This document shows, piece after piece, positions 1-64,000 of a stretch of DNA of 64,000 bases. The notes below the pieces were generated by a model. The model did no database searches. It had not been told where the DNA came from and was given only the letters and a program-made list of their open reading frames with translations. The DNA comes from a virus (taxonomy: Duplodnaviria > Caudoviricetes): the IMG/VR virus record IMGVR_UViG_3300028888_000049. One strand, given 5' to 3'. Both the position numbers and the translations under genes were made by a program. Position 1 is the first letter of the stretch. Each line of letters starts with the position of its first letter.

Positions 1-246
1 ATAAAAATCATTATCAATAGCTAATCCTCTTAATTCTTTTTCTTCACAATTTTGTAAAATATTATCAATTTCAATACTTGATGGATTTTTATATACATAT
101 AGATATCTTAAACCAGTATCAACAGCATCAAAATAAAGCAAGGTATTAGCTAATTCATCAATAGAAAATTTAATAGTAGAAGATTCATAAAGTGAAAATC
201 CTATTTTATTTAATTCTGATTCTACTATTTCACGCCATTTAGACAT
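1..246 (-). CDS. partial (3' truncated) protein with shared N-terminal leader MSKWREIVESELNKIGFSLYE; putative internal virion protein
   Basis: Manual translation, open to window edge; leader matches that of 719..1603. Confidence 0.7.
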   Translation of the reverse strand, partial: MSKWREIVESELNKIGFSLYESSTIKFSIDELANTLLYFDAVDTGLRYLYVYKNPSSIEIDNILQNCEEKELRGLAIDNDFY

Positions 247-275
247 TAATATATACTCTAATGAAATAAAAATAA

Positions 276-662
276 TTATTTATTTTGAGGATTATCTTTA
301 TTAGCTATATCCCATGTCATAAGATCATCTTTATTGAAACCGTCTACAAACCCTTTACCAACATATTTATTATTATTTGGCCTTTTGTCACAAAATTCAT
401 TAAATAAATAATATCTCAAATCTTCTAGTTTATCAAGGGCTTTTTGTAATTTTTTATTACCTTTATATTTATTCCAAGCAAGGTGTTGTAAATCATTTTC
501 TGCTTTTTCCAATATATTATCTATTTTTACTAAACCATCATCATAAAAATCTACTTCATAATTATCCATATCATAATCTATAGCTTGAGTTACTGAAGGA
601 TTACCGATATCTTCTTCTAATTTTTGACAAGCTTCTTTAAAAATTCTAATATATTTATTCAT
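276..662 (-). CDS. putative internal virion protein (leader MNKYIRIFKEACQKLEE)
   Basis: ORF, AGGA RBS, GTTCTATTA motif upstream; leader shared with 1707..2096. Confidence 0.6.
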   Translation of the reverse strand: MNKYIRIFKEACQKLEEDIGNPSVTQAIDYDMDNYEVDFYDDGLVKIDNILEKAENDLQHLAWNKYKGNKKLQKALDKLEDLRYYLFNEFCDKRPNNNKYVGKGFVDGFNKDDLMTWDIANKDNPQNK

Positions 663-700
663 TTTGGATTTCCTTAAGATTTAGAAGAATTAAACATAAC

Positions 701-710
701 TAATAGAACT
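701..710 (-). promoter_or_regulatory. class II (putative late/phage-sigma) promoter motif AGTTCTATTA
   Basis: Recurrent motif upstream of many genes (see findings). Confidence 0.6.
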
Positions 711-718
711 ATTTATTT

Positions 719-1603
719 TTATTTAATTCTTCTACTTTTGTATTCAACTGTTTTAATTTCAGGTAATTGATCTATCTGATTATTTTTTAAAACAGCTTTG
801 TGACCTTTTTCATCTCTTAGATATACTGGTAAATTTGGATACATACCTTTAAACATCTTTATATTTTTATTTATTTCTTGAATAACACTATTTAGTTTTT
901 TATTATCAAGATAACTTTTTATATCATTTTCTGACGGATAACGAACTATTAAGCCAATTAAATATTTATTTAAATTATTAATAAACAATGGTTCAATTAA
1001 ATCATCAGAATATTCATCAGGAAATATAAACATATCCTTAATTAAATTATTAAATTTATTAAATTCAATCAAATGATCTAAATTTGATGAATCAAAATGT
1101 TTTTTAAAAAATTGTTTACGAGCTTTATTTATTGCATTATCTATATTTTTAAAAGGAATTTTTAGTTCACCTGTTTTATCATCTACATAACCGCCTAGTT
1201 CTTGTGAATCTACATATTTAAATAGTTCTTCTTTGGATATTTTGAATTTTTCTAATATTTTTTTTAATTCTTTTGAAAAAGTGTGTTTTTCTTGATGAGG
1301 CGGTATAACTTTAAACTCATCTGCGCTATTCATAAATCTATATATTTTATAGTTATCTGATAATTTATCACCATCTAATATTAATGTATAATAACTAAAA
1401 TGATGCCAACCTTTATCGTTAAACCACCCTTCATGCTTATCAAAAGATATACCACTACTAGTTTTAGCTTTTAAACAATTACTTTTAAGTATTTCTTGTA
1501 TATTCGATGTATTATGATATAAAGGGCCTACTTGTTTAGCTTCTTCTAGCGTATATCCAAATTCTTTTAAAACTGATTCTACTATTTTTTTGAATTCCGA
1601 CAT
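719..1603 (-). CDS. putative internal virion protein, possible ADP-ribosyltransferase-like fold
   Basis: Shared leader ending LEE, then LYHNTS...ISF pattern; fold call weak. Confidence 0.45.
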   Translation of the reverse strand: MSEFKKIVESVLKEFGYTLEEAKQVGPLYHNTSNIQEILKSNCLKAKTSSGISFDKHEGWFNDKGWHHFSYYTLILDGDKLSDNYKIYRFMNSADEFKVIPPHQEKHTFSKELKKILEKFKISKEELFKYVDSQELGGYVDDKTGELKIPFKNIDNAINKARKQFFKKHFDSSNLDHLIEFNKFNNLIKDMFIFPDEYSDDLIEPLFINNLNKYLIGLIVRYPSENDIKSYLDNKKLNSVIQEINKNIKMFKGMYPNLPVYLRDEKGHKAVLKNNQIDQLPEIKTVEYKSRRIK

Positions 1604-1630
1604 TAAAATTTCCCTAATTGCTTAATTAAC

Positions 1631-1675
1631 TAATAGAACTACTATAGTTTTGTAATTATTTATAAAGTTCTAAAT
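1631..1675. promoter_or_regulatory. divergent pair of class II promoter motifs
   Basis: taatagaact at 1631-1640 (-) and agttctaaat at about 1666-1675 (+). Confidence 0.55.
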
Positions 1676-1706
1676 AAAAGTGTCTTATTTTTTTAGGAAT
1701 AGTCTT

Positions 1707-2096
1707 ATGAATAAGTATATTCAGTATTTTAGAGAAGCAGTTGAAGAGTTAGAAGAAGGTGATATTATCTCTTTTAATAGAAAGTTAGATAATCATCATT
1801 TTAAAATGGACTTAGATAAGTTACGTCAGTTAGGTGTAAGTTATCATTTATCTAGATTCTTAAATAGAGTTAATACTACTAAATATATGTCATTACTAGA
1901 AAAAGAAGCTTATGATGATCGTAATTTAAGATTATTTTTAAATGAAGTTATGGAAAATATAAGAAAAGATGAAGCTTTGTCTTATGATTTTGATTTAGTT
2001 AAAGAAAGATATGCTGGAAGTGATATTAAAGATTATTTGTTTTTAGGGAAGTTATTATCACTTATTAAAGGTTTTGAAGTATCTTTGGCTGCGTAA
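1707..2096 (+). CDS. putative internal virion protein, C-terminus ...SLAA
   Basis: AGGA RBS before ATG 1707; leader MNKYIQYFREAVEELEE. Confidence 0.6.
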   Translation: MNKYIQYFREAVEELEEGDIISFNRKLDNHHFKMDLDKLRQLGVSYHLSRFLNRVNTTKYMSLLEKEAYDDRNLRLFLNEVMENIRKDEALSYDFDLVKERYAGSDIKDYLFLGKLLSLIKGFEVSLAA

Positions 2097-2130
2097 TATT
2101 TAATTGTTCTTATCTATATTTTTTAATTTT

Positions 2131-2163
2131 TGGTTTTACATTTAACATTTTTAAATTTATATT
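2131..2163 (+). promoter_or_regulatory. class I sigma70-type early promoter (GGTTTTACA-17-TATATT)
   Basis: TTTACA 2135-2140, 17 nt spacer, TATATT; motif recurs about 20 times. Confidence 0.75.
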
Positions 2164-2186
2164 ATTTTTATTGAAAGGATAATGTA

Positions 2187-2510
2187 ATGTTAGATGATAC
2201 TCTTAAACTAAAAATTAAAAATAAAATAGTACAGTTATTTTCTTTAGATGATACTGTTGAAGTAGATATTTTTTCTCATTTAAATAAACGTTATTTTAAC
2301 ACATATTGGATTACTTTTGTTAAAGATGGTAAGCTAGTAAATTCTTCTATTATTTTTGACAAAGCTAAAGATATTATTGATAAGGTAAATGGTTTATGTC
2401 TTATTCATTATGAAGATAAAAGTCAATTTGATATTTTTGGTATTTATGCAGATAAAATTGAAGATTTTTTAAATCAAGATATTACAGAATTAACTATAAA
2501 ATTGTTTTAG
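2187..2510 (+). CDS. hypothetical protein
   Basis: ORF with AAGGA RBS after early promoter. Confidence 0.7.
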   Translation: MLDDTLKLKIKNKIVQLFSLDDTVEVDIFSHLNKRYFNTYWITFVKDGKLVNSSIIFDKAKDIIDKVNGLCLIHYEDKSQFDIFGIYADKIEDFLNQDITELTIKLF

Positions 2511-2519
2511 GATTATAAA

Positions 2520-3104
2520 ATGCAAACTAGAAAATCAAAAGGATTACAAGTAGATCATACTAATGAAATGGTAGGTAAATATTATATTGATGCTTTTGTA
2601 GGATTTGATAGTCATAGAGTAGCTGTCTATAAAGCTCATTGTGTAGATTGTGGTAAAGTGATAATTGGGCGTTATCAAAGAATTAAAAATAATAGATTTT
2701 GTAATTGTGACCTTATAAAAATTAATAGTGAAAATCGATTTAATAGAGTACGCAATAGGATAGTTAAAGGTTATAAAGTACTTGATTATTATATGTCTCA
2801 TAATGCATTACATTATATATTAGAATGTGTTAATTGTCATAAGAAAAATTATATTATAGCTTCTCAATTAAAGACTGTTAAAAGATGTACATGTCAGCAT
2901 TGTGATACAGGAAGATTAAAAGGTAAACATGATGGTGAAATCATAGGTGATTTTATTTTAGAAGATACAGGTGAGACATTAAAAAACAATAGAAATAGAA
3001 AGTATAAAGCTGTTTGTATGTATTGTGGAGATATTAAGTTTGGACAATATGGTGATTTAATAAAAAGATGTAGTTGTAAACATAAAAAGTATGGAAATAA
3101 TTAA
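2520..3104 (+). CDS. repeated zinc-ribbon protein (three CxxC...CxC units, HNH-accessory-like)
   Basis: CVDCG/CNC, CVNCH/CTC, CMYCG/CSC. Confidence 0.6.
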   Translation: MQTRKSKGLQVDHTNEMVGKYYIDAFVGFDSHRVAVYKAHCVDCGKVIIGRYQRIKNNRFCNCDLIKINSENRFNRVRNRIVKGYKVLDYYMSHNALHYILECVNCHKKNYIIASQLKTVKRCTCQHCDTGRLKGKHDGEIIGDFILEDTGETLKNNRNRKYKAVCMYCGDIKFGQYGDLIKRCSCKHKKYGNN

Positions 3105-3777
3105 TATGGAAATGGTAAGTATTACACTTGTAGATAATAAAGAGCGTGAGTTATGTACTTATAAAACAGCTCGTTTTCTTGCATTAGAGTTAGTAGAATA
3201 TTTAAGTAATAGTTATTTTAAAACACATATGGCTAAAACTCAGCCTTGTAAAGAAGATTTAGTTAATTTTTTGTATCCATGCTTAACTAGTAATAGTGAC
3301 GAAATAATTATTTATCTTAATGCACTTGATAAATTAGATAATGACTTTGTTAGATTAAATCCAAAAAGACATGCTAAAGTATTAATTAGAGCTTTGTTAG
3401 CTGGTGTTAGAAGCGCTCATAAAAATCACAAATTACTAAATAATAATGATTTATATAATAACGGTATTCCAATATTTGCGATAGATGATAAACTTAATCA
3501 TACATGGATAGCAAGATTTTCTAATTTTAAAATTAAAGTATTTATTGCATATTTAATGAGAGTTTATAAATTAGATAAAAATATAGCATATGATCTTTAT
3601 AAAAATGCTATTAAACATAAAGAATTAGGTATAAATTTTGATAAAGTACTTGGTGAAGAAACGAAAAATTTTTTAATTAAACTTTATAGTCTTTCAAAAT
3701 ATGATGATTACAAGTTACATTATCTGTTAATAGAAGATTTTGAAAATGAATATCGTAAAAAATATTCACAATTATAA
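3091..3777 (+). CDS. hypothetical protein
   Basis: ORF in operon. Confidence 0.65.
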   Translation: MEIINMEMVSITLVDNKERELCTYKTARFLALELVEYLSNSYFKTHMAKTQPCKEDLVNFLYPCLTSNSDEIIIYLNALDKLDNDFVRLNPKRHAKVLIRALLAGVRSAHKNHKLLNNNDLYNNGIPIFAIDDKLNHTWIARFSNFKIKVFIAYLMRVYKLDKNIAYDLYKNAIKHKELGINFDKVLGEETKNFLIKLYSLSKYDDYKLHYLLIEDFENEYRKKYSQL

Positions 3778-3846
3778 TTTTTAGTTTTACAATTAACTTT
3801 TTCGATTGTATATAAACAATTAATAAAATAATGAAAGGTGTAAATA

Positions 3847-4254
3847 ATGACAAAAAATAAAAAGAATTCTAAAGAACAAGAACAATTTGATTGTTGTGGT
3901 AAGTGTGAAGAATGTAAATATAGAGATCATTGTAAGCCACAAGTTTTAAGAAAGAAAGCTTTAGAAAATCCAGATATATTACCATTTCAGGGTGAAGATA
4001 TTAGAAATGTTGCTGATTACTTTCCTCATATTGATGAATTACAAGAAAAAGTTTGTGCAGATGAAGCAGCAGATATTATGGAAGATTTTAAAGAAAAATT
4101 TCCTGATTTTTATGAATTATTAGAAGAATATAGTTGTATGGATTTACATTTGAGATTAGCCTATAAAAATAGTATGAATATATTAGGTTTAATTGATGAT
4201 ACAGAAGAATCTGATACTGAAGAAGAAGATGACGAATTCACAGAAGATTTATAA
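3847..4254 (+). CDS. hypothetical protein, Cys cluster and acidic tail
   Basis: ORF, RBS, early promoter at 3786. Confidence 0.7.
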   Translation: MTKNKKNSKEQEQFDCCGKCEECKYRDHCKPQVLRKKALENPDILPFQGEDIRNVADYFPHIDELQEKVCADEAADIMEDFKEKFPDFYELLEEYSCMDLHLRLAYKNSMNILGLIDDTEESDTEEEDDEFTEDL

Positions 4255-4266
4255 GAGGTAATTAAA

Positions 4267-4656
4267 ATGAACGTTCCACAAATCTTTGATGCTTTTGGTA
4301 AATATATTGTATATTGTTTAGGTGAAGAATATAAAAATATTGAAAATATGTATTTTAATTATAATACAGGTGTAGCATTATTAAGATTTGATAAATCTGA
4401 TATTTTTGATATGCTTGACGAAGCAGATGATGAAAGTATTTCTTTTGATCAACTTACATCGAGTGAATTTAGTCGTTTTGAAAAATTCATTAATTCTTTA
4501 CAAATTCCGTACTTAGAGCCTAAAAAATTATATTTAGGTGGAGATTTATATTTTACTGTTACTGTATTTGTTGAAATTGCGCATGATGTACAGAATTTAA
4601 AAGAACTCACTAATCTTTTAATAGTTAAAGGCTTTTTATCAAGCGAAGATTTGTAA
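4267..4656 (+). CDS. hypothetical protein
   Basis: ORF, GAGG RBS. Confidence 0.7.
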   Translation: MNVPQIFDAFGKYIVYCLGEEYKNIENMYFNYNTGVALLRFDKSDIFDMLDEADDESISFDQLTSSEFSRFEKFINSLQIPYLEPKKLYLGGDLYFTVTVFVEIAHDVQNLKELTNLLIVKGFLSSEDL

Positions 4657-4725
4657 TTTTTGGTTTTACATTTTACTTTTTATATGTTATTTATAATTTA
4701 TCAATGAATAATATAGGAGAAAGAG

Positions 4726-5673
4726 ATGAAATTATATAAAAGTTATATTGATAAAAATGGTAAGACAAGATGGATTAAGAAAAACTTTAAAGAATTAATC
4801 GAATCTTTACATCCATGTCCAATATGTGGTCAGCATCATCTTCGTATTGATAATACATATGGTTGGACAAATGCTGCTATTTGGTGTCAAAATTGTAAAC
4901 ATCATATAGAAGGTAAAAATTTATCAGAAACAATGGATAGATGGAATGCTGAATTTGAAAAAGTAGAACCAAAATTTGAACAAGCTAAAGATGAAAGGAA
5001 AGAGATGTTAGCTACAATTAAAGAATTAAACAAAATAGAACCAAAAGAAGAATATAATCCAAGAAAAGGCATGGGTGTTCGTATTAAAATTGACGATGAA
5101 GTTTTTAATACATTAAAAGAAGCTGCAGCATTCTTAGAAATTGATTGCTCTTACTTAAATAAAACATTAAAAACTAAGAATCCGGCTATTGTTAGAGGTT
5201 TTACAGTAGAGCGACTTTCTGAATTTCATAAAAGAAATCGTAAAAGTAACAATTTTCGCATTATTAATGAAAATACTAATGAAGTATTTAAAAGTTATAA
5301 AGAATGTGCTAGTAAATATCATATTAAAGCTAAAGATTTAAAACGTAATATTGAATTATTTAATAAATATATTATGCGTACAGGTGAAATATTACGTGTA
5401 ACTACTGAAGAAAATACTTCAAATACTGATACAAATAAAAAGCAAGTTATTAATTCTTTGACAGCAGTAGAAAATTCTGTAGTAATTGATACACCTTCTG
5501 TTAATGATAAAGTTCAGAATATTACAAAAGAAGAAATTAAAGAAAATATAGAAACTCAAAAGTATGAGATCACAAATGCCGTTAAAGCTGGTATTTATGA
5601 TGCTTTAAAAGTTTGTGCAGAAAATGAAGATATTATTACACTGAATAAATTACTTAAAATTATTGCAGAATAG
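4726..5673 (+). CDS. Lar-like zinc ribbon plus NUMOD1-like DNA-binding repeats
   Basis: PCPICG...CQNC...WN; FNTLKEAA and FKSYKECA repeats. Confidence 0.55.
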   Translation: MKLYKSYIDKNGKTRWIKKNFKELIESLHPCPICGQHHLRIDNTYGWTNAAIWCQNCKHHIEGKNLSETMDRWNAEFEKVEPKFEQAKDERKEMLATIKELNKIEPKEEYNPRKGMGVRIKIDDEVFNTLKEAAAFLEIDCSYLNKTLKTKNPAIVRGFTVERLSEFHKRNRKSNNFRIINENTNEVFKSYKECASKYHIKAKDLKRNIELFNKYIMRTGEILRVTTEENTSNTDTNKKQVINSLTAVENSVVIDTPSVNDKVQNITKEEIKENIETQKYEITNAVKAGIYDALKVCAENEDIITLNKLLKIIAE

Positions 5674-5681
5674 GAGTTATC

Positions 5682-6155
5682 ATGAACAGTGTATTTTATG
5701 TTAGTGCTGTAATACTTTGTGTTATATTAATGATATTGTTTGAAAGAATTATTTCACGATTAAAATATGTGCATAAAGTATCAGATTGGGCAGATAATAA
5801 AGAAAGCTATGACGGTATTTGTCGTTATGGTGATGAACATGCAAGAATTTTTCATGATATACATAGTAAACAGTTAAAAGAATTTTTTGAAAAATACAAT
5901 TTAGATGATAGAATTAGTTTTTCTGAATTTTCAATGCTTGTAGAAGCGGAAACAGATAATACTATTTATAAAAAAGTAAATAAAAACGCTTATAAAGTTA
6001 AATATTGTATTTATAAAGATAAATTTGAAGCATTTGAATGCTTTACTGATCCAGAAATTTTTACAAAAGTATATGGTAGTAATGCAATAGGATATTCACT
6101 ATATATTAATGAAAAAGGCGTTTGTTATTGCGTTATTTTGTGTAGAAGGGATTAA
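5682..6155 (+). CDS. hypothetical membrane-anchored protein
   Basis: N-terminal hydrophobic helix. Confidence 0.6.
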   Translation: MNSVFYVSAVILCVILMILFERIISRLKYVHKVSDWADNKESYDGICRYGDEHARIFHDIHSKQLKEFFEKYNLDDRISFSEFSMLVEAETDNTIYKKVNKNAYKVKYCIYKDKFEAFECFTDPEIFTKVYGSNAIGYSLYINEKGVCYCVILCRRD

Positions 6156-6159
6156 CATC

Positions 6160-6507
6160 ATGGTTAAAAAAGTAATTTATGATAATGAAGAATATAAGAG
6201 TTTACAGGAACTCGCTAATAGATTATGTATCACAAAACAGCGAGTGTGTCAATTAGTTAAAATGCACGGTGATGTATTAACGAAAGAAGATATTCAACAA
6301 CATTTTAATAAAAATTCTGTTAAAGCTAATAGATTTGAAACTAGAATTAATAAAACATTAAAAAAAGTAAATTGTAATACTATTGATGATTTGATTAATG
6401 TTTCTAAAAGTGAATTACTCAGAACTCCAGGAGTTGGAATTAAAGTTGTTACTGAATTAGAAAATAGATTAAGTAAAAAAGGCTTAAAATTTAATGACGT
6501 GGATTAA
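6160..6507 (+). CDS. HTH plus RNA polymerase alpha-subunit C-terminal-domain-like protein
   Basis: RINKTLKKVNCNTIDDLINVSKSELLRTPGVGIKVVTELENRL matches alpha-CTD pattern; start moved to ATG 6160 (AAGGGA RBS). Confidence 0.75.
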   Translation: MVKKVIYDNEEYKSLQELANRLCITKQRVCQLVKMHGDVLTKEDIQQHFNKNSVKANRFETRINKTLKKVNCNTIDDLINVSKSELLRTPGVGIKVVTELENRLSKKGLKFNDVD

Positions 6508-6964
6508 GCGAATAACAACAAATGAATTAATATCACAAGCTCATTATAAGGGTATTTCTTTAAATGAATATAAATTTGCTGCTATAATATATGGTCCATA
6601 TAGAAATAAAATATTAAAAAGATTAACTAAAATTTGTAATTGGTCTATTTATTCTAAATTTATAGAATGGGTTGCATGTGGAGAATATCGCTATAATAAG
6701 TTTTATAGATCATATACACAAAAAAGATTATCTCAAGAATGGCCAGTATTCTTTATAGGTACATTTTCAGATAGAATGAAATTTTTATTAAAGTTATCAT
6801 ATAATATAGATATATTTCATTGGAATGATGATACTGATGATAAAATTATTGAAGCAATTAAAAATGAATTAAAAACTAATTGTATAAAAGAAATGCATAC
6901 TTCTCGATATTTTAGAGAAGTATCAGATCAATTTATTATAACAGATAATAGACAAAAAGGATAA
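6494..6964 (+). CDS. hypothetical protein
   Basis: ORF in operon. Confidence 0.6.
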   Translation: MTWIKRITTNELISQAHYKGISLNEYKFAAIIYGPYRNKILKRLTKICNWSIYSKFIEWVACGEYRYNKFYRSYTQKRLSQEWPVFFIGTFSDRMKFLLKLSYNIDIFHWNDDTDDKIIEAIKNELKTNCIKEMHTSRYFREVSDQFIITDNRQKG

Positions 6965-6968
6965 TAAG

Positions 6969-7289
6969 ATGATTAATATTGGAAAAGGAACTTATATTTT
7001 TGTGAGAGCTGGATTTGGAAAAATTAATGATAAATTGTATAAAAAAGAATTTCCTTTATACGATCCAGATTGTAATTGTTGCGGTAAATGTGCTATTATG
7101 CCAGAAAATGATCTTGTAGTACATATCACGATGGATAGAAGTGTTGATTTAGATACTAATGCTTATTTCACAATTGAACCTCGTGCTTATACAGTTGAAG
7201 GTGAAGAAATAGTAGATATTAAGTATTTCATGTTTGTTACAGAAAATACTTCTAAAATTTTTACACCAATTCCTATGAAAAAATTTTAA
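6969..7289 (+). CDS. hypothetical protein
   Basis: ORF, AAGGA RBS. Confidence 0.65.
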   Translation: MINIGKGTYIFVRAGFGKINDKLYKKEFPLYDPDCNCCGKCAIMPENDLVVHITMDRSVDLDTNAYFTIEPRAYTVEGEEIVDIKYFMFVTENTSKIFTPIPMKKF

Positions 7290-7356
7290 TTTTGGTTTTA
7301 CATTTAACATTTAATTGATAATATGTTTATATAAAAACATAATGAAAGGATAAAAA

Positions 7357-8967
7357 ATGTCAGAAGCAACACGTTTAAAATTACAAGAACAAGAACATAC
7401 AAGAGAAAGAGTACGTTATAATAGACGTCAAGAAGAAAAATCAGAAATTGAAGAAAATACATTTTTTAATATTATGGTTGATCAATCTATTTCACCTGAA
7501 GATAAAGTAAAGCAAGTAGCAAAAGCTTTAACTTTTACTAATGATAAAGAAAAAGATAGAGCCAATATTAAAGAATTTGAGCAATTCAAAGAGTATTTAC
7601 AACAACAATCTGAAGAAATGTCTCGTCAACGTATTCAGATGACTGATACTGGTACTTTTTCAGAACTTCAAAAGGTATATGGTGATTTTAATAATGATTT
7701 GAATGATTTCATTGAAAAGATTAAACCATTAACTGATACTACAGATGCTTTGTATACATTGCGTAAAAATGGTGAAACACGTTCTGTATTAGCAAAAATT
7801 CAGCAAGATAAAGCAAATCGTAGAGATTTAGAAGAAGAGCTTCAAAATCTGATGAATGAACTTTATAATACAGATAATCAACTTAATGATTTACAATTTG
7901 AAAATACAAAATTAGCAGAAGATAAATCTTTCTTCGGATTTGGTAATATTAAACCTGAATCTAAAGCTAAAATTGTACAAAATGAAAGTTTAATTACTCA
8001 ATTAACTACAGTAAAAGAAGAACTTAATACTAAAATAACAGATGTACAAGCAAAATTAACTAATATGGATTCGGGTGAAGGTTATTCTTTTGAAGCACAA
8101 AAGTTAAGAGAGTTATTAAATCTTAATTCAGAAGAGCATATTCAAAGACAAGCTGATTTAGTACAATCTGCTCTTACATTCATTACTACAGGTAAAGAAC
8201 GTTTTGGATCAATTCGTGAACATCTTGGATTAATGGATAAGCAAATTGAAGGTTTAACTGATAATAACAGTAAAATGTTACAAACCTATGCTATTCTTAA
8301 TGATGCTACAAAGCAAGCAGAAGAAGCTAATAAAAAACAAAGAGAAGAATTATTAGCTAAGCCAGAACCAGAGAGTGCTGTTGCTAAAATGCAATTAGAT
8401 TCACAAAAGAGAGATCTTGATGAACATATTGATACAGTTTCTCAATCAACAGTAGATACAATGCAAACTTATGGTGAATTATCTATTGAAGAAATTAAAT
8501 TGCGTAATATGTCAGCTGCAACAAAGAATCAATCTCAAGCTGCTGCTACAATGCATTCTAGAGGTATTGCATCGGTTGCATCTCAGTTATCTGTTGTATT
8601 AACAGCTGTTAATAGTGCTGCGATTAATGAATCTCAAGTTATGGCTTCTGATACATTAACACAGATGGCAAATGTAACTAATGATGTTGCTAAGAAAGAA
8701 TCAATTAGAATTGCAACTGGTCGTGATGATGTTAATATCGAACTTGAAAAGACATTACAAGATCTTGTTGCATTTGGTGATACACAACGTCAAGCCACGG
8801 ATATTACTCGTGATGCTATTGCAACAATGCGTAATAATTTAGACGAATTAGAGAAGTTATCTAAAGATGTACAAGGTGATACTGCTGAATTTGTAGCTGT
8901 TACTGCAGATACTATTTCAGATAAAAAAGAAAAGAAAGCTAGTAAATCATCTAAATCACTTTTTTAG
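7357..8967 (+). CDS. long coiled-coil protein, TelA/toxic-anion-resistance-like
   Basis: All-helical heptads, KSFFGFG motif; family call is inference. Confidence 0.5.
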   Translation: MSEATRLKLQEQEHTRERVRYNRRQEEKSEIEENTFFNIMVDQSISPEDKVKQVAKALTFTNDKEKDRANIKEFEQFKEYLQQQSEEMSRQRIQMTDTGTFSELQKVYGDFNNDLNDFIEKIKPLTDTTDALYTLRKNGETRSVLAKIQQDKANRRDLEEELQNLMNELYNTDNQLNDLQFENTKLAEDKSFFGFGNIKPESKAKIVQNESLITQLTTVKEELNTKITDVQAKLTNMDSGEGYSFEAQKLRELLNLNSEEHIQRQADLVQSALTFITTGKERFGSIREHLGLMDKQIEGLTDNNSKMLQTYAILNDATKQAEEANKKQREELLAKPEPESAVAKMQLDSQKRDLDEHIDTVSQSTVDTMQTYGELSIEEIKLRNMSAATKNQSQAAATMHSRGIASVASQLSVVLTAVNSAAINESQVMASDTLTQMANVTNDVAKKESIRIATGRDDVNIELEKTLQDLVAFGDTQRQATDITRDAIATMRNNLDELEKLSKDVQGDTAEFVAVTADTISDKKEKKASKSSKSLF

Positions 8968-8969
8968 AA

Positions 8970-9042
8970 TATTCGTTATAAAAAGTGCTGAAAAGTGGCA
9001 ATTATTCGCTATAAAAAGTGTAAAAGTTGCCACTTCTTCACT
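8970..9042 (+). repeat. imperfect direct repeat (tattcgYtataaaaagtg x2) overlapping an inverted repeat (aagtggcaa/ttgccactt)
   Basis: Seen in sequence. Confidence 0.6.
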
Positions 9043-9058
9043 AGAAAAAGGTGAATGA

Positions 9059-9250
9059 ATGTATATAATTGAAGTAGTTAAATATGCTAAAACAAATGAT
9101 GGAGTAATAGAATTACGTAAACCTGTTGGTATATTTAAAAATAAATTTAATGCTGAAGATCACATTGCACTTTATAGTGAAAAATATCTTGATAATGATT
9201 ATAATAGTGAATGTAATCTTGAAATAAGAGAATTGGATTCAGATTTATAA
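9059..9250 (+). CDS. hypothetical protein
   Basis: ORF, AAGG RBS. Confidence 0.6.
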   Translation: MYIIEVVKYAKTNDGVIELRKPVGIFKNKFNAEDHIALYSEKYLDNDYNSECNLEIRELDSDL

Positions 9251-9265
9251 AAGAAAGTATTAAAA

Positions 9266-11383
9266 ATGAAAGTAATAAGTGGTCAAGACTATATTAAAAA
9301 TTTTCCTGATTTTAAGTTGATTAATAGGCAAGAAGATATAGAACGTATCTCTTCTATTCTATGTCGTAAGCATAATAATTCATTATTAATTACTGGTCCA
9401 GAAGGTGTAGGTGTAAGCTCTATTTTATTAGGATTACAACTGTTAAAATCTTCTTCTGAAGCTTCTTTTGCAATGCAATCTAAACAATTCTTTTGGTTAG
9501 ATATTGATGGTTTATTTGCAAGTGGTGATAGTCAAGAAATTAATAATGAATTTCAGTCTATTGTTTATAATATGACAAAAACACCTAATTCTGTTCTTAT
9601 TATTCCGAATGCATATACTTTCTTAGAAGGTGCTAGAAATTCAGGAAACTCTCACTTTATGAATATTTTAAATAACGCTGATAAATTAAATACATTTCAG
9701 GTTATTATGGAAGTTAATGATAATCAATTAAGTGAAGTGTATAAAGAAAATTCAGCAATTAATGAATTTTATACTATATATGAAGTTAAAGAATTAAAAG
9801 ATAAATTACTAGAAGAAAGTATCTTAGAAGCGAGTAAAAATCTTGTTAAGTATCATAATATTAAGATTGATGAGGAAGCTGTTAAAGAGGCAATCAAGTT
9901 AACAACAAAATACAGAGAAGATTTTGGTTTAGGTACAGCTCAACCAAGCAGATCATTAAATTTATTAGATAGAGCATTATCATCATATAAACAGGAAGTT
10001 ATAAAAGAACATCCTACATTAAAGAAACTTAAAAAAGAGATAGACGAATGTACAGATGAAGTAGAAAAAGCTAGTTTAACTGAAGTTTATCAAGATTCTT
10101 TTGCAGATTGGATGGAAGCTAAAGAAGAAATAACTAAATATACTAAAATTATTTCAGAATGTGAAACTTTAAGACTACAATATGAATCTGAAATAGAAAG
10201 TATTAAAAAAGAAGAAAAAGAACGTCAAGAAGAACAAGAAAAATTAGGTGCTAAAACGTTTACATCTCTTGTTGGTGATGGAATAGAGTCCAAAAAAGTC
10301 ATTGAGTTAAGAAATAAAATTAAGCTTATTAATGAAGAGATTGTAGATACTCAGAATAAATATAAAGAACTTTCTGATAAGTTTAATAGTAAATTAGTAT
10401 TAACAAAAAATGAGATACTTGATGAATTTAGCTTAATTTCAGGTATTTCTGCTAATAAATTAAATGAAAATGAATTAGAAAACTTAAAAGCATTAGAAAC
10501 TAATTTATTAAATGATGTTTATGGTCAGGATAATATCGTAAAAGCTGTGGCTAATGCAATTAAAGTAGCTAAGATTGATACAATGAAAGATTCTGGCCCA
10601 GCCGCAAGCTTTCTATTTCTTGGGCCGAGCGGTTGTGGCAAAACTTTTCTTTCAAAATCAATGGCTTACAATCTTTTTGGTGATGAAAGAGCACTTATTC
10701 GCTTTGACATGTCCGAATATATGGAAAAGCATGCAGTCGCTAAATTGATTGGTGCTCCTCCGGGATATGAAGGATTTGAATGTGGTGGTATTTTAACCAA
10801 TACAGTGCGCAAAAATCCTATGGGAGTATATTTGTTTGATGAAATTGAAAAAGCTCATCCTGATGTATTTAACATCTTTTTACAAATACTTTCAGATGGT
10901 CGTTTAACTGATAATATTGGTCGTACAGTTGATTTTTCAGAAACAATAATTGTTATGACTTCTAATATTGGTCAAAAGTATTATCTTGATATGTCTTTAA
11001 CCGATGAAGAAGCTAAAGAAAAAGCAAATGAAGAATTAACAAGTATATATAGATCAGAATTACTTAATAGATTTAATGGTCGTGAAAATATATTTCATTT
11101 TCATAGATTATCAATGGAAACAATTCAAAGGATTGTTGCTAGAGAAATTAATAATCTTAAAAATGCTTATAAAGATAAATTTGATTTAAATATGTCTTTA
11201 GAAGAAATAGAAAAATTCTGTAATGATCAATATGATCCAATTAAAGGTGCAAGAGGTTTGCCTGGATATATTAAAGCACATTTAAGACCTAAACTTGTTG
11301 ATTTATTACTTAATAATTTTGGTTTTACTTCTGTTAATATTAAATATAATAATGATATTAAAGATTTTGAACTAATTTATTAA
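9266..11383 (+). CDS. ClpA/ClpB-family AAA+ ATPase (first ATPase module degenerate, no N-domain)
   Basis: D2: GPSGCGKT, RFDMSEYMEKHAVAKLIGAPPGYEG, DEIEKAHPDV; D1 Walker A GPEGVGVS lacks Lys. Confidence 0.9.
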   Translation: MKVISGQDYIKNFPDFKLINRQEDIERISSILCRKHNNSLLITGPEGVGVSSILLGLQLLKSSSEASFAMQSKQFFWLDIDGLFASGDSQEINNEFQSIVYNMTKTPNSVLIIPNAYTFLEGARNSGNSHFMNILNNADKLNTFQVIMEVNDNQLSEVYKENSAINEFYTIYEVKELKDKLLEESILEASKNLVKYHNIKIDEEAVKEAIKLTTKYREDFGLGTAQPSRSLNLLDRALSSYKQEVIKEHPTLKKLKKEIDECTDEVEKASLTEVYQDSFADWMEAKEEITKYTKIISECETLRLQYESEIESIKKEEKERQEEQEKLGAKTFTSLVGDGIESKKVIELRNKIKLINEEIVDTQNKYKELSDKFNSKLVLTKNEILDEFSLISGISANKLNENELENLKALETNLLNDVYGQDNIVKAVANAIKVAKIDTMKDSGPAASFLFLGPSGCGKTFLSKSMAYNLFGDERALIRFDMSEYMEKHAVAKLIGAPPGYEGFECGGILTNTVRKNPMGVYLFDEIEKAHPDVFNIFLQILSDGRLTDNIGRTVDFSETIIVMTSNIGQKYYLDMSLTDEEAKEKANEELTSIYRSELLNRFNGRENIFHFHRLSMETIQRIVAREINNLKNAYKDKFDLNMSLEEIEKFCNDQYDPIKGARGLPGYIKAHLRPKLVDLLLNNFGFTSVNIKYNNDIKDFELIY

Positions 11384-11393
11384 GGAAAATTAC

Positions 11394-11696
11394 ATGAAAT
11401 TATATGCTGAAAATCCAGAAGGTAATGCAAAGGGTGATACTTTTCATTTTGTATATTTACACAGAAAGTTAGAAACTCTTAATGGTTTTGATATCGTAAA
11501 TATAGAAGGTGAAGAACCTGAAGTAGGTATTCATGATGTATCTATAAATATTAAAGGTAAAGACCATGATGCTTTATTATTCTATTGGCAACCGAAAGAT
11601 TGTCCTAATAAAAAAGGATTGATTGTTGCAAAAGATGATAATAAAGGCATTTTAGAAGCAAGATTGGCATATAATAATAAAAAAAGATTTATTTGA
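11394..11696 (+). CDS. hypothetical protein
   Basis: ORF, AAGGA RBS. Confidence 0.65.
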   Translation: MKLYAENPEGNAKGDTFHFVYLHRKLETLNGFDIVNIEGEEPEVGIHDVSINIKGKDHDALLFYWQPKDCPNKKGLIVAKDDNKGILEARLAYNNKKRFI

Positions 11697-11707
11697 GAGG
11701 TTTTTTA

Positions 11708-12043
11708 ATGAGTGATTGGACAAATATTTGTGGTGTAATAAGATATGATGCATTTAAAGACTTAAATGTTGAAAAAGCATTTAGTAAAGATTTACCACGT
11801 GGTTCAGAAGGTCCATTAAAGATTATTAAAAATTATACAAATACTGGTGACTGTCTTACTATAATTGGTGATTTAAGAGATTATACAGATTTAGTAAGAC
11901 TTGCAAATTGGTGGAAAAATATTCCTGGTAAATTAAAATCTTGTTTTATAACATATGCTATTTTATATGTTGAATGTGGTAATAAAAAATTAATATTAAC
12001 TGAAGAAGATATGAATAAGGAGCAAGATTTAGATAATGATTAA
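11708..12043 (+). CDS. hypothetical phage protein
   Basis: GAGG RBS before ATG 11708. Confidence 0.65.
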   Translation: MSDWTNICGVIRYDAFKDLNVEKAFSKDLPRGSEGPLKIIKNYTNTGDCLTIIGDLRDYTDLVRLANWWKNIPGKLKSCFITYAILYVECGNKKLILTEEDMNKEQDLDND

Positions 12044-12629
12044 TATTATAGAAAAATTTAAGTATTTAATAACAATATTTTATAGTATTTTTAAGCTTAT
12101 TGAAAAATGCGTTGTTATACCTGTAAAAAGAGTACTTATATTTTGTAAACCCTTTACAAACTGGTATAAGAGTATTTGGAAAAAATATTGTTATGATAAA
12201 TATAGAGATTTTCTATACAAAAAAGCAGTTATTATGATATTTTCCACTATTTGTAGTATTTATATAATATTTTCAATTTTAAGTTTTACTTTTGATTGTA
12301 TATATTATCTATCTACTAAAAAGGTAGAAACTATTTATTTATCAGATTCTGTAGAATTAGAAGAAGATTTATGGAGTGCCAAAGGTTGTCTAACTAAAGA
12401 TTGTAATTCTGATAATGCTCTTTATTTTAGAATAAAATCTACATGGTTTAATAATATTTGGAATTTATGGCATCATAAACAAATATTTTTACCTGATATA
12501 ATTGCATCAGCTGTTCCAACAGGTCAAACACGATGTGAAGTAATTAGTTATGGATTAAGATATAGAATATTTATGATATTTAATTACTATCCTCAAATTT
12601 TACAAGTACAGTGTATCGCTGTAGATTGA
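12036..12629 (+). CDS. membrane protein, DUF1523-like
   Basis: TM helix; C-terminal YGLRY...YPQIL pattern. Confidence 0.45.
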   Translation: MINIIEKFKYLITIFYSIFKLIEKCVVIPVKRVLIFCKPFTNWYKSIWKKYCYDKYRDFLYKKAVIMIFSTICSIYIIFSILSFTFDCIYYLSTKKVETIYLSDSVELEEDLWSAKGCLTKDCNSDNALYFRIKSTWFNNIWNLWHHKQIFLPDIIASAVPTGQTRCEVISYGLRYRIFMIFNYYPQILQVQCIAVD

Positions 12630-12738
12630 GACAAATTATACAAAATTTAAAATTTGGTTTTACATTATAATTAGTATAGTTTATATAATGCTCATGAAAT
12701 GATAAGTGAGTATTAATTAAACATGAAAAGAGGTTAAA

Positions 12739-13389
12739 ATGAAAGATTTTCCAAGTGAATATACTTATATAGATGAACATGGACAAGTTTGGTATAAAAC
12801 TTATCAAATGAAAAAAGTAGAAGTTGACGATTTAAATCCATATATTTTAAGTGGATTACCAGTTGTTATAAATCCAGAAACTACCGTTGAAACTTTATTT
12901 GATACTATTAATAAATATGATCTATTAAAAGTAAATTGTATTGCTTTTGATTCTTTTTATAAAGAGTTAAAGTCTAAAACTAAGGAACCTGATGAAGGAT
13001 ATTTAGTTTTTTCATGGGATGGTATTAGTTTAGACAATAGCTTTCAAAATACATTATATCCAATGAATTCTGTTTGTATGGAAAAAGATAATAAGACGTA
13101 TGCTATTGATTTAGTAAATACATCAGAATTAAGAAATTTAAAAATTAAGATTAATTTAGATTTTAATATCTATGATGATCATGGTAATATACATAAAACA
13201 GCAAGCGTTAGACCTACACTTTATCAAGTAATTTATGGTCTTTTTTGGGAATTAAGCTTTCATGGCACTCCAGAAAATAGAGATAATATTAAAGAAGATC
13301 TTAAAAAGACTATTGAAGAACTAAAACAAGAAGATTTAGCAACATATACTTCAGCAGATGATTTATTTAATGATTTAAATAAAAAATAA
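12739..13389 (+). CDS. hypothetical phage protein
   Basis: ORF, GAGG RBS, early promoter at 12659. Confidence 0.7.
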   Translation: MKDFPSEYTYIDEHGQVWYKTYQMKKVEVDDLNPYILSGLPVVINPETTVETLFDTINKYDLLKVNCIAFDSFYKELKSKTKEPDEGYLVFSWDGISLDNSFQNTLYPMNSVCMEKDNKTYAIDLVNTSELRNLKIKINLDFNIYDDHGNIHKTASVRPTLYQVIYGLFWELSFHGTPENRDNIKEDLKKTIEELKQEDLATYTSADDLFNDLNKK

Positions 13390-13451
13390 ATTATTCGCTT
13401 TACTTCTTAGGTAGTATGGTTCTATTATAATATTATCTAAGGAGGTTAATA

Positions 13452-13892
13452 ATGAAAATTTATGTATCGCGTTCGAAACACTTTATGGGTTATACTTTAA
13501 TAGGTGATCATAATAAAGAATATAATACAAAAGTTGTTAAGTTAACGGATAATAATTATGAAGAATGCATACAAATGGCTTTGTTTTATAAATTAATTAA
13601 CAAACCTATTTTCACAAAAATCTCTCCTTCTATATACATGCATTCTGGTATTAATAAATTTTCAAATGAATTAACTTCCTTAGATTATTATAATATAAAA
13701 GATTTAGCTACTAAAAATAAATTCTTCCAAAAATATTCGAAAATAACAGGGCAAGTATTGCAATTTATCCCTTTAAAAGAATATACAGATAAAGATAATG
13801 AAATTTTAGCTAATCTTTATTCTCAACTTAATATTTGTGAAAGAAATTTCGCAATTCTAAATAATAAACTATATCAATCACAAAGCTTATAA
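13452..13892 (+). CDS. hypothetical protein
   Basis: AGGAGG RBS. Confidence 0.7.
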   Translation: MKIYVSRSKHFMGYTLIGDHNKEYNTKVVKLTDNNYEECIQMALFYKLINKPIFTKISPSIYMHSGINKFSNELTSLDYYNIKDLATKNKFFQKYSKITGQVLQFIPLKEYTDKDNEILANLYSQLNICERNFAILNNKLYQSQSL

Positions 13893-13902
13893 AGGGATAA
13901 AA

Positions 13903-14268
13903 ATGGCTAATATACTCATTTTAGAAGATACGGAAAGTTATGCTAAATTACTATCTTTCATTGCTAAAAAATTAGGACATAATGTAGCAAATTTTACAAA
14001 ACCTAGTGATGCAATTAAGCAAAATATGGTTAAGCATGCTGATTTAATTATATCTGATTTTGAAATGGATGATGGCGAAACTGCCTTAGATTTATTAGAA
14101 TATTTAAAAAATAATAATATTTTAAAACCAGTTATTATTAATTCTGGAACAGCAAATGTAAATAAAATTATAGAAGATGCTGGTTATGATAATTTTGTTA
14201 ATTTTTATGCTGATAAATTAGGTAATGTAGAGTATTTTAAAGAATTAATCACTAATGTATTAGCATAA
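13903..14268 (+). CDS. single-domain response regulator (receiver domain)
   Basis: ILILED, DLIISD (phospho-Asp), VIINSG, conserved Lys. Confidence 0.85.
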   Translation: MANILILEDTESYAKLLSFIAKKLGHNVANFTKPSDAIKQNMVKHADLIISDFEMDDGETALDLLEYLKNNNILKPVIINSGTANVNKIIEDAGYDNFVNFYADKLGNVEYFKELITNVLA

Positions 14269-14346
14269 AATTTTGTTTTACTTTTTAAAAAATCTATGAT
14301 ATACAATCTTATAAAAGGTTGTATATTTTTTATTGGAGTGACTAAA

Positions 14347-14484
14347 ATGTCTGAATCTGAAAAATTAGAGAGTTATAGAAAAACACTTGAACAAATTAAA
14401 AATATGATAGAAAGCGAAAGATCAGATAAGGATGCGTTATTATCTGAAATAGTACTCATTATAGAACAAGAATTAAAAATTTAA
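14347..14484 (+). CDS. small hypothetical protein
   Basis: GGAG RBS before ATG 14347. Confidence 0.55.
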   Translation: MSESEKLESYRKTLEQIKNMIESERSDKDALLSEIVLIIEQELKI

Positions 14485-14554
14485 ATTTTTGGTTTTACAT
14501 TTAACATTTTTTATATTATATAATAATTATCAATTATAAATGAAAGGATAAAAA

Positions 14555-15217
14555 ATGTCAATAAGTACAACACGTATTAGAGTCGATGATTTAACATTTA
14601 ATTCTATTAAAGAGGCTACAGAATACTTAAATTTTAAGCCTTATGAAATTACAAACGCTTTACATAAAGGTGATAAAGTCGTTTACAAAAATCATTTTAT
14701 ACAAAGATTAGATCCAATTCTTAGAAAGAATAAGAAAGCTCCATGTAAATCTTTAAAAGAAGGTACATTACATCTTACTACCAATAATACAAATATTAGT
14801 AAAGCAGAACATAAGCGTGTACCTGTATTATGTGTAACAACAAATAAGGTTTATAATAGTATTTCAGAATTAGCTAAAGAGTTAAAAATGCATCAATGGA
14901 CATTAAGTGTTAAGTTAGAATCCGCTGGAAAATTCATTGATAAAGATGGTAATGTTTATGTTCGTCAAATTCCAATGAAGAGACGCTCTTCTAATCCATT
15001 ACAGCAGTCTCCTGCAACTCTAGATTTAGAAAGATCAAAAGCCTTAAGTGGAATTCAACATACTGTTTCAGAAGAAATAAATACGAATGAAGCTATTAAG
15101 ACTGTTTCTGGTTTAAAAATGCTAGAACAAGCTGGAATTACTTTAGCTTATGACAAGCAATTTGCTAATTCTGCCAAAGTCTTTGGTTTATTGGCTGAAA
15201 TTTATAGAAGCGAATAA
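14555..15217 (+). CDS. NUMOD1-like DNA-binding repeat protein
   Basis: FNSIKEA and VYNSISELAKEL repeats. Confidence 0.55.
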   Translation: MSISTTRIRVDDLTFNSIKEATEYLNFKPYEITNALHKGDKVVYKNHFIQRLDPILRKNKKAPCKSLKEGTLHLTTNNTNISKAEHKRVPVLCVTTNKVYNSISELAKELKMHQWTLSVKLESAGKFIDKDGNVYVRQIPMKRRSSNPLQQSPATLDLERSKALSGIQHTVSEEINTNEAIKTVSGLKMLEQAGITLAYDKQFANSAKVFGLLAEIYRSE

Positions 15218-15238
15218 GTTTTTTATTTTGTTTGGAAT

Positions 15239-15272
15239 AAAGACCTATTTCTTAAAGATTTAGGTCTTTTTT
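15239..15272 (+). terminator. intrinsic terminator
   Basis: aaagaccta...taggtcttt plus T run. Confidence 0.7.
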
Positions 15273-15336
15273 GTTGTACAAGTTCTTAAAAACATGATAT
15301 AATATATTATATTTCGAAAAATATAGGAGAAGTGTC

Positions 15337-15504
15337 ATGTTTACAAATAAATACATAGTTCATCCTCAAAACGATTTAAAATCACAATTTGCTGAAGAAT
15401 TTGATTCGAAACAAGAAGCAGAAAAGCGTTGTGATGAATTGAATACTAAACTCACAAAAATTGTTTGGGTTATTTCCACGATCTTAGTAAATACAGGGTG
15501 GTAA
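15337..15504 (+). CDS. small hypothetical protein (55 aa, not in ORF track)
   Basis: AGGAGA RBS; MFTNKYIVHPQND...NTGW. Confidence 0.65.
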   Translation: MFTNKYIVHPQNDLKSQFAEEFDSKQEAEKRCDELNTKLTKIVWVISTILVNTGW

Positions 15505-15574
15505 TAAATTTTTCGCTTTACAAATTCCTTTGTTAGGTATATATATAATATATATCTTAATGAAGGAATTTTTT

Positions 15575-16246
15575 ATGTCAAATAGATTCGAATTAACTAA
15601 AGATTTATATATAATTACAGGTCTTTCTGGTACTAGACTTGAGCCGTGTATTGGTCATACATATGAATACCGTATGTTTTCTTGTGTTAGATCTATCAAA
15701 ACACGTAAAAATATAAAAGCTCATTTAGTATTAGATAGTACTTGGACTAATGATAGTGGTGCTAGATTAAATCTTAAACATGACGCCGATCTCAATCGTA
15801 TTTTCTTTATGAATAAACTTTATAAGCAAGATGAGGATTTTAACATTGATAATTACTTAGCATATAATGATTATATATATTTTTATTATATACCATGTCA
15901 AGGAGGCAATGGTTTTTATCAAGATATTGAAGTACTAAATAATGAAAAAGCTGTTGATAAGTTTATTAAAGCATTGGATGATAAATATACTTGTCCAAAA
16001 GGAAATTTTTATAAGTACAGAATCGTAGAATGCGATTATGAAAATACAGATAGATTACAATATCTAGAAAAGCAACAACAAGAATTAAATAATTTAAAGA
16101 ATATATGTATGAGTAATTCATTTATAAAAGATGTTACGAGTAATGCAATTACTTTAGATGAAAGTAAAATTAGAAAAATTATTGATAAATATTTAGCTCG
16201 TAATAATGTTAAATTTAAGCGTAAATACTATATTTATCTTCTATAG
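15575..16246 (+). CDS. hypothetical protein
   Basis: AAGGA RBS before ATG 15575. Confidence 0.65.
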   Translation: MSNRFELTKDLYIITGLSGTRLEPCIGHTYEYRMFSCVRSIKTRKNIKAHLVLDSTWTNDSGARLNLKHDADLNRIFFMNKLYKQDEDFNIDNYLAYNDYIYFYYIPCQGGNGFYQDIEVLNNEKAVDKFIKALDDKYTCPKGNFYKYRIVECDYENTDRLQYLEKQQQELNNLKNICMSNSFIKDVTSNAITLDESKIRKIIDKYLARNNVKFKRKYYIYLL

Positions 16247-16259
16247 GATATAAAATAAT

Positions 16260-16538
16260 ATGATGACAAAACAATATGTAAAGAAACAGTTAAAAGTTGA
16301 GTTGAATGATGAAGGTGCAGCTCCTTGTAAGCATTGTCTTAAATCTAAAAAGAAATTCGTTTATCCGAAAATAGTAAATGTTGATGAATTATATTATGCT
16401 CAGTGTCCAGAATGTAAATATTATGACATTTATGAGTTTTTAGGATTGTCACGTAAAAAAGCTATAAAGATTTGGAATAATACTATGTTATTTACAGGAT
16501 CTGGAAATAATAAAGAGGATTATGATGACTACTGCTGA
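16260..16538 (+). CDS. Lar-like zinc-ribbon protein
   Basis: PCKHC...CPEC...AIKIWN. Confidence 0.55.
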   Translation: MMTKQYVKKQLKVELNDEGAAPCKHCLKSKKKFVYPKIVNVDELYYAQCPECKYYDIYEFLGLSRKKAIKIWNNTMLFTGSGNNKEDYDDYC

Positions 16539-16980
16539 TAGAGAAATACAATGGCTTAAATATTTTATGAATTTGGCAAAAAATGTATCTGAAATGTCAA
16601 AAGATCCAAGTCATAAAATAGGAGCAGTTATCGTTGATCAAAATAAAAGAATTGTAAGTACAGGGTTTAATGGATTTGCTAGAAATATAGTAGATTCAGA
16701 AGAACGTCTTAATAATAAAGAAATTAAGAGAAAACTTACTTTACATGCAGAAGAAAATGCTGTTTCTTTTGCTAAAAGAGATTTAACTGGTTGTGATATT
16801 TTTGTATATGGATATCCACCGTGTACACATTGTACTAGTTTATTAATTCAATCTGGTATTCAATGTATTTATTATTATAATCCAACAAATAAAGTATCTG
16901 ATCATTGGAAAGATGATTTTGAATTAGCAGAAACTATTGCCAATGAAGCAGATATTCCGTATTTAGAATTAGACATTTAG
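16522..16980 (+). CDS. dCMP deaminase
   Basis: SKDP, TGFNG, HAEENA, PCTHC motifs. Confidence 0.92.
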   Translation: MMTTADREIQWLKYFMNLAKNVSEMSKDPSHKIGAVIVDQNKRIVSTGFNGFARNIVDSEERLNNKEIKRKLTLHAEENAVSFAKRDLTGCDIFVYGYPPCTHCTSLLIQSGIQCIYYYNPTNKVSDHWKDDFELAETIANEADIPYLELDI

Positions 16981-16989
16981 GAGGAATTT

Positions 16990-17742
16990 ATGCATTTAAG
17001 TAAAAGTTTACCGAATTATATACGTGATAAGTATATAAAATACGGTAAAATGAGTATTAATGACATTATAAACAATGTTCATAATATGACGTTTAATGAA
17101 AAAGTAAATTACATTAGACATAATTATACATATTATAATACTAATGAAGATCTTTTTTATGAAGCTGATAATAAAACACTAAATAATAGAGGTATTTGGT
17201 TAAATAAGTTAATTGCAGCAGTTATATATAAGAAATATACACCAGATGTATTAAAAGATTTTAACGAATTAATTTTAAAATGGAGAAAAGCTAAAGATAC
17301 TGATCATGTTTATTTAACAACTTTAGAAATTGCGAATAAAGAAATATCTAATAATAAATATGATCTTTGGTTTGAAAATAATTTTAATACATTTAGTATT
17401 CCAAATGATCTTACGTGTAAAACGTTTATTGATAAAATAGATCAATTAGCTTTAATAAAATCATATGTACAAGATTCATTAGATATGATTGAGCTTCAAG
17501 AGTTTTTAAATTCGAGCTATGTAGAACTTTTAAAAAAGGCTAAGGAGTGGTTAAATTCACGTAAACCTGATCTATCAAATTTAGAAAAAAATAAAGAAAA
17601 AGTTAAAAAATTAGCTATAGCTTGTTTAGTAAAGAAAACTCAACGAAAAGAAGAATTAAAACAGCAAAAACTTGAAGAAGCATATATATTAGATAAAATG
17701 AAAAGTTATGATAGCTATAAAAGAAAACAACAAGCAGTTTAA
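16990..17742 (+). CDS. hypothetical protein
   Basis: AGGAGG RBS. Confidence 0.65.
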   Translation: MHLSKSLPNYIRDKYIKYGKMSINDIINNVHNMTFNEKVNYIRHNYTYYNTNEDLFYEADNKTLNNRGIWLNKLIAAVIYKKYTPDVLKDFNELILKWRKAKDTDHVYLTTLEIANKEISNNKYDLWFENNFNTFSIPNDLTCKTFIDKIDQLALIKSYVQDSLDMIELQEFLNSSYVELLKKAKEWLNSRKPDLSNLEKNKEKVKKLAIACLVKKTQRKEELKQQKLEEAYILDKMKSYDSYKRKQQAV

Positions 17743-17757
17743 TATAAGGTAAATACT

Positions 17758-19716
17758 ATGATGAATGAACAAATTAAAAATATTTTAGAAAAATGTAATG
17801 AAGCATATTCTAAAGGTGAAGTATATTTTCTTAAAGATGATGAGTATCCAGTTGTAGAACAAGAATTTAATATAGTTATTCCACATTTAGATGTAGATGA
17901 TCACTTATATGATATTATTTATTTTTGTGCTAAAGAAAAATGGCCAGATGATGAATTTTTCAATAAATTAACTTCTGAGAATACTGGTTATGGTATAGAT
18001 ATAACACATGAAATTCCAATGGGTAGTATGGAAGAACTTAAAGAAGGTGATTTGGAAAAATGGATTGGAAATCACAAAGATTTTGTAATTTCTGATAAAT
18101 TAGATGGTTGTTCTATTATTTTAACTTATATAAATGGACAATTGATTAAGGCTGCGACTCGTGGACATGGTATAACAGGAAAAGATGTTATGCGTCATAT
18201 TAAACAAGTTCCAAGTATACCTAAATATATAGACTATAAAGATAAATTAATTGTTCGAGGTGAACTTCTTTTCAAAAAGAATATGATTCAATCTATACTT
18301 GATGATATCGAATTAAAAACAGGTAAAAAACAAAAGAATGGTCGTAATACTATTGCAGGTGCATTAAATAGAAAAGATACAGATATTAATATTTTTAATA
18401 ATTGTAAATTTGTAGCTTACTGGACGTCTGAAAATTTAGGAACATTAAGAGCCTTTAAGCAATTAGAAGATTTTGGTTTTTTAGTGCCTTACTATCAAGA
18501 ATGTTCTAATGAAATATTAACAGATGAAAATTGTTTAGAAATAGTAAAAACTCGTTTAAAATTTTCTAATTATGAATTAGATGGTATAATAATTACTCAA
18601 AATGATTATACTGATACTGGATTTGTTGGTAATACAATCAATCCAAAATGTTCACGTAAATTTAAAATGGGTATTTATGATAATATTGCTGAATCTAAAG
18701 TTGTAAATATTGATTGGAAAATTAGTAGATGGAATGTATTTACACCAGTATTAGAGATTGAACCAACTGAAATATGTGGTTGTACAGTTACTAATATTAC
18801 AGCTCATAATTATGAAAATGTTTTGAATGTAAAATGTGGTATTGGTTCTAAAATTAAATTTAGTAGAGCTGGATTAGTTATTCCTAAACTAGAAGAAGTA
18901 TTAGAACCTTCTGAAGAATATAACTTACCTAATTGTAAAACCAAAAAGGTGGGTGTAGATTTAGTATTTGATGAAGAAGATCCGTATTCAGATGAGAATT
19001 TATTTACATATGCTAGAGAACGAGACATTCAAGCACTTGATAATTTTGGTAAAAAACTAAAAATAGATCAATGGGGTTACGGTAATTGTGCTAAATTATA
19101 TGATCACTTCTTCTTTACTGATAGTATTATTTTAGCTCCTGTAGATGTATTTAATATTCCTGATTCATTATTTACATACTTAATAGGTAAGAATGGTGAA
19201 AAGATAGTTAGTAGTCTTAATACTATTAAACAAAATATTTCTGAAATAGTATTTGCATCTGCTTGTGGTTTATTTGGACAAGGTATAGGTGAATCAATTT
19301 TAAAATTAGTATATGATAAATATAACACTTTGGAAGTATCAAAAGAACATCTAGAAGCTTTAGAGGGTTTTGGAGATACTCGTATAGAACAATACTTAGA
19401 ATGCTTACCAGAATATGTTAGAGCAAAAGAATATGTAAATGGATTAGGTATAACTTTTGATAATAATATTGTACAAAAAACATCTAATAATTTAGAAGGT
19501 ATTGTAGTATGTTTTACTGGTATTAGAGATAAAGACTTTTCTAAATTTATAAATGATAATGGAGGAGTAGCTAGTGATAATTGGAAATCTTCAACAACTC
19601 ACTTGATTGTAAAAGATAAGAATACAACAACTTCTAAAATGCAAAAAGCTCTTGATAAAGGTTGTAAAATATTAACATTAGAAGAAGCATATAAGGAATT
19701 TAATTATGAACGATGA
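17758..19716 (+). CDS. ligA: NAD+-dependent DNA ligase
   Basis: KLDG adenylation motif, TRGHG, ELDG, C-terminal BRCT (CFTG...GG...THL). Confidence 0.95.
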   Translation: MMNEQIKNILEKCNEAYSKGEVYFLKDDEYPVVEQEFNIVIPHLDVDDHLYDIIYFCAKEKWPDDEFFNKLTSENTGYGIDITHEIPMGSMEELKEGDLEKWIGNHKDFVISDKLDGCSIILTYINGQLIKAATRGHGITGKDVMRHIKQVPSIPKYIDYKDKLIVRGELLFKKNMIQSILDDIELKTGKKQKNGRNTIAGALNRKDTDINIFNNCKFVAYWTSENLGTLRAFKQLEDFGFLVPYYQECSNEILTDENCLEIVKTRLKFSNYELDGIIITQNDYTDTGFVGNTINPKCSRKFKMGIYDNIAESKVVNIDWKISRWNVFTPVLEIEPTEICGCTVTNITAHNYENVLNVKCGIGSKIKFSRAGLVIPKLEEVLEPSEEYNLPNCKTKKVGVDLVFDEEDPYSDENLFTYARERDIQALDNFGKKLKIDQWGYGNCAKLYDHFFFTDSIILAPVDVFNIPDSLFTYLIGKNGEKIVSSLNTIKQNISEIVFASACGLFGQGIGESILKLVYDKYNTLEVSKEHLEALEGFGDTRIEQYLECLPEYVRAKEYVNGLGITFDNNIVQKTSNNLEGIVVCFTGIRDKDFSKFINDNGGVASDNWKSSTTHLIVKDKNTTTSKMQKALDKGCKILTLEEAYKEFNYER

Positions 19717-20050
19717 TTTGAAAACATATGTTGTACGTAATGATGGAACAAGTGATCCAGAAATTATAAATGATAATTATAAAAAATATACAGTTAGGGA
19801 CTTTATACCAGACTATTCAGAAATTGCAACAGTAGATTGGGTAAAAGGAATTGTTGAACAAAATGAAACTATTGAAGATTTATATAAGAAAATATATGAT
19901 AAATTAGTAGAAATAAATCCTGAAGAAGCAGAAAAATATGAGACTTATTTAAAAATTTATAACGGTGATTATAGAACTACCGTCTTGTTAATTGAAACTA
20001 ATACATTAGAGGTTAAATCTTCAGATGTATTAAAACTTTTAAAAAAATAA
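19706..20050 (+). CDS. hypothetical protein
   Basis: ORF in operon. Confidence 0.6.
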   Translation: MNDDLKTYVVRNDGTSDPEIINDNYKKYTVRDFIPDYSEIATVDWVKGIVEQNETIEDLYKKIYDKLVEINPEEAEKYETYLKIYNGDYRTTVLLIETNTLEVKSSDVLKLLKK

Positions 20051-20120
20051 ATTTTCGATTTTATTTTAATTAATATCTATCATAATATAGTTCTATAAAA
20101 TAATAAAAGGAGATTTTTTC

Positions 20121-20522
20121 ATGAAATTATTTAATTTATTCAAAAAGAAAAGCAAAGATATAATATCTTATGACTTAAATACTATATTATCTAATAAAAA
20201 AGTATTTGGTTGGGGTGATGTATATGAAGCTATTGGTATGATGAATGAAGTAAATGCTATTAATGAAAAAGAAACAGGAAAATACCATTATAAAAATATT
20301 CGCGCTAATGAAAATACTATTAGAAAGATTGAAGATCTTACTTTAGATAATTTAATCAATACAAAAAATAAATTTTCTAAAATGTATAAACCAGAATATT
20401 TAAAGCGTAAGCACGCTATGGATTCTCTTTGTTGGGCTCCGTTTAGTGATAAAACAATTAAAGATGATGTTATTATCATGCTTTTACCTAAACATAAAGA
20501 TTTTACAAAAGGATTTGAATAA
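20121..20522 (+). CDS. hypothetical protein
   Basis: AGGAG RBS. Confidence 0.65.
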   Translation: MKLFNLFKKKSKDIISYDLNTILSNKKVFGWGDVYEAIGMMNEVNAINEKETGKYHYKNIRANENTIRKIEDLTLDNLINTKNKFSKMYKPEYLKRKHAMDSLCWAPFSDKTIKDDVIIMLLPKHKDFTKGFE

Positions 20523-20704
20523 TGACAGAAACTGAAGAAAATAAAGAAAAGAGTTTATCTGATATTTTAGGAATGAGTTTTAAAGAAGATGGTTCTTGGG
20601 AAGCTAAAGATATTGGTGAAACTCCAGTTTATCGTAAATTAAATAGAAAAGAACGTAGAATACAAAAAGCAACATTGAGAAAGATATCTAAAAGGAAAAA
20701 ATAA
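20522..20704 (+). CDS. small basic hypothetical protein
   Basis: Coupled TAATG junctions. Confidence 0.6.
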   Translation: MTETEENKEKSLSDILGMSFKEDGSWEAKDIGETPVYRKLNRKERRIQKATLRKISKRKK

Positions 20705-21153
20705 TGTACGTTAATGTAGATGTTTATGATTATGTAGACGCTGATGTAGAAATAAACGAATCCTTTATTGATAAATTACAAGAAAGATTAGAATACTTTG
20801 TTGTAAAGAATTTTGAAAAAGAAGAAGATCGTGATAAGTATCAAGAACATATAGACGCTATTGTAGAGTTATTACAAAAAGAACAATATAATAATTATTC
20901 ATTACCTGATGTAAGTATTTATATTGATCAAGTAGATGTAGATGATGATAATATTCCTGAAAAAGATAATTATGGTAATGGATATGATGATGCTAAAAAT
21001 GAATTTGAACAATATAAAGATAGACTAAAATCTATAAAATCACCATTGTTGTTAAAAATTGAAAGAAAAGCATATAATTATGGTAAGCAAGAAGAAATCA
21101 CAAGAGAAGATTGTAAAGAATTAAGTAAATTATTCGAAAGCGGATATTTTTAA
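20704..21153 (+). CDS. acidic hypothetical protein
   Basis: Coupled ORF. Confidence 0.6.
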   Translation: MYVNVDVYDYVDADVEINESFIDKLQERLEYFVVKNFEKEEDRDKYQEHIDAIVELLQKEQYNNYSLPDVSIYIDQVDVDDDNIPEKDNYGNGYDDAKNEFEQYKDRLKSIKSPLLLKIERKAYNYGKQEEITREDCKELSKLFESGYF

Positions 21154-22131
21154 ATGGTAAAAATAAGAATAATATCAGATTTGCATTATACAAGAGGCAT
21201 TAATGGTCCGGATTATGATAAAACGTATAAACAATCTGGTTTATGGCATTATTTTGGTAAAAAATTACAAGAAGATGTTGATTATACTTTAATTGCAGGT
21301 GATATATGTGAAGGTATAGAAAAGCATAAAGAGTTTTTTGAAGCTTTCTTTCCTATGAAAAGAGTAGTTTTTGTAGACGGTAATCATGTTTGTTATAAAG
21401 AAGGATTACCGTCACTTTCTGAAATTAAACAACAACTAAAAGATGAATTTCCTATAGATCATATATTTTGGCATTATTTAGAAAATGATTGGTATCAATT
21501 AGACACTAATATATATGTTATTGGTAGTACTTTTTATACTGATTATAATTACTGTGATTTAACTTTAGAAGAAATGAATAAACATAAAAAAGCATGGGAA
21601 GATTGTGTTGCTTTATGGTTAAGAAAACCTGAAGAATTTGTACCTTATGAAAAACTTACTAAAAGTATTATAAGATATGAGACAATGTTTGTTGCTTCTG
21701 ATAGATTAAATGATTTTAGATGGGGTTATGAAACAAAAGGATTACATTTAACACCAGAATATTATCTTAAATTACATAAATTAGCTAAAAAAGAAGTAAA
21801 AAGATGCCATGATGAAATAGTAGCTTTAAATCCTGTTGCTAAAATAATACTTATGACTCATCATTGTTTATCACCAAAAACTATTAGTGAAAAATATAGA
21901 AAAGGTCTTATGAATGCCAGTTATACTTCAGATCTCGAAAAATGGGTTGATAAAGAATTACCTAATGTTAGATTAGTTGTTTCTGGTCATGTACATAATA
22001 GGTGTGATTTTACATTTGGTAAAAGAAAAGTTAGATATATAGTAAATCCTTGTGGCTATATTAATTATCATGAACCGTTCGATGAACCTAAGTTTAATCC
22101 AAATTTAATAATTGATACTAAAAACTTATAA
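21154..22131 (+). CDS. calcineurin-like metallophosphoesterase
   Basis: SDLH, AGD, GNH, THH, GHVH motifs. Confidence 0.9.
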   Translation: MVKIRIISDLHYTRGINGPDYDKTYKQSGLWHYFGKKLQEDVDYTLIAGDICEGIEKHKEFFEAFFPMKRVVFVDGNHVCYKEGLPSLSEIKQQLKDEFPIDHIFWHYLENDWYQLDTNIYVIGSTFYTDYNYCDLTLEEMNKHKKAWEDCVALWLRKPEEFVPYEKLTKSIIRYETMFVASDRLNDFRWGYETKGLHLTPEYYLKLHKLAKKEVKRCHDEIVALNPVAKIILMTHHCLSPKTISEKYRKGLMNASYTSDLEKWVDKELPNVRLVVSGHVHNRCDFTFGKRKVRYIVNPCGYINYHEPFDEPKFNPNLIIDTKNL

Positions 22132-22145
22132 TAAGGAGAATACAT

Positions 22146-22754
22146 ATGGAAGTAGTATATTCAGAACAAGATCAAAATTTGATTTTAGTGCATTTAGACG
22201 AAGAAACAAAAGCGAATTTAGATGAAGTGGTTACAGATTTAAAAGCTTTAACTACTTTTGAAAATGTAACAGATATTATTGATGAAAATATTGTAGAAAA
22301 GTATTTAGAAGATCATAATATCAGTTTAGCTAAAGGTTTTAAAGGTCAAGTTGGTACACCTTATGCTGTAATGCGATATATTACTTTATATAATCAAAGT
22401 ATAGAAATGATTAATAAAGTACAAGAAGATTTAAATACTTTGATTACTATGCCCAATATAAAGTATATTCTTTATAAAGACTTATCAAATAAAGTTACGT
22501 TTTATAAAGTACTCAAGGAAAACAGTGATGAAAAACCACAGAATTTAGATGTACGTTATAGATATGATGATGAAGATGATACAATTATTTATTCATTACC
22601 TGCTACTTCATTTAGCTGGGATATATCAAAATCACAATTAAAAGCATTACTCGAAAATAAAGAACTTCCAGTTGCTGTATCTGCAAGTAAAAATAATAAA
22701 GAAGATGTTTCATTAACATATAATGGTATTAAAATTACTGTTACAAAAGCTTGA
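22146..22754 (+). CDS. hypothetical protein
   Basis: AGGAG RBS. Confidence 0.65.
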   Translation: MEVVYSEQDQNLILVHLDEETKANLDEVVTDLKALTTFENVTDIIDENIVEKYLEDHNISLAKGFKGQVGTPYAVMRYITLYNQSIEMINKVQEDLNTLITMPNIKYILYKDLSNKVTFYKVLKENSDEKPQNLDVRYRYDDEDDTIIYSLPATSFSWDISKSQLKALLENKELPVAVSASKNNKEDVSLTYNGIKITVTKA

Positions 22755-22899
22755 TATTAAAAAAAATAAACTATTTGGAAATTTAATGTGAATAATTTTT
22801 AATTAATGACTTTACTGTTTTATTATTTGTATTATTATTAAAAATGTAATAAGGTTATCTTATTTTAACTTAATGTTTTTACAAACAAAGGAGTAAGAA

Positions 22900-23298
22900 G
22901 TGGGGACAGTAAAAATCAGAATGAATACTTGGTCACGCTGTGGAAATCGAGAAACGAAATTTAAGCGTAACATAGCTGCTAGAGATGGCTTTATAGATTA
23001 TGATAAGCAATCTAAAAAAGTTATTTTTAAGCCAACAGAATGGAAATGGAAAGCATATGATACATCAATTCCACGCCGTTCAGATAGAGATTATATCGCA
23101 AATAAAAGAGAAAGTTATTCTGGATTATGTTTTTCGTCTAAAAGTGATGCTGAATACTTTATGAAAAAACATAAGACTGAATTAGATGCAATAGCAGCAG
23201 AAAATCCTTTATTTGATAGATGGACAGTTATGAATTGCATATCACGCTTTAAACCAAATCATATAGAATTATACGGTAAAGATATTATTGAAGATTAA
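22900..23298 (+). CDS. hypothetical protein
   Basis: AAGGAG RBS, GTG start. Confidence 0.6.
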   Translation: MGTVKIRMNTWSRCGNRETKFKRNIAARDGFIDYDKQSKKVIFKPTEWKWKAYDTSIPRRSDRDYIANKRESYSGLCFSSKSDAEYFMKKHKTELDAIAAENPLFDRWTVMNCISRFKPNHIELYGKDIIED

Positions 23299-23366
23299 AA
23301 ATCCATAAATATTATCTACCTATCGAAAACAAAGCATTTACAATTTCAAAGGGAGAAATAGAAAAG

Positions 23367-23759
23367 ATGCGAGGCACAATAGGTTACAAACAAACAAAGG
23401 AATATTTTAATAGTGTTCCACAAATAAATTCAAAAATAGATGATTTGTCTGAAGTTTCGACAAGTTATTATGATCCAAAAGCACCAAAAACTAATGATAT
23501 TAAAGCTTTTCTAAAAAGACCAGTGAGATATCATTTTGCTATGACTGAAAAAAAACCTGGTTCAGTTACATTATTTCATCATTCATGTTATTTTGATAAT
23601 AAAGATGAAGCTTTAAAAGCACATCAGCAATTCAAACTACAAGTATATGATCAGCGAGTATCTAAGTATTTAAATAAGATTAATGAAGGCAAACAACTTT
23701 CTGTAGTCGATCAAATAGAATTATTGAATATCATCGACAGTCCACTCTTTTCCAAGTAG
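23367..23759 (+). CDS. hypothetical protein
   Basis: GGGAG RBS. Confidence 0.6.
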   Translation: MRGTIGYKQTKEYFNSVPQINSKIDDLSEVSTSYYDPKAPKTNDIKAFLKRPVRYHFAMTEKKPGSVTLFHHSCYFDNKDEALKAHQQFKLQVYDQRVSKYLNKINEGKQLSVVDQIELLNIIDSPLFSK

Positions 23760-24212
23760 ACTAGATTCTCTTTCAGAGGCTAATTTACGTAATTTTGTTT
23801 TACGTATTTTAGCCTTTTTTAATTTACTGTCAGCTTCTGTTGTATCTATTTCTATTTTTTGTGGAATATAATTAGGATCTTTTTCTTTAGCTCTTTTTTC
23901 TCGCATATATTGTCTTTGGTATTCATTATAAGTACCTTTTTTCTTTCTCCATTTATAAATATGTTTTTTAGCTTCTTTATAAGTAGGAGTATGAGCTTTT
24001 GATTTTCTATTTTTATTTTTTTCTTTTCTAATAGCTCTTTTTAATTTACCTATTAATACAGGATTTAATCTTTCAACACCACTAGTTAAATCTTTATAAT
24101 CAATACTATGACGTGCCTCTGTATCATCTTTAATACTTAACTTATGTAAAGTATCGTATTTTGGATCTTCTAATATATCGATAACAACATCTAAAACATC
24201 TTGTAATCTCAT
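23721..24212 (-). CDS. basic hypothetical protein
   Basis: ORF coupled to upstream gene. Confidence 0.55.
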   Translation of the reverse strand: MRLQDVLDVVIDILEDPKYDTLHKLSIKDDTEARHSIDYKDLTSGVERLNPVLIGKLKRAIRKEKNKNRKSKAHTPTYKEAKKHIYKWRKKKGTYNEYQRQYMREKRAKEKDPNYIPQKIEIDTTEADSKLKKAKIRKTKLRKLASERESSLLGKEWTVDDIQ

Positions 24213-24673
24213 ACTAATTCTTTCCCTGGTATAAATGTTCTACATGCAAATTTATTCTTTTTAAAATCAATTTCCCAACAATATCTAACTTGAAATCCTA
24301 AATTATGAAATAACATAAAACGAGCTTTAGTATCTTCATATAATTGTCCATATGTTTTTTTACACGTAGGATTTAATTCATTCCATCTTTTTGCATATAA
24401 TCTTGGATCAGCATGATAATATGTACCTAAAAATTCCCAGATTATTCTATTTCTACTATCAAAACCATCAACAATATAAACTTTATTTCCGAAACCATGA
24501 ATTACTTTACTTCTTTCAGGTACTCCTAAATTTGTAAGCCAAATGTCTTCTTCATGACTTTGCCCATGACGTAATCGTGTTTGTCCTACTTGAACAAATC
24601 CTACTTTTGGTTTTTTAGGCATGAAAAATGTCTTTTTTCTAGTTTTATATTTACCTAATGCTGGCTTTCTCAT
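24209..24673 (-). CDS. Vsr/DUF559-like endonuclease
   Basis: VDG...EFLGTYYH...CWE motif. Confidence 0.7.
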   Translation of the reverse strand: MRKPALGKYKTRKKTFFMPKKPKVGFVQVGQTRLRHGQSHEEDIWLTNLGVPERSKVIHGFGNKVYIVDGFDSRNRIIWEFLGTYYHADPRLYAKRWNELNPTCKKTYGQLYEDTKARFMLFHNLGFQVRYCWEIDFKKNKFACRTFIPGKELV

Positions 24674-24756
24674 AATATTTCCTTATTTTTATTATTTATT
24701 TAATAGAACTTGCAAAAATTATTCTATTTTTCAGAAAAAATGTAGTTCTATATAAA

Positions 24757-24822
24757 TGTATGGTGTCATGAACATGAGCTATACAAAGAACTTAAATTGC
24801 TAACAACTTAGGATTTAATAAA
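24757..24822 (+). promoter_or_regulatory. ROSE-like RNA thermometer in hsp20 5' UTR
   Basis: UUGCU (24797-24801) pairs with SD AGGA (24810-24813) with bulged G; upstream stable hairpin. Confidence 0.65.
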
Positions 24823-25326
24823 ATGAAAAATACTTTAATGATGCCTATGCGAGGCTATTTAGATCGCATGATTGATTCTCCGTTTAATTCTTTTATTGAT
24901 GATTTCTTTAATGATACATTACCAGTAAATCTATTTAAAGATCAAGATAATTTTCCAAAATATAATATTAAAAAAGTAATTGCTAAAGACCAACAAAGTA
25001 CTGATAAAGATGTATACTTTGAACCGAATAGCTTTATTATCGAACTAGCTTTGGCTGGATTGAAAAAAGAAGACTTTCAAGTATATACAGAAAAAGGTAT
25101 TCTTGTTGTTAAATCAATTTGTAAAGCTGGTAAAATCTCAGATCAATTACGTGACGAAGATTTATACATTCGTCGAGGAATTAAGGAAAGAGATTTTATT
25201 TGGAAAATGAATTTGCCAAAATATGCAGAAGTAACTGATACTTCATTTGTAAATGGATTACTTTCTATTAAGGTAGAAGTAAAAGTTCCAGAAGAACAGC
25301 AACGCAAATTAATTGAAATTAAATAA
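24823..25326 (+). CDS. small heat shock protein (Hsp20/IbpA family)
   Basis: FPKYNI, IELALAG, YIRRGI, NGLLSI, IEI tail. Confidence 0.92.
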   Translation: MKNTLMMPMRGYLDRMIDSPFNSFIDDFFNDTLPVNLFKDQDNFPKYNIKKVIAKDQQSTDKDVYFEPNSFIIELALAGLKKEDFQVYTEKGILVVKSICKAGKISDQLRDEDLYIRRGIKERDFIWKMNLPKYAEVTDTSFVNGLLSIKVEVKVPEEQQRKLIEIK

Positions 25327-25344
25327 TAAGTTATAAAAGGGTGT

Positions 25345-25389
25345 AATAAGGTCTTGCTGATAACTATTTATTGACAAGGCCTTATTTTT
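25345..25389 (+). terminator. intrinsic terminator after hsp20
   Basis: aataaggtcttg...caaggccttatt plus T run. Confidence 0.65.
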
Positions 25390-25446
25390 GACTTTACATT
25401 TAATGTAACTTATTATATATAATTATATCAAATGAAAGGTGTTGTC

Positions 25447-25851
25447 ATGTTAAAATATTTTAAATATCGTAAACTAAATAAATTTTTTAAAAATACTATT
25501 AATGAATTACCAGTGAAATATTCATCTGATGAAGATATTGATAAATTACGCAATATATTAGTACAATTAGCAGAAATAGCAACTGATAATAATATTTTAA
25601 TAGAGAATTGTGGTAAAGGTCTATCAGAAGAAGAAAAAGATACACTGTTTTTAAAATGGGCTAACTCATTAAATATATTTTGTAGTTATTGTAGTAAATA
25701 TGCGTCTAAAGCGTTTACAAAAGTATTAGATAAAAATACAGAATTAGAGCCACAAGAGTTACTGGAATATTGTGTAATTGTACCATCAGAATTAGATTCA
25801 TATAGTAAAATTATTTCAAATTGCATTATAATATTAAAGGCTTTACGCTAA
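25447..25851 (+). CDS. hypothetical protein
   Basis: AAGG RBS, early promoter at 25393. Confidence 0.6.
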   Translation: MLKYFKYRKLNKFFKNTINELPVKYSSDEDIDKLRNILVQLAEIATDNNILIENCGKGLSEEEKDTLFLKWANSLNIFCSYCSKYASKAFTKVLDKNTELEPQELLEYCVIVPSELDSYSKIISNCIIILKALR

Positions 25852-25860
25852 GGGGTAAAA

Positions 25861-26883
25861 ATGGTAAGTAAAAAAGAAAAAGATCAGATTATTGATAACT
25901 TTGAAAAATGGTTAAATACGTTTAATGAATCACAATCAGGAAAAGAACTCTGCAAATTAATAAGTGAATTTATATCTGCTAAATTTACTCAAATTATGCC
26001 AGATAATATGAAAAAAGATGCGGAAAATGATTCAGATGATAATGCAAATAAACCACATATTGTCATGATGGGAAATCCAAGTATGTTAGATATGCTTCCT
26101 CCAGAAATGAGAGATGCTATTCTAAAAGGAACAGTACCTAATAATGATGCAATCGATGAAGCTAAACCAGAAGTACCGTCTAAAGTATTATATGACTTTA
26201 ATATGGTTAATTGTAATGTTGATTTAAAAGAACTTACCAAAAAACTTAAAAAGAGTAAAATCACTAAATACGGTATCTTGCTATATGGTGTTTCAGGATC
26301 TGGTAAATCTCAGTTTGCTAAGTATTTGGCTCAAGAATTAGGAATGGGATTTATTAAAGAAAGAGCTTCAGATATTTTTGGTAAATTTGTTGGTGAATCA
26401 GAAGGTAATATTAAAAAAGCATTTAAAAAAGCTAAAGATACAAAATCAGTATTAGTATTTGATGAAGCAGATTCATTCTTATTTGATAGAAATATGGCAA
26501 GGCAAGCTCATGAAGTTTCACATACTAACGAACTGTTTGTAAACATGGAAGATCATCCCTATCCATTCGTAATGACTACTAACTTAAAAGATAAATTAGA
26601 TAAAGCTAGTATACGTCGTTTCTTATTCAAAGTTAAATTTGATTGGATGACTAAAGATAATATAAAAGCTGGTCTAAAAACATACTTTGGTAAAGAATAT
26701 AAGTTTACTAAAGAACAATATGATCAACTTAAATATATTTCAGCTGGTGATTTTGATATTGCCAAACAAAAATTAGATATCTTAGAAAATGGTGAATATA
26801 CATCAGATAAGATCTTTGAATATCTATTAGCAGAACAAAATGAAAAAGAAATAGAAGAAGGAACAGCAAGCATTGTATTTTGA
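25861..26883 (+). CDS. AAA+ ATPase (classical clade)
   Basis: GVSGSGKS, FDEAD, TTN, DKASIRRF. Confidence 0.9.
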   Translation: MVSKKEKDQIIDNFEKWLNTFNESQSGKELCKLISEFISAKFTQIMPDNMKKDAENDSDDNANKPHIVMMGNPSMLDMLPPEMRDAILKGTVPNNDAIDEAKPEVPSKVLYDFNMVNCNVDLKELTKKLKKSKITKYGILLYGVSGSGKSQFAKYLAQELGMGFIKERASDIFGKFVGESEGNIKKAFKKAKDTKSVLVFDEADSFLFDRNMARQAHEVSHTNELFVNMEDHPYPFVMTTNLKDKLDKASIRRFLFKVKFDWMTKDNIKAGLKTYFGKEYKFTKEQYDQLKYISAGDFDIAKQKLDILENGEYTSDKIFEYLLAEQNEKEIEEGTASIVF

Positions 26884-27196
26884 TGCAGAAGCTATATATG
26901 TAAAACCTAAAGATGATAAGTTTTATTGGGAATTGAAGGATTTACTAAATAAACATAGTATATCTATTTTTACAGTAGTACATAAAGATTTAAGGTATTG
27001 CTATGAATTACAGGATCTTTCACAAAATGAACATGAGCTTTTTATTGATACTGTTAAAAGTTTACAAAAAGAAGCTTCTGATATCGAATATAAATGTGTA
27101 TATAACTGTAAAATATTAAGATATTCATTATTAAAACCTTCTGAAAATGCAGATATAAACAATAAACTTCTTTTTATGCTCAAAACATATTTGTAA
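26873..27196 (+). CDS. hypothetical protein
   Basis: ORF in operon. Confidence 0.5.
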   Translation: MYFDAEAIYVKPKDDKFYWELKDLLNKHSISIFTVVHKDLRYCYELQDLSQNEHELFIDTVKSLQKEASDIEYKCVYNCKILRYSLLKPSENADINNKLLFMLKTYL

Positions 27197-27217
27197 AAGC
27201 TCGTAGGATGACCCGTA

Positions 27218-27571
27218 ATGATTAAAAAACTAAAATATATAATTGATACCATAAAAACATATAACGAGCGTGTACGGCTTTCTAAGGAGCTTAAAAGTTA
27301 TATTTCAAAAATAGAAGGAATATATTTAGTTATTCCACATAAAATCAGTCACTTTAATAACAATTTTAAATATACTATTAATAATCCATATCCTCTTATA
27401 GTTGAAGGAATGAATGCTAGAGCAAAAATACAAGAAATGTCTGACTATTTACATGTTAGAGTTATATCGAATCATACAATTTCTTTAAAAAATATAATTA
27501 TAACATATGAACCGTATTCAGCAGATATAGATCATTTTCTTATGTTAAAGAAAATACAAGGGGAATATTAA
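27218..27571 (+). CDS. hypothetical protein (paralog-like to 27571..28020)
   Basis: Similar KLK..I...YxER..SK.L pattern. Confidence 0.55.
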   Translation: MIKKLKYIIDTIKTYNERVRLSKELKSYISKIEGIYLVIPHKISHFNNNFKYTINNPYPLIVEGMNARAKIQEMSDYLHVRVISNHTISLKNIIITYEPYSADIDHFLMLKKIQGEY

Positions 27572-28020
27572 TGAAATTACTTGATAAACTTAAAGATATA
27601 ACTATATATTCTTTAAAAGTTCATAATTACAGAGAAAGAAAAGAATTCTCTAAAATATTACACGGTTTTCTAGTAAAATATAATATACCTAATAAAATAA
27701 TAGTACCTAGATTTAAAAACCAAATAATAATAGAATCTTTCAAAGTTAAATATGGTGTATCATCAAAAGTATCATTTGAATATGAATTAAATTTAAGTAC
27801 ATTCGAAGACGCTATAAAAATATATGGTATACCTTTCTATTACAATGAACAAAACTCAATAAAACAACCTTACTATAACACTATCACTCTAACAATAGAA
27901 TACTCACAATATATTCAAGACTTTGTAAAACTAACAACCATACAAGGCAAATATCCAAAAATAAACTACAGAATGCTTGAAGACTTTGGCATCGATAACT
28001 ACACTAAACCAGAGAATTAA
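27571..28020 (+). CDS. hypothetical protein
   Basis: Coupled ORF. Confidence 0.55.
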   Translation: MKLLDKLKDITIYSLKVHNYRERKEFSKILHGFLVKYNIPNKIIVPRFKNQIIIESFKVKYGVSSKVSFEYELNLSTFEDAIKIYGIPFYYNEQNSIKQPYYNTITLTIEYSQYIQDFVKLTTIQGKYPKINYRMLEDFGIDNYTKPEN

Positions 28021-28973
28021 AGATCAACACCTGTCTTTTGATTAAAACCAATACTAGAATCATATGATTTATAAAAATTGATCCAATATAACTTTCGTTC
28101 TTTTGCATTTTCTTTTGTACAGTATTCTATAACTTCTTTTTTAAACACACTTTTATCAAATCTACTTAGTGCATTTTTAAAATATGGATCAGAACTTAAT
28201 TTACAATCTATTCCATTAGTATAATCAACATGATAATCTATAAATATCTTATTAGTCTTTGTATTAGTAATTTTCATAATATAATACTTAGGAGTTATAG
28301 GATTTGGATTCATTTTACATCTAGCTACATGTTTATCATAATTACATTCTATTACTTCTTTACCACAATAAGGACATTTTAATCTAGGTATATTATTCAT
28401 TGCAATTTGTGTTTTATTAGAAATCTCTTTTTTCTTTTCATCAGACCATACAGTATTTTTATTTGTAGGAGGTAAACCTTCTCTAGAATTACATTTCTGT
28501 GCCCATTCTCTTGGCAAACCTCTAATCCAACCTTTAGGAGGTTCTTTTCCTTTTAATACTCTTGTAGCTTCGTTTGTTTCTGGATTATAATATACGCAAT
28601 GCCCTTTAAGTATTTCAGACTTCTTTAAAAATATTTCATTTTTATTTTGATTATTTGTATATGTATCACCACCATCACCACCACAAGCAATATTATATCC
28701 AATCGCAGTGTCTTTAGTGTTTAAAGTATCAATCCAATACTTTTCTCTTTCATTATGTATATATTCATCATCTTCAGATTCTTCTAATAATTCTATCTTA
28801 AAATTTTCCTTACCATATTTGCGAATAGCTTTTATTATAGGCATATTAACTTCAGTATGACTACTTGCTCTATAACAATGTACTTTAAATCGTTCTTCTA
28901 AAGAATTTTTTGTATAACCTACGTAAATTTTTCCATTTATTAAATTAGTTATTTTATATATCTTACTGCTCAT
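28017..28973 (-). CDS. free-standing GIY-YIG homing endonuclease (with degenerate second GIY-YIG module)
   Basis: KIYKITN...YVG...RF..H, GYN..GG, NUMOD3-like segment; start moved to ATG 28973. Confidence 0.88.
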   Translation of the reverse strand: MSSKIYKITNLINGKIYVGYTKNSLEERFKVHCYRASSHTEVNMPIIKAIRKYGKENFKIELLEESEDDEYIHNEREKYWIDTLNTKDTAIGYNIACGGDGGDTYTNNQNKNEIFLKKSEILKGHCVYYNPETNEATRVLKGKEPPKGWIRGLPREWAQKCNSREGLPPTNKNTVWSDEKKKEISNKTQIAMNNIPRLKCPYCGKEVIECNYDKHVARCKMNPNPITPKYYIMKITNTKTNKIFIDYHVDYTNGIDCKLSSDPYFKNALSRFDKSVFKKEVIEYCTKENAKERKLYWINFYKSYDSSIGFNQKTGVDL

Positions 28974-28976
28974 AAT

Positions 28977-29019
28977 AAAAAACTCCAGCATTCTATTTAT
29001 AACATTTAGAACACTGGAG
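28977..29019 (-). terminator. hairpin terminating nrdD, containing a class II promoter and occluding the endonuclease RBS
   Basis: ctccagtgttcta...tagaatgctggag plus T run on - strand. Confidence 0.65.
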
Positions 29020-29049
29020 GATCTATAATCTCAGAAAAAAGTTTAAGCT

Positions 29050-29484
29050 TTATTCGGATAATTGTTTATTTAAATCTTCTTGAGACGTAAACTTACGATT
29101 TGGAAAATCATATTCACGGCGAGGCTTAGACCATCCAGAAACCTTGGAGAAATAACCAATTATCCTTGTGTAAATATCTAACTTCTTTGATCCACATTCA
29201 GGACATGCATCTAATTTGCCTTTATGAACATGACCGCACTCCTTACACTCAATATAACATGAGTTCAGAGCGAAGTGTTCCATTCCTGCTTCAATGGCCT
29301 TCGCTATGAGACGCTTTGATTGAGTGGGAGTCATTGTACCATCTACATTACAATGCACGATTGATCCACCTGTCATCAACGCATTAATCTCACCATCTCT
29401 CTTCATCTTTTCAGCTAAAGTATGGTCTTCCCAAAGCGAAGTCCATTGATTAGCAAGTAATTCAGGCATTTTAAATTTTCTCAT
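29050..29484 (-). CDS. nrdD: anaerobic ribonucleotide reductase, C-terminal part (Zn ribbon plus glycyl-radical loop)
   Basis: GGSIVH, CKECG, CPECG, TRIIGYF; own GGAGA RBS. Confidence 0.9.
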   Translation of the reverse strand: MRKFKMPELLANQWTSLWEDHTLAEKMKRDGEINALMTGGSIVHCNVDGTMTPTQSKRLIAKAIEAGMEHFALNSCYIECKECGHVHKGKLDACPECGSKKLDIYTRIIGYFSKVSGWSKPRREYDFPNRKFTSQEDLNKQLSE

Positions 29485-29573
29485 TTTCTTTATTCTCCAA
29501 TATTTTGTTAAGTATTTAGTATAAAATAGTTACGAGCTGGAATATTGTCTAATATACCAGTCGAAGGAATTGC

Positions 29574-31328
29574 TTAATCTTCGATACAATAATTACCATC
29601 TTCATCAGCAAACAAGATTTTATTCGCTTTTGCTAATTTCGGTGCCATCCCCTCAGCTGGTATAGCTTCAATATTCCAGATCATCTTTTCTTGTTCGGCT
29701 AGTCTCTTACACTCATTGTTGAAATATACTAAAAAGTCTTTCATATAGTCAAAACTTGAGTGATTGAATTTGAACTTAAGGATTGCGTCGGCTTCTACAT
29801 ACCCAACGCAACCATACGTACTGAACATGTGGCTCATATTGATCCAACCGTTAGTAATCCACGGTTGTGTTCCGCATTTTTCAAGTTTATGAATGAGTAC
29901 TCTATGAGCTTTAAGAATTTTTGTCATTTCTTCTACGCGTTCTGTTACGATCTTTTTAAAGTCATCATAAGATTCTGCTTCATATGCACATCTTGAAAAG
30001 TCAATAGTTACGACACGATGTGATCCTAATGATACTTGTGAACCACCAAAAGAGTTAACACCAGCTCCTAATTCAAGCATATCAGAATCCGAAAGTAGCC
30101 TACAACAGGAGGCAACTTTTGTTCCACTTGAGGAAAAAATGTTGTACTTACTGATGTCTTTTTTCGAAATATATTCTTCTAATTTGTTATCTTTTAAGCA
30201 TAAATGAGCTTTACCGTTTTCATCTTTTTCTGTAGCAAGATTTACTGTAGTTACTGGGAATGGAAACTGTAAGCCATTACGAAGTGGATCACCTTGATCA
30301 AATACATCGATATAGATCTCTTGTAATTCTTCGATATAATCTAATACAAATTCTACAAATGCTTCTCTAGTATTTTGTAACTCATTATCTTCTACTACTG
30401 CTGCTTTTTTAGGAAAATACCAGCCATAATTTTCATCACTAATTAAGCCTCTTAATTTCTCTCTATCGAAGCAAGATACATTAGTGAATGGACTTTCTAC
30501 AGCATTTCTACTATAGTGATTTACTGTATAGATAAACTGTTGCATATGATTACTCATTGATTTTCTTACTTTTTTATCATTACGTAGATCATCTAAAGTA
30601 ATTCTTTCACGATAAATTGCAAGGTTAGCTATATCGAGGAAAAAAGTTCCTATTGCTACGGCTCCTGCAATATTAAAACTGATTTCACGGATTGTGTCAC
30701 CTAGTGTTGTGATATAAGTTGCGACGCGATGTGCTGGACCAGAATGTACTTGACCAAAATTGCGACCTTCAGTTACAAGCTTTGAAGCATCGATGCAGTA
30801 GCAATAGGGTTTACAGATATTGGTACTGTCGTTTAATGCTAAAGAGAAATCATACATGGATGCACAACACTTTTTGGCTTCTGCTTTACCATAAAGTTCT
30901 TTTAATGTCTGATATAAATAGTCATAACCACATACTTTTTTGAAAGGTAACATAGCTTCTGCACAAATACCTTCAAAGTTAACAGATGTTTTATTAGCGT
31001 TAGCGTCTACAGAGATATCGTTAACTGTTTGTAAATTACCAAAAGTAAGTTTAGAAATAATAGCAAGAGGATCAAAGTTTTCTTCGCCTAAGCCATGTAA
31101 TTCCATAATTGAATTTACTTTATTTTTAAGTTCTTCTTTGTCTGTTACACCATATTTTGATTTAATAGATTTGGTTAAGCATTCAATGATATTTTTTCTA
31201 GTTCTAGTTGTACCGGCTTGAGCTAGAGTAATATCAACCCATTTATCCATTTCATTTTGATATGGATTTTCTTCATTTACGTTAAACTTTGGATATGTAA
31301 TTTTAAGTGGTTTTTTATCTTCAGACAT
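29574..31328 (-). CDS. nrdD: anaerobic ribonucleotide reductase, N-terminal catalytic part
   Basis: PYCY, SPFTN, FPFPV, SCCRL, GSHRVVT, PAEG motifs. Confidence 0.9.
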   Translation of the reverse strand: MSEDKKPLKITYPKFNVNEENPYQNEMDKWVDITLAQAGTTRTRKNIIECLTKSIKSKYGVTDKEELKNKVNSIMELHGLGEENFDPLAIISKLTFGNLQTVNDISVDANANKTSVNFEGICAEAMLPFKKVCGYDYLYQTLKELYGKAEAKKCCASMYDFSLALNDSTNICKPYCYCIDASKLVTEGRNFGQVHSGPAHRVATYITTLGDTIREISFNIAGAVAIGTFFLDIANLAIYRERITLDDLRNDKKVRKSMSNHMQQFIYTVNHYSRNAVESPFTNVSCFDREKLRGLISDENYGWYFPKKAAVVEDNELQNTREAFVEFVLDYIEELQEIYIDVFDQGDPLRNGLQFPFPVTTVNLATEKDENGKAHLCLKDNKLEEYISKKDISKYNIFSSSGTKVASCCRLLSDSDMLELGAGVNSFGGSQVSLGSHRVVTIDFSRCAYEAESYDDFKKIVTERVEEMTKILKAHRVLIHKLEKCGTQPWITNGWINMSHMFSTYGCVGYVEADAILKFKFNHSSFDYMKDFLVYFNNECKRLAEQEKMIWNIEAIPAEGMAPKLAKANKILFADEDGNYCIED

Positions 31329-31333
31329 CTGTA

Positions 31334-31858
31334 TTAGTTTCCTTCATTTTGATTAGAGTTAAAGTATAAAATTCCATTTTCAGAGATTTTGTTGTAATTC
31401 TCGTCGTAGAAATCTTGGTTTGGTGATGCTAGTACGTATTTTTCGTCTGTTTTTAGAGATGTACGTACTGTATTTATATCAAATTTACCACATTTATAAT
31501 ATTTAGCACCTGTTATTCCTAGCTGTTTTACGTAGTCTATAGAATAACCTGTGAAGATACAAATATCATAAGAGTGTGATAAAGTTTGTAGAATGTATTT
31601 TGTATAGGGGATGTTGGTTTTATATAAAGGATCGCCACCTAACAGAACTATTTTATTAGTTTCTGCTCTTTTGCAATAATCTACTAATTTTTCTGTAAGT
31701 TCTTCTGGTGTTTCTGTATATTCTTGTACTTTTTGAATTAAAGGACTATGACATCCTGGACAATGGTGTTCACAGCCTGTTAAATAGACTATTATTGCAT
31801 TGTCATCAGGAGATGGATAATCGAGTAAAGTTTCTTCTAGTACAGCTGTGTATGCCAT
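31334..31858 (-). CDS. nrdG: anaerobic RNR activase (radical SAM)
   Basis: GCEHHCPGCH, GGDP, SPNQ; adjacent to nrdD. Confidence 0.9.
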   Translation of the reverse strand: MAYTAVLEETLLDYPSPDDNAIIVYLTGCEHHCPGCHSPLIQKVQEYTETPEELTEKLVDYCKRAETNKIVLLGGDPLYKTNIPYTKYILQTLSHSYDICIFTGYSIDYVKQLGITGAKYYKCGKFDINTVRTSLKTDEKYVLASPNQDFYDENYNKISENGILYFNSNQNEGN

Positions 31859-32070
31859 CCTTTTTTAAGTCCTATACATTTGTTAACTGTTAGTTGGTTA
31901 TAGTTATTGGTTTTTAAGCCTTTTTATAACTATGTATGTATTGTATAGAACATCATTTTATATGTCTAATTTTGATATAAAATTTCCAAGTCTACTAAAT
32001 ATTTTTATATGCTATTTTATGCTAAAAGTATATAATTTTAATGTATTTTTGTAGGTGATTGTTATTATTG

Positions 32071-33195
32071 TTATTTTTTAGGTTTTGGAGCAACGTTACC
32101 TGTTTTATGTATAAAGTTTATAGGAGAAATAATTTTACGTTTAACAAATTCTTTCTTTTTAACAGCCTTCTCTTCGGGCTTGTTAGTAACTTTTTCTTCT
32201 AATTTTTTAGTATTTTCAACTGGTATATTTTCTTTTATTTCTATATCTATTACTGGGAGTTTTTTCTTAATTTCTTGTTTAGGTTTAGATTCTTGGTTTA
32301 AAAGATCCAATACACGTTTTTCTCTAAATTTTGGGGTTAAAAACACACATTTTTCTGAAATTAATGTATTTGGTTGTTTTTTGGCCTCTGGTGAGAGTTT
32401 TTCTTTTTTATTATAGATTGATATATTTTTATCTTTTCGTGTGTGTACGGCTAATACAATGGCGATTTGAAGGAAATCTGTACCAACAATCACTAATAAG
32501 ATCAAAATTGTTAAAGAATTTTGAAGTTTGTCGTATGAATCACATGAAGTTTGAGTAAATTTACATATGGTAGAGAGAATAGATGCTACTTCTGATTGAT
32601 TCTTTGATGTTTTTTCTGTAGTATCTACTGTTTCTTGTAAATTTGTATCTGCTTTAGCTAATGCTTCTTTTAATGCTATAGATACTTTATTATCAAGGGA
32701 TCTTTTTGTATTATTACATTTGTTTTCAGCCCACTTATTTTTATTAGCACGAGCTATACAGTTTTCATAATCCATTCTATTCCAATCCATTGCACTTTTA
32801 TATTCTTCCTGAGCCATTTTAGCAAGATCTTCAGAACGATTATGTTTAATAACTGCATTATCTGCTTCTTTTAAGTATTTTGCCATATCAATCATAGCTT
32901 GTCTAGTAGAAGGAGCTATTAAAGAGTCTAATTTAGCATAAATACCGGCACCACTATAACAAAATAGTAATGCTAATATAATACATATAAAGTATTTTAC
33001 TACTCTGAGATTAGACCATTCATTTACAGTAAAGTTAAATAAAATAAATCTTCCTAAGTCTATTATAATAAATAAAGAAAGAATAAACATACCAGCTGCT
33101 GAAAATAGGTTAGTCATACCTAATGCAGTCATAATTGAACTCATACAGCTTAATATTGCGGCAATAAAAAGCATAAATTGATATTTAAATGGCAT
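32071..33195 (-). CDS. multi-pass membrane protein with periplasmic coiled coil
   Basis: 3 N-terminal TMs plus 1 later TM; GGAG RBS; class II promoter. Confidence 0.65.
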   Translation of the reverse strand: MPFKYQFMLFIAAILSCMSSIMTALGMTNLFSAAGMFILSLFIIIDLGRFILFNFTVNEWSNLRVVKYFICIILALLFCYSGAGIYAKLDSLIAPSTRQAMIDMAKYLKEADNAVIKHNRSEDLAKMAQEEYKSAMDWNRMDYENCIARANKNKWAENKCNNTKRSLDNKVSIALKEALAKADTNLQETVDTTEKTSKNQSEVASILSTICKFTQTSCDSYDKLQNSLTILILLVIVGTDFLQIAIVLAVHTRKDKNISIYNKKEKLSPEAKKQPNTLISEKCVFLTPKFREKRVLDLLNQESKPKQEIKKKLPVIDIEIKENIPVENTKKLEEKVTNKPEEKAVKKKEFVKRKIISPINFIHKTGNVAPKPKK

Positions 33196-33274
33196 AATAA
33201 AAAGCTCCAATATAAGCAAGCACTCATATTAGAACTTTTATTTTTCTTATACGAAACAATAGTATTTAATAGCT

Positions 33275-33511
33275 TTAAGCTGTTCTCATGATATAAATAA
33301 CACGAATGAAATCTTTAGAAGATGATGGTAATTCTGCAGTATCATGTGTCCAACGCGCGCAAGTAGTATAAGATCTACCAGGAAAGTGTTTTTTTACAGT
33401 AGAAATATTATCACTAATATATCCTTGATTTTTAAAGCTATAAATTTCATCCCCTATTTCCATCTGTTCTAGTTTAGTTAATAGAGAATCAGCCGATCGT
33501 GGTTTAGGCAT
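33275..33511 (-). CDS. hypothetical protein
   Basis: AGGAG RBS. Confidence 0.6.
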   Translation of the reverse strand: MPKPRSADSLLTKLEQMEIGDEIYSFKNQGYISDNISTVKKHFPGRSYTTCARWTHDTAELPSSSKDFIRVIYIMRTA

Positions 33512-33691
33512 TTTTAGTAAAGTCTCCTTATTTATTTATTCAATATTATTGTAATATTATATTGAACTGTATTTTTTAGAATAAATAATCTATTTAAAAC
33601 TTATAGTATAAAAATAAATCACCATATTCTTTTATTATATAATATGATGATCTATATAAATTGTAAAGCAAATAGTTTATACTGTGCGAAA

Positions 33692-34006
33692 TTATTTTTC
33701 AATGAACTCATCTTTTAAAGTTTTAGTATATTTCATACAATGACAAGTAATACTAGTTTTACCGTCTTTAAGATCTTCTTCAGTTAAATATGCTTCTCTA
33801 AAAAATCTACACATACAATAATAACTGTTTCCGTCTTCAGCTATGGTCTTAGCATCTTTATTAGTAGGCATATTCCAACCTTTTGGCATACATGGGCATT
33901 TAAAATTATGTTTAGCTAAGCCTTCATTAATTTTACTTACATGATCTTCATTCGGATTCAATGTAATAGTATAATTTTGATTATTTTCTAAAATTTCTTT
34001 ATTCAT
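33692..34006 (-). CDS. ferredoxin:thioredoxin reductase catalytic-subunit-like protein
   Basis: LNPN...EGL...CPC...CMC...CHC..Y. Confidence 0.75.
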   Translation of the reverse strand: MNKEILENNQNYTITLNPNEDHVSKINEGLAKHNFKCPCMPKGWNMPTNKDAKTIAEDGNSYYCMCRFFREAYLTEEDLKDGKTSITCHCMKYTKTLKDEFIEK

Positions 34007-34007
34007 C

Positions 34008-34628
34008 TTACAAATCTTTCTTAAAAACGTTATTACAATGTATTATAATATCTTCTGCATTAATTGGTGTATAAGGAGCAGTATTTATTATGTTAGAACT
34101 AGTATCAACTCCTACATGTACACATGGAAAGCCCAAACTTTCATAAATTTTATCATAATTATTAGCATTATGAATATGACCATATAAACCTATAACAGAT
34201 ATATCTTTACTATCTTTATTTCTAAATATATGATTTGGTTCAAGAATAGGCCAATGCATCATTACAAAAGTATATACTTTACCATTATCAGCTTCATACT
34301 TATATTCATGATAAGTACGCATAGACTGAATCAGATTTTCATTTAATAACCTAGCTAATACTTTTGAACGGTCATGATTTCCAAGTATAACATGCACATT
34401 TCCGTTCAATCTCTTAAATATTTCTCTTAGCTTATCTGGATTATTTGCCATAGAAATATCACCTAAATGATATACAAGATCATTCGGTTTTACAACTCTA
34501 TTCCAATTTTCTATTAAAGCTTCATCATGTTCTTCTATAGTATCAAAAGGTCTTCCTTTACCCATTCCAAGTAAATTTTTATGACCGAAATGAGTATCAG
34601 AAGTAAAAAATACATTATATTCTTTCAT
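34008..34628 (-). CDS. calcineurin-like phosphoesterase
   Basis: SDTHFGH, LGD, GNHD, GHIH, VGVD. Confidence 0.9.
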   Translation of the reverse strand: MKEYNVFFTSDTHFGHKNLLGMGKGRPFDTIEEHDEALIENWNRVVKPNDLVYHLGDISMANNPDKLREIFKRLNGNVHVILGNHDRSKVLARLLNENLIQSMRTYHEYKYEADNGKVYTFVMMHWPILEPNHIFRNKDSKDISVIGLYGHIHNANNYDKIYESLGFPCVHVGVDTSSNIINTAPYTPINAEDIIIHCNNVFKKDL

Positions 34629-34861
34629 TAGCAATTTTCCAAATCTTTTATATTTAAAATAGTTGAAGTTGTATATTTATCTTCATTATTGAACAGAGAA
34701 TAAGAAATACATAATCTTCCACCATCTAAAAGATTTACTTTTTCTAATTCAATTCCTTTTGTAGGGTTATTTTTACCTATATTATTATTCAAGTATTTAC
34801 TACAAACAGTATTTAATTCTTCTTGTAATTTATAGTATTTATAAATGTCATTTCTATCCAT
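34628..34861 (-). CDS. hypothetical protein
   Basis: Operon ORF. Confidence 0.55.
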   Translation of the reverse strand: MDRNDIYKYYKLQEELNTVCSKYLNNNIGKNNPTKGIELEKVNLLDGGRLCISYSLFNNEDKYTTSTILNIKDLENC

Positions 34862-34863
34862 TT

Positions 34864-35124
34864 TTAATCCTCACATTCTTTTAAATCTTCTTTTTCAAAA
34901 TCAATAACAAAGAAATATGTACTCGGTTTTGTATTGTCAGTTCTCCATACTTCTAATCCTGCAGAACATTCTTTATTTAATACTAACATTACTTGTTTTG
35001 ATTTATTTAAATCTATTTCTTCTACTTTTATATCATTAATTTTAGTAACTACCCATTTTAATGCTAATGTACCAAATATAATGGAACAAAAAATAATTAA
35101 TAATATCTTTAAAGTACTACTCAT
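34864..35124 (-). CDS. small membrane-anchored protein
   Basis: N-terminal TM. Confidence 0.55.
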   Translation of the reverse strand: MSSTLKILLIIFCSIIFGTLALKWVVTKINDIKVEEIDLNKSKQVMLVLNKECSAGLEVWRTDNTKPSTYFFVIDFEKEDLKECED

Positions 35125-35795
35125 TTATTACTATCCTTTTCTAAATCTATTTTTAAATCCTTAATTTTTACTAATGTTTTTTGTGGATTAATATTCTGTA
35201 TTTGTTTATTAAAAGAAGCAATTATACCTATTTCTTTTAATTCTTTAAACGCAGAATCATTCAGACAATCAATTATAAATGCTTTCATAGCTTTATAATC
35301 TTTAAATTTAATACCGTCTTTATCTAAAATCATTCCATATTTATCTAATACAGAATTAATTCCATCTTTCATTACATTATTAATGAAATTTATATTAGCC
35401 TTTTCATTAGATTGCTTTATATCAGAAGCATTTAAAGAATTATCATATTCATTCTCAATATTATCTGTAATAAAATAAATAGTTTTAACTTCTGTTCTAT
35501 CTTTAAAATCATATTTTATATAACACTCATTTGATCTATATAATAATAATCCAGGATAAAACATAGAAGAACGATTTATATTAAAAATATCACAAATTTC
35601 ATAATTACGAATATAAGTATTGTTCCAATATGGCTCTATATCAGCAAGTGTATATTTTAAACGATAACATTTTGTATATTTAATAATTCGACATTTGCCA
35701 ATTTTACGAGGTTTAGACTTATATAATGTACTCTCTAATGTACCATTACTACGCTCATAACGCCATAACGGTTTATTTATAATATCTAACTTCAT
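35121..35795 (-). CDS. hypothetical protein
   Basis: Operon ORF. Confidence 0.6.
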   Translation of the reverse strand: MKLDIINKPLWRYERSNGTLESTLYKSKPRKIGKCRIIKYTKCYRLKYTLADIEPYWNNTYIRNYEICDIFNINRSSMFYPGLLLYRSNECYIKYDFKDRTEVKTIYFITDNIENEYDNSLNASDIKQSNEKANINFINNVMKDGINSVLDKYGMILDKDGIKFKDYKAMKAFIIDCLNDSAFKELKEIGIIASFNKQIQNINPQKTLVKIKDLKIDLEKDSNK

Positions 35796-35798
35796 AAA

Positions 35799-36197
35799 TT
35801 AATCCTTAACATTTTGTTTAAGCATTCTTAATTCAATAGGATTAATAACATCCTCTACTTTATTTTTAGCTAATAACAAAAATTCATTATCTTTTTCTGT
35901 TAGTTGACTAGAATTAGGAATAATCCTTAAATATGCTAAACATTTTTGAACATACATAGATGTTATAGGATCATTTACTCCGATTTTTTGACCATATAAT
36001 ATTAAAGGTTCATGTTGATTATAATTATTATGTTTAATAAAACTAGCAGCCATCTCAATACCAGATAAATACGGATATGCTTCTCTATTAGTACAAAATA
36101 CTCTATCCATATGTACTTTAGTATTATCATTATTCGTTAAGATAACTCCAACATAACTAGTATTACCTTTTTTAGTAGTATATTCATATAACTTCAT
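35799..36197 (-). CDS. hypothetical protein
   Basis: AAGGA RBS. Confidence 0.6.
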   Translation of the reverse strand: MKLYEYTTKKGNTSYVGVILTNNDNTKVHMDRVFCTNREAYPYLSGIEMAASFIKHNNYNQHEPLILYGQKIGVNDPITSMYVQKCLAYLRIIPNSSQLTEKDNEFLLLAKNKVEDVINPIELRMLKQNVKD

Positions 36198-36210
36198 AAT
36201 ATTTCCTTTA

Positions 36211-36501
36211 TTAATCTACTTTTACTATACTGTTTGGATTATAATCACAAGCTTTTATAATCTGTAACATAAAGTTTTTCCAACTTTCTACAGAACCCCA
36301 ATTATTATCAGGCATATATTCTTCATATTTTTTAGGATCATTCTTTAATGCACTATAAACAATTAAACATAAATCAGCTACTTCATCAGCCTTCATACCA
36401 TTAAATTTATTAGGTTTAAAGCCTAAAATAGCTTCACAAGCTTTACTTCCATTATATGTATGATTTATACATTCGTTATTAACTAAAATATCGTAACTCA
36501 T
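36211..36501 (-). CDS. conserved phage hypothetical protein
   Basis: NHTYN...PDNNWGS pattern; AGGAG RBS. Confidence 0.65.
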   Translation of the reverse strand: MSYDILVNNECINHTYNGSKACEAILGFKPNKFNGMKADEVADLCLIVYSALKNDPKKYEEYMPDNNWGSVESWKNFMLQIIKACDYNPNSIVKVD

Positions 36502-36572
36502 GATAAAATCTCCTTTGTTATTTATGATATATTATTTATAGAACATTATAAATAAAGAGTAAAACCAAAAAT

Positions 36573-36611
36573 AAAAAAAGAGATTATAGCTTTAATATAC
36601 TATAATCTCTC
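36573..36611 (-). terminator. intrinsic terminator
   Basis: agagattatag...ctataatctct plus T7 on - strand. Confidence 0.75.
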
Positions 36612-36949
36612 TAAATTTTAACTAATTTGAAAGACTTCACGTTAACTATAATATGATTGACATTATTTTCTTTTGATTTTTTTTAATATGCAACTAAAAA
36701 TAATAAAAAAATCATAATAAAAAAATCGTGGCGAATAATTGTCTTAACATACTTTAATATGCATCATATTCTTTCGTTTTCAGGATAACTAGCTAACTTG
36801 TTAACCCAAAGGATCTTTTTCCACAACGAACTATGAAAATTGAATTTAATAGCTACAAATGATATGTTCAACTGTTAAGATGATATTATCAAAACAATTT
36901 ACAATTATATTTATAACATAAAAATTTAATTTGTAAAGCAAAAAATAAA

Positions 36950-37318
36950 TTATTTTATTAACTTATATACTTTTATTGGCAAAGCTCGTTGAATTGTATC
37001 AACGGTTTCATATTTATGTACTTTATCTTTAGCCATAATATACTTAAAAATACGACCGATATCTTTTCCAGCTTCTGCTTCAGGATCTTCGCAGTCACGT
37101 CTGTTATGATATTGATAAATATAATTTAATGGAGTATTTTTCCATGTACCAAATGATTTTCTACCAACTAAATCAGGTACAGTAAACGTACTATCTTCAT
37201 TATAGGCCATACAACCTTTAATAAGACCAAATACAAATGTATCTAATTCAGCTTGTTGAAATTTAGTGAGTGATTCATAAGATGAGCTCTTATTGGCTTC
37301 ATAACTATTATTGAGCAT
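36950..37318 (-). CDS. hypothetical protein (DUF1413-like)
   Basis: FTVPDLVG...W...GRIFK pattern; weak. Confidence 0.5.
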   Translation of the reverse strand: MLNNSYEANKSSSYESLTKFQQAELDTFVFGLIKGCMAYNEDSTFTVPDLVGRKSFGTWKNTPLNYIYQYHNRRDCEDPEAEAGKDIGRIFKYIMAKDKVHKYETVDTIQRALPIKVYKLIK

Positions 37319-37371
37319 AATTGCAATCCTTTTTAAAATTAAAACTGTATGTTATAAGATTATACTTTCTA

Positions 37372-37605
37372 AAAAGAAAAAACCCTAAAGACGAATAACA
37401 CAACGCCTATAAAATTAGTAGTGGTCTTAACGTACCCACCATGTAGTTTGCAATCACTAACGCTAGCCGTGACCTTCTAAGTTAGGGTGTGAACATTTTT
37501 AGCAAAATGGATATCACACTTAACCACTCTCGATAATGTACATCATATATAATAACGCCGCGAACGTTATATGACATACTTCTCATATGTTTTCACGAAA
37601 CACAT
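37372..37605 (-). ncRNA. candidate structured ncRNA / 5' leader
   Basis: Early promoter upstream, at least 6 helices with G-U pairs on - strand, ends in U run. Confidence 0.5.
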
Positions 37606-37651
37606 TATTATATATAATATGAAAATTTTAATTTGTAAAGCAGAAAATGAT

Positions 37652-37725
37652 TGGATCGAGAGGATGGGATCGAACCACCATTATAACTGCCAAAAAGTTA
37701 TGTCCTGCCTTTAGACGACTCTCGA
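37652..37725 (-). tRNA. tRNA-Gln(TTG)
   Basis: Cloverleaf; TAACT-TT TTG GC-AGTTA; encoded CCA. Confidence 0.88.
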
Positions 37726-37734
37726 ACAAATACT

Positions 37735-38241
37735 TTATTTATATGTATTATGTTTTAAAATTTCAATAATTGTATCATGTGAAACATTAAATTTTCTACC
37801 TAATCCACGCGTACCAAACTGTTTATCTCTTGGAATATAATTTTTTCGTATCCATTCAACTTGCTTATTTGTTAATTTAGAAGAAGGATGATCTTCGCCT
37901 CTATGAATAGTCACTAAATTATGTTTATATGCATGTATAGTATTTTCAGAATAAGTACACCATTCTAAATTAGTAACAATATTATTTTGTTTATTACCAT
38001 CAATGTGATTAATACATGGTAAATTTTTTTGATTTGGTATAAAAGCTTTAGCTACTAATCTTGATATTTTTATACATTTAGCTTTACCTTTTCTGCCAAA
38101 GGGTTTTAAACAAACCATATGATAACCCATACGTTTATTTAAATAACTTTTTATAATTTTACCAGATCTACCTTTTAATCTACCTAAATTACTAATAAAA
38201 TATCCTGGTATTTCAGTTTCTTTCCATTCTTCTTTTAACAT
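37735..38241 (-). CDS. NUMOD4-HNH homing endonuclease inside tRNA operon
   Basis: EEWK..I.GY.ISNLGR, INHIDGNKQNN...NLEW. Confidence 0.92.
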   Translation of the reverse strand: MLKEEWKETEIPGYFISNLGRLKGRSGKIIKSYLNKRMGYHMVCLKPFGRKGKAKCIKISRLVAKAFIPNQKNLPCINHIDGNKQNNIVTNLEWCTYSENTIHAYKHNLVTIHRGEDHPSSKLTNKQVEWIRKNYIPRDKQFGTRGLGRKFNVSHDTIIEILKHNTYK

Positions 38242-38294
38242 GATATATATAAATTATTCAAATTAATATTTAATTAAAATAAGTATTACTTTTT

Positions 38295-38356
38295 GAGTTA
38301 CATAATTATAAAGAGTGAGCAGGGACCGTATGATGTAATCTCAGTGTATTGCCCAC
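38295..38356 (-). ncRNA. candidate H-type pseudoknot RNA 3' of tRNA-Tyr
   Basis: gtgggca/tgctcac crossing gagattacat/atgtaactc. Confidence 0.35.
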
Positions 38357-38362
38357 ATAAAA

Positions 38363-38449
38363 TGGTGGACGAGGTTTGATTTGCACAAACTCAGCCAAAA
38401 GGCGACGGTTTTACAGACCGTTACAGCTCTCTAACTCTGTCGCTCGTCC
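38363..38449 (-). tRNA. tRNA-Tyr(GTA)
   Basis: ACGGT-CT GTA AA-ACCGT, long variable arm, CCA. Confidence 0.9.
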
Positions 38450-38468
38450 GCTAAAATTAAAGATTTAA

Positions 38469-38544
38469 TCGGGTGACTCGGATTCCAACCGAGATTATTC
38501 ATGTTCCCAATACACGTGCCATAAGCAGATTAGGCGATCACCCG
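38469..38544 (-). tRNA. tRNA-Pro(TGG), CCA not encoded
   Basis: CGGGTGA/TCACCCG-A acceptor; CGTGT-AT TGG GA-ACATG. Confidence 0.88.
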
Positions 38545-38549
38545 ATAAA

Positions 38550-38634
38550 TGGCGGAGTGTCTGAGGGTCGAACTCAGAAGACCTTGCGGTCGGTGGTTTT
38601 CAAGACCACTGCAGTACCATTGTGCCAACACTCC
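38550..38634 (-). tRNA. tRNA-Ser(TGA)
   Basis: GTGGT-CT TGA AA-ACCAC, long variable arm, G73-CCA. Confidence 0.93.
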
Positions 38635-38664
38635 ACCATAGTATTTCATATTTACAATGTGATT

Positions 38665-38699
38665 AAAAAAATATCCACAAAACTTAATCTGCGGATATT
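38665..38699 (-). terminator. attenuator terminator (3:4 hairpin) ahead of tRNA-Ser/Pro/Tyr/Gln
   Basis: aatatccgcaga-ttaagt-tttgtggatatt plus U run; 5' arm also pairs with cggatattttattg. Confidence 0.75.
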
Positions 38700-38736
38700 C
38701 TACTAATATGATGTTAACTACAATAAAATATCCGTA

Positions 38737-38796
38737 TCAGACCATTGATGGTTGATATTGATAAGAGGATTGATATTTCATTACGTTTTTCATCAT
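38737..38796 (-). CDS. leader peptide MMKNVMKYQSSYQYQPSMV (putative tRNA-sensing attenuator)
   Basis: Ten consecutive Tyr/Gln/Ser/Pro codons; directly after class II promoter; followed by alternative hairpins. Confidence 0.75.
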   Translation of the reverse strand: MMKNVMKYQSSYQYQPSMV

Positions 38797-38799
38797 ATT

Positions 38800-38809
38800 A
38801 TTTAGAACT
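38800..38809 (-). promoter_or_regulatory. class II promoter motif AGTTCTAAAT of the tRNA operon
   Basis: Recurrent motif a few nt before the leader ATG. Confidence 0.6.
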
Positions 38810-38884
38810 ACTTTTTTATTTTAAAAGATGTAAATAAAAACTTTTTTAATTATTTTTTTAGAATTATATATAAATCTCCGATAT

Positions 38885-39127
38885 TTAGTTAACGACTCCT
38901 CGGAAGCGGGATATACGAATAATTCATAACGGTTAACTATTTTATTAGTCTTGCTAAAACTAAAACCTTAGAACAAGTTATTCTAACGTAGGAAATGCTA
39001 AAAACTTATCAAAACCATTCCTGTTGGACCGTACTATAAACATATAGAATATAGTAACAGCCCTGTTTTATAATCTGTTATCATCTTCCTACAGACCAAG
39101 GGAGTTATTATCTTTCAATAACAGAGC
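38885..39127 (-). ncRNA. candidate structured ncRNA (about 240 nt)
   Basis: Closing helix actcccttgg/ccgaggagt with at least 5 internal hairpins; no ORF. Confidence 0.5.
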
Positions 39128-39133
39128 AAAATT

Positions 39134-39319
39134 TTATTTTTTCTTTTTATTTGAAGGAGTAGCTGAAACTTCCTTCTTAGGACCTTTAGTATTACAAGCT
39201 GGAGCTCTGCCAACATTCTTGCTTACTGTATTTACTGCAGGACACTTCTTTAAGAAATTACCCCAGCGTTTTTTAAACTGTTGTTCTTCAAAAGTCTTCT
39301 TTTTCTCTTCATCTGTCAT
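39134..39319 (-). CDS. small basic hypothetical protein
   Basis: ORF after tRNA-Glu. Confidence 0.45.
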   Translation of the reverse strand: MTDEEKKKTFEEQQFKKRWGNFLKKCPAVNTVSKNVGRAPACNTKGPKKEVSATPSNKKKK

Positions 39320-39353
39320 CTTTTTATTACTTTCTTTCTACTATTAGCACAAA

Positions 39354-39430
39354 TGGTACGATCGACGGGCTACGATCCCGTGTTTTCGCCGTGAAAGGGC
39401 GATGAACTAGTCCAACTATTCGACGATCGC
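39354..39430 (-). tRNA. tRNA-Glu(TTC)
   Basis: TCGCC-CT TTC AC-GGCGA; CCA; own early promoter at 39466-39471. Confidence 0.9.
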
Positions 39431-39542
39431 ATTTTTATAATATTATATATAAAGTTTTTTATATTTGTAAAGCCGAAAAAGTTCATCACTCTTTCTCTTT
39501 ATAATGTTTTTTTTATATCAATTTATTTAAAAATATAAAAGC

Positions 39543-39617
39543 TGGTGCCTTCGGCGATGAATCGAACACGCATTGACGGAGTACAAAACCGTTTTCCTAC
39601 CATTGAAAGACGAAGGC
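39543..39617 (-). tRNA. tRNA-Thr(TGT)
   Basis: GCC acceptor start, ACGGT-TT TGT AC-TCCGT (U31-U39 mismatch), CCA. Confidence 0.8.
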
Positions 39618-39621
39618 TTAT

Positions 39622-39697
39622 TGGCTGGAGTGGAGGGTTACGATCCCCCGACATCTTGATTAACAGTCAAGTGTTCTACCAACTGAACTACACTCCA
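39622..39697 (-). tRNA. tRNA-Asn(GTT)
   Basis: CTTGA-CT GTT AA-TCAAG; G73-CCA. Confidence 0.93.
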
Positions 39698-39704
39698 ACA
39701 ATGA

Positions 39705-40019
39705 TTTAAGTTTTTGACTGAAGGACTCCTGACTACCTCCAAACTCTTACGCAAATAAGCATATTATTCAGTCACATCCACAAAAGTTAGCTATTCTTTT
39801 GTTTATAAGGATGAGAGGATTGAATACCTCCAAATGGATACAGATATCAGCCTGTCACAATACGGTTTGTCCATTTCTTACGTCACTATAGGTTAGCCGA
39901 CCCATGCTATTTCAACCTTATATTTCTTATTTACTATCGCCTACGCAAACCTTTTCAGATTCCACGTAGCTTCCTTATCTGCTATCAACAGATTATTAGG
40001 AACAAGTCAAAAACTTAAA
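39705..40019 (-). ncRNA. large ornate structured ncRNA, possibly compact GOLLD/ROOL-like
   Basis: Perfect 15-bp terminal helix, about 10 internal helices, GAAA tetraloop, loop pseudoknot; tRNA-adjacent. Confidence 0.65.
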
Positions 40020-40140
40020 AACTTTTGCATATTCACTATTTAAGTAATATATAGAACTATTTTTATTTAAAATAAAATAGAAAAATATATTATTTTTTAT
40101 AACTTTTTAGCATCTATTCCAGAAACGACCGGAGTTTTAG

Positions 40141-40230
40141 AAAAAAGAGAGAGATAAGACGGAGGAACTATTTGACAAATCATTTTAAAATCTTATCTCT
40201 CAATTTTATATCACTACCGACGCGATATGA
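40141..40230 (-). ncRNA. candidate small RNA (two hairpins, CCUCC in loop)
   Basis: Early promoter (40258-40263), hairpins atatcgc/gtgatat and gagagataaga/tcttatctctc plus U run. Confidence 0.45.
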
Positions 40231-40277
40231 ATATTTTATACAATATATAATTTTATTTGTAAAGCCGTTTTTTTCAC

Positions 40278-40982
40278 TTAATCAGGTAATTGAAAAGCTA
40301 ATATATCTACTACATACTGCAAATTATTAAGATAGTCTTTAAATGTTTCAGGTTTCCAATATGTAAAATTATTTTTCTCTTTGGCTTTGGTAAATATATT
40401 CTTATATTGTTTATATATCTTGCAAAATTCTAATAATTCTTTCTTTGTTCTAATTTTACCTTCAGCAATAGCCTCCTGTATTTCAGTATGTGCAATAAAT
40501 AAACTTTGTTGAGTATATGCTCTAATTTCAGATGGATGATTATAATACGCCCAAGGGTTACTATTAACACTTTTATCATCTGGTTTATCTATACCCTTTT
40601 TTCTATCATCGACATGTACTAATTCATGTAAAACAGTAGATAAGTTTTCACTAATATATTCTTGAAAACAGTCTATTGCATATATTTTATCTTTATTAGA
40701 AGAATAACCATCAACAGGTACATTATCATCTAATGCTGGAAACATTACGGTAGGTAAGTCTTCATCAATCTTTAAAACTGCAGCACTTACATCTGCTTTA
40801 AAACTTTTGTTTGTTAATAAGTAAATAATATCTTTATCTCTAAAGAATACACCTGATAGGTTTTTAAGATTATGAATGTACTCTGGATTTTCTTTTAATA
40901 AATTAAGTTCTGACATTAAATCTTTTATTTGATTTAAGATTGTAAGTCTTTGGTTTGTTAATTCTTCGTTATCTAATTTCAT
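40278..40982 (-). CDS. HExxH zinc-metallopeptidase-like protein
   Basis: VLHELVHVD...YYNHPSEIRAY. Confidence 0.6.
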   Translation of the reverse strand: MKLDNEELTNQRLTILNQIKDLMSELNLLKENPEYIHNLKNLSGVFFRDKDIIYLLTNKSFKADVSAAVLKIDEDLPTVMFPALDDNVPVDGYSSNKDKIYAIDCFQEYISENLSTVLHELVHVDDRKKGIDKPDDKSVNSNPWAYYNHPSEIRAYTQQSLFIAHTEIQEAIAEGKIRTKKELLEFCKIYKQYKNIFTKAKEKNNFTYWKPETFKDYLNNLQYVVDILAFQLPD

Positions 40983-41062
40983 AGTATAATATCCTCATTT
41001 TTGTTAACTATGAATATAATATAGCGAATAATTTTATAAAAGTAAAGCCAAAAATTTCAATT

Positions 41063-41950
41063 TCATACTGCTATTGGAAAAGTTACTTTAGATCCATGTT
41101 GATAATCATCTAATGAAGCCATTTCAGGCATAAAGTTAAATACAGTAGCATTAGGATCAAGTTTTAATGTTGGTAAGTCATATTGTTCTTCATACCAGTG
41201 TGAGAGATTCTCTTTTACTGTATCAATATGATTATCGTAAATATGACAATTTACCATATGTATTGTTACAAAGCCTGGATTCATATTAACTGTTTGACAC
41301 ATAAGTTTTAAAAACAGTGCACAATACATCATATCTGCAGGTAAACCTAAAATTACGTCTGTACTTCTCATTTCTGCTGTTAAATGTAGTTTATCTCCAG
41401 CATAAGTAAATGTAAATGCCCACATACAAGGAGGTAAAGCTTGAGTTTCTAGATGAGAAGGATCCCAAGCAGATATTATCATACGTCTATCATATGGATT
41501 AGTCTTTAAAGTTTCTACAACATTCTTTAACTGATCAACACCTTGTCCTGTATAATTAGTATCATAATTAATATAATTTGCTCCGAAATGTCTATAATGA
41601 AAGCCATAGACATTTCCGAGATCTCTCTCTTTAATCATACCTTCTTTATCAGAATAGGGTACTTTTGTAGGATTACACCATTGATCCCAATAGTTACACC
41701 CTCTCTCTTGTAAAATATGCTTATCAGTAACACCTTCTAAAAAGCATGATAATTCCGCTTTACATCCTTTAAATGGTAACGGTCTAAAAGTAAGAATAGG
41801 AAAAATGTCATCGGATAGATCAAACTGAAGTTGTTTTGAAACACAAGTTAATACATTGTTACCAGTTCTACAAGGTACTTTCATTCCATTTAATAAAACG
41901 TCTTCTACAAGGTTTAAATATTGGTTATCGTAAGTATTATTCATTTTCAA
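41063..41950 (-). CDS. thyA: thymidylate synthase
   Basis: LGNVYG, DRRMIISAW, LPPC, RSTDV, HIYDNH. Confidence 0.95.
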   Translation of the reverse strand: MKMNNTYDNQYLNLVEDVLLNGMKVPCRTGNNVLTCVSKQLQFDLSDDIFPILTFRPLPFKGCKAELSCFLEGVTDKHILQERGCNYWDQWCNPTKVPYSDKEGMIKERDLGNVYGFHYRHFGANYINYDTNYTGQGVDQLKNVVETLKTNPYDRRMIISAWDPSHLETQALPPCMWAFTFTYAGDKLHLTAEMRSTDVILGLPADMMYCALFLKLMCQTVNMNPGFVTIHMVNCHIYDNHIDTVKENLSHWYEEQYDLPTLKLDPNATVFNFMPEMASLDDYQHGSKVTFPIAV

Positions 41951-42122
41951 AAATTCCTTTTATGTATTTATATTTTATAATATCTTGAACTGTTTTTTCT
42001 TCACGATATTTTTCTCTATTTTTAAGAATTTTTTCTCTTACTGATAGATATTCTTCAGAACCATAATCAAAAGGTATCTTTAGTGCTTCTTCTATCTCTT
42101 TTTCTGTATTATCTTTCTCCAT
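41937..42122 (-). CDS. small hypothetical protein
   Basis: Overlapping operon ORF. Confidence 0.45.
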   Translation of the reverse strand: MEKDNTEKEIEEALKIPFDYGSEEYLSVREKILKNREKYREEKTVQDIIKYKYIKGIFENE

Positions 42123-42667
42123 GAGTATTCGTTCTCTCTATCATGTATTAAACTTCCTAATTCATACCATAATTCATAATTCCATTTTAATTCCGGAATA
42201 TGATGTATTAAATTATTATAGCGATGTTCTATCATATGTATTGCTCTGTTTAAAATTCTAATTTTAGTTTTATCAAAGCAACGATATTCTATACTTCCAT
42301 CTATATGATGTGGTGTTAACCAATTATTTATCCAAGTATAACCGTTTTCTATACCAAAGATTTTATAATCAAGATTTTTAATTGTTTTCATACTAAAATG
42401 ACTAAGTTGACAAGTATAATTACAATCTCTTTTTAACTGTTGAATAAATTGTTTCCATTCTTCATCATTTTCACAAATATTTTTACGTTCACTAAAAGTT
42501 TCTTTAGTAGTTACATATTCAGCAAACGTATTTAGTTTATTACTAAGTATTCTCAGATCAATTTCTTCATCTAAGTAAGGAAAATAACAAAGTTCTGACT
42601 TAAAGTCATAAAATCTAATGTCACAATTTCGTATATTTTCTAAAAATCTAGTAAAATCAATTTTCAT
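42092..42667 (-). CDS. HNH-like protein
   Basis: RDCNYTCQ...HHID...LNRAIH. Confidence 0.5.
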   Translation of the reverse strand: MKIDFTRFLENIRNCDIRFYDFKSELCYFPYLDEEIDLRILSNKLNTFAEYVTTKETFSERKNICENDEEWKQFIQQLKRDCNYTCQLSHFSMKTIKNLDYKIFGIENGYTWINNWLTPHHIDGSIEYRCFDKTKIRILNRAIHMIEHRYNNLIHHIPELKWNYELWYELGSLIHDRENEYSWRKIIQKKR

Positions 42668-44870
42668 CTTTATTTAACTTCGCATAATATAATTCTTTAA
42701 TGTCAATTATTGATAAAGTTTTTAATTTTTCGATATTCATACTTTTCATGAAGTCAACGACTCTTTTAGCTTTATCATTTAATTGATTTTCTGGAATTTG
42801 TTTTTCATTAGTAATTTTGTCTTTAAGACTACGCATCCATTTCCAAAAACGATAATGTTGAGTTTTATATTTAACCATAAAACCTTTAGTATCTTCAAAT
42901 ACCCAACCTTCATATAGAATTAAACTACCCTGAGTATCAGCTTCTACATTTTTATAAAATTCTTTAAATGAATTAAAGTCTTTAATTACATATGATTTTT
43001 TCTTAACTTTTAAATCATATATATCTGCAAAATGAAGTAATTCATCATAAGGCATACGTTTACCTTCAAAAGTATTTTCTACAATATCTAATAAATATAA
43101 ACCATTTTCTTTATAACGTATAATATGTGGATCTTTATCTTGATTAATAACCTCAAAGATTAAAGTACAATTATTATGCTCTAAAAAATTACTCAATAAG
43201 AATTTTGTTTTATTTGGTAATAAATCCCATTGTTCTCTTAAATAACCTGCAAAAGGTCCTTCATTTGTAGATTTTGAAGCAATAAATAATTCATGATTAC
43301 GTTTATCATAAGAAACTAAACCCAAAAATCCATTTTCTTTTTTATAAGCAGTAACAGGAAAGCTAAGAGTATTTTCAAGATTATTTAGTTGAGTTTCAGG
43401 TCTTTCATTAATTGCAAAAAACTTATTATAAGATCTTGCTACAATCTTATCTGTTTGAGTATCGATAAATAAACCTCTAGCCGTTATAGTCAGATCATTC
43501 CATTTAGAATCTAGAAAAGCATCTCTTGTAAAGTTATAGCTAACGATTCCATTTCGTAATACTTTTTTATTAACAAGTTTAGAAGCATTAAGTTGTTGAA
43601 TAAACTCATTATCTGTTGTATAAGGTGATCGTGTTGTAGCTAATACCGGTCTTTCTTTATGAGTATTATTCTTAATGAGATGAATTATAGGTTCTTCTGT
43701 ATCTTTATTTATTTGAAGAATGCGTAAATTACCACCCCATTCAATTTCATCATTAACATTATATATATTATTTGCAACTTTAGTAGGAAGCATTTGAATA
43801 TTTCTATGACCATGTATTAAAACTACATCATCTGGATAAGATTCTTTCCAAGTATTATATATTTTTACAGTATCTTCATAATTACCAACGCCTTTAATTA
43901 ATTCAGAAGTTTTAATCAAACCGTCTGGTAATTTTGGCATACCACCATGTGAAACAAAATAAGTCTTACCATTATAAATGAAATAAGCCATTTGTGAAAG
44001 TCTATTAACTATATTTTGAATAATGCGCTTATCTAAAGTTTTTAATTGAGGTAATGTATTGTCATTAAATTCTTGTGAATCTCCTTTATCAGTCTCAAGA
44101 TATTTAATGAGATTACGATCATGATTGCCAGTTAACAATAATACATTATTATTTTCTTTAGATTTTTCGAGTAAATCATTTAAAAATGTTAATGTTTCAG
44201 CATTTTGTAGACCTCTATCAATATAATCACCTACAAAAATATAAAATGTATCATTACTAAATGTATGTTTATCAAACCATTCTTGTAAAGGTTCAACACA
44301 TCCATGAATATCACCAAATATTACAATCTCATTCCATTTATTAAAGTCATAACATACGTCATATAAAATCTCATGTACATCATTTGGTTTAATAATTTTA
44401 AAACGAGAAGAAGGAGCTTCACAATTACAATAAGATTCATACATTCTATCAATTACAGAATCTGGTACTGTTTTTAACCATTCACGCTTATGATTTCTAT
44501 CAATAAATACTTGTTTATCAATGATATTATTATCTTTATCACGCATAAAATCAACAATATATGCTCTGTATTTATACTTCTCGGCTAATTCTTTATACGG
44601 CTTAAGTGATTTATTATTACAATGAGTAGCATCAACAAAAACTGTTTCACCAGCTTTCATTTTAGTTTCTAGTAATTCAAAAAGAAACTTCCATACTTGT
44701 TTATCCATAGAAGAAGATATTGTTTTATATCCTTCTACATTATATTCTGGACATTGAAACAAAATACGCAAATCATCTGAACTTAATGTATAATGCTTAT
44801 ATCCATTTTCTTCAATCCAAGTACTTTTACCACAAGCAGGTACACCACGTAAAATAAATAAATTTCTCAT
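42657..44870 (-). CDS. trifunctional RNA repair enzyme: polynucleotide kinase + metallophosphoesterase + Rnl1-type RNA ligase
   Basis: GVPACGKST/DAT kinase; GDIHG, GDYIDRG, GNHD phosphatase; ARGLF, KFF, KENG, EGWV, KYK ligase. Confidence 0.9.
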   Translation of the reverse strand: MRNLFILRGVPACGKSTWIEENGYKHYTLSSDDLRILFQCPEYNVEGYKTISSSMDKQVWKFLFELLETKMKAGETVFVDATHCNNKSLKPYKELAEKYKYRAYIVDFMRDKDNNIIDKQVFIDRNHKREWLKTVPDSVIDRMYESYCNCEAPSSRFKIIKPNDVHEILYDVCYDFNKWNEIVIFGDIHGCVEPLQEWFDKHTFSNDTFYIFVGDYIDRGLQNAETLTFLNDLLEKSKENNNVLLLTGNHDRNLIKYLETDKGDSQEFNDNTLPQLKTLDKRIIQNIVNRLSQMAYFIYNGKTYFVSHGGMPKLPDGLIKTSELIKGVGNYEDTVKIYNTWKESYPDDVVLIHGHRNIQMLPTKVANNIYNVNDEIEWGGNLRILQINKDTEEPIIHLIKNNTHKERPVLATTRSPYTTDNEFIQQLNASKLVNKKVLRNGIVSYNFTRDAFLDSKWNDLTITARGLFIDTQTDKIVARSYNKFFAINERPETQLNNLENTLSFPVTAYKKENGFLGLVSYDKRNHELFIASKSTNEGPFAGYLREQWDLLPNKTKFLLSNFLEHNNCTLIFEVINQDKDPHIIRYKENGLYLLDIVENTFEGKRMPYDELLHFADIYDLKVKKKSYVIKDFNSFKEFYKNVEADTQGSLILYEGWVFEDTKGFMVKYKTQHYRFWKWMRSLKDKITNEKQIPENQLNDKAKRVVDFMKSMNIEKLKTLSIIDIKELYYAKLNKDEN

Positions 44871-44950
44871 ATCTTCTCCTATTATAAAATATAAAAATAT
44901 TATATAATGAGTAATATTTTTGTAAAGCCATAAAGAAGAAATATTAAAAA

Positions 44951-45580
44951 TTAATCTAATTTAAAATATTCTACTACTTCTTTTTCAAGATCTTCCATAG
45001 TACCATTATTAAGAAAGATATGTTCTGGATTATTAACACCTATCCAATCACGCTCTGAAGGATGTACTGATTTTAATTCTTCTGGTAATTCTTCAATTTT
45101 ACCAAGATTATAATTAAAAGCTAAATTCCACCAATCTGGTAATTTACCTCTTTGTACTTCTACAATTCTACCATTAAGACTTCGAATCATATCAATTTCA
45201 TTAGGAAATCTACAGTCAGTTATTACATAATTAGTATCTGGATGATCAACTATCTCTTTTTTAACTGTAATATCCCAAATGTGCTCTAAAAATGTACCTC
45301 TAGTAAGGTCAGTACCAATAGAAGTTAAAGCTTTTCTAGGAGTAAAATCAAAACCAAACTCTTTACTCCAAAATATATCAGGTTGTTCTCTCCATTCTCT
45401 TGATTCAGGAAAACGACCACTTAACATATCTCTATCCCAGCCAAACATAAGAGCTGCAATATCCTTTAATTTATCAGCAAACGCAACAGGTTTAAAAGAA
45501 TTATCGTGTTTACAAATAATATTCGAAATAGTATCTTTTCCGCTGCCTTTTAAACCTGTTATAGCAATGACTTTCTGCAT
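44951..45580 (-). CDS. deoxynucleoside monophosphate kinase (T4 gp1-like)
   Basis: GLKGSGKDT, FADKLK, TPR, DCRFPNE, HPSE. Confidence 0.9.
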   Translation of the reverse strand: MQKVIAITGLKGSGKDTISNIICKHDNSFKPVAFADKLKDIAALMFGWDRDMLSGRFPESREWREQPDIFWSKEFGFDFTPRKALTSIGTDLTRGTFLEHIWDITVKKEIVDHPDTNYVITDCRFPNEIDMIRSLNGRIVEVQRGKLPDWWNLAFNYNLGKIEELPEELKSVHPSERDWIGVNNPEHIFLNNGTMEDLEKEVVEYFKLD

Positions 45581-45847
45581 TTATAAATCCTCGGCTTTAG
45601 TTGGTTTTGCTACATGAATACTATAACTATTAGAGAAGCTTTGAGTATCTTCTTTATATAAAGCATTTACAAAATCAATAAAAAATTCAGAAGCATCAAA
45701 TCCATATGTGTCATTATCTCTAAGGCGTAATCTTACTTCATTACCGTCTTGCTTAATAACAAGATTAACAACTTGTATTTTTACACCATTAACAATAACA
45801 GGTATAGCTTCTATATTTATAGTTGTACCTTCATTATATGTGATCAT
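45581..45847 (-). CDS. hypothetical protein
   Basis: GAGGAG RBS, early promoter. Confidence 0.6.
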   Translation of the reverse strand: MITYNEGTTINIEAIPVIVNGVKIQVVNLVIKQDGNEVRLRLRDNDTYGFDASEFFIDFVNALYKEDTQSFSNSYSIHVAKPTKAEDL

Positions 45848-45901
45848 AACTACAACTCCTCTTTAAAATATATTATATATAAGTATTAGCGTATGTAAAG
45901 C

Positions 45902-45941
45902 AAAAAGAGAAATAATAACAATTAAGTACTACTTCTCTTCT
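45902..45941 (-). terminator. intrinsic terminator after dut
   Basis: aagagaagtagta...tattatttctctt plus T run. Confidence 0.55.
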
Positions 45942-45952
45942 TCTAATACTAC

Positions 45953-46423
45953 TTAGTTTGTACCTGTAGACCCAAATGCTCCAGATCCTCTAACTGTTTC
46001 AGGTAATGCATCATATTCTTCTGTACTTATCTCTTCTAACTCTTCATCAGAGATCTTTTCCAAAACAAATTGTACAATCTTATCACCAGGTTTAATAATC
46101 GTATACTTACCATTTTCATCTTCAAGATCTTCAGTACCTTCGGCTGCCTTCTGTAGATTAGCATGAATTTCACCTCGATAACATACATCAACTACACATG
46201 CTAAACAACTTAATCCACGCTTTCTACCAATCCCAGATTTGTTTTCAGCTTTAAGCATATAACCATCTGGAACTACAACTTTAATACCTGTGGGAATATT
46301 AACTTGTTGTCCAATATATAACTTTGTTTCTGGAAAGTCGTTTGGTACAAAAACGTCTATTCCAGCATCGAGTCCTCTCCGACCACAAGGTCTAGTTGTA
46401 TCTCTATAAATCGCATATTTCAT
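45953..46423 (-). CDS. dut: trimeric dUTPase
   Basis: AGID, KSG, VDVCYRGEI, GDKIVQ, RGSGAFGSTG. Confidence 0.93.
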   Translation of the reverse strand: MKYAIYRDTTRPCGRRGLDAGIDVFVPNDFPETKLYIGQQVNIPTGIKVVVPDGYMLKAENKSGIGRKRGLSCLACVVDVCYRGEIHANLQKAAEGTEDLEDENGKYTIIKPGDKIVQFVLEKISDEELEEISTEEYDALPETVRGSGAFGSTGTN

Positions 46424-46500
46424 TTTATTTTCCTTTTTAAAAATTAATAACTGTTATATAGAATTTATATTTTTACTCTAATTTTCAAATTATTTTTCTG

Positions 46501-46566
46501 TTAGTATGCAATAATACCTAAAACAGCCATTGCAATCGCTGCAGCTCCGATAAATACAAAGCCCAT
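46501..46566 (-). CDS. 21-aa single-TM micropeptide MGFVFIGAAAIAMAVLGIIAY
   Basis: Strong AGGAGA RBS; fully hydrophobic. Confidence 0.55.
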   Translation of the reverse strand: MGFVFIGAAAIAMAVLGIIAY

Positions 46567-46579
46567 TTTTTATTTCTCC

Positions 46580-46906
46580 TTATTCTGTTATATAGATTAC
46601 TTGGTTAGAATCTTGTGCACATTGTGTTGTGATCATTCCTGTATTTTGATTTACAAAAGTTACACAATGCTGTGGTATATTAGCTCTTTGATTATATGTG
46701 ATATATGTATCTTTTACCAATAATGAACCAATTACAGTACCAGCTACTACTTCTCCAAAAGTATGCCAACCACTATGATGTAAATGATGTCTTACAATTG
46801 GGCGGTGAATATGATGATATGGATGATGATAAAAATGATGTGGTCTAGCTTCGACGTTAAAAGTTAATAATGACACTAAACCTATGATAAACAACAATTT
46901 TTTCAT
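46580..46906 (-). CDS. secreted His-rich protein
   Basis: Signal peptide (VEA), His-rich tract, glycine-zipper-like segment. Confidence 0.65.
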   Translation of the reverse strand: MKKLLFIIGLVSLLTFNVEARPHHFYHHPYHHIHRPIVRHHLHHSGWHTFGEVVAGTVIGSLLVKDTYITYNQRANIPQHCVTFVNQNTGMITTQCAQDSNQVIYITE

Positions 46907-46907
46907 T

Positions 46908-47135
46908 TTATAATCCTAACTTTTTTAAAATATTACCAAATACAATAGTACTTACTGTATATTCTTTCTTAGAATTTAATCTAATACTATATCTATATTC
47001 AGTTGATTTATCATCATCTGTTTTTACTAGATATTTCTCCATTCTTTCTATGGAATTAGCATTGATATATAGATCCTCACCATCTAATGTTTTAAATGCT
47101 ATAAAAAGTGGTTTTGTTAAAATAGAATTAGTCAT
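46908..47135 (-). CDS. small hypothetical protein (paralog-like to 47128..47364)
   Basis: GAGGA RBS before ATG 47135; IN...I..(M/I)EK pattern. Confidence 0.55.
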   Translation of the reverse strand: MTNSILTKPLFIAFKTLDGEDLYINANSIERMEKYLVKTDDDKSTEYRYSIRLNSKKEYTVSTIVFGNILKKLGL

Positions 47136-47364
47136 TAGTTTTATCCTCTGCAAAATCAATAATAATGTTATTGTTAACAAATTCATTAAATATTCTTTTA
47201 TATTCATCTTCATTGATATAAAATACTCTATTATCTACAAGACATAATCTGTATTTACCTTTCAATCTTTCATCTAATTCTTCTATTATTTTTTCTATAG
47301 CTACTATCATTTCTTTATTTATAATAGCTTCAGTATTTTCATAATCTCTGATTCTAAAAAACAT
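47128..47364 (-). CDS. small hypothetical protein
   Basis: AAGGA RBS. Confidence 0.55.
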   Translation of the reverse strand: MFFRIRDYENTEAIINKEMIVAIEKIIEELDERLKGKYRLCLVDNRVFYINEDEYKRIFNEFVNNNIIIDFAEDKTND

Positions 47365-47451
47365 ATTAGTATTCCTTTTTTAAATTATATTATATAGAAG
47401 TATTATATTTTATCTAACTTTTATATTATTTTTCCATTGTTAACTAATTGT

Positions 47452-48081
47452 TTAATCTATCCAATCAATTTCTGGTAAGCCATTATAAGTATTATCCCAA
47501 ATAAACCAAGCATAGCAAGTAGCAGATGATCCATTCTTAAATGTTCCTCCATTTTTACCACAAGCTTGTCTATTAACATGTACCCATATATGCTTTAATT
47601 TGCCATTATTAAATAATTCTTTCCTCTTTTTGGTTTCTAGAAATGTCAATTTTAAAAACATAATGCAAATACCATCATTATCTAATAATTCTAATGATTT
47701 TTCAACAAATTCTCGTGAGTAGGCATACGGAGGGTTAGTCATAATACATTTACAATAAGGTTTATATTCTTTTGGTAAATTATCTGGAGTTATTGTAAGA
47801 AAGTTAACGTCACCTTCACCATATCCTCTTCCTATAAGATCAGTAGATAATACGGTATGACCTTCTGTCTCTAATATTTTAGAAATAGCACCATCTCCAG
47901 CAGCACATTCCCAAATTTTATCTGGTAAAACGAAATTACGTTCTTTACATTTCTTTAAAAACAACTGTACTGATTCTGGATGTGTACTATAAAAGTCATT
48001 TGTAGCTACTTCTGACTCTTTGCCTCTGTGATTACAAGCATAAATACTAGAATTTCCAGTCCAATCTTTATTATTAACCAT
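47452..48081 (-). CDS. amino-type (N6-A/N4-C) DNA methyltransferase
   Basis: WECAAGDG SAM motif, TNPPY. Confidence 0.85.
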   Translation of the reverse strand: MVNNKDWTGNSSIYACNHRGKESEVATNDFYSTHPESVQLFLKKCKERNFVLPDKIWECAAGDGAISKILETEGHTVLSTDLIGRGYGEGDVNFLTITPDNLPKEYKPYCKCIMTNPPYAYSREFVEKSLELLDNDGICIMFLKLTFLETKKRKELFNNGKLKHIWVHVNRQACGKNGGTFKNGSSATCYAWFIWDNTYNGLPEIDWID

Positions 48082-48090
48082 TTTTAACTC

Positions 48091-48312
48091 CTATTTATAT
48101 TTATTATGATCCCATTTTTCAAAGATAGTAGATAAATCAATATTACTATCTATTTCATTTATAGCAGATTTAGCAATTTTACCATCTAATAATGTTGTAT
48201 GTTCTTCTTTATCACAATCAGCATAAGCCTGTAATGCAATAATGGCTTTTGCTAAACTCCATTCTATATCATTTATTCGATCTACCATCCAATCTTTATA
48301 TTCATTACTCAT
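48091..48312 (-). CDS. hypothetical protein
   Basis: Operon ORF. Confidence 0.55.
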   Translation of the reverse strand: MSNEYKDWMVDRINDIEWSLAKAIIALQAYADCDKEEHTTLLDGKIAKSAINEIDSNIDLSTIFEKWDHNKYK

Positions 48313-48552
48313 TTAACTTTCTCCTTCATTATCGTTTTCTTCAGTTGCCATAGTTATACAATCTTTCCAACAATAACCAATAGCAAGTAACATTACTGCT
48401 TTATCCATAAAAATTCTTTTACATTCTTTAGTTTTTACAAAATTATTATCATCTTCTAATTGCTCATAACAACTAGAACAATAAAATTTACCAGAAGTTA
48501 ATTTGTTGTAATGAATACATCTTCTACAGTGTTCTTTATAATTTTCAGACAT
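48313..48552 (-). CDS. Cys-rich small protein
   Basis: Operon ORF. Confidence 0.55.
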   Translation of the reverse strand: MSENYKEHCRRCIHYNKLTSGKFYCSSCYEQLEDDNNFVKTKECKRIFMDKAVMLLAIGYCWKDCITMATEENDNEGES

Positions 48553-48569
48553 TATTTTATCCCTTATAG

Positions 48570-49760
48570 CTAAAAAACATCGTTAACGTCTAATATATTA
48601 TCCTTTTGTAATCTTATTAATAATTCGTTTAATCTTAAGTCAACATCTTCATCATATCTTATTTCTATTAACTCAATACTGTGAGACTTACAATATTCTC
48701 TCTTTATTTGATCTCTCTTCTGTGCATTTTCAAAAGCTTTCTGTGCTTTATCAATATTACCTTTATTATATGATATATAAAAATCAAAACCTTCTTTATA
48801 ATGTTGTCTACCTTGAAATTCAATACAAATGTTATAATCAGGCAAATAGAAATCAAAATGTAAAACTCTTTTATTTTTACATTCTTTAAAAGTATACTCA
48901 GCTTTATATTTTATACAATTAGTATCTAAAAATTTTGCTATTTTATCTTCATTATGACTAGAAGTACAAAATGGACATCCTTGTCCTCTAACATGATTTT
49001 GCGGAATTTGTTCGAATATCTTTCCACATTTATTACATTTAATTTTTACAGGTATTCTATTATTTATATATTTTACAAGTGAATAATCATATGTATCACC
49101 ATGTACTTTTTTAGCTTGGTTTAAGAATTTAATATCATTATCTTTAAAATTACCATTGCAATATGAACAACCTTGACCTCTAATATGATTATTTGGTGTT
49201 TGTTCAAATATTCTACCGCATTTATTACATTTTATTTTAACACACTTTTTGGCATCTTTATATTCAACTAAAGAATAATCATATTTATTACCATGAACAG
49301 CTTTAGCTTTTTCTATAAATTCTTCTAATGACAATGTCTTTTGTATAGCTCTTAATTTATATGAACAATCTCTGCAACCACTCCCAAATAGTAATGCATT
49401 TGGTGTACTATAAAAATATTTGTTACAAGTTTTACACCAGATTTTAACTTTAGTCTTATAATTTATATACTTGACTTCAGAATAATCATACTTATCGCCA
49501 TGAATTTGTATTAATCTACTTACAAATTCTTCAGTCGTTAATTTTGAATGTTCATGGCTTTTTTTACAATTACATAAAGTACAACCATGTCCGCATAAAT
49601 GTTTTACAGGTTTCTGATAAAAATATTTATTACAGTTTAAGCATTTAATTTTAATGGGAATATTTATACCTTTATATTCCACTTCTGAATAATCATACTT
49701 GTTACCATGTATCTTTTTAGCTTTTTCAATGAATTCTTCTGTTGTAAGTTTCTTACTCAT
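48570..49760 (-). CDS. free-standing homing endonuclease (four YDYS...CxxC repeats plus Vsr/DUF559-like nuclease)
   Basis: FIEKA..HG.KYDYS repeats; FDFYLP...IEFQGRQH...RDQIK. Confidence 0.85.
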   Translation of the reverse strand: MSKKLTTEEFIEKAKKIHGNKYDYSEVEYKGINIPIKIKCLNCNKYFYQKPVKHLCGHGCTLCNCKKSHEHSKLTTEEFVSRLIQIHGDKYDYSEVKYINYKTKVKIWCKTCNKYFYSTPNALLFGSGCRDCSYKLRAIQKTLSLEEFIEKAKAVHGNKYDYSLVEYKDAKKCVKIKCNKCGRIFEQTPNNHIRGQGCSYCNGNFKDNDIKFLNQAKKVHGDTYDYSLVKYINNRIPVKIKCNKCGKIFEQIPQNHVRGQGCPFCTSSHNEDKIAKFLDTNCIKYKAEYTFKECKNKRVLHFDFYLPDYNICIEFQGRQHYKEGFDFYISYNKGNIDKAQKAFENAQKRDQIKREYCKSHSIELIEIRYDEDVDLRLNELLIRLQKDNILDVNDVF

Positions 49761-49761
49761 T

Positions 49762-52700
49762 TTAGCTCAAATCCTTACCTTCAAATTCATCTTGTTCAAT
49801 CAATTCATCAGCATGCTTTTTAAAGTAATAATACTTTCCTTTAAGTACATATAACTGATTTCTGTCAAGTCTTGTTGGAATTAATAAAATCAACTCTTCA
49901 AATGATACTGTACTCATCAACACCGGACTTAATTTCTGACATGATACAAATCGTGAACCATCACTCCAATCTAACTTCTTAATCTGTTTAATTAAAGCTT
50001 CTCGAGTGACACTCTTTCCACTAAACTTTTTCGGTTCAGCAATCTGTTCTTTCAATCTAGGCATATCTTCTAAGATTTCGTCTAAACTGAATACATATTT
50101 TGGTTCACAGTATAATGTTTGCATTTCACCAGTTTTAGGATTAATTACATCGGGTGTTCTTGTATATCTACCCGGCGTAGATACCTGAGCATCCGCTCCA
50201 ACAAATCCTAATTTATGTTGTAAATAATACCATATATTTTTATATTTATTACTTGGTACTGGCTTATCTATTCTTACAACACAGTGATATGATCTATGAC
50301 CACTCCATACAACTCTATATAATTTATCTTTAACTGGTTCTATTAAGTCTTCTTGCTCTTCTTTACTTAAATAATCACATTCAAATAAGAAGTTTTGACA
50401 TACTACTCCTGAATTAGTAGGATATGGACTTATATGATCTTTTAATGGATTTAACGATTGTAAGAAAGCTGGTTCTTCACTCTTATTATAACCTTCATCA
50501 TAATATGGTCCAAAAATTTCTTCAGCATCTAATAAATTCTTAGCAAAATTAATATATTCTTGTGTATTAATCTCTTCCCAAGTCAAAGAATCCAAATCAT
50601 CAATTAACTTCATATGTTGAGTAAAACCATTAATCTTAGATTCAGAATGTACGATTTCTGTTACTTCATTTCCATTCTCATCTAATACTGGTTTACCTTT
50701 TTCATCTTTAACAACTACCTCTTTAGGATTACGACTTATACTTATAAACTCTTCTGTTTCTGGATCATCGGGATATCCTACGATGAATGCTAATGAACGA
50801 CCTTCTAGCTTAGTCTTAGTCTTGGCATCACAAATCTCTCCTAATCCATGTCGTTTATAAATAACATAATCTCTAGGTAATGTATTCTCTAATAATGGTC
50901 TATGAGTAACTAAATTACATAAAATAGTACTTGTAGCCTTACCATACTTTTCATTTGAAAGATAAAAACCTTTAGACTTAACCTTTCCATTCGAAAATTT
51001 ACAATAATAATTATTCACGTTATTTTGTTGTAATAAGTCTATTTCGTCATATTCTAGTACTAATCTTGTTTCTTTAACCCAGTTTTCAGAGATAGGCATA
51101 AAGTCTACATCAGGTTGTCTTTCGATCATGATACCATCTGTATTTGTTTGTATGATATTAAATCCTGCGTTAAATAGTCTTTTTACGAGAATAAACAGGA
51201 GTAGTTGTCCATGAACGCAGATCGTTGAGTTAGACCATGTATCGTATAGAGGGTTGAATTTAGAGAGCATAGCGCCAATTGCTGAGTTTAATACTAGTTT
51301 AAGACCTAAGTTAAGGAGTGTATTTCCTGTGTGTTTGGCTTCAATTCTAGTATGATAAACTTGTTCGTATGAATCAGGGTGGGCGGCAGCACCTCGTGAC
51401 ATTAGGTTGTATTGTATCAGTAATGAGGGGTAAAGTGATGCAACATCCATATTCACGAGGTTAGTACTGCCATATTTAATAAGAGCTTGGTGTAAACCTC
51501 CAAATCCAAACTGGTATAAGTGTCCTTCGTCGTCTCCACCTAGATGTGTTTCGAATTTTTCTTTAATGTAGTCTGGATTTTGTTGGTTTTTGATATAAAA
51601 GTCTAATACGTCTGTTCCAGCTAATTCTTTATATGCAAGTTCTGGAATTGCGTAGTATTGTTTTTGACCATTTACGATTTTATATGTATTTTTGAGATTT
51701 GGTTTAGCATTTTCACCACATAATACTTTGGCTGCGAATGAAGCTGATTTTGTAATAAGTTGTTTAGCTTGCATTTTATATTCTACGATTAAGTTCCATT
51801 TAATATCGTAAGAATCTCTTGCAAATTCTCTCATTTTATATTTTGGATTTTCAGCTTTTTTCTCAAGATCACCTGGCTCTGGTAAGTATAATGATAAGGT
51901 ATTGTCCACGTCCATTGTACAATATCTTTCTACTTCTTCTCTTTGTTCTTGTGTTAGTGGTGTTTGAATATCGAATGGTACAGCTGAATCGTAGTTCTTT
52001 CTATTAAGTACTGACATAGTAAGTTTCTTAAGTGAGTTTCTACGAATATCAAATGGACCATGTAAAGATATATCCCATGATAAAAAGTTAGGAGGAGTTA
52101 CATCTTCAATGATTTCACCTTTTTCATTATAGTTTATACCATCTTGTGTTCTTACAATAGTCCATTTAGCAGCTAATTCTGGAAATTTATTAGGATTTTG
52201 ATCATAGATTAATGCATCAGAAAATTCTTTGACTGTAGGTGTACCTTGAACTGTATATGGATAGATCATAGCATGTTTAATTACAGCATCATCATATCCG
52301 CTATTATTAAATCCTATTAAGATTTTATTCTTTATCCATTTTCTTAATGTATCACCATCATTCCAACATACTACTTTATTCTTTCTATCTAATGTCATAG
52401 CTACAAATAGCCAATCATATTTGAATACTTCAATATCGTAAATCCATTCATATCTAACACCAGAATTATAATTTTCTCTTTTTATTTGTTTTTCTGATAG
52501 ATTAGATCTAATATATGGAATGTATGCATTATGATACCATTTAGAATACCATTCAGAAGATTCTCCATTTGGATGTTTTTCATCTCCATAGAAAGTCCAG
52601 CTTTTACGATCTCTATCTATATGATTAGCTTCATCTTCAGTAATTGTTTTAATTGGTATAATTTTTCCTGTACTATCTCTAAATTTAAATGTATTAATAA

Positions 52701-53523
52701 TTGTATCTAGATCTTCACTATAGACAGGTACAGTAGTAAATATCTTTTTTAATATATTTTTTCTTTCTAATTTAAGTTCGTCATCATCATTTTTACAACA
52801 ATCATCATCTGAACAATAAATTAATTCTACATCAGTATAACTATCATATACTTTACAATATTCAGTTAAATGTGTTGTAGGATTTAGTTTCATATTATAT
52901 CTAAACCCTTTAATAGCATTCATATCATATAATAAGCATATGGTTTCTAATTTTCTTATAAATTGTTTTGTATCACAATATGGAGATGTCTTAATATTTA
53001 CTGCAATATTAGTATTATTTAGAATTTGTGCAATGTCTGTATAATTATCATCTACTTCAGGTAATATAACATATGGAAATTTAAGATCTACTTTACCTGT
53101 AATTCTTGTATCAAAAACACTAAGACCTTTATTATCTTTATCAAAAAATAAACTTCTAACAGCTAAATTAGTAGATTTATAATAATCAGCATCAAAAGCT
53201 TCAAAAGCAGATTGTCCAATAAATGCAACTATAAGTTTACTAAAATCAATAGTACCTTTTTGTGCATAATATTCTAATATATTAAAGAATACATATCTAG
53301 CAAAATCAGTACCTCTAGCATCATTTACATACGTTACATGCGTTTCAGCAGATTTAAACTTACTCTGAAATACCCTATTTAAGTATGACATACCTTTAAC
53401 AGAATCAAAAATTTCTTTCTTATCATGTTCTAACGGTTTGTCAGCAATAAGAATTAATTTTGGTCCTAATGAACATTCATATTCTTTAATATCTCTTGGT
53501 ATAAACTTAACTTGATCTGCCAT
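49762..53523 (-). CDS. family B DNA polymerase with C-terminal AEP/primase-like domain and N-terminal extension
   Basis: Exo DIE, FNNSGYD, YCTMD; Pol DVASLYPS, KLVLNS, NTDG; C-term FECD...SGHRSYH...D...RTP. Confidence 0.9.
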   Translation of the reverse strand: MADQVKFIPRDIKEYECSLGPKLILIADKPLEHDKKEIFDSVKGMSYLNRVFQSKFKSAETHVTYVNDARGTDFARYVFFNILEYYAQKGTIDFSKLIVAFIGQSAFEAFDADYYKSTNLAVRSLFFDKDNKGLSVFDTRITGKVDLKFPYVILPEVDDNYTDIAQILNNTNIAVNIKTSPYCDTKQFIRKLETICLLYDMNAIKGFRYNMKLNPTTHLTEYCKVYDSYTDVELIYCSDDDCCKNDDDELKLERKNILKKIFTTVPVYSEDLDTIINTFKFRDSTGKIIPIKTITEDEANHIDRDRKSWTFYGDEKHPNGESSEWYSKWYHNAYIPYIRSNLSEKQIKRENYNSGVRYEWIYDIEVFKYDWLFVAMTLDRKNKVVCWNDGDTLRKWIKNKILIGFNNSGYDDAVIKHAMIYPYTVQGTPTVKEFSDALIYDQNPNKFPELAAKWTIVRTQDGINYNEKGEIIEDVTPPNFLSWDISLHGPFDIRRNSLKKLTMSVLNRKNYDSAVPFDIQTPLTQEQREEVERYCTMDVDNTLSLYLPEPGDLEKKAENPKYKMREFARDSYDIKWNLIVEYKMQAKQLITKSASFAAKVLCGENAKPNLKNTYKIVNGQKQYYAIPELAYKELAGTDVLDFYIKNQQNPDYIKEKFETHLGGDDEGHLYQFGFGGLHQALIKYGSTNLVNMDVASLYPSLLIQYNLMSRGAAAHPDSYEQVYHTRIEAKHTGNTLLNLGLKLVLNSAIGAMLSKFNPLYDTWSNSTICVHGQLLLFILVKRLFNAGFNIIQTNTDGIMIERQPDVDFMPISENWVKETRLVLEYDEIDLLQQNNVNNYYCKFSNGKVKSKGFYLSNEKYGKATSTILCNLVTHRPLLENTLPRDYVIYKRHGLGEICDAKTKTKLEGRSLAFIVGYPDDPETEEFISISRNPKEVVVKDEKGKPVLDENGNEVTEIVHSESKINGFTQHMKLIDDLDSLTWEEINTQEYINFAKNLLDAEEIFGPYYDEGYNKSEEPAFLQSLNPLKDHISPYPTNSGVVCQNFLFECDYLSKEEQEDLIEPVKDKLYRVVWSGHRSYHCVVRIDKPVPSNKYKNIWYYLQHKLGFVGADAQVSTPGRYTRTPDVINPKTGEMQTLYCEPKYVFSLDEILEDMPRLKEQIAEPKKFSGKSVTREALIKQIKKLDWSDGSRFVSCQKLSPVLMSTVSFEELILLIPTRLDRNQLYVLKGKYYYFKKHADELIEQDEFEGKDLS

Positions 53524-53540
53524 TTTTACCCCTCATTTAT

Positions 53541-53594
53541 AAAAAAGAAAAGTAGTAGAATAGAATATTGGCAAAAACTACTCTACTACTCTCA
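53541..53594 (-). terminator. intrinsic terminator after gapR
   Basis: agtagtagagtag...ctattctactact plus T run. Confidence 0.65.
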
Positions 53595-53605
53595 CCACCA
53601 GCCAA

Positions 53606-53857
53606 CTACTCTAAACCAACAGCCTTTTCATAAGTAGCAAACAATAACTCTTCTTCTTCACGTTGCTGCTTATTTTTACGGCGCTGCTTGATAACGTGAT
53701 TAATGGCTTTTGGATCAAACCCTGCCGACTTTGCTTCCAACAAAATATCTTTACGATCTTGTTTCATTTCGCCAATTTCATCATCTACACGCTCGATACG
53801 CTCAATGATTGTCTTTAAACGCTTTGAATCCATTCCACCAACTTCAGTTTCTGACAT
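53606..53857 (-). CDS. gapR: GapR/DUF2312 nucleoid-associated protein
   Basis: RLKTIIERIER...KDILLEAKSAGFDPK...R...REEEE...YEKAVG. Confidence 0.88.
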   Translation of the reverse strand: MSETEVGGMDSKRLKTIIERIERVDDEIGEMKQDRKDILLEAKSAGFDPKAINHVIKQRRKNKQQREEEELLFATYEKAVGLE

Positions 53858-53959
53858 TTTATTATCCTTTTTAAAAAATTAACTATCTTACATTTATATA
53901 GAAGTATAAATATTTTACTACTTTTCAAATTATTTTAAATTAATCTTCCAAATAGTTTA

Positions 53960-55066
53960 TTATTCACCTTCTTTATATTCACCTGTTATTGGATCAAACT
54001 CTTCTTCCTCAGATTCAGTATCTTCACTAGATGTATCTTCAAAAGATTTCATAACAAAATCTTTAACTTTTGCTGTAAAATCTTCTAATAATTCGGGTTG
54101 ACTCTTTAACCATAACAAAGCTTTGTCTTTACCTTGTGCTACGTTTTCACCATTATATTTAAACCAAGCACCAGATTTTTCTACTAATCCGAATTTAACA
54201 GCATAATCTAATACTTCTTCTTCTTTAGAAATACCTTTACCAAAACGAATAATAAAATTAGCTGTCTTAAATGGCGGAGCAACTTTATTCTTAATCACTT
54301 TAACTTCAGTCTCACGCGCTATTGCCATAGCATCATCACCTTTTCCTTCTTTGATTTGAGACTTACCAGCAATACGCATACGAACAGAAGAATAAAATTG
54401 CAAAGCCATTCCACCTGTTGTCGTTTCTGGATTACCAAACATAACACCAATTTTCATACGGATTTGGTTAACAAACAAACATAAGCAATTAGCTTCATTC
54501 GCCATCGCAGCAATTTTCTTTAATCCAGAAGACATTAAACGAGCTTGAGTGCCAATGAAGTTGTCACCAACCTCTCCATTCAATTCAGCTTTAGTTCTTG
54601 CTGCTGTTACACTATCAAAAATGATTACATCAACAAGTTTATTAGTTAATAATTCAACAATCATATTGAAACCGTCTTCTATGCAAGAAGGCTGTGAAAA
54701 AATAAGATTATTAAGATCAACACCTAAAGCTTTAGCATAGTTTGCATCGAAGGCGTTTTCGAAATCCAAGTAACAGACCGATAATCCTTTTTTCTGAGCT
54801 TCACTGCAAACCTGTAAACAAACTGTTGATTTACCACTTGATTCTGGTCCATAAATTTCACAGATACGTCCAAGTGGTAAACCTCCTACACCTAATGCTA
54901 AATCTAAAGAAATACTACCAGTTGAAACAACATCGACTTTTTTAATTTCGGTATTATTAAAAGTCATAGCTGATCCATCGCCAAATTTACTATTTAAAAG
55001 CTTAAGTGCAGCTTGAATCTTATTATTTCCTGCAGTTTCTTCTACTTTTTCAGCTTTTTTAGCCAT
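53960..55066 (-). CDS. recA: recombinase RecA
   Basis: GPESSGKS, QARLMS, NQIRMKIGVMFGNPETTTGG, KNKVAPPF. Confidence 0.97.
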   Translation of the reverse strand: MAKKAEKVEETAGNNKIQAALKLLNSKFGDGSAMTFNNTEIKKVDVVSTGSISLDLALGVGGLPLGRICEIYGPESSGKSTVCLQVCSEAQKKGLSVCYLDFENAFDANYAKALGVDLNNLIFSQPSCIEDGFNMIVELLTNKLVDVIIFDSVTAARTKAELNGEVGDNFIGTQARLMSSGLKKIAAMANEANCLCLFVNQIRMKIGVMFGNPETTTGGMALQFYSSVRMRIAGKSQIKEGKGDDAMAIARETEVKVIKNKVAPPFKTANFIIRFGKGISKEEEVLDYAVKFGLVEKSGAWFKYNGENVAQGKDKALLWLKSQPELLEDFTAKVKDFVMKSFEDTSSEDTESEEEEFDPITGEYKEGE

Positions 55067-55116
55067 TTTTTATCTCCTTTTTATTGTAGATATTATATAG
55101 AATTACTTTTTTGAGT

Positions 55117-56229
55117 CTAATTTTGGGAAAAAAGTTCCATTTCTAATCTTTTTTCGATATTTTCATCATATTTTATTTCAACAAGCTTAATATTATGCTC
55201 TTTACAATAATCACGCTTAATTTTATCGTGTTTTTGTTGTATTTTAAATTTTAATATAGCTTTATCATCATCTTTTAATTTACCTTTAAAATACCATGGA
55301 GAATAATGTTGAGCACCTTGAAATTCAATACAAATATTATAAGTAGGTAAATAAAAATCAAATGGTAATGACCTTTTATCTTTACAATCTTTAAATCTTT
55401 TTTCGGAAATATATTCTACATTATGATTTTTCAAATATTCTGATATAAATTCTTCCTTTTTACTTCTAGTACATTTTGGGCAACCAAATCCATTTAAATG
55501 ATTACCAACTTTTTGCCAAAAATTATTACCACATTTATTACAATGAATAAAAATATAACCTTCTTTATTATCAGGGTAAATTGATTTTGAATAATCATAT
55601 TTATTACCATGTATTTTTTTGGCTTTTTCTATAAATTCATTTATATTACTTCTTAGTTTAAGTCTTGCACTATTTCTAGCACATTTTGGACAACCTCCTC
55701 CACGAAGCAATTCACTAGGAGTAGTATAAAAGAATTCTTTACATGTATTACACCAAACTTTACCTTTTATTTTTGCTCCTTTATATTCAAATTCAGTAAA
55801 GTCATATTTATCTCCATGAATTAATTTAACTTCTTTTATGAATTGTTCTTTTGTTTTTCTATTTGGATGTATTTTTTCAGGAGTACAATTAGGACATTCT
55901 TTTTGACCCTGATAAAATAAATACGCTTTTATTTTAAATTCTGTACCACAATTATTACATTTTATATCAATTAAATCATTTAACGTATTAAATTTTATTT
56001 TACTATAATCATATTTATCACCATAACGTTTTTTACATTTTTTAATAAATCTACTTAAACTCATATATAAATGAATATCGTTATTAACTCTTGGTATATT
56101 ATACTCTGATAAGTTTTGTCTAATAACTTTTGCACTCGTTTTAAATAATTCAGCTATATTAGATATTGGCAATTTCTGTACAATATATAAATCATATAAT
56201 TGTTCTTTGTCAAGTATTCTTTTACGCAT
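55117..56229 (-). CDS. free-standing homing endonuclease (paralog of 48570..49760)
   Basis: HTH, YDYS/CxxC repeats, FDFYLP...IEFQGAQH. Confidence 0.85.
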   Translation of the reverse strand: MRKRILDKEQLYDLYIVQKLPISNIAELFKTSAKVIRQNLSEYNIPRVNNDIHLYMSLSRFIKKCKKRYGDKYDYSKIKFNTLNDLIDIKCNNCGTEFKIKAYLFYQGQKECPNCTPEKIHPNRKTKEQFIKEVKLIHGDKYDFTEFEYKGAKIKGKVWCNTCKEFFYTTPSELLRGGGCPKCARNSARLKLRSNINEFIEKAKKIHGNKYDYSKSIYPDNKEGYIFIHCNKCGNNFWQKVGNHLNGFGCPKCTRSKKEEFISEYLKNHNVEYISEKRFKDCKDKRSLPFDFYLPTYNICIEFQGAQHYSPWYFKGKLKDDDKAILKFKIQQKHDKIKRDYCKEHNIKLVEIKYDENIEKRLEMELFSQN

Positions 56230-56584
56230 GTTTTTTCTCCTTCCAACAAATAGGACAATTATTACCTTTTAAATGTCTATGCGGAGTTATAGAAAATTCA
56301 TGACCACAATCTTTTTTTATTAATATAACTGGAGTTTCTGAATTTATATATTTTACTTTTGAATAATCATAAAGATCTCCATATTTAGTTTTACTTTTAT
56401 TTATAAATGTAAACGCATTATCTTTATGGCCTCTAGTTTCTTTTTTTATATTTAATTCTTTTAATTTTCTTTGTAAAGTATATGGATGAATTTCTAATAT
56501 TTTTGCTATTTCTTTTAATTCTAAATTTTGATTAATATACAATTCTATGAGTTTATCTTTATCTAATTCAATTTTAGTATTCAT
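56222..56584 (-). CDS. HTH plus single YDYS repeat, nuclease-less endonuclease fragment
   Basis: Mirrors N-terminus of 55117..56229. Confidence 0.65.
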   Translation of the reverse strand: MNTKIELDKDKLIELYINQNLELKEIAKILEIHPYTLQRKLKELNIKKETRGHKDNAFTFINKSKTKYGDLYDYSKVKYINSETPVILIKKDCGHEFSITPHRHLKGNNCPICWKEKKHA

Positions 56585-56680
56585 TTTTATATCCTCATCT
56601 TAAGTCTATAATTATAATTAATAGAACTATTTTATTCCGAGGATTATCGCAGCTTTTTAAATTATTTTTCTGTTTCTAAC

Positions 56681-56716
56681 AAAAAAAAAGATCAACATAT
56701 TTCTACGTTGATCTCT
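56681..56716 (-). terminator. intrinsic terminator after clpP operon
   Basis: gatcaacgt...atgttgatc plus T9. Confidence 0.75.
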
Positions 56717-56758
56717 TCTTTTCATCTATTATTTGGAGGACAATTACGATGAAAATCT

Positions 56759-57049
56759 TTAATGTAATGTTCTTGTTCTATCGTTTTTGGCTTCTTTATA
56801 TTCCTTATAAGCTTTTTTGAAGTCTTCTATATCAATATCACAAGCTTCTGTAATTTTAGCTACAGTTTTTACATAATCTTCAAAGACTTCTTGTAATATT
56901 TGATTAGCGTCATGATATTTATCAATCAAATCTAATGGTTTTGTACGATCAAAGCTATCAAGTTTATATACTTCAGCTAATTTATCTGCTGCTTCATTCA
57001 TTTTAAAGACAGAATCTCTCACAATTTCAATGATTTTATCTTTATTCAT
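56759..57049 (-). CDS. hypothetical helical protein
   Basis: Coupled to clpP. Confidence 0.6.
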   Translation of the reverse strand: MNKDKIIEIVRDSVFKMNEAADKLAEVYKLDSFDRTKPLDLIDKYHDANQILQEVFEDYVKTVAKITEACDIDIEDFKKAYKEYKEAKNDRTRTLH

Positions 57050-57645
57050 TATTTAATTTCCTTACGAGATTTAGTGACGCCGTCTAAACAGCCATACTTA
57101 ATTGCTTCTTTTTCATCCATCCAGAAATCTCTGTCGCAATCTTTTTTTACTTCAGCGACAGTTTTACCACAAGCTTCTGCTATTTGTTTCATACAACGTT
57201 CATTTGTCTTTTGAACATTCTTTAATGAAATTTCCATATCTTGATATTTACCTTCACAACCAGAACTAACTGTATGTAACATAATTTCTGTATTAGGATA
57301 AGCGTATCGATGTCCTTTTTCACCAGAAATAGTAATTAAGGCAGACATAGAAGCTACACAACCCATACATGTGGTATAAACTGGACATGAGATCATTTTC
57401 ATTGTTGAAATAATAGCTTCACCTGCTGTAACTGATCCGCCTGGACCTTGTACAAACATATAAATAGGTGCATTCTTATCTACAGATTCGAGGTGAAGCA
57501 ATTGTGCAACAATCGATTCGGCTAACTCATCCGTCACTGTTCCTGTGCACATTACTATACGATCTTGAAGTAATCGAGTAGTAATATCGATCATTCTTTC
57601 GTTACCGTTTTTATCTTTATGGATAACACCAGGTATATTTAACAT
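57049..57645 (-). CDS. clpP: ATP-dependent Clp protease proteolytic subunit
   Basis: RLLQDRI, PGGSV, ASM (Ser), MLH, RDFWM. Confidence 0.95.
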   Translation of the reverse strand: MLNIPGVIHKDKNGNERMIDITTRLLQDRIVMCTGTVTDELAESIVAQLLHLESVDKNAPIYMFVQGPGGSVTAGEAIISTMKMISCPVYTTCMGCVASMSALITISGEKGHRYAYPNTEIMLHTVSSGCEGKYQDMEISLKNVQKTNERCMKQIAEACGKTVAEVKKDCDRDFWMDEKEAIKYGCLDGVTKSRKEIK

Positions 57646-57657
57646 TATATTTTTCTC

Positions 57658-57798
57658 CTATAAACTTTTGATAAACATAGCTAAAATTATACTTAACAAT
57701 CCCCAACCAAAATATGGTATATGTAAACAACAAAGAATTAATATAAATATAATAATTGCAATAAATAACATTGCTATAAAATCACCAGAGTCAACCAT
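57658..57798 (-). CDS. small two-TM membrane protein (46 aa, not in ORF track)
   Basis: AAGGA RBS; MVDSGDFIAMLFIAIIIF... Confidence 0.55.
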   Translation of the reverse strand: MVDSGDFIAMLFIAIIIFILILCCLHIPYFGWGLLSIILAMFIKSL

Positions 57799-57815
57799 AT
57801 TTACTTCCTTTCTTT

Positions 57816-58247
57816 CTAATTTACATTTATATTAATATCAATATCACGATCTTTAGCAAATTTTAACAAACCTTCTAATCTAGTAGTAAGTTCTTGCTTT
57901 ACAATTTCAATATTTTTCTTTTTCTCACGTTTACGCCAGCATGGAGACTTTGGTGTATTTGAAGGTACAAAATTACCGTTTTCCATTTCAGGTCTATATG
58001 TTTTAAGATAATTACCAATATCATCTAAAGACCAAATATCAGTATGTTCAAGCATTTTAGATGCAACATCAATTACAGCATCTTTAACTGTATATAAATT
58101 ATTTTTTAATATTTTACCATTAACTCGTAAAGATGTTTGAAATACATTACGCTCTCTATTTCTAGATTCAGCTTTATCATAACATACATATTTTGGTAAA
58201 TCATACATACGTTTATTTTTAGTATTAACATTTGATGCAGTAGTCAT
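57816..58247 (-). CDS. hypothetical protein (possible AP2-like N-terminus)
   Basis: LPKYVCYD...FQTSLRVNG; early promoter at 58308. Confidence 0.55.
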   Translation of the reverse strand: MTTASNVNTKNKRMYDLPKYVCYDKAESRNRERNVFQTSLRVNGKILKNNLYTVKDAVIDVASKMLEHTDIWSLDDIGNYLKTYRPEMENGNFVPSNTPKSPCWRKREKKKNIEIVKQELTTRLEGLLKFAKDRDIDININVN

Positions 58248-58321
58248 AGTTTAAGTTCCTTTTCTTTTTATTAAAGATATATATTATATAATATATAAAA
58301 AGTTAAATGTAAAACCAAAAA

Positions 58322-59686
58322 TTAAGCTAAAATATCATCAGGTCCATCGTTTTTAGGTAAATCGTACTTATTTTTGTAGAATGGTCCTACTTTAGCAAGT
58401 ATATCTTTAACTTTTTTACGAATGATTGCTTCTTCAAGGTTAATAGTTCCTTCTGGTACAGTCAAATCTGGGTTTAAGAGAATTTGTGCTATAATTTGTC
58501 CTAATTCAAAACACATATCTTCATTAAAACCTCGTGCTGTAATAGCTGGAGTACCAAGACGAATACCTGTACAATCTGCTGGCTTCAAATCACCTGAAAT
58601 CATATTTTTATTACATATGATGTTATATGACTCTAATAAAGATTCTGCTTGTTTACCAGTAAGACCTATACCTTTCATATCAAGTAAAACCATATGATTT
58701 TCTGAACCACCTGATACAAAACGAATTTTAGATTGTTTATCGTAATCTTTTATACCTTTTATAATAGCTTGCATATTACGATATACTTGTTCTGCATATT
58801 CTTTAAATTCTGGTTTAAGACAGTTTATAAAGCATTGTGCTTTTGCTGCAGTCATAGCATGATTACTTCCTCCAATATTTCCTGGAAATACTGCACTATT
58901 AATCTTTTTTGTATACGCATCATCATTCCAAAGAATTACTGAGCTTCTTGGGCCCAATAAACCCTTGTGGGTAGTAGTAGTTACAACATCAGACCAAATA
59001 GTAGGATCATACTTATCTTTCCACAAGTGTGCTGCGATAAATAAGCTAAAATGAGCCATATCAGTCCAAAGAATACAAGATTTTGGATCAGCATCTGGAT
59101 TATTACTTCCACCTTGATCATAATATACAGATTGATTATAATCATCAACAAGAGAACGTACTTTTTCAAAATCAATACGTCTTGAATATGCAGAATAACC
59201 CATAATCAACAATCTAGGTTTAACTTCATATAATCTTTTTCTAATTTCATCATAATCAATTAATTCATTTATTAATTCATAATTATGGTTTTCATACATA
59301 CGACCAGAATATGTAAATTTACTCCCGTGAGTCAAGTGGGCTCCGAGATTAAGATCCATAGATAATGTTCTATCACCTGGTTTACAAAAAGCATGATATA
59401 CACATGTATTTGCGTTACTACCATTAAATGTTTGAACATTAGCATGTTTAACTCTGAATAATTCACAAGCTTTGTCAATACAGTATTGTTCTACTTTATC
59501 AATTACTTCACATCCAGCATAATGCCTATTTCCAGGTAGACCTTCTGCATAATGTACTGATAATACTGAGCCTTCTAAATCTAAAATATCTTGATTTGGT
59601 AAGCCTTCAGATGCAATAAGACAAATTGTATCATTTAATTTATCAGTTTCTTCATTTACTAATTGCTGTAATTTTGGATCAATCAT
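58322..59686 (-). CDS. glyA: serine hydroxymethyltransferase
   Basis: LIASE, YAEG.PG.R.Y.G, HLTHG, DMAH, TTTTHK.L.GPR, GIRLGTPAIT.RG. Confidence 0.95.
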   Translation of the reverse strand: MIDPKLQQLVNEETDKLNDTICLIASEGLPNQDILDLEGSVLSVHYAEGLPGNRHYAGCEVIDKVEQYCIDKACELFRVKHANVQTFNGSNANTCVYHAFCKPGDRTLSMDLNLGAHLTHGSKFTYSGRMYENHNYELINELIDYDEIRKRLYEVKPRLLIMGYSAYSRRIDFEKVRSLVDDYNQSVYYDQGGSNNPDADPKSCILWTDMAHFSLFIAAHLWKDKYDPTIWSDVVTTTTHKGLLGPRSSVILWNDDAYTKKINSAVFPGNIGGSNHAMTAAKAQCFINCLKPEFKEYAEQVYRNMQAIIKGIKDYDKQSKIRFVSGGSENHMVLLDMKGIGLTGKQAESLLESYNIICNKNMISGDLKPADCTGIRLGTPAITARGFNEDMCFELGQIIAQILLNPDLTVPEGTINLEEAIIRKKVKDILAKVGPFYKNKYDLPKNDGPDDILA

Positions 59687-59882
59687 TATTTTCTTCCTCT
59701 TTCTCAGATTTGATTATTTTTTCTAAAGCATCTTTATATGCATCTTTCTTTGTATAGAATATACCTCCACCAATTAATTCATATTTAGATTTGTCACAAA
59801 ATAAAATACATCTCCATCCACCTATTGGTACAGGATAATAAGAAGCCTTTAATTTTCCACCGCAATTTGGACATTTAGTCAT
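59679..59882 (-). CDS. small zinc-ribbon protein
   Basis: CPNCG; AGGAG RBS. Confidence 0.55.
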   Translation of the reverse strand: MTKCPNCGGKLKASYYPVPIGGWRCILFCDKSKYELIGGGIFYTKKDAYKDALEKIIKSEKEEENND

Positions 59883-60028
59883 TAATCTTCTCCTAATGTT
59901 TTGTTGATTCTTTTTATTATCGTCATTAATTTGTCTTTATATCTAAGATTATCTGCTATCATCTCTTCTGCGTATAAGATTTCCCTGCACTCTTTCGATT
60001 GTTCTTCATTCAAAACTTCAAAATCCAT
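59882..60028 (-). CDS. small hypothetical protein (48 aa, not in ORF track)
   Basis: AGGAG RBS, TAATG coupling at both ends. Confidence 0.55.
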   Translation of the reverse strand: MDFEVLNEEQSKECREILYAEEMIADNLRYKDKLMTIIKRINKTLGED

Positions 60029-60246
60029 TATTTTCTCCTTTTTTCTACTAATTTATTTATGCGTGAATGACAGTTTGGACATCTTTTACCATGTATTTCC
60101 GGAATATAAAATTCATTACAATATGAACAATTATATATTGAAACATATATCCAATCATCATCACTAAATGCTTCATCAGAGCAATCATATATAGCTGGAA
60201 CTCCAATAAATATACGATGTAAAAAATTTTTTATACTTTTAAACAT
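60028..60246 (-). CDS. small zinc-ribbon protein
   Basis: CSYC...CPNC. Confidence 0.55.
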   Translation of the reverse strand: MFKSIKNFLHRIFIGVPAIYDCSDEAFSDDDWIYVSIYNCSYCNEFYIPEIHGKRCPNCHSRINKLVEKRRK

Positions 60247-60548
60247 TAATTTTTCCTCTTTTTTGATAACTCACTAATAATTTCTATAGCCTCATTATAA
60301 TCTTCTACAGCTACAGTCACATCAAACATCGAAGGATTAGCTTGATCTATAGATACAACATATGGTGTTTCAATAGATTTGTATGTATTTAAATCAACAT
60401 CGTCAGTTGTTGTTACTTTTACTGCAATATTAAATGCTTCAAGCTTTTCATCATTTTCAATCAGCTCTTTAATACGTCTAGCAACAGTATATCTGCCGTG
60501 TCCTAATTCTCCGTCTACAATAACGTTTATATTATGCTTTTTAATCAT
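60246..60548 (-). CDS. hypothetical protein
   Basis: Operon ORF. Confidence 0.55.
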   Translation of the reverse strand: MIKKHNINVIVDGELGHGRYTVARRIKELIENDEKLEAFNIAVKVTTTDDVDLNTYKSIETPYVVSIDQANPSMFDVTVAVEDYNEAIEIISELSKKRKN

Positions 60549-60575
60549 TTAAAACTCCATCTTCTATTAATTTAT

Positions 60576-61004
60576 TTATAACCAATCTCGACAAAATAGA
60601 TCATTATAAAATTTTTCAGCTATTTTCAATATTTTATTACTTAATTTAGAAGTGAATTTAAATTGAATCAACATTATATCACCCCATAAATTATCATGAA
60701 ATGGAAAAATTTTATAACTCATAACAATGTCATTTTCATTACAAAAATTTTGTATAGGTTTGATTATTGGATCATTAAAAAGTTTTTTGATGTATCTTTT
60801 AGATGGATCTAGTTTTCTTACATTTACACATTTATATGCTGCTATAAATGTTTCTTTATCTATTGAATAACCATTATAAAATAAAGGTTTTCTAACCATC
60901 TTAAATGATTTTTCATCAATTAAAAAATTATTAATATTTTTTGCCCAATTTGGAATAAGACTATTAAATTCGTTTTCTGGCATATCTATAATTTTATTCA
61001 TCAC
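60576..61004 (-). CDS. hypothetical protein
   Basis: Operon ORF. Confidence 0.55.
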   Translation of the reverse strand: MMNKIIDMPENEFNSLIPNWAKNINNFLIDEKSFKMVRKPLFYNGYSIDKETFIAAYKCVNVRKLDPSKRYIKKLFNDPIIKPIQNFCNENDIVMSYKIFPFHDNLWGDIMLIQFKFTSKLSNKILKIAEKFYNDLFCRDWL

Positions 61005-61204
61005 TTTACCTCAATATTTATATCTTTAATTTTATTCAATAGTTGGCGAGCATTATTCCCAACACTATCATCTCTAATACATAAATCCAATATAAAAGAT
61101 TTCATTAGCTCATCACGCTTTTGTAAATATTCAGTGCACTTAACAACTGTTAAATAATTATTTTTCATTGCTAAAAACTGTTTTAACCAGAAATCCTCAT
61201 CCAT
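61001..61204 (-). CDS. hypothetical protein
   Basis: TAATG-coupled ORF. Confidence 0.5.
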   Translation of the reverse strand: MDEDFWLKQFLAMKNNYLTVVKCTEYLQKRDELMKSFILDLCIRDDSVGNNARQLLNKIKDINIEVK

Positions 61205-61404
61205 TAGTAACACTTCCTGTTTTTTAGTAAATCAGATAATTTAAAACAGATATTTTCTAAAAGCATATCTTTTTCTTCGGATGTTAATTCTGAAATAGAT
61301 TTTATTTCTTTTATTTCATATACAAAATCACTATATTCATCATAATCAAATGAAATATCAATCGTTTTATTTGTTTCTATATCTATAACTTTATAAACAT
61401 CCAT
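61204..61404 (-). CDS. hypothetical protein
   Basis: Operon ORF. Confidence 0.55.
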   Translation of the reverse strand: MDVYKVIDIETNKTIDISFDYDEYSDFVYEIKEIKSISELTSEEKDMLLENICFKLSDLLKNRKCY

Positions 61405-61408
61405 TTAT

Positions 61409-61603
61409 CTAACCTTTTGTTATAACTTCCGCACATTCATATTCACAAGCAACTATATCAGCACAATCATATTCTTCCCACCAGACAGCTTCTTTAATAT
61501 CTTCTGTCTAATGAGAGTCTATTTCATTACAATTTACTGATAATTCCTTTGGATAAACGACTTTACCACTTTTAGTTATAACTTTTACTGTATATTTAGT
61601 CAT
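61409..61603 (-). pseudogene. 64-codon gene with one internal TAG (61508-61510)
   Basis: GAGGA RBS; frame continues past TAG to fill the operon gap. Confidence 0.5.
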
Positions 61604-61927
61604 TTATTCTTCCTCAAAAGCTTTTAAACCCTCAAATTTGTAATAATCTGAATAATCATATTTATTAGCTATATCATCTTTTATCATCCATAATGGAAAA
61701 TGACACCATGTGTTATCTTCTAACATTATAGCAATACATTCATCATCGCTTCTAGGTCTACAAAATACCTGGGATGATTTACACCACCCTATTATCTCTA
61801 ATTTAATATATTTATATCGCCATCTTTCATAATTTGTGCAAAAACCAGTATTCCAGTTTTCATACAAAAATCTATCGCCTGATAACTTTTTTATAACTCT
61901 TTCTTTATCTTTTTCAATATCATTCAT
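61604..61927 (-). CDS. hypothetical protein
   Basis: Operon ORF. Confidence 0.55.
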   Translation of the reverse strand: MNDIEKDKERVIKKLSGDRFLYENWNTGFCTNYERWRYKYIKLEIIGWCKSSQVFCRPRSDDECIAIMLEDNTWCHFPLWMIKDDIANKYDYSDYYKFEGLKAFEEE

Positions 61928-62250
61928 TATAGATATTCCTTATAATTAACTTCAAGCCACTCCTTAAGTTCTGGATTAACTTGTAAGAGTTTTTGAGCTA
62001 AAGCTTTACAATCTGCTTTGAGTTTGATATATTCCTTACAGCTCGGTACTTGTTCAAGAACTTCTATATCATTTTTCATATGAACATTATTAAAACGATA
62101 TTTTTCATTTTTCAAAACCCACCATTCATCGTCTTGCCCTTTATCATGACATTCAGCTTCAAGCATGTAAGCAATATTTTTTGATACACAATAGTATTTC
62201 TTACCCTCAATAAGTTTACCTTTTTTCCAATCTTCTGTTAAATTAGTCAT
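61927..62250 (-). CDS. hypothetical protein (paralog of 62247..62585)
   Basis: MTNLTEDWKKGKL vs MTDLTEKLKKGEL; VL..VPS..EY. Confidence 0.6.
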   Translation of the reverse strand: MTNLTEDWKKGKLIEGKKYYCVSKNIAYMLEAECHDKGQDDEWWVLKNEKYRFNNVHMKNDIEVLEQVPSCKEYIKLKADCKALAQKLLQVNPELKEWLEVNYKEYL

Positions 62251-62585
62251 TTATCTTCTCCTAATACTTGATTTATTTTGGTTAATAATTCTTCACTTTT
62301 AACTTTTCTTTCTTCGTTTCCTCGCACTGTAGAAAAAGTAACATATCTATCAACATAAATTATACACTCTTTCAGCAGTTCTTTGAGTTGTTGATATTCT
62401 TCATAGCTTGGTACTGATGCTAGAACTTGTTCAACGTTAAAATTAACAAAGCTCTTTTCGCTTGGTACTTCGTTGTCTTTATACCATTGAACATACTCAT
62501 CTATATTAGTTTCACCATGAGTTTTAATATAATAATACCCTTCAGACAGTTCACCTTTTTTCAATTTCTCTGTTAAATCAGTCAT
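62247..62585 (-). CDS. hypothetical protein (paralog of 61927..62250)
   Basis: As above; AGGGG RBS. Confidence 0.6.
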   Translation of the reverse strand: MTDLTEKLKKGELSEGYYYIKTHGETNIDEYVQWYKDNEVPSEKSFVNFNVEQVLASVPSYEEYQQLKELLKECIIYVDRYVTFSTVRGNEERKVKSEELLTKINQVLGEDK

Positions 62586-62860
62586 AGCTTTTCCCCTGTT
62601 ATGATTGAGTATTGTCCACATATTTCCCAAAGTTTGTTTTTTATTTTCTTTTTACAAACATCTATACCGATAAGTTCATCGAAATTATATTCATTGATTG
62701 GGAAAGAAGACTCAACAAAAGCAATATTTTCACCATTAGGATATTTAAATACCCATTCAACGATAACACCTTTTTTTAACGATGCTTTTTCCCACACGTA
62801 ATCCACTCTTTCTTCGAAAATTCTATCAATATCTTCAGGTGTATATTTAATATCAGTCAT
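62582..62860 (-). CDS. N4 gp49/Sf6 gp66 family protein (PF13876-like)
   Basis: NG...ESS.....NFDELIGIDVC...KLWEICG. Confidence 0.65.
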   Translation of the reverse strand: MTDIKYTPEDIDRIFEERVDYVWEKASLKKGVIVEWVFKYPNGENIAFVESSFPINEYNFDELIGIDVCKKKIKNKLWEICGQYSIITGEKL

Positions 62861-63059
62861 CTTGTTTTAACTCCTCTACTGGTATCAATCTAATACAATA
62901 GTCATATTCTGTTTTACAATGTGGGCAACAAATACGGCAATTACCTGTAGGCATGTATATATAAACATCATCAATAACACTATATTCAAATTCTTTGCCA
63001 CATTTTTCACATTTTACCTTTTGTTTTTGCTTCATCATAAATTCAGCTATTTCTTTCAT
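62853..63059 (-). CDS. small zinc-ribbon protein
   Basis: CEKCG...CPHC. Confidence 0.6.
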   Translation of the reverse strand: MKEIAEFMMKQKQKVKCEKCGKEFEYSVIDDVYIYMPTGNCRICCPHCKTEYDYCIRLIPVEELKQDD

Positions 63060-63143
63060 TCTTCATCTCCACAATCACAAAAATTTCTCATTATTCGAGA
63101 AATAAGATCAATAATTTTATTAAATATACTCATTCTTAAACTC

Positions 63144-63392
63144 CTACCAAGTTAATGCTTTTATAAAATTATATATATCTTCTGGCTCTTTAACTGCGGT
63201 TTGAACACAAACCATTTCGTCATCATCATCTAACTGCCAAAAGCTTATTCTATAATCAACAACGGATTCACTGAATGTTATGCCTTCTAAATTAGCAATA
63301 TCTTGTATTTGATATACACCTTTTTGCTTCGGGCTTTTTAATACCTTAAAACCATCTTTTTTTAATACTTTTATAAGTTCCTTAAATGTCAT
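63144..63392 (-). CDS. hypothetical protein
   Basis: Operon ORF. Confidence 0.55.
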   Translation of the reverse strand: MTFKELIKVLKKDGFKVLKSPKQKGVYQIQDIANLEGITFSESVVDYRISFWQLDDDDEMVCVQTAVKEPEDIYNFIKALTW

Positions 63393-63598
63393 TCCTTAAA
63401 CTCCTTTGAGTTAACAGCTTCTTGCCAACTAGGATATTCTGCAATTAGCTTATCATCATAATTATCCATCATAGAAGAAAGCGAATATTCCATAGAATAA
63501 CCATTATTATAAAGTAAATATATATTATACATTCCCATATATGTAATGATGTATCTTGAACCATATGGTGTTTTATATACCTGTCCTACTTTTATCAT
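63389..63598 (-). CDS. hypothetical protein
   Basis: Operon ORF. Confidence 0.55.
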   Translation of the reverse strand: MIKVGQVYKTPYGSRYIITYMGMYNIYLLYNNGYSMEYSLSSMMDNYDDKLIAEYPSWQEAVNSKEFKE

Positions 63599-63897
63599 TC
63601 TTCATTCTCCAATAAATTTAAGTTCAGGCTTTTCATTATTTCTAACATATTTTCAAAAGGCACATTCGTTTCTATTAAAGTAGGGTATTTATCTATATCA
63701 TTATAATCACAAAATATAGCATTACATTTTTTATAGAATGTCAAAGGTATATCTTCATTAGCTAAAAATTCATCATACTTAAAGGTAAAGTAATACCATT
63801 CTTTTCCTTCACATTTTATATCTACTTCTTCTTTAGCTGGAGTAATTAAAATCCAACCATATTTAATAGCTTTTTTAACTAATTCTTCCCAAGTCAT
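63595..63897 (-). CDS. hypothetical protein
   Basis: GGAGG RBS. Confidence 0.55.
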   Translation of the reverse strand: MTWEELVKKAIKYGWILITPAKEEVDIKCEGKEWYYFTFKYDEFLANEDIPLTFYKKCNAIFCDYNDIDKYPTLIETNVPFENMLEIMKSLNLNLLENEE

Positions 63898-64000
63898 TCT
63901 TTATCCTCCAATATTTATATAATTCGATTATAATTATTCTAAGATCTTGTTTTATTTTTTAAAACATAATTTTCGTCACCACCAAATCTTTTACCGAGTG

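Follow-up and report, generated by a model that had tools for sequence, protein, structure and literature searches.

A probable leaderless, multivalent attenuator upstream of tRNA genes in an uncultured gut jumbo phage

The 64-kb stretch of DNA analysed here (hereinafter, the window) lies within a 263-kb contig (ENA ERZ27257205) of an uncultured low-GC jumbo phage from the gut. The genes of this phage include those for a DNA polymerase, an NAD ligase, an anaerobic ribonucleotide reductase, a RecA-like recombinase and a kinase-phosphoesterase-RNA ligase; no close cultured relative was found in the phage collection searched. The phage also encodes an 83-aa homologue of GapR (PF10073). The general distribution of GapR, taken together with PMC12185513, ties this protein to Alphaproteobacteria, so that an alphaproteobacterial host is possible, but the homologue is a hint rather than a proof. 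Alphaproteobacteria possess working trpL attenuators (e.g., S. meliloti trpL; PMC6614838). The locus of interest consists of the following features, all on the minus strand and listed in the direction of transcription:

38800..38809, minus strand: phage-family promoter motif (core GTTCTA, 38808-38803), with the transcription start inferred about 7 nt past the core, at the first AUG
38737..38796, minus strand: leader ORF of 19 codons plus TGA, with a tandem ATG; probably leaderless, with homologous leaders in the related phages G001-G004
38746..38775, minus strand: control block, codons 8-17 (Tyr x3, Gln x3, Ser x3, Pro x1), supported by chance tests and co-variation
38772..38800, minus strand: segment 1, the anti-antiterminator 5' strand, which pairs with 38732-38704 and buries the AUGs (MFE and centroid structures)
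38735..38757, minus strand: inner hairpin over codons 14-20, a candidate RNA polymerase pause hairpin (-5.6 kcal/mol; pause function inferred)
38721..38734, minus strand: segment 2, the antiterminator 5' strand, starting at nt 63 after the AUG (folding)
38692..38705, minus strand: antiterminator 3' strand, overlapping the terminator 5' arm (segment 3) (folding)
38665..38701, minus strand: intrinsic terminator 3:4, with a 13-14 bp stem and a U tract (folding; 3' end inferred)
38649..38660, minus strand: 12-nt motif between the terminator and the first tRNA gene, conserved in 6/6 class A units
38550..38634, minus strand: tRNA-Ser(UGA) (ARAGORN and Rfam)
38468..38545, minus strand: tRNA-Pro(UGG) (ARAGORN and Rfam)
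38363..38449, minus strand: tRNA-Tyr(GUA) with atypical D and T loops (manual reading, anticodon-arm search)
38315..38356, minus strand: conserved 42-nt structured element before tRNA-Gln (7 loci, 7-bp closing stem)
37735..38241, minus strand: HNH endonuclease gene, 168 aa (PF13392), between tRNA-Tyr and tRNA-Gln
37652..37725, minus strand: tRNA-Gln(UUG) (ARAGORN and Rfam)

A first-pass annotation of the window had proposed the leader ORF with its codon content and coordinates (ATG at 38796, end of the TGA at 38737), the four tRNA genes with the anticodons given above, and three RNA structures, namely, a 14-bp antiterminator helix, the terminator and the inner hairpin. All these claims held; the HNH endonuclease gene between tRNA-Tyr and tRNA-Gln is added here, and folding gives a terminator stem of 13-14 bp. 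The helix formed by segments 1 and 2 had been missed and is also added here.

The tRNA-Tyr gene in the window is overlooked by both ARAGORN and Rfam. Its anticodon arm and its acceptor stem, with CCA, are perfect, and the nearly identical copy in L018 (Logan SRR30829485), the closest relative of the window phage (~85% identical), is called tRNA-Tyr by ARAGORN. The D and T loops are altered in both tRNA-Tyr and tRNA-Pro of the window. In L018, the same four anticodons are found, with a different tRNA-Ser gene body at that site and no HNH gene. The 42-nt element has a closing 7-bp stem that varies on both sides across the 7 loci, and no Rfam match was detected for it. The 12-nt motif is unassigned and may be a boxA-like Nus site. 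The stretch from the leader to the tRNA-Gln gene yielded neither a terminator nor a GTTCTA promoter.

The control block encodes only four amino acids, and all of its codons (10/10) match the amino acids of the downstream tRNAs. It is the sole run of at least 8 Tyr, Gln, Ser or Pro (YQSP) residues across the six frames of the 64 kb, and the longest such run in the real proteins of the window is 4; together, these amino acids account for 16.5% of the phage codons. In 20,000 dinucleotide shuffles of the upstream 266 nt, no run of at least 8 that contained all four residues arose, and shuffling the 30 nt of the block itself yielded an all-YQSP block once in 500,000 trials. The other two frames of the block give stops or no match. 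With standard wobble, 8 of the 10 codons are decoded by the phage tRNAs, the remaining two, UCU and UCC, requiring extended wobble. The L018 leader differs by 2 substitutions within the ORF, both of which are synonymous, and one of these disrupts a pair of the inner hairpin. The block contains four near-copies of a 5-6 nt repeat (ATCAA-type); the homologous leaders lack this repeat, yet the frame, the tandem ATG, the length and the match to the tRNAs are all kept. The Gln-Pro codons are conserved but are also part of a hairpin arm, so that their conservation is partly structural.

Nine further leader units were found in five related phages from the rumen or gut, for a total of 10 units in six phages. 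The window and L018 each contain one unit of class A, and each of the phages G001 to G004 contains one unit of class A and one of class B, both of them behind the GTTCTA promoter motif. G001 and G002 (IMG/VR) were reached through the 42-nt motif that precedes tRNA-Gln, and G003 and G004 through the class B pattern; the DNA polymerase of the window phage shows 59-63% identity to those of G003 and G004. Searches of IMG/VR with the exact leader pattern, the tRNA-Ser pattern and the back-translated control block gave no matches, and the thymidylate synthase and a 234-aa neighbour used as queries retrieved no IMG/VR loci. The relatives identified via the 234-aa protein, the RNA ligase and a 122-aa protein mostly have rearranged surroundings and lack the tRNA block. 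In two other phages (L016 and L017), the leader is absent at the corresponding site, and the terminator found there has a 3' arm resembling that of the window terminator; two more (L021 and L019) were left out because they carry a different tRNA block, the upstream of which lies beyond the contig end. The promoter-plus-leader pattern had 7 matches in GTDB genomes, none of them (0/7) before a tRNA cluster, and one in IMG/VR (L073, n=1) with no tRNAs; all these matches were taken as chance. The region surrounding the leader in the window is abundant in unassigned structured RNAs.

The class A units of G001-G004, which are homologous to the window unit, precede 9-12 tRNA types (Ser, Thr, Asn, Asp, Glu, Ile, Pro, Tyr, Gln and, variably, Val, Leu and Arg), and the class B units precede tRNAs for Ala, Phe, Lys, Met, Cys, Gly, Trp and His. 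Class A (12 amino acids) and class B (8) thus add up to all 20 amino acids, without overlap. When codons 6-17 of each leader (a fixed window) are compared with the tRNA block that follows, 10-12 of the 12 match their own block, as against 0-2 of 12 for the block of the other class. Conversely, nearly all amino acids of a block are present in its leader, the exceptions being Arg in G002, Asp in G004 and the CAU tRNA in G003; the latter, which we take to be probably Ile2, occupies the site of Ile(UAU) elsewhere. In the window, in L018, in the class A unit of G003 and in all class B units, the space from the terminator to the first tRNA gene shows no evident further promoter; therefore, the tRNAs in these loci should depend on read-through. 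The class A units of G001, G002 and G004 have a second, sigma70-like promoter between the terminator and the tRNAs, which, judging from sequence alone, would provide a basal supply, so that control there would be partial.

The correspondence follows changes in the tRNA inventory. For the 8 variable class A amino acids in five lineages, both the tRNA and the codon are present in 24 cases, the tRNA only in 4, the codon only in 0, and neither in 12 (Fisher p 3e-7, or 0.002 without the window; the lineages are not independent), that is, whenever a tRNA is missing from the block, the codon is missing too (12/12). The lineages being related, this co-variation rests on about three apparent concordant events. 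In the window lineage, the Thr, Asn and Glu tRNAs are located upstream under their own promoters, and the block lacks all eight variable amino acids; in G001, the Val, Leu and Arg tRNAs and the respective codons are absent; and in G004, a decayed tRNA-like relic occupies the position of the tRNA-Val of G003, and the Val codon GTA of the leader is changed to GAA (Glu). The match is near-perfect by amino acid and only partial by anticodon: the CCC codon in L018 requires extended wobble, and class B of G004 pairs GGC with tRNA-Gly(UCC). A rule at the anticodon level (Gly GGA with tRNA UCC in G001 and G003, GGC with GCC in G002) was considered and rejected, as it fails in G004. Class B of G004 also retains an Ala codon although tRNA-Ala sits behind another promoter. 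Since amino acids, more than anticodons, are what is matched, the sensor would read the pooled decoding rate of the host and phage tRNAs. Homologous loci without the ORF, or without correspondence between codons and tRNAs, had been put forward as a refutation of the attenuator; the comparison came out in its favour in ten units from six phages.

The GTTCTA motif is found upstream of 10 protein genes in the window and of many genes in the relatives. Ordinary genes usually have their ATG 15-45 nt from the motif, and their Shine-Dalgarno (SD) sequence never begins less than 7 nt past it; in all 10 leaders, the ATG is 6-7 nt past the motif, with no clear SD. Because of this difference from ordinary genes, it is inferred that the leader transcript is likely to be leaderless, beginning on the AUG, with the caveat that the start is unmapped. 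The tandem AUG would be compatible with tolerance of start wobble, which remains only a possibility.

Folding of the leader RNA yields -41.5 kcal/mol (z = -4.85), with the 1:2 helix, the inner hairpin and the terminator formed; the 1:2, 2:3 and 3:4 helices are mutually exclusive, and 2:3 and 3:4 share segment 3. The 2:3 antiterminator helix consists of 14 bp and, counting 3 further bp that reach over the stop codon, attains -14.9 kcal/mol, the same value as the 3:4 terminator helix. In the long 1:2 helix, the first 25-29 nt pair with the strand that follows the stop codon; a helix of this type is present in the MFE structure of 10/10 units. All ten units also have, at the sequence level, a terminator stem with a U tract, a hairpin at nt ~40-63 from the AUG, and an antiterminator 5' strand that begins 58-63 nt after the first AUG, with the end of the stop codon located anywhere from nt 54 to nt 78. 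The antiterminator duplexes formed within each unit amount to -13 to -20 kcal/mol despite their differing sequences, as opposed to only -3 to -8 kcal/mol when the window antiterminator strand is combined with the arms of the other phages. A consensus terminator scan of the window does not list the leader terminator, the likely reason being the A/U-rich base of its stem; this cause is unchecked.

The effect of a translating ribosome was examined with a truncation model in which the RNA is cut just before the terminator 3' arm and the ribosome footprint is held unpaired. In every unit, segment 3 is sequestered with the ribosome up to about codon 17 and released at codons 17-19; this transition is clear in class A and less sharp in class B. 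If the window leader is given a leaderless 5' end, the 2:3 helix persists under a single ribosome placed anywhere on codons 8-17 (modelled P 0.76-1.0), and a ribosome at codons 19-20 abolishes it (P <=0.01). Since the distance from the AUG to the antiterminator is 58-63 nt throughout the ten units, the model predicts closure of the switch near codon 18, at the end of the matched block, wherever the stop codon lies. The 2:3 helix is likewise left free in the model when the ribosome sits on codons 2-7 (Lys, Asn, Val, Met; unmatched to the tRNAs). From its position, the inner hairpin would make the codons from about 8 onward those that are read during the race with the polymerase.

The model also exposes the limits of equilibrium folding. 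With the full-length RNA, in which segment 4 is present, the terminator wins at most ribosome positions at equilibrium; the switch is not recovered with a single ribosome on such an RNA, but solely with the co-transcriptional truncation. Therefore, the switch depends on co-transcriptional kinetics. Classical attenuators are kinetic switches as well. When the RNA is made to start 4 nt further upstream, the 1:2 helix is predicted to re-form behind a single ribosome at codons 16-17. Before segment 4 emerges, the leaderless RNA without a ribosome is slightly biased towards 2:3, hence the outcome in the absence of translation would be kinetic, too.

Thus, the locus very likely encodes a leaderless, multivalent, ribosome-mediated attenuator with tRNA genes as its output and negative feedback on their supply. 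The parts, their conservation, their co-variation with the tRNA set and the modelled geometry are shown; translation, termination, regulation and the trigger are inferred. The first-pass annotation had advanced the same attenuator interpretation, which is supported here with refinements, translation and termination remaining inferences; its proposal that the switch is thrown by a ribosome at the stop codon is corrected, as the modelled switch point in the window is codon 18-19. In the inferred mechanism, transcription from the GTTCTA promoter would start at or next to the AUG, the ORF would be translated in a leaderless fashion, and RNA polymerase would pause after the inner hairpin (a role inferred from its position) until the ribosome reaches about codon 8. 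With fast decoding of the Tyr, Gln, Ser and Pro codons, the ribosome would move past codon 17-18 and cover segment 2, the 3:4 helix would form, and transcription would terminate near 38665. If any codon is slow, with the cognate aminoacyl-tRNA scarce, cleaved, under-modified or uncharged, segment 2 would remain free to pair with segment 3, and the polymerase would read into tRNA-Ser, tRNA-Pro, tRNA-Tyr, the HNH gene and tRNA-Gln. The new tRNAs would quicken decoding and re-close the unit, amounting to OR-gated negative feedback on the tRNA supply. With no ribosome on the leader, 1:2 together with 3:4 would form, resulting in termination. Amino-acid starvation would be expected to open the switch as well, without an obvious benefit.

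The explanation closest to this one retains the mechanism and differs in purpose: the attenuator could be a counter-defence alarm for anticodon nucleases and other tRNA-destroying defences. This purpose, also suggested in the first-pass annotation, is possible but not shown. It is compatible with the demonstration that phage tRNAs rescue from retron-Eco7 (tRNA-Tyr) and PrrC (tRNA-Lys) in a manner dependent on promoter strength (PMC11555353), with a hypothesis put forward in PMC10264068, with the presence of the kinase-phosphoesterase-RNA ligase gene 4 kb away (42657-44870), and with the altered D and T loops of tRNA-Tyr and tRNA-Pro. However, the non-overlapping split of all 20 amino acids between classes A and B is better suited to a general supply monitor, a sensor that requires translation fails if the nuclease halts translation before codon 8, and neither the host nor a defence system has been identified. 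A generic timer of translation speed or infection stage, in which any slow ribosome before codon 18 opens the switch and the codon match merely biases it, appears unlikely. The modelled opening with a ribosome at the unmatched codons 2-7 is in its favour, but a timer has no need for codons that track the tRNA set, whereas a codon without the tRNA was seen in 0/12 cases, and the position of the inner hairpin suggests that codons before about 8 would be read while the polymerase is paused.

Two further alternatives carry less weight. One, in which the ORF is incidental to a structured non-coding leader or a plain terminator and the codon bias results from an ATCAA-type RNA motif (e.g., a protein-binding site), can be argued from the four near-copies of the repeat, the folding of the 5' end into a long hairpin and the richness of the region in structured RNAs without assignment. 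It is rendered very unlikely by the homologues that keep the reading frame and the tRNA match without the repeat, by the failure of the other two frames, and by the synonymous nature of the L018 changes, one of which breaks a hairpin pair. Also very unlikely are a functional small protein, for which the partial conservation of the N-terminal residues of the leader (E 0.045) could be invoked, and a T-box or riboswitch that binds tRNA directly. The peptide sequence changes with the tRNA inventory, which argues against the small protein; no Rfam match to a T-box or riboswitch was found even at E up to 5, and the ~60 nt ahead of the antiterminator are too short for a Stem I. The preferred reading therefore remains the tRNA-supply attenuator. 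Its natural trigger, be it high demand, attack by an anticodon nuclease or the decay of tRNAs over a long infection, is not decidable from the sequence; because the two units cover the full code, general supply control is favoured, with nuclease attack as one possible trigger.

The attenuator shares with those of the amino-acid operons (thrL, ilvL of ilvGMEDA, trpL, hisL, pheL, leuL) a short ORF with control codons, the 1:2, 2:3 and 3:4 helices, and an intrinsic terminator before the regulated genes, with the position of the ribosome deciding the outcome (for trpL, see PMC6614838). Unlike these, it is phage-encoded and probably leaderless, its output consists of tRNA genes rather than biosynthetic enzymes, and it would sense 4 amino acids in the window and 7-12 in the relatives, with 1-3 codons for each, whereas the classical leaders contain runs of codons for 1-3 amino acids. 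No match to the Rfam amino-acid leader families (Trp, His, Thr, Leu, Phe) was found at E up to 5. Thus, the phage unit appears to work like these leaders but is not a member of their families, the downstream genes being tRNAs and the HNH gene. The pheM attenuator of E. coli pheST has in common with the phage unit a leader peptide that responds to charged tRNA and governs a component of the decoding supply, but it is chromosomal, and what it controls is the synthetase for one amino acid, not tRNAs. The mycobacterial polycysteine sORF attenuators (bioRxiv 10.1101/834739) also employ a leaderless short ORF as a ribosome-stalling sensor, but they regulate translation of the next gene via SD sequestration and respond to one amino acid, whereas the phage unit has a transcription terminator before non-coding tRNA genes. 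T-boxes are terminator/antiterminator switches responsive to tRNA status as well, but they bind tRNA directly through the Stem I specifier and the antiterminator bulge, both of which are absent in the phage unit, and the latter has an ORF.

The reasons why phages carry tRNA genes have been debated for more than 50 years, with codon compensation, host tRNA decay and defence against anticodon nucleases as the main proposals (PMC10264068). Phage tRNAs offset the loss of host tRNAs caused by PARIS, retron-Eco7 and PrrC (PMC11464382, PMC11555353), but this supplementation is described as expression from strong promoters, with no conditional control reported, and attenuation is not mentioned in PMC11555353 or PMC13015707. 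The claim of the first-pass annotation that an attenuator with the sensed tRNAs as its output has not been described stands to the extent that no description of attenuators controlling tRNA genes was found in the literature searched, most subscription papers being outside its scope. Attenuation itself is known; what appears to be undescribed is tRNA genes as its output.

A bolder reading of these results, which we consider likely, is that of a self-adjusting circuit, in which leaderless 'checklist' ORFs sense how fast each amino acid of the block is decoded and switch the block on at a shortage of any of them. If so, the checklist is rewritten when a tRNA gene moves or is lost, two units span the whole code in the relatives, and the system would be the first described attenuator to yield the very tRNAs that it senses, as well as an inbuilt alarm for host defences that destroy tRNAs. 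A phage with such a shortage-triggered switch would treat its tRNAs as an on-demand supplement, and the question of their purpose becomes testable, as a leader-reporter would show at what point of infection, and under which host defence, the decoding of each amino acid becomes limiting. The circuit would extend attenuation from the amino-acid supply to direct feedback on the tRNA level and provide a compact multivalent sensor of translation stress. The correspondence between leader and block also offers a way to annotate missed tRNAs: it was the leader that predicted the tRNA-Tyr gene overlooked by the two standard searches.

The tRNA island of the phage and its surroundings include, in addition to the tRNA genes behind the leader, the following features:

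37330-37640, minus strand: hairpin-rich region of about 300 nt without ORFs, located after tRNA-Gln and preceded by a sigma70-like promoter
38315-38356, minus strand: 42-nt element whose core is invariant and whose 7-bp closing stem varies on both sides
38649-38660, minus strand: 12-nt motif between the terminator and the first tRNA gene
38864-38917, minus strand: 54-nt structured motif just upstream of the leader promoter
38920-39130, minus strand: hairpin-rich insertion of ~230 nt
39546-39617, minus strand: tRNA read as tRNA-Thr(UGU), matched by Rfam and missed by ARAGORN
39705-40019, minus strand: structured RNA of about 300 nt, with its own GTTCTA promoter at the 5' side and its 3' end just ahead of tRNA-Asn
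40090-40160, minus strand: tRNA-Ile remnant with the middle deleted
42657-44870, minus strand: tRNA-repair-type kinase-phosphoesterase-RNA ligase in a single polypeptide chain, at a distance of 4 kb from the tRNA island
53606-53857, minus strand: GapR homologue, a clue to the host

The anticodon stem of tRNA-Thr(UGU) is closed by a U-U pair; at the corresponding site of the closest relative locus, L018, the tRNA-Thr is conventional. At the position of the tRNA-Ile remnant, the same locus contains an intact tRNA-Ile(UAU) (L018:1743-1814), a gene present in many relatives. Among close relatives, tRNA gene bodies are exchanged while anticodons and positions remain unchanged, e.g., the swapped bodies of tRNA-Ser (L018:4095-4184) and of tRNA-Pro and tRNA-Gln (1308-1384 and 1708-1781 in another relative locus, L021). 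The tRNA-Gln of the relative locus L019 contains a group I intron-like insert inside the anticodon loop, and tRNA-Ser of several relatives has the unusual anticodon ACU (L070:7263-7354, L071:5811-5902, L036:2120-2209).

The 42-nt element is found also in L018, L019, L021, L070, L071 and L085, and tRNA-Gln almost always lies directly 3' of it; in the window, the two are separated by the inserted HNH gene. A comparison of this element with Rfam yields no match; it is possibly a processing signal or a small ribozyme-like motif.

The 12-nt motif is retained in all six class A leader units, namely, that of the window and its homologs. Conceivably, it is a boxA-like antitermination site that shields the untranslated tRNA transcript. 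The 54-nt motif is conserved in L016, L017 and L018, and in L016, which lacks the leader, leads directly into a terminator with a 3' arm similar to that of the attenuator. The adjacent hairpin-rich insertion is present in the window only. In the related phage G003, an 18-codon short ORF is located immediately 3' of a GTTCTA motif (L084:12687-12760, plus strand), with no called tRNA cluster behind it.

The structured RNA ahead of tRNA-Asn has no match in Rfam. Part of it resembles the acceptor/T arm of a tRNA. The related phage G004 carries a sequence similar to this RNA, and all Lak megaphages show a match of ~69% over about 280 nt. The ORF-free stretch after tRNA-Gln is about 90% conserved in many relatives.
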